Positions 1 through 64,000 are shown, counted from the first letter of the stretch. The stretch is DNA of 64,000 nucleotides from Chloroflexota bacterium (GCA_021787445.1 JAJYLV010000002.1:6340-70339), one strand, 5' to 3'. Numbers and translations: made by a program. Notes: a model not told the origin generated them from the letters alone.

Positions 1-9
1 CCTGGCAGC

Positions 10-366
10 ATGTCGTCAGTGAGCTCCCGACGACGGCGTCGTGACCGGCACGCCCGGCGCGGCGATCATCCCGAGCCGCCTGCGGCGCGCGTGCCGGTGA
101 AGAAGGCGGAGGCGCGTCGGCGCGCCGAGTTCGAGGCGCGGATGACCCGCATGCAGCGGATCCGGACGGTCGTCGGGCTGCTCGGCTTCGTCCCGCTCGC
201 CGCGTCGCTCGCCTGCGGCAGCGGCCTCGACATCGTCGGCGTGTGCTCGGTCCCGCGCGAGGTCTACCTCGGGCTGTGGGCGGCGATCGTCGGCACCTTC
301 CTCGGGCTCACCTTCCGGATGTGGCGCGACCGGCGCGCGGAGCGCCGCACGGAGACGGCGTCGTGA
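10..366 (+). CDS. Small membrane protein, hypothetical
   Basis: Two hydrophobic segments (VVGLLGFVPLAASL; YLGLWAAIVGTFLGL); stop overlaps the tsaE start; true start may be GTG at 19. Confidence 0.6.
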   Translation: MSSVSSRRRRRDRHARRGDHPEPPAARVPVKKAEARRRAEFEARMTRMQRIRTVVGLLGFVPLAASLACGSGLDIVGVCSVPREVYLGLWAAIVGTFLGLTFRMWRDRRAERRTETAS

Positions 367-839
367 CCCCCGCGGACTCTGCGGCCACGATCCACACCCG
401 CGCGACGGACGAGACGGAAGCGCTCGGCGAGCGGATCGGCTGCGCCGCCGAAGCCGGCGACGTCGTCGCGCTGTGGGGCGAGCTGGGGTCGGGCAAGACG
501 ACTCTGGTCCGCGGCATCGCGCGCGGGCTCGGCGTTCCCGAGCACGCGGTCACGAGCCCGACGTTCGTGATCGTCCACGAGCACGACGACGGGCGGCTGC
601 CGCTCTTCCACATCGACCTGTACCGGCTCGCACCGGGCGACACGCCGTCGACGGGCTGGGACGAGGCGCTGTCGTCGGGAGGGGTGACCGCGATCGAATG
701 GCCCGACCGCGTCGCGCGATGGCTCCCGCCGGACCGTCTCGACGTCCGGCTGCTCAGCCGCGGGGGGGACGAACGCGAGATCCTCCTCGAAGCGACGGGC
801 CCGCGTTCGGCGCGGCTGCGCGAGGCGGCGCAGCCGTGA
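363..839 (+). CDS. tsaE: tRNA t6A biosynthesis ATPase TsaE
   Basis: GELGSGKTT, SPTF, HIDLYRL and IEWP motifs; GTG at 363 overlaps the upstream stop. Confidence 0.95.
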   Translation: MTPADSAATIHTRATDETEALGERIGCAAEAGDVVALWGELGSGKTTLVRGIARGLGVPEHAVTSPTFVIVHEHDDGRLPLFHIDLYRLAPGDTPSTGWDEALSSGGVTAIEWPDRVARWLPPDRLDVRLLSRGGDEREILLEATGPRSARLREAAQP

Positions 840-1570
840 TCCTGCTGGCCATCGACACCTCGGGCGCGTACGCCTCCGTCGCCGTGTTCGACGGCGCCGC
901 CGTCCTCGGCGAGGTCACCTGGCACGCCCGCCGGCGGCACGACGATCACCTCTTCCCGGCGATCGAGCGGCTCCTCGTCCTCGTCGGCGCGGAGCTCGGC
1001 GACGTGCGGCGCGTCGCGGTCGCGACGGGGCCGGGCTCCTTCACCGGGCTGCGCGTCGGGATCGCCGCCGCGCAGGGGATCGTGCGTGCGTCGGGCGTCG
1101 CGCTGGTCGGCGTCCCCACCTGCGACGTCGTCGCGTATCCCTTCGCGTCGAGCGGCCGTCGGGTGTGCGTTCTCATCGACGCCGGCCGGGGCGAGCACTA
1201 TGCGGCGATGTACCGAACGAGGCGTGGGGTCTGGGGCCGGACGAGCGACATCCGGACCGTCGCGATCGACGACCTCGTGCGCGAGGTCGTGCGGGACACG
1301 ATCTTCGCGGGGGACGTGACGCCGGCGATGGCGCAGGCGCTGCGCGAGCGCCTCGGGCGGCGCGCGATCGTCCCGTCGCCGTCGGCGCTCGTCCGGCGCG
1401 CGGGCCACCTCGCCGAGGTCGGCTGGGCGCGCGCGGAAGCCGGAGAGAGCGTCGAGCCCGACGCGCTCGAGCCCGTATACATCCGTCCCCCGACGATCCG
1501 CGGCCCGGCGGGCGAGATCGTCGCGCCCGCGGGGCCCGAGCCGGCATCCGCGGTGCGGCGGACCTCCTGA
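836..1570 (+). CDS. tsaB: tRNA t6A biosynthesis protein TsaB
   Basis: LAIDTS, GPGSFTGLRVG and IDA motifs; GTGA overlap with tsaE. Confidence 0.95.
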   Translation: MILLAIDTSGAYASVAVFDGAAVLGEVTWHARRRHDDHLFPAIERLLVLVGAELGDVRRVAVATGPGSFTGLRVGIAAAQGIVRASGVALVGVPTCDVVAYPFASSGRRVCVLIDAGRGEHYAAMYRTRRGVWGRTSDIRTVAIDDLVREVVRDTIFAGDVTPAMAQALRERLGRRAIVPSPSALVRRAGHLAEVGWARAEAGESVEPDALEPVYIRPPTIRGPAGEIVAPAGPEPASAVRRTS

Positions 1571-1572
1571 CC

Positions 1573-2094
1573 ATGGTGTCCGTCGCTCCGGTCCTCATCG
1601 AGGACATGACGCTCGAGGACATCGACGCCGTGCAGGCGGTCGAGCGCGCCTCGTTCCCCGTCCCGTGGCCCACGAACGCGTTCCGTCACGAGCTCACGCA
1701 GAACCGGAACGCGCGCTACATCGTCGCCCGCGCCGGCGACGCCGTCGTCGGCTACGGCGGTCTGTGGCTCATGGTCGACGAGGCGCACATCACGACCTTC
1801 GCGGTGCTGCCGGAGCACCGCCGGCAGCGCATCGGCGAGCGGATGCTCCAGCGCCTGTTCGACATCGCCCAGGAGATGGGCGCCGAGTGGCTGACGCTCG
1901 AGGTGCGCGTGTCGAACCTCCCGGCGCAGCGCCTCTACGAGAAGTACGGGTTCCGCCGGGCCGGGGTGCGGCGACGGTACTACTCGGACAACAACGAGGA
2001 CGCGCTCATCATGTGGACGGACCGCATCAAGGACCACGCCGTGCGCGAGCGGCTCGCCCAGCTGAAGCGCGCTCTCGAGCAGAGCCCGACATGA
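1573..2094 (+). CDS. rimI: Ribosomal-protein alanine N-acetyltransferase RimI
   Basis: EAHIT, LEVRVSN, LYEKYGF and RRYYSDNNEDALIM motifs; tsaB-rimI-tsaD synteny. Confidence 0.93.
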   Translation: MVSVAPVLIEDMTLEDIDAVQAVERASFPVPWPTNAFRHELTQNRNARYIVARAGDAVVGYGGLWLMVDEAHITTFAVLPEHRRQRIGERMLQRLFDIAQEMGAEWLTLEVRVSNLPAQRLYEKYGFRRAGVRRRYYSDNNEDALIMWTDRIKDHAVRERLAQLKRALEQSPT

Positions 2095-3092
2095 GGATCC
2101 TCTCCGTCGAGACGAGCTGCGACGAGACGGGCGTCGCGATCGTCGAGGACGGGCGGCGGATCGTCTCGAACGTCGTCGCGTCGCAGACCGCGCACGAGCG
2201 GACGGGCGGGATCGTGCCCGAGGTCGCGGCGCGCGAGCATCTGCGCCAGCTCGACCCCATCGCGAGCGAAGCGCTGCGCCGCGCGAACACGAGGCTCGAC
2301 GACGTCGACGCGATCGCGGCGACGGTCGGGCCGGGTCTCATCGGAGCGCTCCTCGTCGGCGCGAACTACGCGCGCGGGCTCGCGTTCGCCGCGCGCAAGC
2401 GTTTCGTGGGCGTCAATCATCTCGAGGGCCACGTGTACGCGAACTGGCTGTACCAGGGCGCCGAGGCGCCGCCGGAGCCCGACCTGCCCGCGGTCGTCCT
2501 CGTCGTCAGCGGCGCGCACAGCGACCTCGTCCTCATGGAGGACCACCGTCGCTTCCGGCTTCTGGGGCGGACGATCGACGACGCCGCCGGCGAGGCGTAT
2601 GACAAGGTCGCGCGGCTCCTCGGCCTCGGCTTTCCCGGCGGGCCGCTCATCGAGCGCGCCGCACGCGAGGGCGACCCGCGGGCGTTCACGCTCCCGAAGG
2701 CCGACCTCGCGGGGCGCTACGACGTGTCGTTCAGCGGGCTCAAGACCGCTGTCCTGCGACTCGTCCGGGACCTGGAGAAGAAGGGGGCGGTGCCCGCGCC
2801 CGACCTAGCCGCCTCGTTCCAGCGGACCATCAACGAGATGCTCGCGGAGCGGGTCGCGCGCGCTGCCGCGGAGTTCGACGTGCGCGCCGTCATGCTCGGC
2901 GGCGGCGTCGCCGCCAACCTCGCGCTGCGCGAGGAGATCACCCGGCGCGTGTCGCTGCCGCTGCGGGTGCCTCCGCCGAAGCTGTGTATCGACAACGGCG
3001 CCATGATCGGCGCCGCGGCGTTCTTCTCGCTGCGCTACCGGAGCGAGGACATACCGACGCTCGTGCGGTCGGGCCTCGCGCTCGCGCATTGA
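2091..3092 (+). CDS. tsaD: tRNA N6-adenosine threonylcarbamoyltransferase TsaD
   Basis: ETSCDET, GGIVPEVAAREH, NHLEGH, DDAAGEAYDK, SFSGLKT and DNGAMI motifs. Confidence 0.97.
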   Translation: MRILSVETSCDETGVAIVEDGRRIVSNVVASQTAHERTGGIVPEVAAREHLRQLDPIASEALRRANTRLDDVDAIAATVGPGLIGALLVGANYARGLAFAARKRFVGVNHLEGHVYANWLYQGAEAPPEPDLPAVVLVVSGAHSDLVLMEDHRRFRLLGRTIDDAAGEAYDKVARLLGLGFPGGPLIERAAREGDPRAFTLPKADLAGRYDVSFSGLKTAVLRLVRDLEKKGAVPAPDLAASFQRTINEMLAERVARAAAEFDVRAVMLGGGVAANLALREEITRRVSLPLRVPPPKLCIDNGAMIGAAAFFSLRYRSEDIPTLVRSGLALAH

Positions 3093-3553
3093 GCGGCGGC
3101 CGCGTCGAGCTCGTCGCGGCTCTCGACGACGCCGCGGCCCGAGCCGCGCGCGCGGAGACGGACCCGGCGTCGGTCGCGCCGCTCCTCCTGCGCATCCTCA
3201 CCGCCGCGGGCGCGACGCCCGAGGTGACGGACGCGCTCGCCGACGTTCCCGCCGCGCGCGCGCTGCTGCGCGTCACCGACGCCGGTGCCGCGATCGAGCT
3301 GTCGGCCGGCGAGGGCCGGATCGCGGCGGAGGTCGCCGATACGAGAGGGACGGGACCGAAGATCGACGCGTCCGCCGCGACGTGGCTCGGCCTCCTCGGC
3401 GGGACGCTCCGTCCGTGGCTCGCGTTCACGCGCGGCCTCGTCGTCTGCCGCGCGGGGCTCAACGAGCTGCGCTGGATCCAGAGCGTCGCCGACCGGCTGC
3501 AGCGCGGGTACGAGCGCGCGCGCGCAGCGGAGGCGGCACGCTCCGGCCGGTGA
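3089..3553 (+). CDS. SCP2 sterol/lipid-binding-like domain protein
   Basis: C-terminal pattern ATWLGLLGGTLRPWLAFTRG resembles SCP2 domains; TTG overlapping the tsaD stop (start uncertain). Confidence 0.5.
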   Translation: MSGGRVELVAALDDAAARAARAETDPASVAPLLLRILTAAGATPEVTDALADVPAARALLRVTDAGAAIELSAGEGRIAAEVADTRGTGPKIDASAATWLGLLGGTLRPWLAFTRGLVVCRAGLNELRWIQSVADRLQRGYERARAAEAARSGR

Positions 3554-3566
3554 TAGCGTCGGCGAC

Positions 3567-4352
3567 GTGACGGAGGCCTCCTCCGCGCCGCGCCCGGGCG
3601 GCGAGCGCCCCGACGGGGCGGCGGACACACGCGCCAAGGTCCATCGCGCCGAGACCAAGACCAAGACGCCACAGGAGGCCAAGAAGGCGGGCCCGACGCT
3701 CGACGCCGTGCGCGGCGACGAGCGCGTGCGGACCTACATCCGCTCGGCGAATCAGCAGATGGGCGCGATCGGATACACGGAGCACGGCGAGCGCCACGCG
3801 AACACGTGCGCGGACGGCGCGCGCTTCATCCTCCGCTCGCTCGGCCACGAGCCGCGCCGCTGCGAGCTCGCGGCCATCGCGGCGTACCTCCACGACATCG
3901 GGAACGTCATCACGCGCGAGAAGCACGGCCAGACGGGCGCGCTCCTGGCCAAGGACATCCTCGAGGACCTCGGGTTCGACCACGAGGAGATCGCGATCGT
4001 CATGGGCGCCGTCGCGAACCACGAGGAGGAGGAGGGCGGCACGGCCGTCAGCCCCGTCTCGGCGGCGGTCATCCTCGCGGACAAGAGCGACGTCCACCGC
4101 AGCCGCGTGCGGAACCCGAAGACGACGGCGTTCGACATCCACGACCGCGTGAACTACGCGGCGACCTCGGCGGAGATCAAGGTGAGCCGCAAGGAGAAGC
4201 AGATCGCGCTCTACCTCACGATCGACACCGAGGTGGCGGCGCTCATGGAGTACTTCGAGATCTTCCTCTCGCGCATGGTGCTGTGCCGCCGTGCCGCGGA
4301 GTTCCTGCACTGCTCGTTCGCGCTCGTCATCAACGACACCCGTCTGCTTTGA
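3567..4352 (+). CDS. HD-domain phosphohydrolase
   Basis: TEHGERH, YLHDIGN, ANH and ADKSDVHRSRV motifs. Confidence 0.88.
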   Translation: MTEASSAPRPGGERPDGAADTRAKVHRAETKTKTPQEAKKAGPTLDAVRGDERVRTYIRSANQQMGAIGYTEHGERHANTCADGARFILRSLGHEPRRCELAAIAAYLHDIGNVITREKHGQTGALLAKDILEDLGFDHEEIAIVMGAVANHEEEEGGTAVSPVSAAVILADKSDVHRSRVRNPKTTAFDIHDRVNYAATSAEIKVSRKEKQIALYLTIDTEVAALMEYFEIFLSRMVLCRRAAEFLHCSFALVINDTRLL

Positions 4353-4642
4353 CCGCTGTATGACCAGCGCTCGGCTCGCTCGTAGGCCCCGAGCGGCCGG
4401 CTTCCGGCGCCGGCCGAGGTGACCCCTATCGGCGCGAGGCGGGGTGATGTCGCGGCGGGCGAAGGCGATCTCGCGAGGGCCCGCGACCGGGCCCCGGCGG
4501 GCGCAAGGCACGTCCCGGACAGGTGAGGGGCCGGGGGGAGCAGGCCCGGAGCGAGACGCCGAGACCGCCAGCGGGTGGGTCAACCCGCCGAGCGCCGATC
4601 AGCAGAACGCTGACCCGCGCCGATCGCGCGAGAATGCGGGTC

Positions 4643-5080
4643 GTGCCCGGCCGGAAGACGACGAGGCGAGTGAAGGACGCGGTGGCGGCCGGAGGCGTCG
4701 TGATACGCAAGGGCGAGCGCGGCACCGAGGTCGTGCTCGCCGGACGCGAGGGCATGTGGGTCCTCCCCAAGGGAACGCCCGACCTCGCGGAGCGCATCGA
4801 GGACACCGCGACGCGCGAGGTGCGCGAGGAGACCGGCCTCGACGTGCGCATCGTGCGGCCGCTGGGCTCCATCGAGTACTGGTTCGCGCTGCCGCGGCAG
4901 CGCGTGCACAAGGTCGTGCACTTCTTCCTCATGGAGCCGCTCGGCGGCGACACCTCCCGGCACGATCACGAGTACGAGGAGGTCCGCTGGGTGCCCGTCG
5001 ACGAAGCGCGGCGCCTCCTCTCGTTCGATACCTATCGCGAGATGCTCGAGCGGGCCCTCATCGACGAGGAGGCGGCGTGA
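4643..5080 (+). CDS. NUDIX hydrolase
   Basis: LPKG...EDTATREVREETGL Nudix box; start at 4643 or 4634. Confidence 0.9.
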   Translation: MPGRKTTRRVKDAVAAGGVVIRKGERGTEVVLAGREGMWVLPKGTPDLAERIEDTATREVREETGLDVRIVRPLGSIEYWFALPRQRVHKVVHFFLMEPLGGDTSRHDHEYEEVRWVPVDEARRLLSFDTYREMLERALIDEEAA

Positions 5081-6201
5081 GCGCGGTCGGAACGCTCCGG
5101 CGCACGCCGCTCTACGAGGAGCACCTCGCGCTCGGCGCGAAGATGGTCCCCTTCGCGGGGTGGGAGATGCCCATCCAGTACCCGACCGGGATCGTCGCCG
5201 AGCACCGCGCCGTCCGCTCCGCCGCCGGCATCTTCGACCTCTCGCATATGGGCGAGGCGTACCTGCGCGGCCCGAAGGCCCTCGCCGCCGTCGACGAGCT
5301 CGTCTCGAGCGACATCGCGGGGCTCGCCGTCGGGCAGGCGCGCTACGGGCTCCTGTGCAACGAGCGCGGGACGATCGTCGACGACGTGATCGTCTACCGC
5401 GTCGCGCCGGAGACCGTCCTGATCTGCGTCAACGCCTCGAACCGCGAGAAGGACGTCGCGCACATGCGTGCGCACCTGCCGTCCGACGTCGCCTTCGAGG
5501 ACGCGTCGCTCGCCACCGCGCTCATCGCGGTGCAGGGCCCCCGCGCCGCGGCCATCCTCGCGTCCGTCGCGGCGCCGTCGGCCGGAGGATCGATCGCGAG
5601 CGTCGCGCCCTTCGCGGTCACCGGCGCGAGCGTCGCGGGCGAGCGCGCGCACGTCGCGCGGACCGGATACACGGGCGAGGACGGCTTCGAGATCTTCGTC
5701 GCGTGGGACCGCGCCGCGGGACCATGGTCGCGCCTCCTGGACGCGGGCCGCGGCGGCCTCACGCCGACGGGCCTCGGCGCGCGGGACACGCTGCGGCTCG
5801 AGTCGCGCTACTCGCTCTACGGGAACGAGATCGACGAGACGACGGATCCGATCGAGGCCGGCCTCGGGTGGACGTGCAAGCTGGACAAGGACTTCATCGG
5901 GCGCGACGCGATCGCGGCGGCCAAGGAGCGCGGGCCCTCGCGGCGCATCGTCGGCCTCGTCGTCGACGGCGGCGTGGCGCGGCACGGCTTCGCCGTCGTG
6001 AAGGACGGCCGCGATGTCGGGACGGTGACGAGCGGCACGTTCGGTCCGACCGTCGGCAAGAACATCGCGCTCGCCTACGTCCCCGTCGCGCTGGCGAATG
6101 TCGGGACCGAGCTCGCCGTCCGTATCCGCGACCGCGAGGTCCCCGCTCGGGTGGTGAAGACACCCTTCTATTCACGGAAGGAGAAGGTGGGAGCAGCGTG
6201 A
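5077..6201 (+). CDS. gcvT: Glycine cleavage system aminomethyltransferase T
   Basis: [25 protein letters not shown] and [11 protein letters not shown] motifs. Confidence 0.97.
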
Positions 6202-6596
6202 GCGTTCCAGATGACCTTCGGTATTCGAAGGAGCACGAGTGGGTCCGCGTCAACGGCGACGTCGCGACCGTCGGGATCACGCACTTCGCGCAGGAGCAGC
6301 TGGGCGACGTCGTCTTCGTCGAGCTCCCCGACCAGGGCGCGAGCGTGCGCCAGTTCTCGAGCCTCGGCGTCGTGGAGTCCGTGAAGGCTGCGTCCGACGT
6401 CTACGCGCCCGTGTCGGGCGAGATCGTCGAGCGGAACGCGCAGGTGGTCGAGAAGCCCGAGCTCGTGAACCAGGAGCCGTACGGGAACGGCTGGCTCGTG
6501 AAGGTCCGCCTCACCGACACGGCCGAGGTGGGGACGCTCCTGTCGCCCGCCGACTATCGCGCGCACATCGGCGAGACCGCGCCTTCGGGCGCCTGA
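6198..6596 (+). CDS. gcvH: Glycine cleavage system H protein
   Basis: YSKEHEW, LGDVVFVELP and the VESVKAASD lipoyl-lysine motif. Confidence 0.97.
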   Translation: MSVPDDLRYSKEHEWVRVNGDVATVGITHFAQEQLGDVVFVELPDQGASVRQFSSLGVVESVKAASDVYAPVSGEIVERNAQVVEKPELVNQEPYGNGWLVKVRLTDTAEVGTLLSPADYRAHIGETAPSGA

Positions 6597-6598
6597 GC

Positions 6599-7951
6599 GT
6601 GAACCGCAACCCCTACTCCCCGCACACCGAGGCCGACCGCCGCGAGATGCTCGCGGCGATCGGGGTCTCGAGCGTCGACGACCTGCTCGGCGCGATCCCC
6701 GCCGACGCGCGGCGTCCCGCGCTCGGCCTGCCCGCGGGGATGTCGGAGGCGGAGGTGCAGTCGCACCTCGCGTCGCTCGCGGCACGCGACAGGCCCGCGG
6801 GCGCGGGCCCCTTCTTCCTCGGCGGGCCCGTGCAGCGGCGCTACATCCCGGCCGCCGTGCCGGCGCTCGCGTACCGCGGCGAGTTCCTCACGGCGTACAC
6901 GCCGTACCAGCCGGAGATCAGCCAAGGCACGCTCCAGTCGGTCTTCGAGTACCAGTCGCTCATGAGCGAGCTCCTCGCGATGGACGTCGTCAACTCGTCG
7001 ATGTACGAAGGCGCGTCCGCCGTCGCGGAAGCGGCGCTCATGGCCGTCCGCCTCACCGGACGCAAGCGGGTCGTCGTCGCGACCGAGGTCTATTACCAGT
7101 ACCGCGAGACGCTGCGCACCTACGCACGAGGACCCGAGCTCGAGATCGTCGAGGTGGCCACACGCGACCTCGCGCCGAGCGCCGCGGGCGCGGCGTGCCT
7201 CATCGTGCAGCATCCCGACGCGCTGGGCACGCTCGTCGACGTCCGTCCCGTCGCTGACGCGGCGCATGCCGCGGGCGCGCTGTGCGTGCAGGTGACCGAG
7301 CCGCACGCGTGCGCTCTCCTCGAGCCGCCCGGGAAGCTCGGCGCGGACATCGTCGTCGGCGAGGGCCAGCCTCTCGGCATCCCCATGTCGTTCGGCGGCC
7401 CCTATCTCGGGATCATCGCCTGTCGTGACGCGCTCGTGCGGCAGCTCCCCGGTCGCATCGTCGGGGAGACGCGCGACGCCAACGGGACGAGGGGCTTCGT
7501 GAATACGCTCCAGACGCGCGAGCAGCACATCCGCCGCGAGAAGGCGACGAGCAACATCTGCACGAACGAAGCGATCGCGGCGATCGTCGCGTCCGTGTAC
7601 CTCGCGCTCATGGGGCCACGGGGGCTCCGCGCCGCGGCGGGTCTCGGCGTCGAGCGCGCGCACCGTCTCGCCGAGCGGCTCTCGGCGCTCGAAGGCTGCC
7701 GGATCGGCGACGAGGGGCCATTCTTCGACCGCTTCCTCCTCGCGACCCCGCTCGACGAACGGACGCTGCACGACGCGCTGGAGCTCGACGGGATCGAGGC
7801 CGGAGGCGTCGCGGGTGCCGACGGCTACCCGGGCCGGAGCGGGCTCGTCGTGCAGTGCACCGAGATGACCACCGAGGCCGAGATGGATGCGCTCGTGCGC
7901 GGCGTGACGCGCATCGTCACCGGATCGGGCGAGAAGGCCGCTGCGGGGTGA
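6599..7951 (+). CDS. gcvPA: Glycine dehydrogenase subunit 1
   Basis: TAYTPYQPEISQGTLQ and REQHIRREKATSNICTN motifs. Confidence 0.96.
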   Translation: MNRNPYSPHTEADRREMLAAIGVSSVDDLLGAIPADARRPALGLPAGMSEAEVQSHLASLAARDRPAGAGPFFLGGPVQRRYIPAAVPALAYRGEFLTAYTPYQPEISQGTLQSVFEYQSLMSELLAMDVVNSSMYEGASAVAEAALMAVRLTGRKRVVVATEVYYQYRETLRTYARGPELEIVEVATRDLAPSAAGAACLIVQHPDALGTLVDVRPVADAAHAAGALCVQVTEPHACALLEPPGKLGADIVVGEGQPLGIPMSFGGPYLGIIACRDALVRQLPGRIVGETRDANGTRGFVNTLQTREQHIRREKATSNICTNEAIAAIVASVYLALMGPRGLRAAAGLGVERAHRLAERLSALEGCRIGDEGPFFDRFLLATPLDERTLHDALELDGIEAGGVAGADGYPGRSGLVVQCTEMTTEAEMDALVRGVTRIVTGSGEKAAAG

Positions 7952-9444
7952 GGCTGCCCGCGTCCGGCGCCACGACCGCCGCCCCCGTGCTCGAGCCGCT
8001 CCTCTTCGAGCTCGAGCGTGAGGGCCGCGCCGGCCGCCACGTCCGCGGCGGGGAGAACGCGGATGCGCTGATCCCCGCGGGGTTCCGGCGCGGCGAGCCT
8101 CTGCGGCTGCCGCAGGTGACGGAGTCGCAGGTCGTGCGGCACTACATGCACCTCTCCGAGGTCAACTACTCGGTGGACACCGGCATGTACCCGCTCGGAT
8201 CGTGCACGATGAAGTACAACCCGAAGGTGAACGACCGGGTCGCCGCGCTGCCCGGCCTCGCCGACCTCCACCCGCGGCAGGACGACGCGAGCGTCCAGGG
8301 CGCGCTCGCCCTCCTGTGGGAGCTCGAGCGGATGCTCGTCAAGATCACCGGGATGGACGCCGCGACGCTCCAGCCGGCCGCGGGGGCGCACGCCGAGTTC
8401 ACGGCGATGCTCGTCTTCAAGGCCTACCACGCGTGGCGTGGCGAAGGCGCGACGCGCCGCCGCATGATCGTCCCCGACTCGGCGCACGGCACCAACCCCG
8501 CCTCCGCCGCGATGTGCGGGTTCGAGGTCACCACCGTCAAGAGCGACGCGCGCGGCAACATCGACCTCGACGCCCTCACGGCCGCGCTCGGACCCGACGT
8601 CGTCGGGCTCATGCTCACGAATCCGAACACGCTCGGCCTCTTCGAGGAGCGCGTGCGGGCCGTGTGCGATGCCGTCCACGCCGCCGGCGGCCTCGTGTAC
8701 GGCGACGGCGCGAACATGAACGCGCTCCTCGGCCTGACGCGACCAGGCGATCTCGGGCTCGACTGCATCCACATCAACGTCCACAAGACGTTCTCGACGC
8801 CTCACGGCGGCGGTGGCCCGGGTGCGGGACCGCTCTGCGTCAAGGAGCGCCTGCGCCCCTTCCTGCCGGGGCCGGGTGTCGTCCGCGAGGCCGACGGAAC
8901 GTTCCGCCGCTCCTCCGACGACCGTCCGCGGAGCATCGGGCGCGTTCGCAGCTTCTTCGGGAGCTTCGGAGTGCTCGTGCGCGCCTACGCGTACATGCGG
9001 ACGCTCGGCGAGGAGGGCATGGTCGAGACGTCGGAGGACGCCATCCTCGCCGCGAACTACCTCGCGGCGCGCCTCAAGGGGCGGTACGCGCTCGCGTACG
9101 ACCGGCCGTGCATGCACGAATTCGTCCTCAGCGCCGCCGCGCAGAAGAAGAAGGGCGCGGCGGCGCTCGACATCGCGAAGGCGCTCATCGACGAGGGCTT
9201 CCACCCGTCGAGCGTGTACTTCCCGCTCATCGTCCCGGAGGCGATGATGATCGAGCCGACGGAGACGGAGCCGAAGGAGACGCTCGACGCCTTCGCCGAC
9301 GCGCTCCTACGGATCGCCGACCGCGTCGAGTCCGATCCCGCCCCGCTGCACGACGCTCCGCTGACCGCTCCGCTGCGACGGCTGGACGAGGTGACCGCCG
9401 CGCGCCATCCCGTTCTCCGATGGAAGCCGCCGAGCCGGCCGTAA
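7948..9444 (+). CDS. gcvPB: Glycine dehydrogenase subunit 2
   Basis: PLGSCTMKYNP, HKTFSTPHGGGGPG and IEPTETE motifs. Confidence 0.96.
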   Translation: MRLPASGATTAAPVLEPLLFELEREGRAGRHVRGGENADALIPAGFRRGEPLRLPQVTESQVVRHYMHLSEVNYSVDTGMYPLGSCTMKYNPKVNDRVAALPGLADLHPRQDDASVQGALALLWELERMLVKITGMDAATLQPAAGAHAEFTAMLVFKAYHAWRGEGATRRRMIVPDSAHGTNPASAAMCGFEVTTVKSDARGNIDLDALTAALGPDVVGLMLTNPNTLGLFEERVRAVCDAVHAAGGLVYGDGANMNALLGLTRPGDLGLDCIHINVHKTFSTPHGGGGPGAGPLCVKERLRPFLPGPGVVREADGTFRRSSDDRPRSIGRVRSFFGSFGVLVRAYAYMRTLGEEGMVETSEDAILAANYLAARLKGRYALAYDRPCMHEFVLSAAAQKKKGAAALDIAKALIDEGFHPSSVYFPLIVPEAMMIEPTETEPKETLDAFADALLRIADRVESDPAPLHDAPLTAPLRRLDEVTAARHPVLRWKPPSRP

Positions 9445-9461
9445 CGCGCGTGCGTGTGGCG

Positions 9462-10247
9462 ATGGTGGTGCCGCCCCAGGCCGTTGTCTTCGAACCCGCC
9501 GCCGACCTGCGCGCGTCAGCGAGCGACGATGCCGAGCTGGTCGACCAGGTCCATTACAGAGAGCACCTGCGCGTGCTCGCGTCGCGAGACGGATGGCATC
9601 ACGTGCAGGCCGAGGATCATTACTTCGGCTGGGTCCGGCAGGACGCCATCGGGCTCGTGGAGGCGAGCGTCCACGGTCCGATCGTCGACGTCCCCCTCGC
9701 CGCGATCCGCCGGCGCCCCGATCGGTCATCCGAGGTCGTCGGCCATCTGCCGGCCGGCACGCCGCTCACGCAGCAGTCGTCGGAGCAGGTGGGCTGGGCG
9801 TGGGTCGACATCCGTCGACGGGGTGACATCGCCGCGCTGACGGGATACGTGTCGCTCGACGATTCCATCGACCTCGGCACGCTCCCGTACCGGCCGCCGA
9901 CGCCGGACGACCTCATCGCCACCGCGGAGGCGTTCGTGGGCGTTCCGTACCTATGGGGAGGGACCACCGGCCTCGGTCTCGACTGCAGTGGCTACGTGCA
10001 GCAGGTGTACGGTCTGAACGGTCTCCGTCTGGACCGGGATGCGGACCAGCAGGCCTTGGAGGGTCGAGCGGTGGATCGGGCCGCGCGCGGCGACCTGGTG
10101 TTCTTCGGCCGCGAGCGCGTGACGCACGTCGGCCTCGCTCGTGACGCGCGCACGATGCTCAACGCGCGCGGAGGACGGCAGGTGGAGGTCGACGACATCG
10201 ACAGCATCGGCGTCGGCGTGCTCGCGGTCCGGCGGTACTTGCCGTGA
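9462..10247 (+). CDS. NlpC/P60 (C40) peptidase with SH3-like N-terminus, YkfC/dipeptidyl-peptidase VI-like
   Basis: PYLWGG...DCSG...RDADQQ...GDLVFF...HVG; no signal peptide seen; start approximate. Confidence 0.85.
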   Translation: MVVPPQAVVFEPAADLRASASDDAELVDQVHYREHLRVLASRDGWHHVQAEDHYFGWVRQDAIGLVEASVHGPIVDVPLAAIRRRPDRSSEVVGHLPAGTPLTQQSSEQVGWAWVDIRRRGDIAALTGYVSLDDSIDLGTLPYRPPTPDDLIATAEAFVGVPYLWGGTTGLGLDCSGYVQQVYGLNGLRLDRDADQQALEGRAVDRAARGDLVFFGRERVTHVGLARDARTMLNARGGRQVEVDDIDSIGVGVLAVRRYLP

Positions 10248-10888
10248 AGCGCACCCTTCGTCGCGCGGCGTCGCTTCGTCCGGCGCCGCACGACGACGGC
10301 GATCGACGCACCGACCGCGAGCTCGTGTACGCCGCGCGCGTCGGGGAGGAAGCCGCCTTCGACCTCCTCTTCTATCGCTACCGCGACGGCGTCTATCGCC
10401 TCTCGCTCGCCATCACGAAGGATCCTCAAGCCGCGGAGGAGGTCGTCGTCGACACGTTCGCGCGCGCGTATCACGCGCTCGCGCGCCTCGAGCCGGACGA
10501 CACGCTGCGCCCGTGGCTCTACCGAGTGGCGATCAACGAGTCGTACGATCACCGGCCGCGCGGCGTCGCCCAGACGCCGCTCGACCTTGCCGAAGAGCTC
10601 GCGATGCCCGACGACGGATCTCCCGCGCGGATGGCCGAGCGCGCGGAGGAGCGCCGTGTCGTGCTCGCCGCGGTCGGGGCGCTGGATGAGAAGCACCGCG
10701 CCGTCGTCGCCCTGCACTACCTCGGCGACCTGCCGCTGGCGGAGATCGCGCTCATCGTCGGGGCGCCCGTCGGGACGGTGAAATCGCGCCTGCACTACGC
10801 CCTGCGGACGTTGCGTGTGCATCTTGCGCAACATCCGGGCCTCGCGCTCGAACCGGATCGGCCCTCGGCGGATATGGGAGAGAAGTGA
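10244..10888 (+). CDS. ECF-family RNA polymerase sigma factor
   Basis: WLYRVAIN region 2; EIALIVGAPVGTVKSRLHYA region 4. Confidence 0.92.
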   Translation: MKRTLRRAASLRPAPHDDGDRRTDRELVYAARVGEEAAFDLLFYRYRDGVYRLSLAITKDPQAAEEVVVDTFARAYHALARLEPDDTLRPWLYRVAINESYDHRPRGVAQTPLDLAEELAMPDDGSPARMAERAEERRVVLAAVGALDEKHRAVVALHYLGDLPLAEIALIVGAPVGTVKSRLHYALRTLRVHLAQHPGLALEPDRPSADMGEK

Positions 10889-11367
10889 GGCAGGACACGC
10901 AGCGCCTCGCCGAGGACCTCGCGGTCGAGGCCGCGCTCCGCGACGCGTTCGCGCCCCTGCGGGCGCGACGCGCTCCGGTCGGACCGCTCCGCGTGCGTGC
11001 CGCCGTCCGCTGGGGACGGGGGTCCGGCGCCTCCCCGCTCCCCTGGACCGCGGCGATCGCGCGCCTGTCGGAGCTCTCGGTCGCGGTCGGGATGAGCGTG
11101 ATGGTGTTCATCGCAGCCTTCGGGACGCCGGCGACGCCCGCCGCCACGCAGACCGTGGACGAGGCTTCGGATCCCGCGATCCATCCCGTGCCGCACGTCT
11201 CGGCCCCGGTCGACGACTCGTACTACATCCGGTGGCTCCGTCTCGACCGGTACGTCCCGATGCAGGACTGGCTCGACCCCTCCGTGGTCCGCATCTCGCC
11301 GCTGCCGCCGCTCCGGCGCGTCGAGCCGCCTCCGCCCGCCCCGATCGAGCCGGACCGCCCGTACTGA
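10885..11367 (+). CDS. Putative single-pass membrane anti-sigma factor
   Basis: Coupled to the ECF gene (GTGA overlap); central TM segment SVAVGMSVMVFIAAFG. Confidence 0.55.
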   Translation: MRQDTQRLAEDLAVEAALRDAFAPLRARRAPVGPLRVRAAVRWGRGSGASPLPWTAAIARLSELSVAVGMSVMVFIAAFGTPATPAATQTVDEASDPAIHPVPHVSAPVDDSYYIRWLRLDRYVPMQDWLDPSVVRISPLPPLRRVEPPPPAPIEPDRPY

Positions 11368-11386
11368 TCGGAACGCGGCGCGGCGC

Positions 11387-12949
11387 GTGAGCGCGCGCCT
11401 CGTCGCGGTCCTCGCCGGCGTCATCGTCCTCCTCTCGGCGTGCGCACCGGCGCCGACGGCTCCCGCGACGCGTGGACCGCTCGTCATCGGGATCGTGGGC
11501 GACCCGGCGTCCCTCCTCGAGGACGACGGCGTCGGATCGGTCATCGCCGCGCTGGTCACCGAGCCGATCGTACGGCTGACGGCGACGGACGAGCTCGAGC
11601 CGCGGCTCGTCGTGTCCATCCCGAGCTTCGCGAACGGCGACCTGCGCATCGTGCAGGACGCGAGCGCGCCGACGGGACGGCTCGTCGCGACCTTCCACCT
11701 CCGGGAGGGGCTCCGCTGGCAGGACGGCGCGCCGATCACTGCCGACGACGTGCGCTTCGCGTTCGACCAGGACCGTGTCGCGGCCGTCGGGACGCAGACG
11801 CGAACGCGCGCCGATCGGATCGAGCGGATCGATGTCGTCGACCCTCACACGTTCCGCGTCGCGTACCGCGCGGGGGAGCGCTGGGACCAGTGGGCGCTCG
11901 GGCCCCGCATCCTCCCGCGTCATCTGCTGGAAGGCGCGAACGCGCAAGCGCTCGCGCGGTACGCGAGCATGCCCGTCGGCGCGGGCCCCTACCGCATCGT
12001 CTCGCGGGCGCCCGGGCGCATCGACCTCGAGGCGTTCCCCGGCTACGTCGGAGGCCGTCCGTCGATCGAGAGGATCGTCGTACGGTCGTTCACGGACCGC
12101 TCGTCGCTCCTCATCGCGCTGCGGTCCGGCGAGGTCGACGTCGCGCCATATCCCGACTTCGACGCGGACCTCTACGCGACGCTCGATCGCAGCCTCGACG
12201 CCAAGACGCAGCAGGTCCTCTACACCCCCGCGGAGATGGTCGCGATGCTGCGCTTCGGCGGTCGGCTCGATGAGCCCGCCATCCGGCGCGCGATCTCGCT
12301 CGCCGTCGACCGCGAGCGGATCGCGCGGACGGTCTTCGGCGGGCGCGCCCGCATCCCCGACAGCTACCTCGTCGCGCCGCTGTGGGCGGCGACCGACGTC
12401 CCCGCGCAGCCGCGGGTCGACGTCGCCGCGGCGCGCGAGCTGCTCCTCGGCGCCGGGTTCCATGCCGGCAACTTCGGGATCATGGAGCGCGGCGCCGAGC
12501 GTCTCGTCGTGTCCCTCCTCGTGCCGCCCTCGCCGGCGCTCGAGGACGCCGCGCGCGGCGTCGCGTCCGACCTCGCGGCGATCGGGATCGCGGCCGACGT
12601 CACGCAGCTCGCCGAGACGGAGGTCGAGCGCCGCGTCACGCAGCGCGACTTCGATCTCGCGCTCGTCCTCGAGCCGGCTGACGACCCGCTCGTCGCGACG
12701 GCCCGATACCGCGGGCTCGTCTCGCCGTGGTTCGACGTTCTCGCGCAGGCGGCACGCGAGGCGAGCGATCGCCAAGAGAAGAAGGTCCTCTATCTAGAGT
12801 GCCAACGGCTGTGGTCCGAGGCCGCAGTGGCCCTGCCTCTCTATCAAGCACTGAAGGTCGATGTCGTACCCGCGCGGCTGCAAGACGTTCATGCCGCGTC
12901 GCACGGAGCTCCGATCACCTGGAATGCGGGAGAGTGGCGCCTCCCCTGA
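11387..12949 (+). CDS. Peptide ABC transporter substrate-binding lipoprotein (family 5)
   Basis: Lipobox LSAC; FHLREGLRWQDGAPITADDV and PVGAGPY motifs. Confidence 0.88.
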   Translation: MSARLVAVLAGVIVLLSACAPAPTAPATRGPLVIGIVGDPASLLEDDGVGSVIAALVTEPIVRLTATDELEPRLVVSIPSFANGDLRIVQDASAPTGRLVATFHLREGLRWQDGAPITADDVRFAFDQDRVAAVGTQTRTRADRIERIDVVDPHTFRVAYRAGERWDQWALGPRILPRHLLEGANAQALARYASMPVGAGPYRIVSRAPGRIDLEAFPGYVGGRPSIERIVVRSFTDRSSLLIALRSGEVDVAPYPDFDADLYATLDRSLDAKTQQVLYTPAEMVAMLRFGGRLDEPAIRRAISLAVDRERIARTVFGGRARIPDSYLVAPLWAATDVPAQPRVDVAAARELLLGAGFHAGNFGIMERGAERLVVSLLVPPSPALEDAARGVASDLAAIGIAADVTQLAETEVERRVTQRDFDLALVLEPADDPLVATARYRGLVSPWFDVLAQAAREASDRQEKKVLYLECQRLWSEAAVALPLYQALKVDVVPARLQDVHAASHGAPITWNAGEWRLP

Positions 12950-13037
12950 TGAACTTCGCGCGACGAGGTCCGGTAGTGGTCGAAAACCGCCCCTCGCATC
13001 GGTACCTCGCTCACACGGGAGCCGCGAACGCTCTGCG

Positions 13038-13043
13038 TAGAAT
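13038..13043 (+). promoter_or_regulatory. Putative -10 box (TAGAAT) of the oppA leader
   Basis: TAGAAT about 130 nt upstream of the oppA ATG. Confidence 0.55.
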
Positions 13044-13060
13044 GCGGCTCGTCCGTTCGT

Positions 13061-13156
13061 GGCTCTGGAGAGAGGAAAGGGAAGGTGACCTCGTCTTCGC
13101 GACGGTGCCGACGGACACCCCCACTGCTCAAGGCGGCGCTTCGGCGCCGAGAAGTC
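13061..13156 (+). ncRNA. Glycine-riboswitch-like aptamer (variant)
   Basis: CTCTGGAGAG ... GCCGACGG ... CTGCTCAAGG in the order of the glycine aptamer motifs, but with substitutions. Confidence 0.4.
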
Positions 13157-13171
13157 ACAAGGAGGGAGCGC

Positions 13172-14872
13172 ATGACCCCACGCGTGAAGGCCCCGTGGTC
13201 GCTCGCGGTCGCGTTCATGGCGATCGCCCTCGTGGTCACGGCGTGCCAGGCCCAGCCCGCGGGAACGACCGCGTCGCAGACGCCCGCCGGCGATCAGGCG
13301 GACCCGAACGGCGAGCTCGTCACCAATATGGGCGCCGAGCCGGACACCATCGACCCGCAGAAGGAGTCGTTCGTCCAGGAGATCGGAGTCACCATGAAGG
13401 TCTTCGAGGCCCTCATGACCCCGAGCCTCAAGGACGGCAAGCCGATCCCGGCGGCCGCGAAGGACCAGCCCAAGGTCAGCCCGGACGGAACGCAGTACAC
13501 GTACACGCTCCGCGACAACCTGAAGTTCAGCGACGGCTCGCCCGTCACCCCGGCCGACTTCAAGTACGGCTGGGAGCGCCTCTGCGACCCGGCGACCGCC
13601 GGTGACTACGCCTTCACCGGCTACATCGTCAAGGGCTGCGAGAAGTGGAACGAGATGGACCCGAAGAAGGCCAGCAAGGCGGACCTCGACGCCGCTCGGA
13701 CGGCCTTCCTCGACAACATCGTCACCACGAACAACACGATCACGTTCAACCTCACCGAGCCCGCCCCGTACTTCAACTCGATCGCCGCGATCTGGGTCGG
13801 CGTGCCGGTCAAGAAGGCCGACGTCGAGAAGGGCGGCGACAAGTGGACGGAGCCCGCGACGTTCATCGGCAACGGCCCGTTCAAGCTGACCGAATGGAAG
13901 CACAACGAGAAGATGGTCTTCGAGCGCAATGACAGCTTCGTCGGCCACGACGGCCAGAAGGCCAAGCTCAAGAAGTGGACGCAGGTCATGATCAACGAGG
14001 GCGCCGTCGCCTTCGCTGCGTACCGCAACAACGAGCTCGACATCTACCCCGTCGCTGCCGAGGACCTCCGGGCGGTCAACGGCGACGCGACCCTCAGCAA
14101 GCAGGTCGTCGACGGCCCCGGCTCGTGCACCTTCTACATCGGCTTCAACAACAAGAAGGCGCCCTTCACCGACAAGAACGTGCGCATCGCGTTCGCCAAG
14201 TCCTTCGACCGCGACCAGTGGGTGAAGGACATCCTCGGCGGCATCGGCAAGCCGGCGACCTCGTTCATCCCGCCGGGGATCCCGGGCTACGACGCCGGGG
14301 ACACGTTCCAGAAGTTCGACCCGGCCGCCGCCAAGGCGGCGCTGGCGAAGGCGAGCCCCGAGGCGACCGCGGCCATCGCGAACCTCAAGGTCACGTACTC
14401 GTCCTCGGCGCGCAACAAGACCCGCCTCGAGTGGTTCCAGCAGCAGTGGAAGAACAACCTGGGCGTCAACGTCGCGCTCGACCCCGTCGACGCGACGACG
14501 TACACGCAGCTCGTGAAGAAGCCCGAGACGCTGCCGACGATGTTCCTTCTCGGCTGGTGCTCGGACTACTACGACCAGCAGGACTGGCTGACGACGGTGT
14601 TCTCGTCGAAGGCCAGCTCGGCGCGCGTCGGCTACGACAGCAAGCAGTTCGACGACCTGGTCTTCGCTGGCGACAAGGAGCTCAACGTGGAGAAGCGTGA
14701 CCAGGACTACAAGCAGGCGTCGGAGCTCCTCTCGCAGGATGCCCCCGCGGCCTTCATCTACTACGACGCGACGAAGCTCCTCGAGAAGCCGTGGGTGAAG
14801 AACTACTCGATCACCTCGCTCGGCTTCGAAGAGGCGCACTTCACCGACGTCTACGTCACCAAGAAGCCGTAA
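13172..14872 (+). CDS. oppA: Oligopeptide ABC transporter substrate-binding lipoprotein
   Basis: SD GGAGG; lipobox VTAC; EPDTIDPQ, YTYTLRDNLKFSDG and GNGPFKL motifs. Confidence 0.9.
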   Translation: MTPRVKAPWSLAVAFMAIALVVTACQAQPAGTTASQTPAGDQADPNGELVTNMGAEPDTIDPQKESFVQEIGVTMKVFEALMTPSLKDGKPIPAAAKDQPKVSPDGTQYTYTLRDNLKFSDGSPVTPADFKYGWERLCDPATAGDYAFTGYIVKGCEKWNEMDPKKASKADLDAARTAFLDNIVTTNNTITFNLTEPAPYFNSIAAIWVGVPVKKADVEKGGDKWTEPATFIGNGPFKLTEWKHNEKMVFERNDSFVGHDGQKAKLKKWTQVMINEGAVAFAAYRNNELDIYPVAAEDLRAVNGDATLSKQVVDGPGSCTFYIGFNNKKAPFTDKNVRIAFAKSFDRDQWVKDILGGIGKPATSFIPPGIPGYDAGDTFQKFDPAAAKAALAKASPEATAAIANLKVTYSSSARNKTRLEWFQQQWKNNLGVNVALDPVDATTYTQLVKKPETLPTMFLLGWCSDYYDQQDWLTTVFSSKASSARVGYDSKQFDDLVFAGDKELNVEKRDQDYKQASELLSQDAPAAFIYYDATKLLEKPWVKNYSITSLGFEEAHFTDVYVTKKP

Positions 14873-14905
14873 CGCGGCGCGATCGAAGCGAAGCTGGACG
14901 TGATG

Positions 14906-14938
14906 AAAGAGGGGCCGGCCGCCGGCCGGCCCCTCTTT
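14906..14938 (+). terminator. GC-rich hairpin between oppA and oppB (terminator/attenuator)
   Basis: AAAGAGGGGCCGGCC-GCC-GGCCGGCCCCTCTTT perfect inverted repeat. Confidence 0.75.
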
Positions 14939-14997
14939 CCACCCCCGGATGGCACACCCGTGATCAAGATGTCGCGTACTAGACTCGGATCGGTCAC

Positions 14998-15948
14998 GTG
15001 CTGAGCTACGTCATCCGGCGCGTCCTTCTCATGATCCCGACCCTGTTCTTCGTCGCGCTCATCACCTTCGTGCTCGCGCACTCCGCACCCGGATCGCCGT
15101 TCGACAAGAACGAGAACAGGCCGCTGCCGGAAAAGACGATCGAGAGGCTCAACAGGCTCTACGGCATCGACCAGCCGATCCAGGTGCAGTTCGCGCTGTA
15201 CCTCAACAACCTCGTCCACCTCGACCTCGGGTCGAGCCTGGTCAAGGACCGCACCGTCGCCGACATCATCGGATCCGAGTTCCCCGTCAGCGCCCAGCTC
15301 GGCGTCCAGGCGCTGCTCCTCGCCCTCGCGGTCTCGCTGCCGCTCGGCGTCATCAGCGCGCTGAAGCAGAACACCGGCGTCGACTACGCGAGCCTGCTCT
15401 TCGCGACGATCGGCACGACCATACCCTCGTTCGTCATCGCGATCTTCGCCATCTGGATCTTCGGCGTCTATCTCAACTGGGTCCCGTTCCTCGGCTGGGG
15501 CCGCGGCTGCGGACCGCTCCCGTCCTGTGACTGGAAGCGGATGATCCTGCCGACGATCATCCTGTCGCTCGGCGCGATGGCGTTCCTCACCAGGATCACG
15601 CGCGCGAGCATGCTCGAGGCGGTCCGCCAGGACTACGTGCGGACGGCGCGGAGCAAGGGTCTGCGCGAGCAGGTCGTGATCGTCGGCCACGTCGTCAAGA
15701 ACGCGATGATCCCCGTCGCCACGATCGTCGGCCCGGCGACCGCCGGCCTCATCACGGGCTCGTTCATCATCGAGACGATGTTCAGCATCCCTGGCCTGGG
15801 GCGCGACTTCGTCCTCAGCATCAACCGCCGCGACTACCCGCTGATCATGGGCGTCTACATGCTCTACGCGACGCTCATCGTCATCGCGAACCTGACCGTC
15901 GACATCGTCTACGCCTGGCTCGATCCGCGGATCAAGCTGTCCAAGTAG
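14998..15948 (+). CDS. oppB: Oligopeptide ABC permease
   Basis: PGSPF, QDYVRTARSKGL, IPGLG and RDYPLIMG motifs. Confidence 0.93.
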   Translation: MLSYVIRRVLLMIPTLFFVALITFVLAHSAPGSPFDKNENRPLPEKTIERLNRLYGIDQPIQVQFALYLNNLVHLDLGSSLVKDRTVADIIGSEFPVSAQLGVQALLLALAVSLPLGVISALKQNTGVDYASLLFATIGTTIPSFVIAIFAIWIFGVYLNWVPFLGWGRGCGPLPSCDWKRMILPTIILSLGAMAFLTRITRASMLEAVRQDYVRTARSKGLREQVVIVGHVVKNAMIPVATIVGPATAGLITGSFIIETMFSIPGLGRDFVLSINRRDYPLIMGVYMLYATLIVIANLTVDIVYAWLDPRIKLSK

Positions 15949-16904
15949 TGGCCACGATCGCGCGTCCGCTGACCCAAGACCGCGCGGCGGAGCTCAACGT
16001 CCTCGTCCGCAAGCAGCGGTCGCTGTGGCAGGACGCGCTGTACCGCCTCCTCCGCAACAAGGCCGCGATGGTCGGTCTCGCGATCATCATCCTCGTCGGC
16101 CTCGCCGCGATCTTCGCGCCGTTCATCGCGCCGTGGGATCCGATCCTCCAGCACCCCGACCGGAACACCTACGACCCGTTCTGGGGGAGCCCCCAGTACA
16201 TCGACCATCGCTTCATCCTCGGGACCGACCAGCTCGGGCGGGACATCCTCAGCCGGCTCATCTACTCGGCTCGCGTGAGCATGATCATCGGCTTCGTCCC
16301 GGTGACGCTCATCTTCGTCATCGGCGTGTCGGTCGGGATGGTGGCAGGCTATGCCGGGGGCTGGACCGACCAGATCCTCATGCGCGTCACGGACATCGTG
16401 TACGCCTTCCCCGACCTCCTGTTCCTCCTCATCATCATGGCGACGCTGCGCGGCACGGACGTCGGCAAGTTCGGCGGGGGTCTCCCGCTGATGTTCGTGG
16501 CCATCGCCATCGTCAACTGGGTCGGCATGGCCCGTCTCATGCGCGGCCAGGTCCTCTCGCTCAAGGAGAAGGAGTTCGTCGAGGCCGCGCGCTGTATCGG
16601 CGCGACGCCCTCCCGGATCCTGATACGCCACCTCTTCCCCAACGCCCTCGCGCCGGCCATCGTCGCCGTGTCGTTCGCCATCCCGAGCGCGATGCTCACC
16701 GAGGCCACCCTGAGCTTTCTCGGGATCGGCGTCATCCCGCCGACGCCCACCTGGGGCGTCATGATCAACGAGGGGTTCGCCGTCTTCACGACGTCCCCCT
16801 GGCCGGTCGTCTTCCCGGCCCTGTGCATCGCGGTCGTCATGCTCTCCTTCACCTTCCTGGGGGACGGCCTGCGCGACGCGCTCGACCCGCGGATGAAGAT
16901 CTAG
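15948..16904 (+). CDS. oppC: Oligopeptide ABC permease
   Basis: LGTDQLGRD, EFVEAA, EATLSFLG and GDGLRDALDP motifs. Confidence 0.93.
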   Translation: MATIARPLTQDRAAELNVLVRKQRSLWQDALYRLLRNKAAMVGLAIIILVGLAAIFAPFIAPWDPILQHPDRNTYDPFWGSPQYIDHRFILGTDQLGRDILSRLIYSARVSMIIGFVPVTLIFVIGVSVGMVAGYAGGWTDQILMRVTDIVYAFPDLLFLLIIMATLRGTDVGKFGGGLPLMFVAIAIVNWVGMARLMRGQVLSLKEKEFVEAARCIGATPSRILIRHLFPNALAPAIVAVSFAIPSAMLTEATLSFLGIGVIPPTPTWGVMINEGFAVFTTSPWPVVFPALCIAVVMLSFTFLGDGLRDALDPRMKI

Positions 16905-16919
16905 TAGGCTCCGCCGCCA

Positions 16920-18049
<1,130 letters not shown>

Positions 18050-18050
<1 letters not shown>

Positions 18051-19072
18051 TGGCCGCGACCTTCGAGAAGGCCCGCTCGACCGCGACCGCCGACAGCGGC
18101 AAGAACCTCCTCCAGGTGAGCGCGCTCACCATGCACTTCCCGCTGACCCAGGGGATCATCTTCCAGCGCCAGGTCGGCGCGGTGCGCGCGGTCGACGGGA
18201 TCGACTTCTTCGTCGAGAAGGGCGAGACGCTCGGCCTCGTGGGCGAGTCCGGCTGCGGCAAGAGCACGACCGGGCGCGCCATCCTGCAGCTCTACAAGCC
18301 GACCGCGGGCTCGGTGCGCTTCGAGGGAACGGAGCTGACCACGCTCGGCGGGGAGCAGATGCGGCGCATGCGCCGCAAGATGCAGATGATCTTCCAGGAC
18401 CCCTACGCCTCGCTCAACCCGCGGATGACCGTCGGCAACATCATCGGCGAGCCCATCGAGGTCCACCACCTCGCCTCCGGCAAGGCCAAGACGGAGCGCG
18501 TGCAGGAGCTGCTGCGCATCGTCGGCCTCAACCCGTACTTCACCAACCGCTACCCGCACGAGTTCAGCGGGGGCCAGCGCCAGCGCATCGGCGTCGCCCG
18601 TGCTCTGGCCGTGGAGCCCGAGTTCATCGTCGCCGACGAGCCCATCTCCGCGCTCGACGTGTCCATCCAGGCGCAGATCATCAACCTCCTCGAGGAGCTG
18701 CAGGCGAAGTTCCAGCTCACGTACCTCTTCATCGCCCACGACCTCTCCGTCGTGCGCCACATCAGCGACCGCGTCGCGGTCATGTACCTCGGCAAGATCG
18801 TCGAGCTGTCCGACCGCCAGGAGCTCTACGAGAAGCCCCTCCACCCCTACACCCAGGCGCTGCTCTCGGCGGTGCCCATCCCCGATCCCGCGATCGAGCA
18901 GAAGCGCAAGCGCATCATCCTCACCGGCGACGTGCCGAGCCCCGTGAACCCGCCGACCGGCTGCCGCTTCCACACCCGCTGCTGGAAGGCGCAGGAGATC
19001 TGCTCCGAGGTGGATCCGGAGTTCATCGAGCACTCGCCGCGGCACTGGGCGGCCTGTCACTTCCCGGGGTAG
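18050..19072 (+). CDS. oppF: Oligopeptide ABC ATP-binding protein
   Basis: [26 protein letters not shown] and GCRFHTRC motifs. Confidence 0.95.
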
Positions 19073-19167
19073 GTGAGGGTCGAGGCGAAGGACCTCGCGG
19101 ACATCCAGGCGCAGGAGCGCCTCCGCGTCACGAGGGTGCCGCAGCTCGGCTACACGTAAAGAAGTAA
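19073..19167 (+). pseudogene. Remnant of a family-5 substrate-binding protein gene
   Basis: VRVEAKDLADIQAQERLRVTRVPQLGYT* resembles TVDPEQRDDLKKAGTLDFFDVPGRGYT of the downstream SBP; followed by an out-of-frame AAGAAGTAA (KK-stop). Confidence 0.4.
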
Positions 19168-19368
19168 CGCCTTCGGCCTCGACCCGCGCCTTCGTGGCGA
19201 GCGCGGGGCTGCCTGTTCTCTCGCGCGGGCCCCATACCGACGTTCCGCGGGGTAGAGTCTGGGCGCCGCCGCCCTGCGGATCGGGTTTCGGCCAGAAGCG
19301 AGCGATGCACGCCCAGCGCTACCGGGGCGTACGTGGTGTGGCGGCCGAAGGGGACGACCGGAGGGGAT

Positions 19369-21117
19369 ATGAAGGTACGAGAGCGCGTCCTGCGATCCCT
19401 CGCGATGGTGAGCGTGCTGTCGCTGGTCGCCACGGCATGCAGCACCGGCGGCCCGGCCGCCAGCGGCGCACCGAGCGGCAGCGCCGGCGCCGGCGCGGGG
19501 AGCCCGACGCCCGGAGGACGCGTCGTGGTCGGGTCGATCTCCGACGCGAAGGTCCTCAACCCGGTGCTGAGCACCGACGTCCCGTCGGCCGACGTGGATC
19601 AGATGCTCTACGAGCCGCTGCTCACGGTCGATCCGAAGAACGGGCAGCCCGCGCCCGACCTCGCGGAGAAGTGGACGATCTCGCCGGACAGCAAGACGTA
19701 CACGTTCACGCTGCGCCCCGGACTCGTGTGGAGCGACGGCTCGCCGTTCACCGGTGAGGACTTCAAGTTCACGGCCGAGGCGGTCATGCGCTCTAAGACG
19801 AGCGTCCGGAAGAATATCTTCCAGGACATCGTCGGCGCGACGGACTTCGGCAGCGGGAAGGCGACGGACATCTCGGGCATTCAGGTGAGCGGCGATACCA
19901 TCACGGTCCAGTTCACCAAGGCGTTCTGCCCGGCCCTCACCGACGTCGGCGGCTTCGGCATCATCCCCAAGTCGGTCTTCGGCAAGTACATCGTCCCGGA
20001 CGACCCCTCCAAGAACCTGGACAACGCTCCCGAGAACACCAAGCCTCCGGTCTCTGACGGGCCGTTCATGTTCAAGGAATGGGTCCCCAACGACCACATC
20101 ACCCTCGTCGCGAACCCGCATTACTTCAAGGGCAAGCCGCTCCTCGACGAGTGGGACTACAAGATCGTCTCCGACTCGACGGCGCTCGCCGCCTCGCTCA
20201 AGACGGGTGAGATCGACGTCGGCACGGTGGATCCCGAGCAGCGCGACGACCTGAAGAAGGCCGGCACGCTCGACTTCTTCGACGTCCCGGGTCGCGGCTA
20301 CACCTACATCGGGTGGAACGAGCTGCGCGGCGGGAAGGAGTTCTTCCAGGACAAGACGGTCCGTCAGGCCCTGGCGTACGGCCTCAACATTCAGGAGGTC
20401 GTGCAGAAGGTGCTCCTCGGCGAGGGCACGAAGATGATCGCGCACGAGCCTCCCGTCAGCTGGGCGTACAGCGAAAGCGGACTGAACCCGTACAACTACG
20501 ACCCCAAGAAGGCGCAGTCGCTCCTCGAGGGCGACGGCTGGAAGAAGGGGTCGGACGGGGTCTACCAGAAGAACGGTCAGAAGCTCGCGTTCACTCTCTA
20601 CACGAACTCCGGGAACAAGGTCCGCGACACGTTCCAGCAGGTCGCGGTCGAGCAGTACAAGCAGATCGGCGTCGATGTCACGGCGAAGACCGAGTCGTTC
20701 GAGGCGCTCGTCGACCGCCTCACCAAGTCGAAGGACCCGAAGTACGGTGCCCAGGGCGGTCACGACTACGACGCCGTGATCATCGGCTGGTCGCTCGGGA
20801 CCGACCCCGACGCCTACTCCATCTGGGACTCGACCCAGATCAAGGGCGGATTCGACTTCGTCGGCTACAACGACCCGACGGTGGACAAGGCCCTCACCGA
20901 CGGCCGCACGATGTGCCAGCTCGACCAGCGCAAGACCGCGTACCAGACGTTCGACAAGCAGCTCAACGAGGATCAGCCGTACAACTTCGGCTTCGACCCG
21001 AATGAGCTCATCTTCGTCAACAAGAAGTTCCAGGGCGTCGCCCCGGGACCGTTCGGCGGGAACGTGGGACCGGGGCTCGCGATGTGGAACATCGAGAAGT
21101 GGTGGATCAAGAAGTAG
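19369..21117 (+). CDS. Peptide ABC substrate-binding lipoprotein (AppA/DppA-like)
   Basis: Lipobox ATAC; LNPVLSTD, YTFTLRPGLVWSDG and GPFMFKEW motifs. Confidence 0.9.
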   Translation: MKVRERVLRSLAMVSVLSLVATACSTGGPAASGAPSGSAGAGAGSPTPGGRVVVGSISDAKVLNPVLSTDVPSADVDQMLYEPLLTVDPKNGQPAPDLAEKWTISPDSKTYTFTLRPGLVWSDGSPFTGEDFKFTAEAVMRSKTSVRKNIFQDIVGATDFGSGKATDISGIQVSGDTITVQFTKAFCPALTDVGGFGIIPKSVFGKYIVPDDPSKNLDNAPENTKPPVSDGPFMFKEWVPNDHITLVANPHYFKGKPLLDEWDYKIVSDSTALAASLKTGEIDVGTVDPEQRDDLKKAGTLDFFDVPGRGYTYIGWNELRGGKEFFQDKTVRQALAYGLNIQEVVQKVLLGEGTKMIAHEPPVSWAYSESGLNPYNYDPKKAQSLLEGDGWKKGSDGVYQKNGQKLAFTLYTNSGNKVRDTFQQVAVEQYKQIGVDVTAKTESFEALVDRLTKSKDPKYGAQGGHDYDAVIIGWSLGTDPDAYSIWDSTQIKGGFDFVGYNDPTVDKALTDGRTMCQLDQRKTAYQTFDKQLNEDQPYNFGFDPNELIFVNKKFQGVAPGPFGGNVGPGLAMWNIEKWWIKK

Positions 21118-21171
21118 CGGAGTAGGAGCGGCCCGGCGCCGGGGCACCCCGGCGCCGGCTCCGCCATCGCC

Positions 21172-22128
21172 ATGAGCAGGTTCGTCACTCGTCGGCTACT
21201 GCAGGCGATCCCGACGTTCTTCGGGATCACCCTCATCACGTTCGCGCTGTTCCGCCTGTCGCCGGGTGACCCCGTCGATCTGCTCGTCTTCGGCGTCCCC
21301 GACATGACGGCGGCGCAGGTGGCCGCCCTACGCCATGCATACGGCCTCGACCAGCCCGTGCCGATCCAGTACCTGAACTGGCTCCTGCGCTTCCTGCACG
21401 GCGACTTCGGCCAGTCGTTCCTCTACCACCGGCCGGTGGTCGAGATGATCGGGTCGGCGCTGCCGAACACGATCCAGCTGGCTCTCGCCGCGCTCCTCCT
21501 TGCGCTCGTCATCGGCGTTCCCCTTGGCGCCGTCGCCGCCCGGTCCCGGGGCTCACGGCTCGACCAGGCGATCCGCATCGTCGCGGTCGGCGGCCACGCG
21601 GTCCCCGGGTTCTGGTTCGGGCTCATGTTCATCCTGGTGCTGAGCGTCCAGGTCCCCCTCTTCCCCGTGTCGGGGATGCTCACGCTCGGAGCGAGCCAGT
21701 GGGACATCCCCGATCGCCTGTGGCACCTCGTCGGTCCCGCGCTCACCTTGAGCCTGGCGGGGATCGCCAACTACTCGCGTCTGATGCGGACGGAGATCCT
21801 GGACGTGATCCGCCAGGACTTCGTGCGGACCGCCAGGGCCAAGGGTCTTCGGGAGCAGAGCGTCCTCATGGTCCACGCGCTGCGCAACGCGCTCCTCCCG
21901 CTCATCACGGGTCTCGGCGGCGTCCTCGCGTTCCTCGTGAGCGGCGCGGTCATCGTCGAGTCGGTCTTCTCGTGGCCGGGGATGGGGAGGCTGGCGTACG
22001 AGGCGGCACGCTCGAAGGACTACCCCATCGTCATGGCCGTCGTCGTGACCAGCAGCACGATGCTGCTCGTCTCGTACATCCTCCGCGACATCGCCTACAG
22101 CGTCGCAGACCCGCGGGTGCGCCGCTGA
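21172..22128 (+). CDS. Peptide ABC permease (DppB/AppB-like)
   Basis: GDFGQS, QDFVRTARAKGL, WPGMG and KDYP motifs. Confidence 0.92.
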   Translation: MSRFVTRRLLQAIPTFFGITLITFALFRLSPGDPVDLLVFGVPDMTAAQVAALRHAYGLDQPVPIQYLNWLLRFLHGDFGQSFLYHRPVVEMIGSALPNTIQLALAALLLALVIGVPLGAVAARSRGSRLDQAIRIVAVGGHAVPGFWFGLMFILVLSVQVPLFPVSGMLTLGASQWDIPDRLWHLVGPALTLSLAGIANYSRLMRTEILDVIRQDFVRTARAKGLREQSVLMVHALRNALLPLITGLGGVLAFLVSGAVIVESVFSWPGMGRLAYEAARSKDYPIVMAVVVTSSTMLLVSYILRDIAYSVADPRVRR

Positions 22129-23054
22129 TGTCCGCAGCGGGACAGGCGGTCCTCTCCGCGCCAGCGGTGGAGCCGCGCCGCAGTGCGGCGGGCCTCTGGT
22201 CCGACGCGTTCTACCGCCTCCGCCGCGACCGGACGAGCATCGTCGCGCTCGCGGTCCTCGCCCTCATCGTGCTGCTCGCGCTCGGCGCCGACGCCCTCGC
22301 GACGAGCTTCTTCCACGAGAGCTTCACGCACCAAGACCTTCTCGAGAGCTACGACCCGCCGAGCCTCGCGAAGCCCTCGCTGTGGCTCGGAACGGACGAG
22401 ATCGGACGCAGCCAGATCGTGCGTCTCCTCTACGGCGCGCGCGTCTCGCTGGCCGTCGGCGCGGGTGCCGGGCTCATCGACCTCACGGTCGGCATCGCCA
22501 TCGGCCTCAGCTCGGGCTACTTCCGCGGCTGGTGGGACGACCTCATGCAGTTCCTCATCAGCACCCTCAACTCGATCCCCGCGCTCTTCCTGCTGCTCTT
22601 CATCTCGGTCCTGTTCTCCCCCGGGCCCGTCACGATCGTCGCCGTGATCGGCTTCCTCACGTGGTCGGGGATCGCCCTGTACGTGCGGGGGCAGACCTTC
22701 TCTCTGCGAGAGCGCGAGTTCGTCACCGCGGCCCGGGTCGTGGGCGCCGACGACCTCCGCGTGATGGTCCGCCACATCCTGCCCAACGTCCTCCCGCTCG
22801 TGATCGTCCTCGCGGCCATCGACGTCGGCCAGGCGATCCTCATCGAGTCGGCGCTCTCGTACCTCGGCCTCGGGATCGACCCGCCCACGCCGTCGTGGGG
22901 CAACATGCTGCAGAACGCGACGCAGGACCTGACGCTCGGCCCCTGGCTCGTATGGGGCCCCGGCCTGGCCATCTCCGTGACCGTGCTCTGCCTGTACCTC
23001 GCCGGCGACGGGATCCGCGACGCGCTCGATCCGCGACTGCGCGGCACGGAGTGA
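22128..23054 (+). CDS. Peptide ABC permease (DppC/AppC-like)
   Basis: LGTDEIGR, REFVTAA, ESALSYLGLG and GDGIRDALDP motifs. Confidence 0.92.
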   Translation: MSAAGQAVLSAPAVEPRRSAAGLWSDAFYRLRRDRTSIVALAVLALIVLLALGADALATSFFHESFTHQDLLESYDPPSLAKPSLWLGTDEIGRSQIVRLLYGARVSLAVGAGAGLIDLTVGIAIGLSSGYFRGWWDDLMQFLISTLNSIPALFLLLFISVLFSPGPVTIVAVIGFLTWSGIALYVRGQTFSLREREFVTAARVVGADDLRVMVRHILPNVLPLVIVLAAIDVGQAILIESALSYLGLGIDPPTPSWGNMLQNATQDLTLGPWLVWGPGLAISVTVLCLYLAGDGIRDALDPRLRGTE

Positions 23055-23178
23055 GGTCAGGGGCGGTGCGCGCGTCTGGTAGCGTCGTGGACGGTGCCGC
23101 TATGAAGAAGCAGGGAGCGACCACGAGGACCCAGCGGCCCTCCGAACGGCACTTACCCCGCGGGCCGGTCCTCGCTAC

Positions 23179-23203
23179 AATCCCTACCGGAATGATCGGA
23201 AAT
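23179..23203. promoter_or_regulatory. Putative Rrf2/IscR-type operator overlapping the -10 (TACAAT 23176-23181)
   Basis: 25-bp imperfect palindrome; its reverse complement matches the site upstream of sufB at 17/25. Confidence 0.6.
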
Positions 23204-23656
23204 CCCCTCCAGGCGACGGCTTTTCACGTGTCGACCCGCGGCGAGTACGGCATGCGCGTCATGGTCGAGCTCGCCCGGCGCTACGGGCAGGGGACCATCA
23301 GCCTCAGGAGCGTCGCCGAGGGAGAAGCGCTTCCCGAGGCCTACCTGGAGCAGCTCGTCGCGTCGCTGCGGCGCGCCGGGCTCGTGAGCGGCAAGCGCGG
23401 CGCCGGCGGGGGCTACCAGCTCGTGAAGGATCCCGCGCACGTAACGGCCGGCGACGTCGTCCGCGCGCTCGAAGGTCCCATCGAGCCGCAGGTCTGCACG
23501 GCCGAGGGAGAGTCGATCGTGAACTGCCCTCATGAGCCCAAGTGCGGCACCCGGCAGCTGTGGGTCAAGCTCCAGGCGACGATCGCGGACGCGCTCGACT
23601 CGCTCACGCTCGCCGAGCTCGCGAGGTGGCCGGTCGGCCACGGCAAGGCCGGCTGA
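23192..23656 (+). CDS. Rrf2-family (IscR/SufR-like) transcriptional regulator
   Basis: STRGEYG, YLEQL, RGAGGGY motifs and three Cys (C-x9-C-x5-C); start uncertain. Confidence 0.9.
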   Translation: MIGNPLQATAFHVSTRGEYGMRVMVELARRYGQGTISLRSVAEGEALPEAYLEQLVASLRRAGLVSGKRGAGGGYQLVKDPAHVTAGDVVRALEGPIEPQVCTAEGESIVNCPHEPKCGTRQLWVKLQATIADALDSLTLAELARWPVGHGKAG

Positions 23657-24426
23657 TGGCGACGCTCGAGGTCCGCGGGCTCCACGTGACGGTCGAGGGG
23701 AAGGAGATCCTCAAGGGGATCGACCTCACCATCCCCACCGGCGAGGTCCACGCGGTCATGGGCCCGAACGGCTCCGGCAAGAGCACGCTCGCGCTCACGA
23801 TCATGGGCCACCCCCGCTACAAGGTGACCGCGGGGAGCGTGGCCTACGACGGGACCGACCTCCTCGCGCTCCCGGTCGACCAGCGCGCGAAGGCCGGCAT
23901 GTTCCTCGCGTTCCAGTACCCCATCGCGATCCCCGGCGTCTCCGTCGCGAGCTTCCTGCGCACGGCGCTCAACGCGCGGCGGCAGACGGATGGGCAGAAG
24001 AACGACATCCCTATCCCGCAGTTCCGCAAGCTCCTCGCGGAGAAGACCAAGCTGCTCGAGGTCGATGACGCGTTCCTCACACGGTCGGTCAACGAGGGCT
24101 TTTCGGGAGGCGAGAAGAAGCGCCTCGAGATGCTGCAGATGCACATGTTCCAGCCGCGCTTCGCGCTGCTCGACGAGACCGACTCGGGGCTCGACATCGA
24201 CGCCCTCCAGACCGTCGCGATGGGGATCGAGGCCCTGCGCTCACCCGAGGTGGGGATCCTCCTCATCACGCACTACGAGCGCATCCTTCGCTACGTCCAT
24301 CCCGACTACGTCCACGTCCTCATCGACGGGCGCATCGTCCGGACCGGCGGGCGCGAGCTCGCCGCCGAGCTCGAGAACAAGGGGTACGACTTCGTCCGCG
24401 AAGAGCTGTACGCCGGCAAGGTCTAG
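23656..24426 (+). CDS. sufC: Fe-S assembly ATPase SufC
   Basis: MGPNGSGKST, FQYP, NEGFSGGEKKR and DETDSGLDID motifs. Confidence 0.97.
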   Translation: MATLEVRGLHVTVEGKEILKGIDLTIPTGEVHAVMGPNGSGKSTLALTIMGHPRYKVTAGSVAYDGTDLLALPVDQRAKAGMFLAFQYPIAIPGVSVASFLRTALNARRQTDGQKNDIPIPQFRKLLAEKTKLLEVDDAFLTRSVNEGFSGGEKKRLEMLQMHMFQPRFALLDETDSGLDIDALQTVAMGIEALRSPEVGILLITHYERILRYVHPDYVHVLIDGRIVRTGGRELAAELENKGYDFVREELYAGKV

Positions 24427-24436
24427 GGAGGACACC

Positions 24437-25699
24437 GTGGCCGTGACGGCGCGCCCGACGCGATCCGCGACGAAGCTCGACGTCACGCGCATCCGGCACG
24501 ACTTCCCCGTCCTCTCGCGGACGGTGCACGGCAAGCCCCTGGTGTGGCTCGACAGCGCGTCCACCAGCCAGAAGCCGCGGCAGGTCCTCGAGGCGATGCG
24601 CGTCGTGTACGAAGAGCACAACGCGAACATCCACCGCGGGGTGTATGAGTTCTCCGAGCGGACGACGGCGGCCTTCGAGGACGCGCGTGCGGCCGTCGCG
24701 CGCTTCATCAACGCGCCGTCGCCGCGCGAGGTCATCTTCGTCCGGAACGCGACCGAGGGGCTCAACCTGGTCGCCTACGCGTGGGGCCGCGACAACCTGA
24801 GGAAGGGCGATCGCGTCGTCACGACGGTCCTCGAGCACCACTCGAGCTTCGTGCCGTGGCAGCAGCTCGCGAAGGACGTCGGCGCGGAGCTCGTCGTCGT
24901 CGACATCGACGAGGAGGGCCGTCTGCGGCTTGACCAGATGCGCGCCGAGCTCAAGCGCGGCGCGAAGGTGCTCGCCATCACGCACACGTCCAACGGCCTC
25001 GGCGTCATCAACCCGGTGAAGGAGATCGTCGCCTGGGCGAAGGCCGCCGGGGCGACCACGATCGTCGACGCGGCGCAGTCGGCGCCGCACATGCGCGTCG
25101 ACGTCCAGGACATCGGCTGCGACTTCATCGCCTTCAGCGGCCACAAGATGCTCGGGCCCGTGGGGTCCGGCGTCGTGTGGGGGCGTGCGGCGCTCCTCGA
25201 GCGCATGCGTCCGTTCCTCTACGGCGGCGACATGATCAGCCGCGTCTCGATCGAGCAGACCGACTGGAACGAGCTGCCATGGAAGTTCGAGGCCGGAACG
25301 TCGGCGTACGTCGACGCCATCGGGCTCGGCGCCGCGGTGGGCTATCTCGAGGACGTCGGCATGGACGCGATCCACGAGCACGAGGTCGCTCTCGCGGCGC
25401 GCCTCCTCCCGCAGCTCGTCGCCGAGGACGGCGTCACGGTCTTCGGGCCGCGCGATACACGGGACCGGGTCGGCGTCGTCTCGTTCGACGTGAAGGGCAT
25501 CCATCCACACGACATGGCGACGCTCCTCGATCGCGAGGGGATCGCGGTGCGTGCCGGGCACCACTGCAACAACCCGCTCATGACGCGGCTCGGCGTGAGC
25601 GCGACGACGCGCGCGAGCACCTATCTCTACAACACGATGGAGGAGATGGACGCGCTCGTGGCCGCGGTGCGGAAGGCGAAGAAGGTCTTCGGGATCTAG
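24437..25699 (+). CDS. sufS: Cysteine desulfurase SufS
   Basis: SQKP, ANIHRG, FSGHKM and RAGHHC motifs. Confidence 0.96.
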   Translation: MAVTARPTRSATKLDVTRIRHDFPVLSRTVHGKPLVWLDSASTSQKPRQVLEAMRVVYEEHNANIHRGVYEFSERTTAAFEDARAAVARFINAPSPREVIFVRNATEGLNLVAYAWGRDNLRKGDRVVTTVLEHHSSFVPWQQLAKDVGAELVVVDIDEEGRLRLDQMRAELKRGAKVLAITHTSNGLGVINPVKEIVAWAKAAGATTIVDAAQSAPHMRVDVQDIGCDFIAFSGHKMLGPVGSGVVWGRAALLERMRPFLYGGDMISRVSIEQTDWNELPWKFEAGTSAYVDAIGLGAAVGYLEDVGMDAIHEHEVALAARLLPQLVAEDGVTVFGPRDTRDRVGVVSFDVKGIHPHDMATLLDREGIAVRAGHHCNNPLMTRLGVSATTRASTYLYNTMEEMDALVAAVRKAKKVFGI

Positions 25700-25709
25700 C
25701 CTGTACGCG

Positions 25710-26117
25710 ATGGACGACCTGTACCGCGAGAACATCCTCGATCACTACAAGAACCCGCGGAACTACGGCGAGCTCGAAGGCGCGACGCATCACTACCACG
25801 ACACGAACCCGCTCTGCGGCGACGAGATCACGATGTTCCTGCTCGTGGGCGAGGACGGGCGGATCGACGATGTCCACTTCACCGGGCGCGGCTGTGCGAT
25901 CTCGCAGGCCTCGGCCTCGCTCCTCACGGAGCGGGTCAAGGGGAAGACGCTCGACGAGGTGAAGGCGGTCGACAAGGACACCGTCCTCGAGGACCTCGGG
26001 ATCACCCTCAGCCCGGCGCGCGTGAAGTGCGCGCTCCTCTCGCTGAAGACGCTCAAGGCCGCCGCGTGGGGCCTCACCGGATGGCCGGGCGAAGAGGCGA
26101 AGCAGGCGGCGGAATAG
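25710..26117 (+). CDS. sufU: SufU/NifU-type sulfur-transfer/scaffold protein
   Basis: ILDHYKNPRN, NPLCGD, GCAISQAS and RVKCA motifs. Confidence 0.94.
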   Translation: MDDLYRENILDHYKNPRNYGELEGATHHYHDTNPLCGDEITMFLLVGEDGRIDDVHFTGRGCAISQASASLLTERVKGKTLDEVKAVDKDTVLEDLGITLSPARVKCALLSLKTLKAAAWGLTGWPGEEAKQAAE

Positions 26118-26160
26118 CGGCCCTTCCCGCGGGCGTTCCGGCGGTAGAGGGGGTGGAGCG

Positions 26161-26565
26161 GTGAGAAGCTGGAACGATCAGGTCATCGAGGGCTTCCGCG
26201 GGAGCGGGCGCGCCGGCTACGGACAGTGGGGCGGACACCTGCTGCTTCTGACGGTGCGCGGCCGGCGGTCGGGCGAGCGCCGCACCTATCCGCTCGCTTT
26301 CCACAAGGACGGCGGCCGCTACGTGGTCGCGGCGTCGAAGGGCGGCGCGCCGACGCATCCCGAGTGGTACCGGAACCTCGTGGCGCATCCGGACGTGACG
26401 GTGGAGGCGGAGGGAGAGGAGTTCCGCGCCCGCGCGACGCCGCTCGCCGAGGGCCCGGAGCGCGATCGCCTGTGGGAGCAGCACGCGACGTCGTTCCCCG
26501 GCTTCCGCGACTACGAGAAGAAGACGGCGCGGACCATCCCGGTGGTCGTTCTGGAGCGTGCCTAG
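26161..26565 (+). CDS. Deazaflavin (F420)-dependent nitroreductase/quinone reductase, Ddn family
   Basis: LLLTVRGRRSG, VAASKGG, PEWYRNL and RTIPVVVL motifs. Confidence 0.9.
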   Translation: MRSWNDQVIEGFRGSGRAGYGQWGGHLLLLTVRGRRSGERRTYPLAFHKDGGRYVVAASKGGAPTHPEWYRNLVAHPDVTVEAEGEEFRARATPLAEGPERDRLWEQHATSFPGFRDYEKKTARTIPVVVLERA

Positions 26566-26690
26566 CGGGCAAGGAGCCCGGCGGACGCCGGTACGCTCGC
26601 GATGGCGCACACTCCCCTTGACGCAGTGGAAGAGCGACGCGAGCTGGTCCCGCGCCTCCGCCGCGCGATACCGGAAGGGGAAGCGCTTGG

Positions 26691-26715
26691 ATTTCCGACC
26701 CCGCAGGTAGAAAAT
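26691..26715. promoter_or_regulatory. Second putative Rrf2 operator upstream of sufB
   Basis: ATTTCCGACC-N5-GGTAGAAAAT, homologous to the 23179-23203 site. Confidence 0.6.
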
Positions 26716-26721
26716 ACCGGT

Positions 26722-28134
26722 ATGGCAGTTCAGTCGAAGATCGAAGAGCAGCTCCCCGACGCCTACCAGTACGGGTGGCACGACGACGCCACGTACATCA
26801 ACAAGCTCAAGAAGGGCCTCGACGAGGACGTCATCCGCGAGATCAGCCAGACGTACAAGCACGAGCCGCAGTGGATGCTCGACCGGCGCCTGAAGGCGTT
26901 CCGCCACTACCGGTCCCGGCCGATGCCCACGTGGGGCGCCGACCTCTCGGGGATCGACTTCGAGGACATCTACTACTACCTCCGAGCGTCGGACAAGAGC
27001 GCGAAGAACTGGGAAGACGTTCCCCAGTACATCAAGCAGACCTTCGACAAGCTCGGGATCCCGCAGGCGGAGCAGAAGTACCTGTCCGGCGTCGGGAGCC
27101 AGTACGACAGCGAGTCGATCTACCACAACATCCGCAAGGACCTCGAGGCGCAGGGCATCATCTTCATGGACACCGACACCGCGCTGCGCGAGCACGAGGA
27201 CATCGTCAAGGAGCACTTCGGGACGGTCATCCCCGCGAACGACAACAAGCTGGCCGCGCTCAACACCGCGGTGTGGTCGGGTGGCTCGTTCGTGTGGGTC
27301 CCGCCGGGGGTGCACGTCACCCTCCCGCTGCAGGCCTACTTCCGGATCAACAGCGAGAGCGCCGGGCAGTTCGAGCGGACGCTCATCATCGCCGAGCCCG
27401 GCTCGAGCGTTCACTACGTCGAGGGCTGCACCGCGCCCGTCTTCTCGACCGCGACGCTTCACAGCGCCGTCGTCGAGATCATCGTCAAGGAAGGCGCCGA
27501 CGTCCGCTACACGACGATCCAGAACTGGAGCCACAACGTCTACAACCTCGTCACGAAGCGCGCGATGGTCCAGAAGGACGGGCGGATGACGTGGATCGAC
27601 GCGAACCTCGGCAGCAAGGTCACGATGAAGTACCCCTCCGTGTATCTCATGGGCGAGCGCGCGCACGGCGAGGTCCTCTCCGTCGCCTTCGCCGGTGACG
27701 CGCAGACGCAGGACGCCGGCGCCAAGATGGTCCACGCCGCGCCGAACACGACGAGCATCATCACGAGCAAGGGCATCAGCAAGGGCACCGGCAAGCAGAA
27801 CTACCGCGGCCTGGTGAAGATCTACCCCGGCTGCCACGGCGCCAAGAGCACCGTCCGCTGCGACGCGCTCATGCTCGACGAGACCGCGCAGAGTCAGACG
27901 TTCCCGGTCATGGAGATCGAGGAGGACGACGTCACCATCGGCCACGAGGCCAGCGTGTCGAAGGTCGGCGAGGAGCAGCTCTTCTACCTGATGAGCCGCG
28001 GCCTCTCCGAGAGCGATGCCACGGCCATGGTCGTGAACGGCTTCATCGAGCCGATCGTGAAGACGCTCCCGATGGACTACGCCATCGAGATGAACCGTCT
28101 CATCCAGCTCCAGATGGCCGGCGCCATCGGGTGA
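26722..28134 (+). CDS. sufB: Fe-S assembly protein SufB
   Basis: [28 protein letters not shown] and HEA motifs. Confidence 0.97.
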
Positions 28135-29393
28135 CCGCGACCGCGACCCTCCCCACGTTGCACCAGCCGCTCGACCCGGACGTGGTCGAGCGGTTCTCTG
28201 TGGAGCGCGGCGAGCCGGAGTGGCTTCGGCGCTCGCGCCGCGCGGCCGCCGAGCGCGTGAACGAGCTTCCCTGGCCGACGGGGCACGAAGAGGAATGGCG
28301 GCGCTTCCCTCCGGCGTCCGTCCCCGCGTCGCCGCTGGTGGGAGCCCGCTCGACGGTCGCGCGCGGCCGCGATGCGCTCCCGGAGGGCGTCTACGTCGCC
28401 GATCTCGACGTCGCCGTGCGCGAGCGCCCCGACCTCGTCGAGCGCTGGATCGACGGCGGCGGGAAGGTCCCGACACACGGCGCGATCTCCGCGGTCGCGG
28501 ATGCGCTCTGGACCGCCGGGACGTTCGTGCACGTCTCCCGCGGCGTCGCGGCGCGTGTGCCGATCACGTCGGAGCGCACCTGGGCGGCCGGCGATGCGGC
28601 CTGCCTCTCGCGCACCATCGTCGTCGCCGAGGAGGAGAGCAGCATCACGTTCGTCGAGCAGCTGCGCTCCGAGGGCGGAGGCGATGCGCGCGTCGCGATC
28701 CCTCACCTCGATGTCCACCTCGGCCGCGGCGCCGACGTCCGCTACGTTCACCTGCAGCAGTTCGCGGGCGACGTCTGGGACCTCGGCGCGCAGTGGTACG
28801 GCTCCGCGGCCGACAGTCGGCTCGCGAGCTACAACGTGCTCCTGGGCAGCGGCCGGTCGAAGATCGGCATCGTCTCCGACATCCTCGGCAACGCGGCCGA
28901 GGTGAAGCTGTACGGGCTCATCGCGGCGGGCGACGAGCAGCGTTTCGACGTGAACTCCTTGCAGCGTCTCGACGGCCGCGCTTCGCAGTCCGACCTGCTC
29001 TACCTCTCGGCGCTGTACGGAGCGGCCAAGGCGACCTTCTACGGGGTCGTGCGCGTCGAGCCGACGAGCAAGGCGACCGGCTCCTACCAGGAGTGCCGCA
29101 ACCTGCTGCTGTCCGACAAGGCCGGCGCGAATCCCATCCCCGTCCTCGAGATCCTGACCAACGACGTCGCGCGGTGCGGGCACGGCGCGACGGCGGGGCG
29201 TCTCGACGAGGAGGAGCTGTTCTACGTCATGTCGAGAGGGATCCAGCGCGCCCTCGGCGAGCAGCTCCTCGTCCGGGGCCACTTCTCCCGGGTCGTCGAC
29301 CGGATCCCCGACGCCGAGACGCGCGCGCGCGTCCTCGAGGCGCTCGTCCCGCGCATCGGACGCGTCGCCGAGATCGAGGCGAAGGCGGCGTGA
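28131..29393 (+). CDS. sufD: Fe-S assembly protein SufD
   Basis: EEWR, NLLLS, LEI..DV..CGHGAT and FYVMSRGI motifs. Confidence 0.93.
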
Positions 29394-29755
29394 GCCAGGG
29401 ATCCGTCGACACGTCCGGATACGTCGCGGTCGCGCGCGAGGACGAGATCCGTCCCGGCGACGTCGCCGTCGTCGACGCGGGCGGCAAGAGCCTGTGCCTC
29501 GGTCACTGCGAGGACGGCACGTGGGGCGCGATCGACAACGTCTGCACCCACGACGGCGGGATCCTCGGCGAGGGCGAGCTCGACGAGTGCGCTGTCGAGT
29601 GCCCGCGGCACGGCGCGCGCTTCGACCTCAAGACCGGAAAGGTGCTCGCCCTTCCGGCGGTCTATCCCGTGAACGCGTACCCCGTCCGCATCGTCGACGG
29701 CCGCGTCGAGGTGAAGGTCGACGTCCGGACGCACGAGCTCGAGATCGGCGGCTGA
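29390..29755 (+). CDS. Rieske-type [2Fe-2S] ferredoxin
   Basis: CTH...CPRHGARFD motifs. Confidence 0.93.
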   Translation: MSQGSVDTSGYVAVAREDEIRPGDVAVVDAGGKSLCLGHCEDGTWGAIDNVCTHDGGILGEGELDECAVECPRHGARFDLKTGKVLALPAVYPVNAYPVRIVDGRVEVKVDVRTHELEIGG

Positions 29756-29806
29756 GCTACATCGGGCTCAGGAGCGGGAAGTCCGTCTTGGCTCCAGGGC
29801 GGCGAG

Positions 29807-30484
29807 ATGAGTAGGACGACCACGTATCTTGCGATCCTCGTCGGGATCGTCTGCGCGTGGTTCATCATCAACTCGATCCTCATCAATTCGATCCTCTTCC
29901 CCCATCCCCGGAACCTGCGGAGCGACGTGGTGCAAGGCTTCCTTATCGGCGGAGGGCTGGCGTTCGTCACGGCGCAGATCTACGCCAGGATCAAGGCCAC
30001 GAAGGTCAACGGCTGGATCACCATGTTCGGCCTCGGTGACCCCGGCAACGGGATGCTGCTGCGAGCCGCGCATGCTCAGCTGTTCCCCGGCCCCGTGAAC
30101 GTCCCGCAAGAGGCGATGTACTGGTGGACGAACACCGATGGCGCGGGCCACGCGCTTTCCGGAGCGCACGACTACGTCATGCACTTTCCGGCAGGCGGTC
30201 TTCCCCCGAACGAGGCGTTCTGGTCGATCACGATGGGTGATGCGAGTAACCACTTCGTGGCGAATCCGATCGACCGGTACAGCCTCAGCGATCGTTCCGG
30301 TCTCGCGCGGGACCCCGACGGCTCGGTCGATATCCGCATCCAGAACGCCGCTCCGGCGGGGCGCGAGTCCAACTGGCTGCCCGCGCCCACCGGCAAGTTC
30401 ATCCTCTGGCTGCGCGTGTACATACCAGGCGAGGCCATTCTCCGCGGCGACTACACGGTGCCGCCGGTCGTCGAAGTGAAGTGA
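29807..30484 (+). CDS. DUF1214-domain membrane-anchored protein
   Basis: EAMY, PPNEAFWSITM, NPIDRYS, NWLPAP and LRVY motifs; two N-terminal hydrophobic helices. Confidence 0.8.
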   Translation: MSRTTTYLAILVGIVCAWFIINSILINSILFPHPRNLRSDVVQGFLIGGGLAFVTAQIYARIKATKVNGWITMFGLGDPGNGMLLRAAHAQLFPGPVNVPQEAMYWWTNTDGAGHALSGAHDYVMHFPAGGLPPNEAFWSITMGDASNHFVANPIDRYSLSDRSGLARDPDGSVDIRIQNAAPAGRESNWLPAPTGKFILWLRVYIPGEAILRGDYTVPPVVEVK

Positions 30485-31080
30485 CGACGAATATCGAGTA
30501 CGGGCACCTACTCGTGTTCGGTTCGGTCATGGTCGCGGCGTGGTCCCTGGTCATCTACTTGTGGCCGCGCCTGCTGCTCTCCGTGTACAAGAGGGCGCTC
30601 CTCGCCAAAGGGTTCGGCGGCGGCCCCATCCCGGTCAACACGCTCCAGACGGAGTCCCAAGCGCTCTTCGCGGATCCACTTCACCCGCCCGCCTCGGCCT
30701 CAAGTCTGGCGACCACTGGCGTGAACCGCGACACGCTGCTCACGGCCGGCTGGCTGGACCTCAGGAAAGGGCCGCTCGTCTTGCACGTACCCGACATGGC
30801 CGGTCGTTACTACAGCGTGCAGTTCACGGATCCGTCGAAGAACACCGTATTCGCCTACGTCGGCAAACGCACCACGGGCACGCAGGCTGGCGACTATCTC
30901 ATCACCGGCCCCGGCTGGAACGAAGCCGTACCGGACGGCGTGAAGAGGATCACCTCGCCGAACAACGGGGTGCTCCTGATCGCACGGGTGCTCGTGGAAA
31001 GCGACGCCGACCTATCCACCGCGTACGCCCTCTCCCAGCAGATCCAGTTGTTGAAGGTCGAAAGCATCGCTCAAAGGTGA
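30481..31080 (+). CDS. DUF1254-domain membrane-anchored protein
   Basis: NRDTL...WLDL..GPLVLHVPDMAGRYYS and YLITGPGW motifs; N-terminal TM. Confidence 0.8.
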   Translation: MTTNIEYGHLLVFGSVMVAAWSLVIYLWPRLLLSVYKRALLAKGFGGGPIPVNTLQTESQALFADPLHPPASASSLATTGVNRDTLLTAGWLDLRKGPLVLHVPDMAGRYYSVQFTDPSKNTVFAYVGKRTTGTQAGDYLITGPGWNEAVPDGVKRITSPNNGVLLIARVLVESDADLSTAYALSQQIQLLKVESIAQR

Positions 31081-31199
31081 GCCGCGTAGGCTCACGGAGC
31101 TACGTCGCCATGCTCGCTCTCACGGGCATCACCCTGGCGGCGACGCAGCGCTGCGCCTACTGCGTATCGTACGAGCGCACGCTGGAGATCCTCATGTGA
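31077..31199 (+). CDS. Possible 40-aa CxxC peptide or AhpD-like remnant
   Basis: GTG overlaps the DUF1254 stop; contains ATQRCAYCV. Confidence 0.25.
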   Translation: MSRVGSRSYVAMLALTGITLAATQRCAYCVSYERTLEILM

Positions 31200-31208
31200 A
31201 GCGCCTAC

Positions 31209-31231
31209 CGGTACGGTACAGTACCGTACCG
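31209..31231. promoter_or_regulatory. TetR operator: perfect 11-1-11 palindrome overlapping the -10 TACAGT
   Basis: CGGTACGGTAC-A-GTACCGTACCG immediately before the TetR ATG. Confidence 0.8.
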
Positions 31232-31837
31232 ATGGTAAAGACCTCCCGCGGCGATCCGTACCTGCGGATCACGCGCGCCGCCCGACCTCTCTTCCTGCAG
31301 CGCGGCTTCGACAACACCTCCACCGACGCGATCGCGCAGACCGCGGGGGTGTCGAAGCGGACGCTCTACCACTGCTACCCGACCAAAGACGAGCTCCTCG
31401 CCGCCGTCATGCGCGACATGACGGTCGGCCGGCTGTCATCGGCCCCCGAGCTGTCGCTGCTTCCGAACGCGACTCGCGCGACGCTCGAGCGCGTCCTGAG
31501 GGACTTCGTACGTCTCGCGATCGCACGGACCATGGATCCGGAATACGTCGATCTCCTGCGTCTCGCGATCGGGGAGAGCGGGCGACGGCCCCAGCTCGCG
31601 ACGCTCCTGCGACAGGAGCTCGCCGGCGCGAAGACGCTTCGAGCGCTCCTGGTGGACGCACGCCGGTGGAAGCTGCTGCGTGCCGACGTGAACGTCGAGG
31701 TCGCCGCGCGGATGCTGGCCGGCGCGCTTCTCACCTGGGTCGTGAGCGATGGCGCGTTCAGCCGGCTGCCCAAGCCGCCGTCGCGCGCCGTGGTCGACGA
31801 GCTGGTTCGACTCTTCCTCGCCGCGGTCGCGTCGTGA
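31232..31837 (+). CDS. TetR/AcrR-family regulator
   Basis: FLQRGFDNTSTDAIAQTAGVSKRTLYHCYPTKDEL HTH. Confidence 0.92.
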   Translation: MVKTSRGDPYLRITRAARPLFLQRGFDNTSTDAIAQTAGVSKRTLYHCYPTKDELLAAVMRDMTVGRLSSAPELSLLPNATRATLERVLRDFVRLAIARTMDPEYVDLLRLAIGESGRRPQLATLLRQELAGAKTLRALLVDARRWKLLRADVNVEVAARMLAGALLTWVVSDGAFSRLPKPPSRAVVDELVRLFLAAVAS

Positions 31838-34056
31838 CGGCGACCGAAGCGGAGCCGCTCATCGTCAGGCTCGACGAGGCCGCCGGTCTGGCCCGATCGC
31901 TCCTCGGCGGCAAGGCCGCGAATCTCGCGCGTCTCGCGGCGGCCGGGCTCACCGTGCCTCGCGGCGTGGTCGTGACGTCCGCGGCCCGCGAGAGCTGGGA
32001 TGACGCCCGGTCGCGTGTCGCCGATGCCGTCGGCCGGCTCGGGGCGGGCCCGTTCGCGGTCCGCTCCTCCGGCGTCGCGGAAGACCTCGAGGGCGCATCT
32101 TTCGCCGGGCAGTACGAGACGCTGCTCGGAGTCGCCGCGGCGGATGTTCCCGACGCCGTGCGGCACGTCCTCGACTCGGCCGCCAGCGGACGCGTGTCGT
32201 CCTACCGGGCCGCGCGGAACGATCGGGAGCCGTCCGGCGAGGCGATGGCCGTGCTGATCCAGGTCATGGTGGATGCCGACGCGGCAGGCGTGAGCTTCTC
32301 CGCGAACCCGCTCACTGGAGCACGCGATGAGGTCGTGATCACGGCCGTTCGTGGGCTGGGAGAGCGGCTCGTGTCCGGCGAGGCCGTGGGGGAGCAGTGG
32401 GTCGGCCGCGGCAGCAGCGTCGAGCGTCGCTCGGGTGACGAAGAGGCGATCGACGAGCGGACCGCCCGCGAGGTCACGGAGCTGACGCGCCGGGTCGCGC
32501 GTCACTTCGGCGTGCCGCAGGACATCGAGTGGGCCGTTTCCGACGGCGTGCTCTACCTCCTTCAGGCGCGGCCGATGACGGCCCTGCCGGCTGCGGTCGA
32601 GTGGATCCCGCCGTACCCGGGGTGGTGGCTGCGCAACCTCCGGCTCGGAGAGTGGCTGCCGGACCCGGTGACGCCGCTCTTCGCGACCTGGCTCCTTCCG
32701 CGGCTCGACCTCGGCTACGCGGCCGCGACCGAGGAGGACATCGGCATCGCCATCGAGCCGGCGACGGCGATCATCAACGGCTGGTACTACACGACCCCGC
32801 AGGGACGCGGACCGCTCCGCGACGCGCTCTTCGAGCTCGTGCGTCGACCCCGCGCACTCGCCCGGATGATCACGCTGCTCCTGCTCGCGGGGCGCGCGCC
32901 GGAACGCGCCGATGGGCTCCTCACCACGCTCGCGACGCGCTGGCGGGAAGAGCGCCTGCCGGCATACGGCGACGCCGTGCGTGCCCGCGAGAGCGAGGCC
33001 GCGTCGGCGGGCCCGAGCGAGCTCGTCGCGGCGATCGATGAGGTCGGCGAGCTGGCGGGAAGGATCGCCTGGTCGATCGCGAGCGTCGCGGGATCGGCCT
33101 GGAAGGTCGAAGGCGCGTTCGCCCGCTTCTTCCAGGCGCACCTCTCCCGCCACATCGACGCGCCTTACCAGCGGTTGCTCATCGGCCTTCCCGGCGCCGC
33201 GCCGGGATCCGTCTCGCACGCGGTCCACAGCATCGACTGGCACTGGCCGACGGCGGTGACACCGCCGCCCGATGCGCGGGTCCAGGAGCGCCTGCGTGCC
33301 GAGCGTGAAGAGATGGAAGCCGCCTGTCGCGCCGCACTCGCGCCGGACTCCGCGCGCCTCGCTCGGTTCGACCGCCTGCTCGAAATGGCCCAGCGCTACG
33401 CCGTCATTCGCGAGCAGCAGACCCGCTCGTTCACGCTGGGCTGGCCGCTCCTGCGCCAGTGCGCACTGCGCCTCGGGACCATGCTGTGCGAGCGCGGGGC
33501 GATCGCGAGCGCCGAGGACGTCTTCTTCCTCGAACGAGACGAGGTCTCAGCCGCGCTCGCGGCCGACGGAACGACCACCCTGCACGGAACGACGCGCGAG
33601 CGGCGCCGGCTCTGGGACGCACAGCGCCGGCTGGCCGCGCCGCTCGAGATCGGCTCGCCTCCGGCGCTCGCGCGCAGCCAGATGATCGGGACCATCGAGA
33701 CGGCGCGGTCGAAGGCACCGCCGAGCGAAGGCGTGCTCGTGGGGCAGCCGGCCAGTCCCGGCCGCGCGACCGGCCGGGTCCGCATCGTGACGGGTCCGGA
33801 GGAGTTCGCGCGATTCGAGGCGGGCGAGGTGCTGGTCGCGCGAGCGACGGCACCAGCGTGGACGCCACTCTTCTCGCGCGCCGTCGCGGTCGTGACCGAC
33901 GGCGGGACGCTCGCCGCCCACGCTTCGCTCGTCGCGCGCGAGTTCGGGATCCCGGCGGTGGTCGCGACCGGCGACGCGACGCGGCGCCTCCACGACGGTC
34001 AGACCGTCACCGTCGACGGCGCGGTCGGCGTGGTCGAGGTCGAACGCGAACGCTGA
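31834..34056 (+). CDS. PEP-utilising enzyme/dikinase with rifampin-phosphotransferase-like architecture
   Basis: N-terminal ATP-grasp (GGKAANL, VRSS..ED...SFAGQYET, QDIEWA, LQARP); C-terminal His swivel domain (AHASLVAREFGIP). Confidence 0.88.
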   Translation: MTATEAEPLIVRLDEAAGLARSLLGGKAANLARLAAAGLTVPRGVVVTSAARESWDDARSRVADAVGRLGAGPFAVRSSGVAEDLEGASFAGQYETLLGVAAADVPDAVRHVLDSAASGRVSSYRAARNDREPSGEAMAVLIQVMVDADAAGVSFSANPLTGARDEVVITAVRGLGERLVSGEAVGEQWVGRGSSVERRSGDEEAIDERTAREVTELTRRVARHFGVPQDIEWAVSDGVLYLLQARPMTALPAAVEWIPPYPGWWLRNLRLGEWLPDPVTPLFATWLLPRLDLGYAAATEEDIGIAIEPATAIINGWYYTTPQGRGPLRDALFELVRRPRALARMITLLLLAGRAPERADGLLTTLATRWREERLPAYGDAVRARESEAASAGPSELVAAIDEVGELAGRIAWSIASVAGSAWKVEGAFARFFQAHLSRHIDAPYQRLLIGLPGAAPGSVSHAVHSIDWHWPTAVTPPPDARVQERLRAEREEMEAACRAALAPDSARLARFDRLLEMAQRYAVIREQQTRSFTLGWPLLRQCALRLGTMLCERGAIASAEDVFFLERDEVSAALAADGTTTLHGTTRERRRLWDAQRRLAAPLEIGSPPALARSQMIGTIETARSKAPPSEGVLVGQPASPGRATGRVRIVTGPEEFARFEAGEVLVARATAPAWTPLFSRAVAVVTDGGTLAAHASLVAREFGIPAVVATGDATRRLHDGQTVTVDGAVGVVEVERER

Positions 34057-34231
34057 ACGCGTTACGGAGCCGCCGGCGCCACGCGCTGAGTGACGAGCAG
34101 GCGGCGAGGAGCAGTGCCTGGCGCCGGTCCGGCCCGGCGTATCTGCGGAACAGGTCGGCCGCGCCACCGGTCGCATCCCCGGATGCCGGGCGACATAACA
34201 TCGGCTCCAGCGACCGACCGGGAGGGTATCC

Positions 34232-34435
34232 GTGATCAGCAGCAACGCACGCGACCGTGTGAAGCGCTCCATCGACCAGCTCGAGGAGCTCTTCCACACC
34301 TACGACGACCGTTCGTCCGCCGACGTCAACGACTCCTACGAGGCCGCGCTGGATCGGGGCAAGGCCATCGCTTTCCAGGAGGCGGCGCACCTGGTGAAGG
34401 CCGCGCTGCACGACATCGACGTGAAGTCGCTCTGA
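34232..34435 (+). CDS. Small hypothetical protein (67 aa)
   Basis: SD GGAGG; GC-rich third positions; TGATG coupling to the next gene. Confidence 0.7.
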
Positions 34436-34722
34436 TGATCACGGCCATCGTCCTCGTCAACGCGGAAAAGCAGGCGCTCGGCGATCTCGGCGAGCGCCTC
34501 GCGGCCGTCGACGGCGTGTCGGAGGTGTACTCGGTCACGGGCGAGATCGACCTCATCGCGATGGTCCGCGCGCGCGGGCACGAGGAGCTCGCCGACATCG
34601 TGACGAAGAAGATCGCGCAGGTGCCGGGCGTAGCGCGGACGCACACCCACGTGGCCTTCCGCATGTACTCGCGGCACGACCTCGAGTCCGTGTTCGCCAT
34701 CGGCGGCGACGCCTCTACCTAG
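34435..34722 (+). CDS. Stand-alone Lrp/AsnC ligand-binding domain protein
   Basis: ITAIVLVN...[16 protein letters not shown]...GVARTHT motifs. Confidence 0.85.
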
Positions 34723-34751
34723 CACTCCGCGCTCTACCTAGACTGACCCAC

Positions 34752-37253
34752 GTGCGCGCCGTCGTGATGGCCGGCGGCGAGGGGAGCCGCCTTCGTCCGC
34801 TCACGATCAACCGTCCGAAGCCGATGGTGTCGATCGTGAACAAGCCGTGTCTCGGGCACATCTTCGATCTGCTCAAGCGGCACGGGATCACGGACGCGTT
34901 CGTCACGCTCCAGTACCTGGCGAGCGTCATCCAGGACGCCTACGGCGACGGCGGATCGGTCGGCATGCGGCTCCGTTACAGCGTCGAGGAGACGCCGCTC
35001 GGGACCGGTGGATCTGTCCGCCAGATCGGCGACGCCCTCGGCGAGCTCCCGTTCCTCGTCATCTCGGGCGACGCCCTCACGGACATCGACCTCGGGAAGA
35101 TCATGGCCTTCCATCACGAGAGGGGCGCGGCCGTGACGCTGTGCCTCAAGCACGTGCCCGACCCTCTCGAATACGGAGTGGTCATCACGAACGCCGACGG
35201 CCGCATCACGAACTTCCTCGAGAAGCCGTCGTGGGGCGAGGTCTTCTCGGACACGATCAACACCGGCATCTACGTCATCGACCCGCGCGTGCTCGAACGG
35301 TTCGCGGTGGGGACGCCGTTCGACTTCAGCAGGGACCTCTTCCCGCAGCTCCTCGCCGACGGCGAGGCCCTCTACGGATACGCCGCGGAGGGATACTGGA
35401 CCGACATCGGGAGCATCGCCGAGTACACGCGCGCGAACGCGGACGTCCTTCACGGACAGGTGCGGGTCGCGCCGCTGGGGCGCGAGGTGCGTCCAGGCGT
35501 GTGGGCGGACGGCGAGGTCGAGATCGACGACAGCGCGGACGTCCGCGGTCCGGTCTTCCTCGGCGAGGGTACGAAGGTCGGACCCCAGGCGCAGGTCATC
35601 GGACCGACCGTGCTGCGCGACTACGTGGTCGTCGAGCCGGGCGCGGTCATCGACCGCTCCATCGTGTGGCGCAACAGCTACATCGGCGAGCGCTCCGAGG
35701 TCCACGGCTCGATCGTCGGACGGCAGTGCGCGCTGAAGGCGCGCGTCGTCCTCGAGGAGGGCAGCGTCGTCGCCGACCACTCGATCGTGGGCGAGGGCGC
35801 GCGCGTCCGGGCGCAGGTGAAGGTGTGGCCCGACAAGCAGATCGAGAGCGGCGCCGTCGTCGGGTCGAGCCTCATCTGGGGCGCGCAGGGGCGCCGCGCG
35901 CTGTTCGGCCGATTCGGCGTCACCGGGATCGTCAACGTCGACCTCACGCCGGAGCTCGCGGCCGGCCTCGGTGCGGCGTACGCGTCGACCCTCGCGCCCG
36001 GCACCACGGTGACGATGAACCGCGACCAGCACCGCACGAGCCGCATGCTCAAGCGCGCGATCATGAGCGGCGTCGTCGGGAGCGGCATCCACGTCGCCGA
36101 CCTTGGGCAGGTCCCGCTCCCCATCGACCGTTACGAGACGCGGCGGATCGGCGCCGCCGGCGGAGCGCACGTGCGCATCTCGCCCTTCGACGACCGCGTG
36201 TGCGACATCAAGTTCTTCGACCAGCAGGCGCTCGACATGGGCCGCGCGCAGGAGCGCAAGGTCGAGAACGTGTATTTCCGCGAGGATGTCCGGCGAGTGA
36301 CGTACGACGACGTCGGACAGATCTATGACCTCCCGCGGATCGGCGAGGCGTACAGCGAGGCGTTCCTCGGAGAGGTCGCGAACAAGCGCGCGATCGCCGA
36401 GGCTCACTTCAAGATCGTCGTCAACTACTCGCACGGCATGGGCGCTCAGTTCCTGCCGCAGCTCCTCAGCTCGCTCGGCGTCGAGGTCGTCGCCATCAAC
36501 GCGGTCGTGTCGGAGAGCGTCGGAGCGCGCTCGCTCGAGGCCTTCCAGCAGGAGATGCGCGAGCTCGCCGCGATCACCTCGACGCTGCGCGCGAGCTTCG
36601 GGGTCACGATCGACGCCGGCGCCGAGAAGGTCTTCTTCGCCGACGACCGCGGCCGGATCGCGGAAGACCGCCACTTCCTCACCGCGTTCGTCGGGCTCGC
36701 CGCGCGCGTCTCTCCGGGCGTCGTCGCGGTGCCCGTCTTCGCGCCCTCGGCCATCGAGACGATCGTGGCGGAGGCCGGCGGCCGCGTGCTCCGGGTCCGG
36801 AACTCGGCGGAGGCGCAGATGCGCTTCGCCGCGCGTGAGGATCCGCTCATCGTCGCGGACGGCCTGGGTGGCTTCATCTTCTCGCACTTCCACCCGTCCT
36901 TCGATGGGCTCTTCGCGGTCGTGAAGCTGATCGAGCTGCTCGCCGTCACGCGGACGAGCCTCGCCGAGCTCATCGATCGGACGCCGACACCGCGGATGGC
37001 GCGGCTGAAGGTCGCCTGTCCGTGGGAGGAGAAGGGCCGCGTCATGCGGATGCTCGCGCAGGAGCCGGCGACGGAGCGGACCAAGCAGGTCGACGGCGTG
37101 AAGCACGTGTACGACGGCGAGTGGGTCCTCGTCCTGCCGGACGCGGACCAGCCGCTGTTCAACGTGTGGGCCGAAGCGCACGACGAGGGACGCGCATGGG
37201 CGCTCGCCCATGAGTACGCGGAGCGCGTCGGATCGCTGCGGATGGCGTCGTAA
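34752..37253 (+). CDS. Mannose-1-phosphate guanylyltransferase-like nucleotidyltransferase fused to a phosphohexomutase-like domain
   Basis: [23 protein letters not shown] and FLEKP motifs, LbH repeats, then PMM-like domains. Confidence 0.88.
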
Positions 37254-37324
37254 GTGCTTCGCACGGACATCCATGGCTCGTGCGTCAGCGCCAGCACGCT
37301 GCCGCTGGCTGCCCTGGCGCGGCT

Positions 37325-38194
37325 GTGAGCGTACGCATCGCCGTCGCGCAGTGCGCCCCGGCGCTCGGAGCATTCAAGAGGAACCTCGACCTGCATCTCG
37401 CCACGATCGAGCGGGCACGGGAGGCCGGCGCGCAGGTGGTCGTGTTCCCCGAGCTGTCCCTCACGGGCTACTACGTGAAGGATCTCGCGACCGACCTCGC
37501 GTGCGCGCCGGACGACGCCGCGCTCGCGCCGCTCGCCAAGGCGGCGAACGGCATCGACGTCGTCGCCGGCTTCGTCGAGCGCTCGCCCGACGCGCGGATC
37601 CACATCGCGAGCGGCTACTGGTCGGGCGGGGCGGTCCGCCACGTTCACCGCAAGGTGTACCCGCCGACGTACGGGATCTTCGACGATGCTCGCTACTTCG
37701 CGCGCGGCGAGCGGTTCGACGTGTTCCCCAGCGCGCTCGGACCGGCGGGGATCGCGATCTGTGAGGACGCGTGGCACATGTCCACTCCGTACCTCTACGC
37801 CGTGCGCGGCGCGCACGTCCTCCTCTACGTCGCCGCGAGCCCCGGACGCGGCGTCTCGGAGGGCGGCGACCTCGGCACCGCCGAGTCGTGCCGCCTCATG
37901 GACGCCTTCTACGCCCAGTACCTGACGATGTACGTCGTCTTCGTGAACCGCGTCGGGCACGAGGATGGGATCGCGTTCTGGGGCGGCTCCGAGGTCGTCG
38001 CGCCCGACGGCACCGTCGTCGCGCGCGCGAAGGAGTTCGAGGAGGATCTCCTCGTCGCCGAGATCGATCCTCTCCTCGCCGCTCGCGAGCGCGCGCGGAA
38101 CCCTCTCCTGCGCGACGAGCGGCACGACCTCGTGCTCCGCCACCTCGCCGAGCGGGTCGGGATGCCGCGCGGTCTCAAAGAGGTGCTGGACTGA
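37325..38194 (+). CDS. Nitrilase-family C-N hydrolase (probable glutaminase partner of NadE)
   Basis: Catalytic E-K-C in FPELS, HRKVY and ICEDAW; NRVG.EDG. Confidence 0.88.
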   Translation: MSVRIAVAQCAPALGAFKRNLDLHLATIERAREAGAQVVVFPELSLTGYYVKDLATDLACAPDDAALAPLAKAANGIDVVAGFVERSPDARIHIASGYWSGGAVRHVHRKVYPPTYGIFDDARYFARGERFDVFPSALGPAGIAICEDAWHMSTPYLYAVRGAHVLLYVAASPGRGVSEGGDLGTAESCRLMDAFYAQYLTMYVVFVNRVGHEDGIAFWGGSEVVAPDGTVVARAKEFEEDLLVAEIDPLLAARERARNPLLRDERHDLVLRHLAERVGMPRGLKEVLD

Positions 38195-39078
38195 CCGTTC
38201 ACCCGCGGCGCGAGCAGCGCGTCGGCGCGATCCGGCCCGACCCCGGCGACCTGTCGCCGCTCCGCATCGACGAGGCGCTCGTCCGGCGGATGCTCGTCGC
38301 GTTCCTCCGCGCCGAGACGGCGAAGGTCGGGCTGCGCCGGGCGGTGGTCGGGCTGTCCGGCGGCGTCGACAGCGCCGTCGCTCTCGCGCTCGCCGCCGAA
38401 GCGTTCGGCCCGGAGCGCGTGCTCGCGGTCCACACCCCCTACCGCACCAGCAGTCCGGCCTCGCTCGAGGACGCGCGCGCCGTCGCCGACCGCTGCGGCG
38501 TGGAGCTGCGCGTCATGCCGATCACCGCGCAGATCGACGCGTACCGCGAGCTGGTCGGCGAGGAGATGCAGCGCGTCCGTCTCGGGAACAAGATGGCGCG
38601 CGAGCGCAAGTCCATCGAGTTCGACCTCGCGTGGCCGGACGGCGCCGTCATCGGGACGAGCAACAAGACGGAGCTGCTCCTGGGATACGGCACCTGGTTC
38701 GGCGACATGGCCTCGTCGCTCAACCCCGTCGGCGACCTCTACAAGACGCAGCTGCGCGAGCTCGCGGTGCTGCTGGGGATCCCGGAGCGGGTCGTGAAGA
38801 AGCCGCCGACGGCGGAGCTGTGGCTCGGCCAGACCGACGAGGAGGAGCTCGGCTTCACGTACGCCCAGGCCGACCTGATCCTGTACTTCCTCGTCGATCG
38901 CCGCGCGCGGCCGGAGGAGCTGCTCGCCGCCGGCTTCGGCGCCGTGCTCGTCGGCCGCATCCGTGAGATGGTGCGGAAGAGCCACTTCAAGCGGGTGACC
39001 CCGCTCATCGCGAAGGTGAGCCTGCGCACGATCGGCCACGACTTCCTCTATCCCCGCGACTGGGAGGCCGATCGATGA
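38191..39078 (+). CDS. nadE: NAD+ synthetase
   Basis: GLSGGVDS, GNKMARER, GTSNKTE, GDLYKTQ and PTAELW.GQTDE motifs; start uncertain. Confidence 0.93.
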   Translation: MTVHPRREQRVGAIRPDPGDLSPLRIDEALVRRMLVAFLRAETAKVGLRRAVVGLSGGVDSAVALALAAEAFGPERVLAVHTPYRTSSPASLEDARAVADRCGVELRVMPITAQIDAYRELVGEEMQRVRLGNKMARERKSIEFDLAWPDGAVIGTSNKTELLLGYGTWFGDMASSLNPVGDLYKTQLRELAVLLGIPERVVKKPPTAELWLGQTDEEELGFTYAQADLILYFLVDRRARPEELLAAGFGAVLVGRIREMVRKSHFKRVTPLIAKVSLRTIGHDFLYPRDWEADR

Positions 39079-39151
39079 CCGGGACGCTCTGGACGCGCAG
39101 CGCCGACCGTCACTGCTCTGAGGCGGAGGCCAAGATCCGAGACCGCGTGGC

Positions 39152-40099
39152 ATGAATGAGCTCGCGGTCGAGATAGAGCCGGTCCCACCGGCTCCGGTCC
39201 CGGTCGAGCCGCCGGTCCGGCTCGCCCTCGGCTACGCGCTCGCGCTCGCGAGCGCGGCGCTCTACGGCCTCGGCGGCGTCATGGCGAAGGACGCGTTCAA
39301 GGCGGGGATCGAGCCCAGCGAGCTCGCCGAGCTGCGCGCGCTGTTCTCGTTCCTCGTGCTGTTCGTGGTCCTCGCGCTGTTCGGCCGTCGGCATCTGACC
39401 GTCCGGCGCGCGGACCTTCCGATCCTCGCCCTCTTCGGCGCGCTCGGCATCGCCGCGGTGAACGGGTCGTACTACGAGACGATCCAGCGCCTGCCGCTCG
39501 GCGTGGCGCTCGTCATCCAGTACACGGCGCCGCTCCTGCTCCTCGTCATCGCGCGCGTCCTCGGCCGCAGCGTCGGACGACGGCTGTGGATCGCCGGTGC
39601 CCTGACCCTCGTCGGCTGCTACTTCGTCGTCGGCGCGTACGACGCCTCGCTGCGGCAGATGAACGCGCCGGGGACGGCGTGGGCGCTCGTTGCGATGCTC
39701 ACGTTCGCGGCGTACTTCCTCATCGCCGAGCGCGTCGTCCGGCGCTACGCGCCGTGGACGCTGCTCCTGTGGGGTCTCCTCTTCGCGAGCGTCGCCTGGA
39801 GCCTCTACCGCGTCCCGACCCAGCTCCCGTGGAACGTCGTGGCGCTCGAGTGGCCGCTCATCGTCGGGATCGTGTTCGTCGCGACCCTCTTCCCGTACGT
39901 CCTCTCGCTCGGCGCGGTGTCGCTCCTGCCGGCCCCCCGCGTCGGCCTCACGTCGACGTTCGAGCCCGTCGTCGGCGCCGTCGCGGGCGCCGCGCTGCTC
40001 GGCGAGATCCTCCAGCCGGCGCAGATCGTCGGCGGGGTCCTCGTCCTCTTCGCGATCGCCCTGGTGCAGACCGTACGAGTACGCGCCGGCGGCGTCTAG
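39152..40099 (+). CDS. EamA/DMT-family transporter
   Basis: About 10 hydrophobic helices; IQYTAP and TFEPVVG motifs. Confidence 0.88.
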   Translation: MNELAVEIEPVPPAPVPVEPPVRLALGYALALASAALYGLGGVMAKDAFKAGIEPSELAELRALFSFLVLFVVLALFGRRHLTVRRADLPILALFGALGIAAVNGSYYETIQRLPLGVALVIQYTAPLLLLVIARVLGRSVGRRLWIAGALTLVGCYFVVGAYDASLRQMNAPGTAWALVAMLTFAAYFLIAERVVRRYAPWTLLLWGLLFASVAWSLYRVPTQLPWNVVALEWPLIVGIVFVATLFPYVLSLGAVSLLPAPRVGLTSTFEPVVGAVAGAALLGEILQPAQIVGGVLVLFAIALVQTVRVRAGGV

Positions 40100-40154
40100 C
40101 GGCTACGCGAGCCAGCGGATCGCGCGCCGCACGGGCCCACTAGGATCGCGCCGC

Positions 40155-40835
40155 GTGGGGAAGCTGTATCTCGTCGCGACGCCCATCGGGAACCTCGAGG
40201 ACGTGTCGCCGCGGGCGCTGCGCATCCTCCAGGAGGCCCACATGGTCGCCTGCGAGGACACTCGCCACACTCAGATCCTCCTCCGGAAGCACGGCATCCG
40301 AGCGAAGCACCTGACCTCGTACAACGAGTTCAACCACCGCCGCAAGGTGGGCGAGCTGATCGGCCAGCTCGACCGCGCCTGGGACATCGCGCTCGTGTCC
40401 GACGCGGGGACCCCGGCGCTGTCCGATCCGGGCGAGGCCCTCGTCGCCGCGGCGATCGCCGCGGGTCACGAGGTCGTCCCCATCCCCGGCCCCTCGGCCT
40501 CCGTCGCGGCCCTCGTCGCGTCCGGGCTCCCGACCCGCGAGTTCACGTTCGTCGGCTTCGTCCCGAAGAAGAGCGGGCAGCGCCAGCGTCTGCTCCGCGA
40601 GCTCCTCGCCGCGCGGCGAACGATCGTCCTGTACGAGAGCCCGTACCGCGTCGCCGACCTGCTCGGAGACCTCGCGGCGGTGGACCCGGCGGCGCGCGTC
40701 GCCATCGCACGCGAGCTCACGAAGCTGCACGAGGAGATCGAGCGCGGTACGGCGTCCGACCTCGCCGCGCGGTACGCGGGGACGGCCGTGAAGGGCGAGA
40801 TCACGGTGGTGATCGCGCCCCCCGAGCGTCCCTAG
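40155..40835 (+). CDS. rsmI: 16S rRNA C1402 2'-O-methyltransferase
   Basis: LVATPIGNLED, CEDTR, SDAGTP..SDPG, YESP and RELTKLHEE motifs. Confidence 0.96.
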   Translation: MGKLYLVATPIGNLEDVSPRALRILQEAHMVACEDTRHTQILLRKHGIRAKHLTSYNEFNHRRKVGELIGQLDRAWDIALVSDAGTPALSDPGEALVAAAIAAGHEVVPIPGPSASVAALVASGLPTREFTFVGFVPKKSGQRQRLLRELLAARRTIVLYESPYRVADLLGDLAAVDPAARVAIARELTKLHEEIERGTASDLAARYAGTAVKGEITVVIAPPERP

Positions 40836-40844
40836 ACTGGACCG

Positions 40845-42398
40845 ATGCCCGACCGGAAGTTCTACGTCACGACGGCGATCGACTACGTCAACGACCGACC
40901 CGGGCTGCACCACGCCTACGAGAAGACGGGCGCGGACGCCCTCGCGCGCTTCCACCGCCAGCGCGGCGACCACGTCTTCTTCCTGACCGGCACCGACGAG
41001 AACGCGACGCGCAACGACCGTGCGGCGAAGGAGCTCGGGATCCCGACCCAGGAGCTCGTCGACCGCAATGCTTCCGAGTTCCGGCGGATGTGCGACGCGT
41101 TCCAGATCTCGTACGACCGCTTCATCCGGACGTCCGTGGATCCCGACCACCGCGCCGGGGTGCAGGAGCTCGTGCGGCGCTGGATCGAGAACGACGACGT
41201 CTATCTGGCGACGTACGAGGGCCTCTACTGCGTCGGCTGCGAGGCGTTCTACGAGGAGTCCGACCTCGTCGACGGGAAGTGCCCCATCCACCCGACCCGG
41301 CAGATCGAGCGCCTGCGGGAGGAGAACTTCTTCTTCCGGCTCAGCCGCTATACCGAGCCGCTGACGAAGCTCTATCGCGAGCGACCGGAGGCCTGCGTCC
41401 CGGCCATCCGGCGCAACGAGGTGCTCGGCTGGCTCGAGCGGGGGCTGCGCGACATCAGCGTCTCGCGGCGCGGACTCAGCTGGGGGATCCCGTTCCCCGA
41501 CCACCCGGATCACGTCGTGTACGTATGGTTCGACGCGCTCATCAACTACGTGACCGGCGTGGGGTTCGGGACGAACGAGAAGCTCTTCGCCGAGTGGTGG
41601 CCGGCCGACGTTCACATCATCGGCAAGGACATCACCCGATTCCACTGCATCTACTGGCCGGCGATGCTCATGGCCGCCGGCGTCGAGCTTCCGCGCCAGG
41701 TGTACGCGCACGGCTTCCTCGAGTACGCGGGCCAAGGCCGCCTCTCGCGCTCGAGCGGCAACATGATCGACCCCATCGCCGCCGCGAACGAGTGGGGGAG
41801 CGATGCCGCGCGCTACCTGCTGCTGCGCAGCGCGCCGTTCCAGAAGGACACCCCCATCTCGCCCGGGTCGTTCAACGCGCGCTTCGACGCCGACCTCGCG
41901 AACGGGCTCGGCAATCTCCTCTCGCGCACCGCGGCGATGGTCGAGCGCTACTTCGCCGGTCGCGTTCCCGAGGCCCGCGGCGGCGGCGCGTCGGAGGCCG
42001 CGGTGCGCGAGACCGCCGAGCGGAGCCTGCGCGATCACGACGCCGCGGCGGCGCAGCTGCATTTCTCCGAGGCGCTCGATGCCGTCTTCGCCTTGGTCGA
42101 CGCGGCGAACAAGCACTACACGGTCACGCAGCCGTGGATCCTCGCGCGGGATCCCGCGCGCCGCGACGACCTCGCCGCGGCCCTCTACGTCGGGTGCGAG
42201 TCGCTGCGGCTCATCGCGTACCTGCTCTGGCCGTACATGCCGCAGACGGCGGTCACGATCGCGGAGCAGCTCTCCGTCGCGTCCCCCGCGGACGCGGCGT
42301 GGAGCGACGTCGCGCGGTGGGGCCTGCTGAGCCCCGGGAGCGAAGTGCGTCAGCGCCCGCCGCTCTTCCCTCGGCTGGAGTCGAACAAGGTCGCGTGA
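40845..42398 (+). CDS. metG: Methionine--tRNA ligase (short form, altered signature motifs)
   Basis: FLTGTDE, CxxC knuckle, YVWFDAL, IGKDI.RFH and LFPR motifs; rsmI-metG-tatD synteny. Confidence 0.94.
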   Translation: MPDRKFYVTTAIDYVNDRPGLHHAYEKTGADALARFHRQRGDHVFFLTGTDENATRNDRAAKELGIPTQELVDRNASEFRRMCDAFQISYDRFIRTSVDPDHRAGVQELVRRWIENDDVYLATYEGLYCVGCEAFYEESDLVDGKCPIHPTRQIERLREENFFFRLSRYTEPLTKLYRERPEACVPAIRRNEVLGWLERGLRDISVSRRGLSWGIPFPDHPDHVVYVWFDALINYVTGVGFGTNEKLFAEWWPADVHIIGKDITRFHCIYWPAMLMAAGVELPRQVYAHGFLEYAGQGRLSRSSGNMIDPIAAANEWGSDAARYLLLRSAPFQKDTPISPGSFNARFDADLANGLGNLLSRTAAMVERYFAGRVPEARGGGASEAAVRETAERSLRDHDAAAAQLHFSEALDAVFALVDAANKHYTVTQPWILARDPARRDDLAAALYVGCESLRLIAYLLWPYMPQTAVTIAEQLSVASPADAAWSDVARWGLLSPGSEVRQRPPLFPRLESNKVA

Positions 42399-42444
42399 TC
42401 GGACCGCCCGGGGGGTCGGCGGGGGGCTCCGGCCCCGGCCTTCG

Positions 42445-43206
42445 GTGATCGACGCGCACGCGCACCTCGCGGACGACCGCTTCGCCGCCGACCTCGACGA
42501 CGTGCTTGTCCACGCGCGTGACGCGGGCGTCGCGCGGATCCTCGCGTGCGGCGAGGACGTCGCCTCGAGCGAGAGGACGATCGAGATCGCGCGGCGCGAT
42601 CGGCTCGTCCGCGCCGCTGTCGGCATCCACCCCCACCGTGCCGCGACGTGCGACGCGGCGGCGCTCGCGCGCCTCCGCGAGCTCGCGCGCGACGAACGCG
42701 TCGTCGCGATCGGCGAGATCGGGCTGGACCTGTCGGGGCGCTCCGCGCCGCGCCCGTCGCAGGAGGCCGCGCTCGTCGCGCAGCTCGCGCTCGCCGCCGA
42801 GCTCGGGCTCCCTGTCTGCCTCCACGTACGTGACGCGGGGCCCGAGGTCCGCGCGGTCCTCGACGGCGTCACGCACGGCACGGGCTACATCCACTGCTAC
42901 AGCGAGACCGCGAACGAGGTGGACGGCTGGATCGAGCGTGGGTTCTTCGTGTCGTTCGCCGGCACGGTGACCTACCCCCGCGCCGACGTGCTGCGGGCCG
43001 CCGCCGCGGTAGTCCCCGACGAGCGCCTTCTCGTCGAGACCGACGCGCCGGCGCTCGCGCCTCAGCGCCGCCGCGGTCGGCGCAACGAGCCCGCGGCGAT
43101 CGGCGAGACGTACGAGACGGTCGCGCGGCTCCGGGGCCGCGACGTCCCGAGCGTCGCGGAGCTCGTCTCGCGCAATGCGGCGTCGCTCTTCGGGCCGTGC
43201 TGGTGA
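42445..43206 (+). CDS. tatD: TatD-family hydrolase
   Basis: DAHAH, GIHPH, GEIGLD, HCYS, ETDAP and NEPA motifs. Confidence 0.93.
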   Translation: MIDAHAHLADDRFAADLDDVLVHARDAGVARILACGEDVASSERTIEIARRDRLVRAAVGIHPHRAATCDAAALARLRELARDERVVAIGEIGLDLSGRSAPRPSQEAALVAQLALAAELGLPVCLHVRDAGPEVRAVLDGVTHGTGYIHCYSETANEVDGWIERGFFVSFAGTVTYPRADVLRAAAAVVPDERLLVETDAPALAPQRRRGRRNEPAAIGETYETVARLRGRDVPSVAELVSRNAASLFGPCW

Positions 43207-43213
43207 CCGGCCG

Positions 43214-43239
43214 GGAACCGTAAGCCAGCTTCGTTCGTC
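43214..43239 (+). promoter_or_regulatory. Putative ECF-sigma promoter
   Basis: GGAAC-N17-CGTC upstream of the DUF4349 gene. Confidence 0.5.
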
Positions 43240-43272
43240 CCTCTGAGAAAGAAGCCCCGTGAGGTGACGGAG

Positions 43273-44238
43273 ATGAAGGCGAAGCCCGCGCGTGCTCTGG
43301 TCGCGCTCCTCGTTCTCCCCGCGCTCCTCCTCGCCGCGTGCGCGTCGCGGTCGACGCCCGCGGCCAGCACCGGACAGGGCGGCGTCGCCACCCACGCGAC
43401 GGTCGGCGCGGCCGCGCCGAAGGACGCCTCACGGACGCTCGCCGGCGCTCCCGCCGTCGGCGCGCCCGCCCTCTCCGTCCCCGCGCCGGCCGTCGCGGGA
43501 GGCCAGAGCGCGCAGGGTGCGCCCCTCCCGATCCCGGTCCCGCAGGCGTTCGACGGCGAGAAGGCCATCGTCCTCACCGCGAACGTCGCGCTCCGCGCCG
43601 ACGACCCGTGGGGCATCGCCGACCGCGTCCAGGCGATCGCGACGGGCCTCGGGGGCGATGTCCTGTCGCTGTCGCAGTCGGGCGCGAAGGACCAGAAGAG
43701 CGCGACGCTCACCATCCGCGTCCCTCAGGCGAGCTTCAACGAGGCGCTGCGGCAGATCCGCGGCATCTCCGACGTCGACGTGCTCTCGTCGAGCGTGAAC
43801 GGCCAGGACGTCACGGACCAGTTCGTCGACCTACAGGCGCGCCTCAAGGCGAAGCAGGACGAGGAGCAGCGCTACCTGGCGCTCCTCGCGCGTGCCACCA
43901 CGGTCGACGACATCCTCCGCATCGACTCGGTCCTGTCGCAGGTGCGGACACAGATCGAGCAGCTGACGGGGCAGATCGACTCGATCAAGGCGCGCACGGA
44001 CTACTCGACGATCACGGTGCAGGTCTCGTCCTCCGCCGTGGTGGCGCCGACGCCGAAGCCGCTCGCATACGACCCCTCGCGGACTCTCGAGCACGCGACG
44101 GCGGCCTTCGTGTCGATCATGCGCACCTTCCTCGACGCTGTGATCTGGGCGGTCGTCTTCGGGTGGATCCCGCTCGTCCTCTTCGGCCTGGCGCTCCTCC
44201 TCGGGCGGATGCGCGGGCGCGTCCTCCCCTCCGCCTAG
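43273..44238 (+). CDS. DUF4349-domain lipoprotein
   Basis: Lipobox LAAC; TLTIRVP, QDVTDQFVDL and IEQLTG motifs; C-terminal TM. Confidence 0.85.
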   Translation: MKAKPARALVALLVLPALLLAACASRSTPAASTGQGGVATHATVGAAAPKDASRTLAGAPAVGAPALSVPAPAVAGGQSAQGAPLPIPVPQAFDGEKAIVLTANVALRADDPWGIADRVQAIATGLGGDVLSLSQSGAKDQKSATLTIRVPQASFNEALRQIRGISDVDVLSSSVNGQDVTDQFVDLQARLKAKQDEEQRYLALLARATTVDDILRIDSVLSQVRTQIEQLTGQIDSIKARTDYSTITVQVSSSAVVAPTPKPLAYDPSRTLEHATAAFVSIMRTFLDAVIWAVVFGWIPLVLFGLALLLGRMRGRVLPSA

Positions 44239-44305
44239 GCATCCTCTCCCGTTCGGGAACGGCCGTGGCCCAGCCGCGGCCGTTCCCGCATGTCACACTG
44301 CGGAC

Positions 44306-44908
44306 GTGCTCGACCGGCAGTTGGAGCGGTCCTTCCCGGACATCTCGGCCATCCGCGACCCGAACATCCGCGAGCTCTGCCACGCGCAGTGGCGCTACGT
44401 GAGCGCGCACGGCGACCCCTCGCACACGGACATCGAGAAGCTCCCCATCCACCCCTCGCTGCCGGTCGCGCGCTACGGCGCGCTCGCCTCGCACGTCCGA
44501 GGGCAGATGGAGATCTCGAAGGTGCTCGTGCCGTTCGCGAAGCGCGAGTGGAAGGTCGAGCTCGACCTCGACCACTTCCTCGCGTGCGCGCTCGTGCACG
44601 ACTCGGCGAAGGTCATCGAGTTCGTCGGGAAGGACGGCGAGCTCGTCGCGACGCCCGGCTTCGACCACGCGGCGGAGGGTGCGAAGATCGCCCTCACGGT
44701 CGGCTTTCCGAAGGAGGTCGCGCACATGATCGCGGTCCACACCTACCTCGGCCCGCGGCGCCTGCCGCGGACGGCGGCGGCGCAGCTGTTCCAGTTCCTC
44801 GACCCCATCTGCCTCCCGGTGTTCCCCGAGGGCGGGAAGGGCGCGGTCGAGCGCCACCTCGAGGCGAACGGGTGGTCCGTACCGCCCGCGCCGCCGGCGG
44901 TGGCGTGA
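44306..44908 (+). CDS. HD-domain protein
   Basis: SHV...LVHDSAK...DH...AHMIAVH motifs. Confidence 0.75.
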   Translation: MLDRQLERSFPDISAIRDPNIRELCHAQWRYVSAHGDPSHTDIEKLPIHPSLPVARYGALASHVRGQMEISKVLVPFAKREWKVELDLDHFLACALVHDSAKVIEFVGKDGELVATPGFDHAAEGAKIALTVGFPKEVAHMIAVHTYLGPRRLPRTAAAQLFQFLDPICLPVFPEGGKGAVERHLEANGWSVPPAPPAVA

Positions 44909-45345
44909 TGGCGGAGATCCGGATCCACCCCCTCACCGAGCTGGACATCGACGGCATCACGCGCATCGACGAGCGCATCACGGGGAGGTACCGGCCCGAG
45001 GTCTGGGAGGAGCGCGTCACCTACTACATCCGGCGCGACGCGGAGGCCTCGCAGGTGGCGGAGGCCGACGGCGCGGTCGTCGGCTTCATGCTCGGCGAGG
45101 TGCGCGGCGGCGAGTTCGGGCTCGAGGAAGCCACCGGGTGGCTCGACTTCATGGGCGTCGACCCCGGCACGCGCGGCAAAGGTGTCGGCGCGCGCCTCGC
45201 CGAGGCGCTCCTCGCGCACTTCCGGTCGTGCGGCGCGCACGTCGCGCGCACGATGGTGCGCAACGAGGACGAGCAGATCCTCGGGTTCGTGCGCTCCATC
45301 GGCTTCGCGCCCGCGCCGATCTCCTCCCTCGAGAAGCGCCTGTAG
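44908..45345 (+). CDS. GNAT-family N-acetyltransferase
   Basis: VVGFMLG and GVDPGTRGKGVG acetyl-CoA motif. Confidence 0.88.
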   Translation: MAEIRIHPLTELDIDGITRIDERITGRYRPEVWEERVTYYIRRDAEASQVAEADGAVVGFMLGEVRGGEFGLEEATGWLDFMGVDPGTRGKGVGARLAEALLAHFRSCGAHVARTMVRNEDEQILGFVRSIGFAPAPISSLEKRL

Positions 45346-45347
45346 CG

Positions 45348-46010
45348 TTGGCGCCGCCGAGGATCGCGCCGAAGCGGCCCGACGGGCGGACCCTGCGGCG
45401 GAAGCGGTCCGCGACCGCGGCGGGCGCGAAGCTGCCGCGCCGGCAGGAGATATTCGACGCCGCGGCCCTCCTCATGGGACAGCGCGGGTTCGTCGGCACG
45501 ACGATCGAGGAGGTCGCCCAGCAGCTCGAGCTGACGAAAGCGGCCCTCTACTACTACGTCAGCAACAAAGAGGAGCTCCTCTACCAGATCCTCGACCAGA
45601 CGCTGACGCTCGCGCTCGAGCGGATCGCCGCCGTCGAGCGGTCGGAGGCGCCTCCGGCGAAGAAGATGGCCGACGTCGTCGAGACGTTCGTCCGGCTGGT
45701 GGCCGAGCGGCCGCAGTTCTTCACCGTTTACTTCCAGGAGAAGGGCCACCTCGGGCGCGAGCACCTGCGGGCGGTCACGCGCCAGGAGCGCCGGATCGTC
45801 GACGCCGTACGCCGCATCTACCGGCGCGGCGCCGCCGACCGATCGTTCCGACCGCTCGACCCCGTCGCCGCGACGTTCGGCGTGCTCGGGCTGTGCTTCT
45901 GGGTGTATCAGTGGTACCGCCCCGGAGGACGCCTATCCGTGGACGAGGTCGTTCGGACCTTCCAGGACCTCGCGGCCCGGGGGTATCTTGCCCAGCGGGC
46001 GGGCCGCTAA
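45348..46010 (+). CDS. TetR-family regulator (PaaR/KstR2-like)
   Basis: GTTIEEVA..LELTKAALYYYVSNKEEL HTH; WVYQWYRPGG C-terminal motif; start uncertain. Confidence 0.9.
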   Translation: MAPPRIAPKRPDGRTLRRKRSATAAGAKLPRRQEIFDAAALLMGQRGFVGTTIEEVAQQLELTKAALYYYVSNKEELLYQILDQTLTLALERIAAVERSEAPPAKKMADVVETFVRLVAERPQFFTVYFQEKGHLGREHLRAVTRQERRIVDAVRRIYRRGAADRSFRPLDPVAATFGVLGLCFWVYQWYRPGGRLSVDEVVRTFQDLAARGYLAQRAGR

Positions 46011-46047
46011 GGCCTGTTCCCCGCCCGCCGGGCGGCGTATGCTCTTT

Positions 46048-46061
46048 ACTAACTAGTTAGT
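46048..46061. promoter_or_regulatory. Perfect 14-bp palindromic operator just downstream of the -10 TATGCT (46038-46043)
   Basis: ACTAACTAGTTAGT, AT-rich in a GC-rich background. Confidence 0.8.
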
Positions 46062-46091
46062 TAGATCGGGCCGATCGGACAGAGGTGCGAG

Positions 46092-47447
46092 ATGGCGGAG
46101 ATCAAGCGCGACATGCCGCGTGAGTACCACGAGGCGGTCGTCCACTGGCAGAAGCACAACTTCCCCGACTACCCGAAGCTCGTCCAGCTCTGGGACCGCT
46201 ACTTCCCGCGAGATGAGCCCTTCTGCCTCTGCGCGAAGCTCGCCGACGACGTCGACCCGGAGATCCAGCTCGGAGACCGCAAGGGTCAGCCGAAGGCGCT
46301 CAGCCCGAAGGAGCTGCCCCAGGACGCGGCGCACCTCCTCCTCGGCCAGATCCGCGCGCAGGCCTCGACGGAGTTCGGGTCGATCCAGCAGCACGAGGGG
46401 ACGCTCGCGCGCGCGGCGGACCCTCAGGACCAAGCATGGGTCCTCCGCGTCATGGCGGAGGAGCTCCGCCACGGCTACCAGATGGTCCACCTGCTGACGA
46501 GCCAGGACTGGTCCTCGGTGACCGAGCAGAAGCCCGCGGACATGGTCGAGGAGATCCTCAACATGAACACGGGCTCGCACGTTCTCGCGGCCTTCAACCT
46601 CGAGTTCGACAGCTTCACCGACAACGTCGTCTTCGCCGCCCTCATCGACCGGGTGGGGAAGTACCAGCTCTCGATGCAGAAGGTCTCGGCGTACGAGCCG
46701 TACGCCGCGAGCATGCCGCCGATGCTCAAGGAGGAGGCGTTCCACCTCGCCGCCGGGGTCGTGCCGCTCCGGCGCTGGGTCGAGCGTGCCGCGAAGGGCG
46801 ACGCGCTGGTGACGATGGAGGTGATCCAGAAGAGCGTCGTGAAGTGGTTCGTTCGCGGTCTCGAGATGTTCGGCGACGACCGGCCGGGCGGCCACGGTGG
46901 CGATGACGCCGTCCGCATGGGGCTCAAGGACATGAACAACCGTCAGGCGCAGGACTCGTACATCGCCGAGGTCCAGAAGGTCCTCGACGACCTGAACGAG
47001 CGTTACGTTCGCGCGAAGCGGCCCGACCTCTCACGCGACGAGGCGGACGCCCTGTACGCCAAGCTGAAGCGCGAGAAGGGGAGCGCCGACGGCATCGCGT
47101 ACGAGGACCTCCTGCGCCTTCCCGACCGGCGCTTCTTCCGGCGGCGCGGCGAGGGCGCGTTCCAGATGTACGGGTTCGACGGCCAGACGTTCGACGACCC
47201 CGAGAAGTGCATCGCGGACGTCGCGGCGCACCTGCCCGAGGCGTACCGCGCGTCGGTGGACGTGCGGCACTGGTCGAACATGCTCCGGAAGGTGCACGCC
47301 GGCGAGGTGTCGTTGAAGGACGCGATCAAGAGCATGCCCCGCCTCGCGCGCGTCGGTGGCTCCTGCCCGTGCGCGCGCTCGGTGCGCTGGGTCATGGACG
47401 TCGACGGCGGCGGCGCGAGCGGCGAGGGCGCCCGCTTGCACCCCTAG
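46092..47447 (+). CDS. BoxB/PaaA-like di-iron aroyl-CoA epoxidase family protein
   Basis: QASTE, EELRHG, DRVGKYQL and EEAFH di-iron motifs. Confidence 0.8.
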   Translation: MAEIKRDMPREYHEAVVHWQKHNFPDYPKLVQLWDRYFPRDEPFCLCAKLADDVDPEIQLGDRKGQPKALSPKELPQDAAHLLLGQIRAQASTEFGSIQQHEGTLARAADPQDQAWVLRVMAEELRHGYQMVHLLTSQDWSSVTEQKPADMVEEILNMNTGSHVLAAFNLEFDSFTDNVVFAALIDRVGKYQLSMQKVSAYEPYAASMPPMLKEEAFHLAAGVVPLRRWVERAAKGDALVTMEVIQKSVVKWFVRGLEMFGDDRPGGHGGDDAVRMGLKDMNNRQAQDSYIAEVQKVLDDLNERYVRAKRPDLSRDEADALYAKLKREKGSADGIAYEDLLRLPDRRFFRRRGEGAFQMYGFDGQTFDDPEKCIADVAAHLPEAYRASVDVRHWSNMLRKVHAGEVSLKDAIKSMPRLARVGGSCPCARSVRWVMDVDGGGASGEGARLHP

Positions 47448-47468
47448 CGGCTCGAGGCCGTCCCGGCG

Positions 47469-47927
47469 TCAGGTCGGCTCGGCCCCGACCTTCCTTCGGC
47501 AGTAGGCGTAGAGGGCGTCGAGGACGGGCCGCGACGCCTCACGCTGCCTCTGGTCGTCCGGATAGTGGAGGTGCCGCAGGCCGTCGAGGATCGCCTCGAC
47601 GCCCTGCGACTCCGGCGTGACCGTCTTGTCCGCCGTGTCCGCGCCGCGGATGACCTGTGCCATGTACACGAGCGCGGGATCCGTGTCGAGGCCGTACGTG
47701 TCGACGAACGCGTCGAAGCTGCACTTCGCGCCGTGATGCCCCAGCTCGACGCCCTTCACATCGAAGGGCGTCGCTCCCCGCTTCTGGGCTTCGCTCTCGA
47801 CCTCCGCTCCGGGGACGTAAACGAACTCCGGCGTCTTGTCGACGAACCGCTCGATGAGCCAGGGGCAAGCGACGCGGTCGACGCGCGGGTGCTCGCGTGT
47901 GATCCAGCGCACGATCGATCCCTCCAT
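47469..47927 (-). CDS. Chromate resistance ChrB C-terminal-domain protein
   Basis: WITREHPRVDRVACPWLIERFVD, H.G.KCSFD and GADT motifs. Confidence 0.88.
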   Translation of the reverse strand: MEGSIVRWITREHPRVDRVACPWLIERFVDKTPEFVYVPGAEVESEAQKRGATPFDVKGVELGHHGAKCSFDAFVDTYGLDTDPALVYMAQVIRGADTADKTVTPESQGVEAILDGLRHLHYPDDQRQREASRPVLDALYAYCRRKVGAEPT

Positions 47928-47929
47928 TC

Positions 47930-48385
47930 CTAGCGGCGCTTCGCGAAAGCCTTCGCGACCGAGCGCACGACGAGCAAGAAGACGATCGTCGCGATCTGAC
48001 CGCCGACGATCGTCCTGTTCACGTCGATGGCCGGCCGCCACGTCACGGCGCCGTCCTTGATGACGAACGCGCCTACGGGGCTCGCGGACATGGCAACGCC
48101 TCCGCCCCAACCGCGTCCCTGGCCTTGCGGCCCCTCACCACTTCCGCCGCCGCCACCGCCGCGCACGTTCGCGGCGGGGATGACCGTCACGCCGTCCTTC
48201 TCGATCGGCTCGCCGTACACGCGGCGGACCGTCATGACGTCCTTGGCGCGCTCCATCAGGCCCATGACCCCTCGTGGCTCCATGACATCGCCCGAACGCT
48301 TTGACGCGTCGAGCTCGACGATCTCGCCCTGGTGGCGATGGTGCTTGTCCTCGTGCTTCTCGTCGTGGTCGTCGTGATCCGACAC
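47930..48385 (-). CDS. GerW/YtfJ-family protein with His/acidic N-terminal tail
   Basis: VYGEPIEKDGVTVIP and Gly-rich GGGGGGSG...GGG..PVG; SD GGAGG before GTG 48385. Confidence 0.8.
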   Translation of the reverse strand: MSDHDDHDEKHEDKHHRHQGEIVELDASKRSGDVMEPRGVMGLMERAKDVMTVRRVYGEPIEKDGVTVIPAANVRGGGGGGSGEGPQGQGRGWGGGVAMSASPVGAFVIKDGAVTWRPAIDVNRTIVGGQIATIVFLLVVRSVAKAFAKRR

Positions 48386-48426
48386 TCGCTGCCTCCGCTC
48401 TCGAGCCGCGCAGCGGCGGGACGTCG

Positions 48427-49551
48427 CTACGTCAGCCGATACTTCGCGATCTTCTTCTTGTCGAGCTCGAGCCCCAGGCCGGGCCGCCGCGGGACCGCGA
48501 CGACGCCCTTCGTCGCCTTCGGCAGCGGCTCGGTGAACAGCTCGGCCAATGGATTGTCGATCCACATCCATTCCGCCTTCCAGAGTCCGCTGACGGCCGC
48601 AGCCAGGTGCAGGGACGCGAGCTGGGCAACGCCGCAGGAGAAGCCTGTGTGGGGCGCGTACCGGACGTTGTGGGCATGGACCAGTGCGCTCACGCGCATG
48701 CCGGCCGTGAATCCGCCGACGCGCGCGACGTCCGGCTGGATGATGTCGACGGCGCGCCGGCGCAGGAGCTCGCGGAAACCGAACACGCCGAACTCAGACT
48801 CGCCGCAGGCGAGGCCGATCGTCGTGTGCCGCCGGATCTGCTCGTAGCCGTCGATGTCGTCGGGGTAGACGGGCTCCTCGAGGAACGTGATGTCGTGGCG
48901 CTCGATCGCGTCGCAGAAGCGGATCGCCGTCGCCGCGTCATAGGCACCGTTCACGTCGATCCCGATCTCGACGCCCGGCCCCGCCGCCTCGCGAACGGCG
49001 CGCACGCTCTCGATGTCCATCCGAAAGCCGCCCAGGTCGGCGCTCCGTCCACACTTCATCTTGAGCGCGACGTGCCCCTTCTCGACCTGCTCGCGCGTCT
49101 CGCTCTGCATCGTGTCCAGATCCGCGATGTATACGGACGACCCGTACACCGGGACACGGTCACGCCCCGCGCCGCCGAGCGCCTTGTACAAGGGGACCCC
49201 CTGTGCCTGCGCGACGATGTCCCAGAGCGCCTGGTCGACGCCGCTCATCGCTTCCTGGACGAAGCCGCGGTAGTGGCCCCAGCCGCGCAGGAGGCGCATC
49301 TCGTCGTCCCAGATGCCGCCCGCGTCGCGCGGGTCGCGGCCTTGGACGACCGGCCAGAGGAGGTCGCGGAGCACCGTGTCGGTCACCCTCGGGGCCCGGC
49401 GGGCGATGCACTCGCCGACGCCGGTGATGCCGTCGTCGGTCGTCAGCTCGACGAGCGTCGCCGTGAAGGCCGCGTAGGGCCCGATCCCGAACAGGATGGG
49501 CTTCTCGAGGCGGGCCTCCAGGACGTAGGTCTCGAGCTTGGCGATGCGCAC
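48427..49551 (-). CDS. Mandelate racemase/muconate lactonizing enzyme family
   Basis: ALWD, KMK, DVN, EEP, GES, QPD and APH motifs. Confidence 0.92.
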   Translation of the reverse strand: MRIAKLETYVLEARLEKPILFGIGPYAAFTATLVELTTDDGITGVGECIARRAPRVTDTVLRDLLWPVVQGRDPRDAGGIWDDEMRLLRGWGHYRGFVQEAMSGVDQALWDIVAQAQGVPLYKALGGAGRDRVPVYGSSVYIADLDTMQSETREQVEKGHVALKMKCGRSADLGGFRMDIESVRAVREAAGPGVEIGIDVNGAYDAATAIRFCDAIERHDITFLEEPVYPDDIDGYEQIRRHTTIGLACGESEFGVFGFRELLRRRAVDIIQPDVARVGGFTAGMRVSALVHAHNVRYAPHTGFSCGVAQLASLHLAAAVSGLWKAEWMWIDNPLAELFTEPLPKATKGVVAVPRRPGLGLELDKKKIAKYRLT

Positions 49552-49608
49552 CGGAGGGGTAGCCTAGCGAGGGCGGGCTCGGAGGCCCTGAGCCGCCAGC
49601 ACCCCCGC

Positions 49609-49638
49609 TTGACAGCCCTTGGACCTGCGGCCTATGGT
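49609..49638 (+). promoter_or_regulatory. Sigma-70-type groESL promoter
   Basis: TTGACA-N18-TATGGT. Confidence 0.8.
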
Positions 49639-49639
49639 C

Positions 49640-49666
49640 TTAGCAGTCTCGCGGGGCGAGTGCTAA
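49640..49666. promoter_or_regulatory. CIRCE element (HrcA operator)
   Basis: TTAGCAGTC-N9-GAGTGCTAA, one mismatch to consensus. Confidence 0.95.
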
Positions 49667-49746
49667 AGACCCCTTTGGGCGTCCGAACTGTGGGTCAGCG
49701 CGCCCCGTGACCGATATCGGATGCACACAGACGGAGGGAGCAGACC

Positions 49747-51730
<1,984 letters not shown>

Positions 51731-51755
51731 GGCCCCTACTACCTCCTCGCGCGAC

Positions 51756-51798
51756 GCACGAGCCCGGCCGTACGGCCGGGCTCGTGCCTTTCTTCTTC
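51756..51798 (+). terminator. Rho-independent terminator of groEL
   Basis: GCACGAGCCCGGCC-GTAC-GGCCGGGCTCGTGC followed by a pyrimidine/T tract. Confidence 0.85.
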
Positions 51799-51860
51799 TC
51801 CGGCATGTCGTCCACCGCCGCGCTCGGAGGTGACCCCAGAGACGGAGCCGACCCGGGGCC

Positions 51861-61185: not shown

Positions 61186-61616
61186 GTCGTCCCGTCCTCG
61201 ATCATCGCGCGGATACGGTCGGCAAGGTCGGGCGAGAACGCTACGGATCGACGCGCCTGACGGTCGATGAGGACGCCGGTCACCTCCGCCGTCGCGACGA
61301 CCTCGCCCGTCGCGCCGTTCGACATCTCGTGGACGTACGAGAGGCTCGAGCGGCCGATCCGCGTGAAGTGCGAGCGTATGGTCACGACGTCCCCCGCGAG
61401 CAGCTCCTTCTTGAACTGCATGTCGTAGCGCACCGCGGAGAGCGCGAAGCCGGCACCGCGGATCCAGTCGGGCGTGATCCCGACGTCCGCGAAGAAGCTC
61501 CACGTCGCGGCGTCGAAGTGCGTGAGGTACGAGACGACGTTGACGTGTCCCATGATGTCGAGGTCGCGCGGGTAGAACACCCCGCGATGGGACACGATGC
61601 CCGGCCTATCCGTCAC
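61182..61616 (-). CDS. 4HBT/YbgC-type acyl-CoA thioesterase
   Basis: DLDIMGHVN and IGRSS motifs. Confidence 0.88.
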   Translation of the reverse strand: MTDRPGIVSHRGVFYPRDLDIMGHVNVVSYLTHFDAATWSFFADVGITPDWIRGAGFALSAVRYDMQFKKELLAGDVVTIRSHFTRIGRSSLSYVHEMSNGATGEVVATAEVTGVLIDRQARRSVAFSPDLADRIRAMIEDGTT

Positions 61617-61687
61617 GCCGGGGAGCCTAGGGCGAGCGGCGGCCCGACGCGAGCGCGCCGGGCCCGCTGCACGGCGGGGATCACTAG

Positions 61688-64000
<2,313 letters not shown>

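Follow-up and report, generated by a model that had tools for sequence, protein, structure and literature searches.

The metG locus and its genomic context

The window, the entire stretch of 64,000 nucleotides that was analysed, derives from a Limnocylindria-type Chloroflexota bacterium of soil and mine water. A methionyl-tRNA synthetase (MetRS) of the short bacterial type, 517 amino acids in length, is encoded on its plus strand by metG (40845-42398; TIGR00398, 435.7 bits against a cut-off of 336.35). Both Pfam domains PF09334 (tRNA-synt_1g; 313.1 bits) and PF19303 (anticodon domain; 29 bits against a cut-off of 23.5) are recognised in the protein, the latter over residues 374-514, corresponding to an anticodon-binding helical domain (41964-42386, plus strand) which includes the conserved P430-W431, while a C-terminal dimerisation domain is lacking. 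Directly 5' of metG lies rsmI (40140-40835, plus strand), coding for the 16S rRNA C1402 2'-O-methyltransferase (NCBIfam TIGR00096, 224 bits against a cut-off of 167.9), the start codon of which is uncertain and the stop codon of which is separated by 9 nt from the metG start. Directly 3' a tatD/ychF-family nuclease gene is located (42445-43206, plus strand; TIGR00010, 219 bits against a cut-off of 206). Further neighbours in the window code for a CN-hydrolase, an NAD synthase, an EamA-type exporter, a DUF4349 protein, an HD protein and a GNAT protein (NCBIfam/Pfam). Profile annotation of the neighbourhood revealed no biosynthetic cluster near metG, and neither a cupin nor any other partner domain in the MetRS, nor its fusion or linkage to a partner enzyme, was found (Pfam; neighbours rsmI, tatD and DUF4349).

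An earlier note on this DNA had termed the rsmI-metG-tatD arrangement canonical. This gene order is present in the window, and the metG-tatD adjacency is retained in all 27 loci examined in the same class and likewise in other Chloroflexota. By contrast, the rsmI-metG link occurs in none of these 27 class loci; rsmI lies directly 5' of metG in the window and in nine of 17 loci from other Chloroflexota classes. Elsewhere in the window, a CN-hydrolase ORF (37280-38194) and an NAD-synthase ORF (37771-39078) overlap in different frames, and the pair (37280-39078) resembles a split or frameshifted glutamine-dependent NAD synthetase.

Permutation of the class I signature motifs

All class I aminoacyl-tRNA synthetases are defined by two signatures, of which the HIGH motif is one, and the first His and the Gly of this motif are regarded as nearly invariant. 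In the metG product this site reads G20-L21-H22-H23 (40902-40913, plus strand), the residues at positions 1 and 3 of HIGH having traded places, while the KMSKS loop reads R299-L-S-R302-S (aa 299-303; 41739-41753, plus strand), both lysines being changed to arginine. Both motifs are confirmed by translation and by alignment to solved MetRS structures, of which the bacterial enzymes 5xet, 6ax8 and 5xgq are the best matches (E 8.5e-129), followed by 2csx, 2x1l, 4dlp and 1a8h. The HMMER alignment against 5xet/6ax8 is gap-free through both motifs, placing P-H-V-G-H-A-Y-E over P-G-L-H-H-A-Y-E and K-M-S-K-S over R-L-S-R-S, so that GLHH represents a genuine exchange of positions 1 and 3 and not an alignment shift.

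Two further segments of the protein are of a more ordinary kind. The sequence T-D-E-N (aa 50-53; 40992-41003, plus strand), the usual form of which is TDEH, had also been listed among the altered motifs; it is present, with D51 and E52 kept, and N53 is a common variant that occurs in 21 of 148 canonical relatives. A zinc-knuckle-like segment, C129-x2-C132 ... C146-P-x-H149, can be recognised from the sequence in the connective peptide (41229-41291, plus strand) and may bind zinc, with C129 and C146 belonging to the positions that are at least 90% conserved among the canonical relatives (n = 148).

Near-identical DNA is found in sequencing runs of several studies, and four runs were compared, covering three studies other than the likely source. 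Contigs of run X2 span metG at 40845-41245 and 41702-42034, those of X4 at 40845-41668 and 41640-42217, and those of X9 at 40845-41006 and 41434-41905. None of the contigs of these three runs shows a differing letter within 40902-40913, 40992-41003 or 41739-41753, and the sole indel near the motifs is a 3-nt deletion in X9 at 41731, immediately before the RLSRS codons. Although the source is a single MAG, the chance that faulty sequencing or assembly produced the altered motifs is negligible, because these codons recur in contigs from three other studies and the motifs in more than 100 independently assembled homologues, G-L-H-[HYF] being found in 113 of the 120 closest.

Conservation and housekeeping status of the MetRS

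The assembly from which the window derives (G000) is a 2.51 Mb MAG of 185 contigs that is 95% complete. A profile search of this genome returned a single match to the window protein and a single TIGR00398 match over the cut-off, leaving no sign of a second metG in the 95% that is covered. Its other class I matches comprise LeuRS (H-I-G-H, KMSKS), ValRS (H-L-G-H, KMSKS) and CysRS (H-I-G-N), all three of which are canonical, as well as ArgRS, a second CysS/MshC-like protein and an IleRS whose sequence is divided between two contig ends. The gene for the CysS/MshC-like protein (C180:5607-7202, locus L048), which occurs besides the regular cysS, scores 347 bits with TIGR00435 and 329 bits with the MshC model, the latter below its cut-off. 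Among the 45 tRNA genes of the genome are those for both an initiator-like and an elongator tRNA-Met. Exactly one metG over the cut-off is likewise encoded in each of five genomes from the class that are closed or nearly so, and all five genes carry the swapped motif, in the form GLHT (G186 and G161, both single-contig), ALHS (the single-contig G101, and G036) or PLHS (G028).

Conservation was assessed against 148 canonical proteins, each representing one of the nearest clusters at 50% identity, with a position counted as conserved where at least 90% share one residue. The window MetRS is identical at 64 of the 68 positions so defined, including the anticodon-binding P430 and W431, and the four exceptions are exactly H20G, G22H, K299R and K302R. 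His at position 20 and Gly at position 22 occur in 146 of the 148 canonical relatives, with the remaining two being gapped there, while K299 is present in 142 and K302 in 146 of them, and none carries Arg at position 302. The observations of the earlier note that both class I signatures are altered and that the rest of the protein is intact are thus both borne out. The dN/dS ratios of the window metG against its orthologues range from 0.10 to 0.33 (seven pairs, NG86), and the gene is under purifying selection. No RNA run is listed with the gene, and the one RNA run that was compared yielded a single 39-base piece of 90-95% likeness. Since the gene is the sole metG found and is under purifying selection, its product would be expected to activate methionine and charge tRNA-Met, in agreement with the housekeeping role previously proposed for it. 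The TIGR00398 and PF09334+PF19303 scores and the conserved core and anticodon-binding residues are those of a MetRS, while the HIGH order and the KMSKS lysines depart from the canonical form; given its HIGH order, the protein is classed as a variant and not as an ordinary member of the methionine-tRNA ligases.

These features also bear on the possibility of a pseudo-synthetase, in which case the protein would be a MetRS-like paralogue that is inactive or has been repurposed, with methionine being charged by another enzyme. Both class I signatures are off consensus, and domains resembling MetRS can have a different chemistry, as described for hydrazine synthetases (bioRxiv 10.1101/2025.08.22.671884). 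However, no other metG was found in G000 or in the five closed or nearly closed class genomes, the core positions and the anticodon-binding P-W pair are kept under purifying selection, the position next to tatD is conserved and the protein is free of a cupin or other partner domain, making a pseudo-synthetase very improbable. The hydrazine-synthetase domains were also considered as a parallel for the motif itself and set aside as not relevant, the HLGH described there being canonical (bioRxiv 10.1101/2025.08.22.671884).

Distribution of the permuted HIGH motif

Both altered motifs can be followed among orthologues. In the 120 closest proteins of the 90%-cluster database (at least 66% identity), the source names of which are Chloroflexota and Candidatus Limnocylindria, the HIGH position reads GLHH in 105, GLHY in seven, GLHF in one and HLGH in six, with one being incomplete, and the KMSKS position reads RLSRS in 63, RLSKS in 41, RLSKT in eight and other forms in eight. 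At the level of the class, 88 genomes of the same GTDB class having this MetRS type were sampled, with several per family and in a non-random manner; the sample leaves out three loci from unpublished genomes, and the motif counts exclude the unpublished genomes G012, G157, G114, G099, G107, G133, G098, G168, G209, G076, G261 and G357. The exchange of positions 1 and 3 is class-wide in the window's Chloroflexota class, occurring in 83 of the 88 sampled genomes as GLHH, GLHY/F, G-[LVI]-H-T or A/PLHS. Family f1 (38 genomes) comprises 31 genomes with GLHH, two with GLHY and five with HLGH, while both genomes of family f2 carry GLHF, all 21 of family f3 G-[LVI]-H-T, all 26 of family f4 [AP]-L-H-S, with A or P standing in for G at position 1, and the single genome of family f5 GLHT.

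Outside the class, none of 39 genomes from 18 families of other Chloroflexota classes carries the swap, all 39 being H-x-G-x (one unpublished locus left out). Seven of the best 80 named species-representative loci are swapped, all of them labelled Chloroflexota, Chloroflexi or Limnocylindria, and the remaining 73, from many phyla and including at least two labelled Chloroflexota or Caldilineaceae, are H-x-G-x. Among the nearest 150 of 18,759 MetRS matches (E up to 0.001; 50%-cluster representatives), 146 are H-x-G-x, two are GLHT and two are incomplete. Position 4 of the motif varies in the canonical relatives (H, T, F, S, N or Y), and for every swapped form there is a canonical counterpart that differs by the exchange of positions 1 and 3 (GLHH/HLGH, GLHT/HLGT, GLHF/HLGF, GLHY/HIGY and [AP]LHS/HLGS). 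A separate variation of the second signature is seen in family f22 of another Chloroflexota class, where the MetRS of four genomes (L202, L207, L218 and L219 in G247, G331, G315 and G291, respectively) has H-V-G-H and a KMSKS position without lysine, E-L-S-Q-S or P-M-S-Q-T; no metG other than that of this lysine-less MetRS exceeds the cut-off in any of the four genomes, of which three are single-contig.

Evolution, probable reversion and co-occurrence with the KMSKS change

A careful maximum-likelihood tree of 68 rows was calculated with the motif columns removed. Families f1 and f2 form a clade (support 100/100), within which a GLH[YF] clade (99/98) and a 44-row clade (97/94) are found, the latter containing a nine-row clade (99/99) made up of all seven HLGH rows and two GLHH rows. 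The starred branches of this tree require at least three state changes, and none of 200 bootstrap trees can be explained by a single one. Constraining all 49 swapped f1/f2 rows together, a group defined after a tree had been inspected, costs 47.7 lnL on the 68-row tree (p-AU 0.013), while the same constraint, with HLGH outside the swapped rows, is not rejected on a quick 93-row tree (p 0.76), for which the unconstrained search gave a poorer result than the constrained search. HLGH within family f1 reads as a reversion from the swapped state.

Families f3 and f4 form a single clade (99/98 in the 68-row tree). In the best tree a single branch sets all class rows apart, with a support of 22 in the 93-row and 87/44 in the 68-row tree, and the derived residues V110, W196, R92 and D101, common to the class and rare in canonical relatives, fit common descent. 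It is likely that the swap arose just once, at the base of the class, with weak support for the union of f3/f4 with f1/f2 against the canonical outgroups.

No alignment column of the kind that might mark a compensating residue, tracking the swap across the swapped clades and reverting in the HLGH rows, was found. At positions 62, 307 and 308 the GLHH rows differ from the revertants, and these positions were rejected as compensators, being inconsistent in f3/f4. Arg18, considered as a relocated positive charge before the motif, was likewise rejected, since it is often present in canonical relatives too and varies in f3/f4. Arginine at both lysine positions of KMSKS accompanies GxHH in all 84 rows with a readable HIGH site (one more such row is incomplete there). 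Among rows that are partly non-independent, R302 occurs in none of the 146 canonical, 50 f3-f5, 11 revertant and 12 GLH[YF] rows, and its state changes four times on the 93-row tree.

Within the genus of the window bacterium (g1), three metG alleles are found, namely GLHH (G000, G004 and G006), HLGH (G002, with 6% contamination) and GLHY (G005). The GLHH allele of G007 (L014) is nested, together with P0108, among HLGH alleles, and its first 50 amino acids are 90% identical to the window protein and 82% identical to its tree neighbour, a weak hint that this gene may be a mosaic.

A different MetRS, of the archaeal/E. coli type and about 600 amino acids in length, is encoded in 18 of 92 family f1 genomes, including the two unpublished genomes G209 and G076. 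It occurs in 16 of 22 genomes of genus g5, one of 26 of g9, one of three of g6 and none of the seven of g1, among them G000. The nearest solved structure is 1rqg; the protein is NF001100-like, carries H-L-G-H with K-F-S-[TS]-S and shares 28-31% identity with the window MetRS over residues 126-477. The swapped MetRS was not found in the 11 archaeal-type genomes that are also in the class sample, while in G011 both types are present, the second in two pieces. The archaeal-type MetRS thus appears to replace the swapped enzyme in the 18 f1 genomes and, given these enzymes and the three alleles in g1, metG has evidently been exchanged or displaced within the family. An M28-like peptidase gene adjoins the archaeal-type metG in G010, G014 and G024 (L041, L043 and L044), and a similar peptidase gene lies 5' of the swapped metG in G006.

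Proposed catalytic arrangement

With a probability of roughly 0.8, the window metG product is the sole working MetRS of this Limnocylindria-type bacterium and one of a lineage of MetRS, spread through the class, that have a permuted HIGH motif and in which His22 would take the place of the first His. In this lineage position 1 no longer holds histidine but G, A or P, and the His is found at position 3, normally an invariant Gly. In the proposed arrangement, the imidazole of His22 may reach the site normally occupied by that of the first His and there stabilise the transition state of methionyl-adenylate formation. In the GLHH subgroup, Arg299 and Arg302 of the mobile KMSKS loop could replace the two lysines in holding the ATP phosphates. 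Enzymatic activity and these roles of His22 and Arg299/Arg302 are predicted by analogy with the type 2 isoleucyl-tRNA synthetases (IleRS2).

Natural IleRS2 with G/AXHH are described as fully active, the ALHH enzyme having a kcat of 45.5 per s, and in IleRS2 crystal structures the His at the third position of GXHH places its N-epsilon where that of the first His of HXGH sits, with a shift of the helix tip making room for a His at the Gly position (PMC10485003). The same swap is not accommodated in IleRS1, where it abolishes activity (PMC10485003), and a Gly-to-Pro replacement at HIGH position 3 of the E. coli MetRS is reported in the same paper to cripple kcat. The inactivation of IleRS1 and the defect of the E. 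coli MetRS suggest that tolerance of the swap depends on the scaffold.

The swapped isoleucyl-tRNA synthetase and the origin of the exchange

The IleRS of G000, split over the contig ends C73:28772-30211 (L050) and C6:47492-49420 (L049), is of the IleRS2 type, with G-I-H-H at the HIGH and E-F-H-K-T at the KMSKS position. Among its relatives in the class (L241-L269), G-[IV]-H-[HS] is found in 27 of 27 loci, and the KMSKS position reads E-[FM]-H-K-[ST] or A/P-M-H-R-S in 22 of 22. With GxH[HS] in the IleRS and GLHH in the MetRS, two class I synthetases of the class carry a swapped signature.

The exchange could be an adaptation protecting the MetRS from a natural inhibitor that binds its adenylate/ATP pocket, in the way that GXHH protects IleRS2 from mupirocin, the same swap raising the mupirocin Ki of IleRS2 up to 1000-fold (PMC10485003). 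Resistance of the MetRS to Met-adenylate mimics, raised as a possibility in the earlier note, is likewise a hypothesis. The swapped IleRS of the class would fit such a history, as would the patchwork of metG types in the family (swapped, reverted HLGH and archaeal-type), with three alleles in g1, a pattern which may be typical of synthetases under drug pressure. However, the trait is class-wide and old and not a recent acquisition, no pair of sensitive and resistant metG genes and no nearby biosynthetic cluster accompany it, and HLGH revertants persist. Natural-product MetRS inhibitors with self-resistance were not found in the literature searched, as judged by titles and abstract openings. 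An origin in inhibitor resistance is therefore regarded as unlikely, and the same low likelihood attaches to the broader proposal that the swap is a general, reversible class Ia solution that became fixed here because it renders the MetRS adenylate pocket refractory to a natural inhibitor. If this were true, intrinsic insensitivity to MetRS inhibitors that target the ATP site or mimic the adenylate would extend to an entire class of soil bacteria, and the swap in both IleRS and MetRS would suggest that aminoacyl-adenylate mimics exerted a shared pressure. As the origin of the swap, historical contingency with compensation is no less likely than inhibitor selection.

Comparison with known systems

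If the predicted activity holds, the occurrence of this exchange in a second and independent family of synthetases would provide a natural series for studying transition-state stabilisation by HIGH. This series includes a swap fixed class-wide as the sole MetRS, single-His forms (GLHT, PLHS), natural HLGH revertants and a Lys-to-Arg change in KMSKS (R302) that is seen only on a GxHH background. It is also a matter for annotation, as motif-based filters, such as PROSITE-type class I patterns, would presumably flag these essential MetRS as defective, and it is of relevance to MetRS as a drug target.

The GXHH motif of IleRS2 has been described as a natural exchange tied to antibiotic hyper-resistance and peculiar to that enzyme (Brkic et al. 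2023, PMC10485003). No description of the HIGH position 1/3 swap in a MetRS was found among the matches listed from the open-access literature, judged in part by title and abstract, supplements lying outside this scope, of which the phylogenetic one of PMC10485003 could mention other synthetases, and a search of the same literature for aminoacyl-tRNA synthetases of Limnocylindria returned nothing. Within the open-access literature searched, the swap has so far been described only in IleRS2 and the MetRS case is new, in line with the earlier note, which named no MetRS example.

The solved short bacterial MetRS (5xet/6ax8/5xgq, 2csx, 2x1l, 4dlp and 1a8h) share full-length, gap-free homology and the same domain order with the window protein. 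They all differ from it in their HIGH motif, where position 1 is His and position 3 is Gly, and in reading K-x-S-K-S; the corresponding sequences of the window protein are G-L-H-H and R-L-S-R-S. The archaeal/E. coli-type MetRS (1rqg) has the same function, but is about 600 amino acids long, has the canonical H-L-G-H and is absent from G000. The closest parallel to the motif itself is found in the G/AXHH enzymes of IleRS2, such as the ALHH form of D. radiodurans (PMC10485003). The analogy drawn with them in the earlier note holds at the sequence level, as G20, H22 and H23 conform to the permuted G/AXHH pattern of a small residue at position 1 and His at positions 3 and 4. In both families positions 1 and 3 are exchanged, the IleRS2 enzyme is a working cellular synthetase, as the window MetRS would also be on the sequence evidence, and the trait is clade-wide with reversion, in Deinococcus-Thermus for IleRS2 and in the HLGH subclade for the MetRS of the window's class (PMC10485003). 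They differ in that the window enzyme is a MetRS known here from its sequence, with no inhibitor known to be involved, that families f3-f5 have also lost the fourth His (GLHT, A/PLHS) and are left with a single His, and that the KMSKS lysines have been replaced by arginine in the MetRS subgroup to which the window protein belongs.
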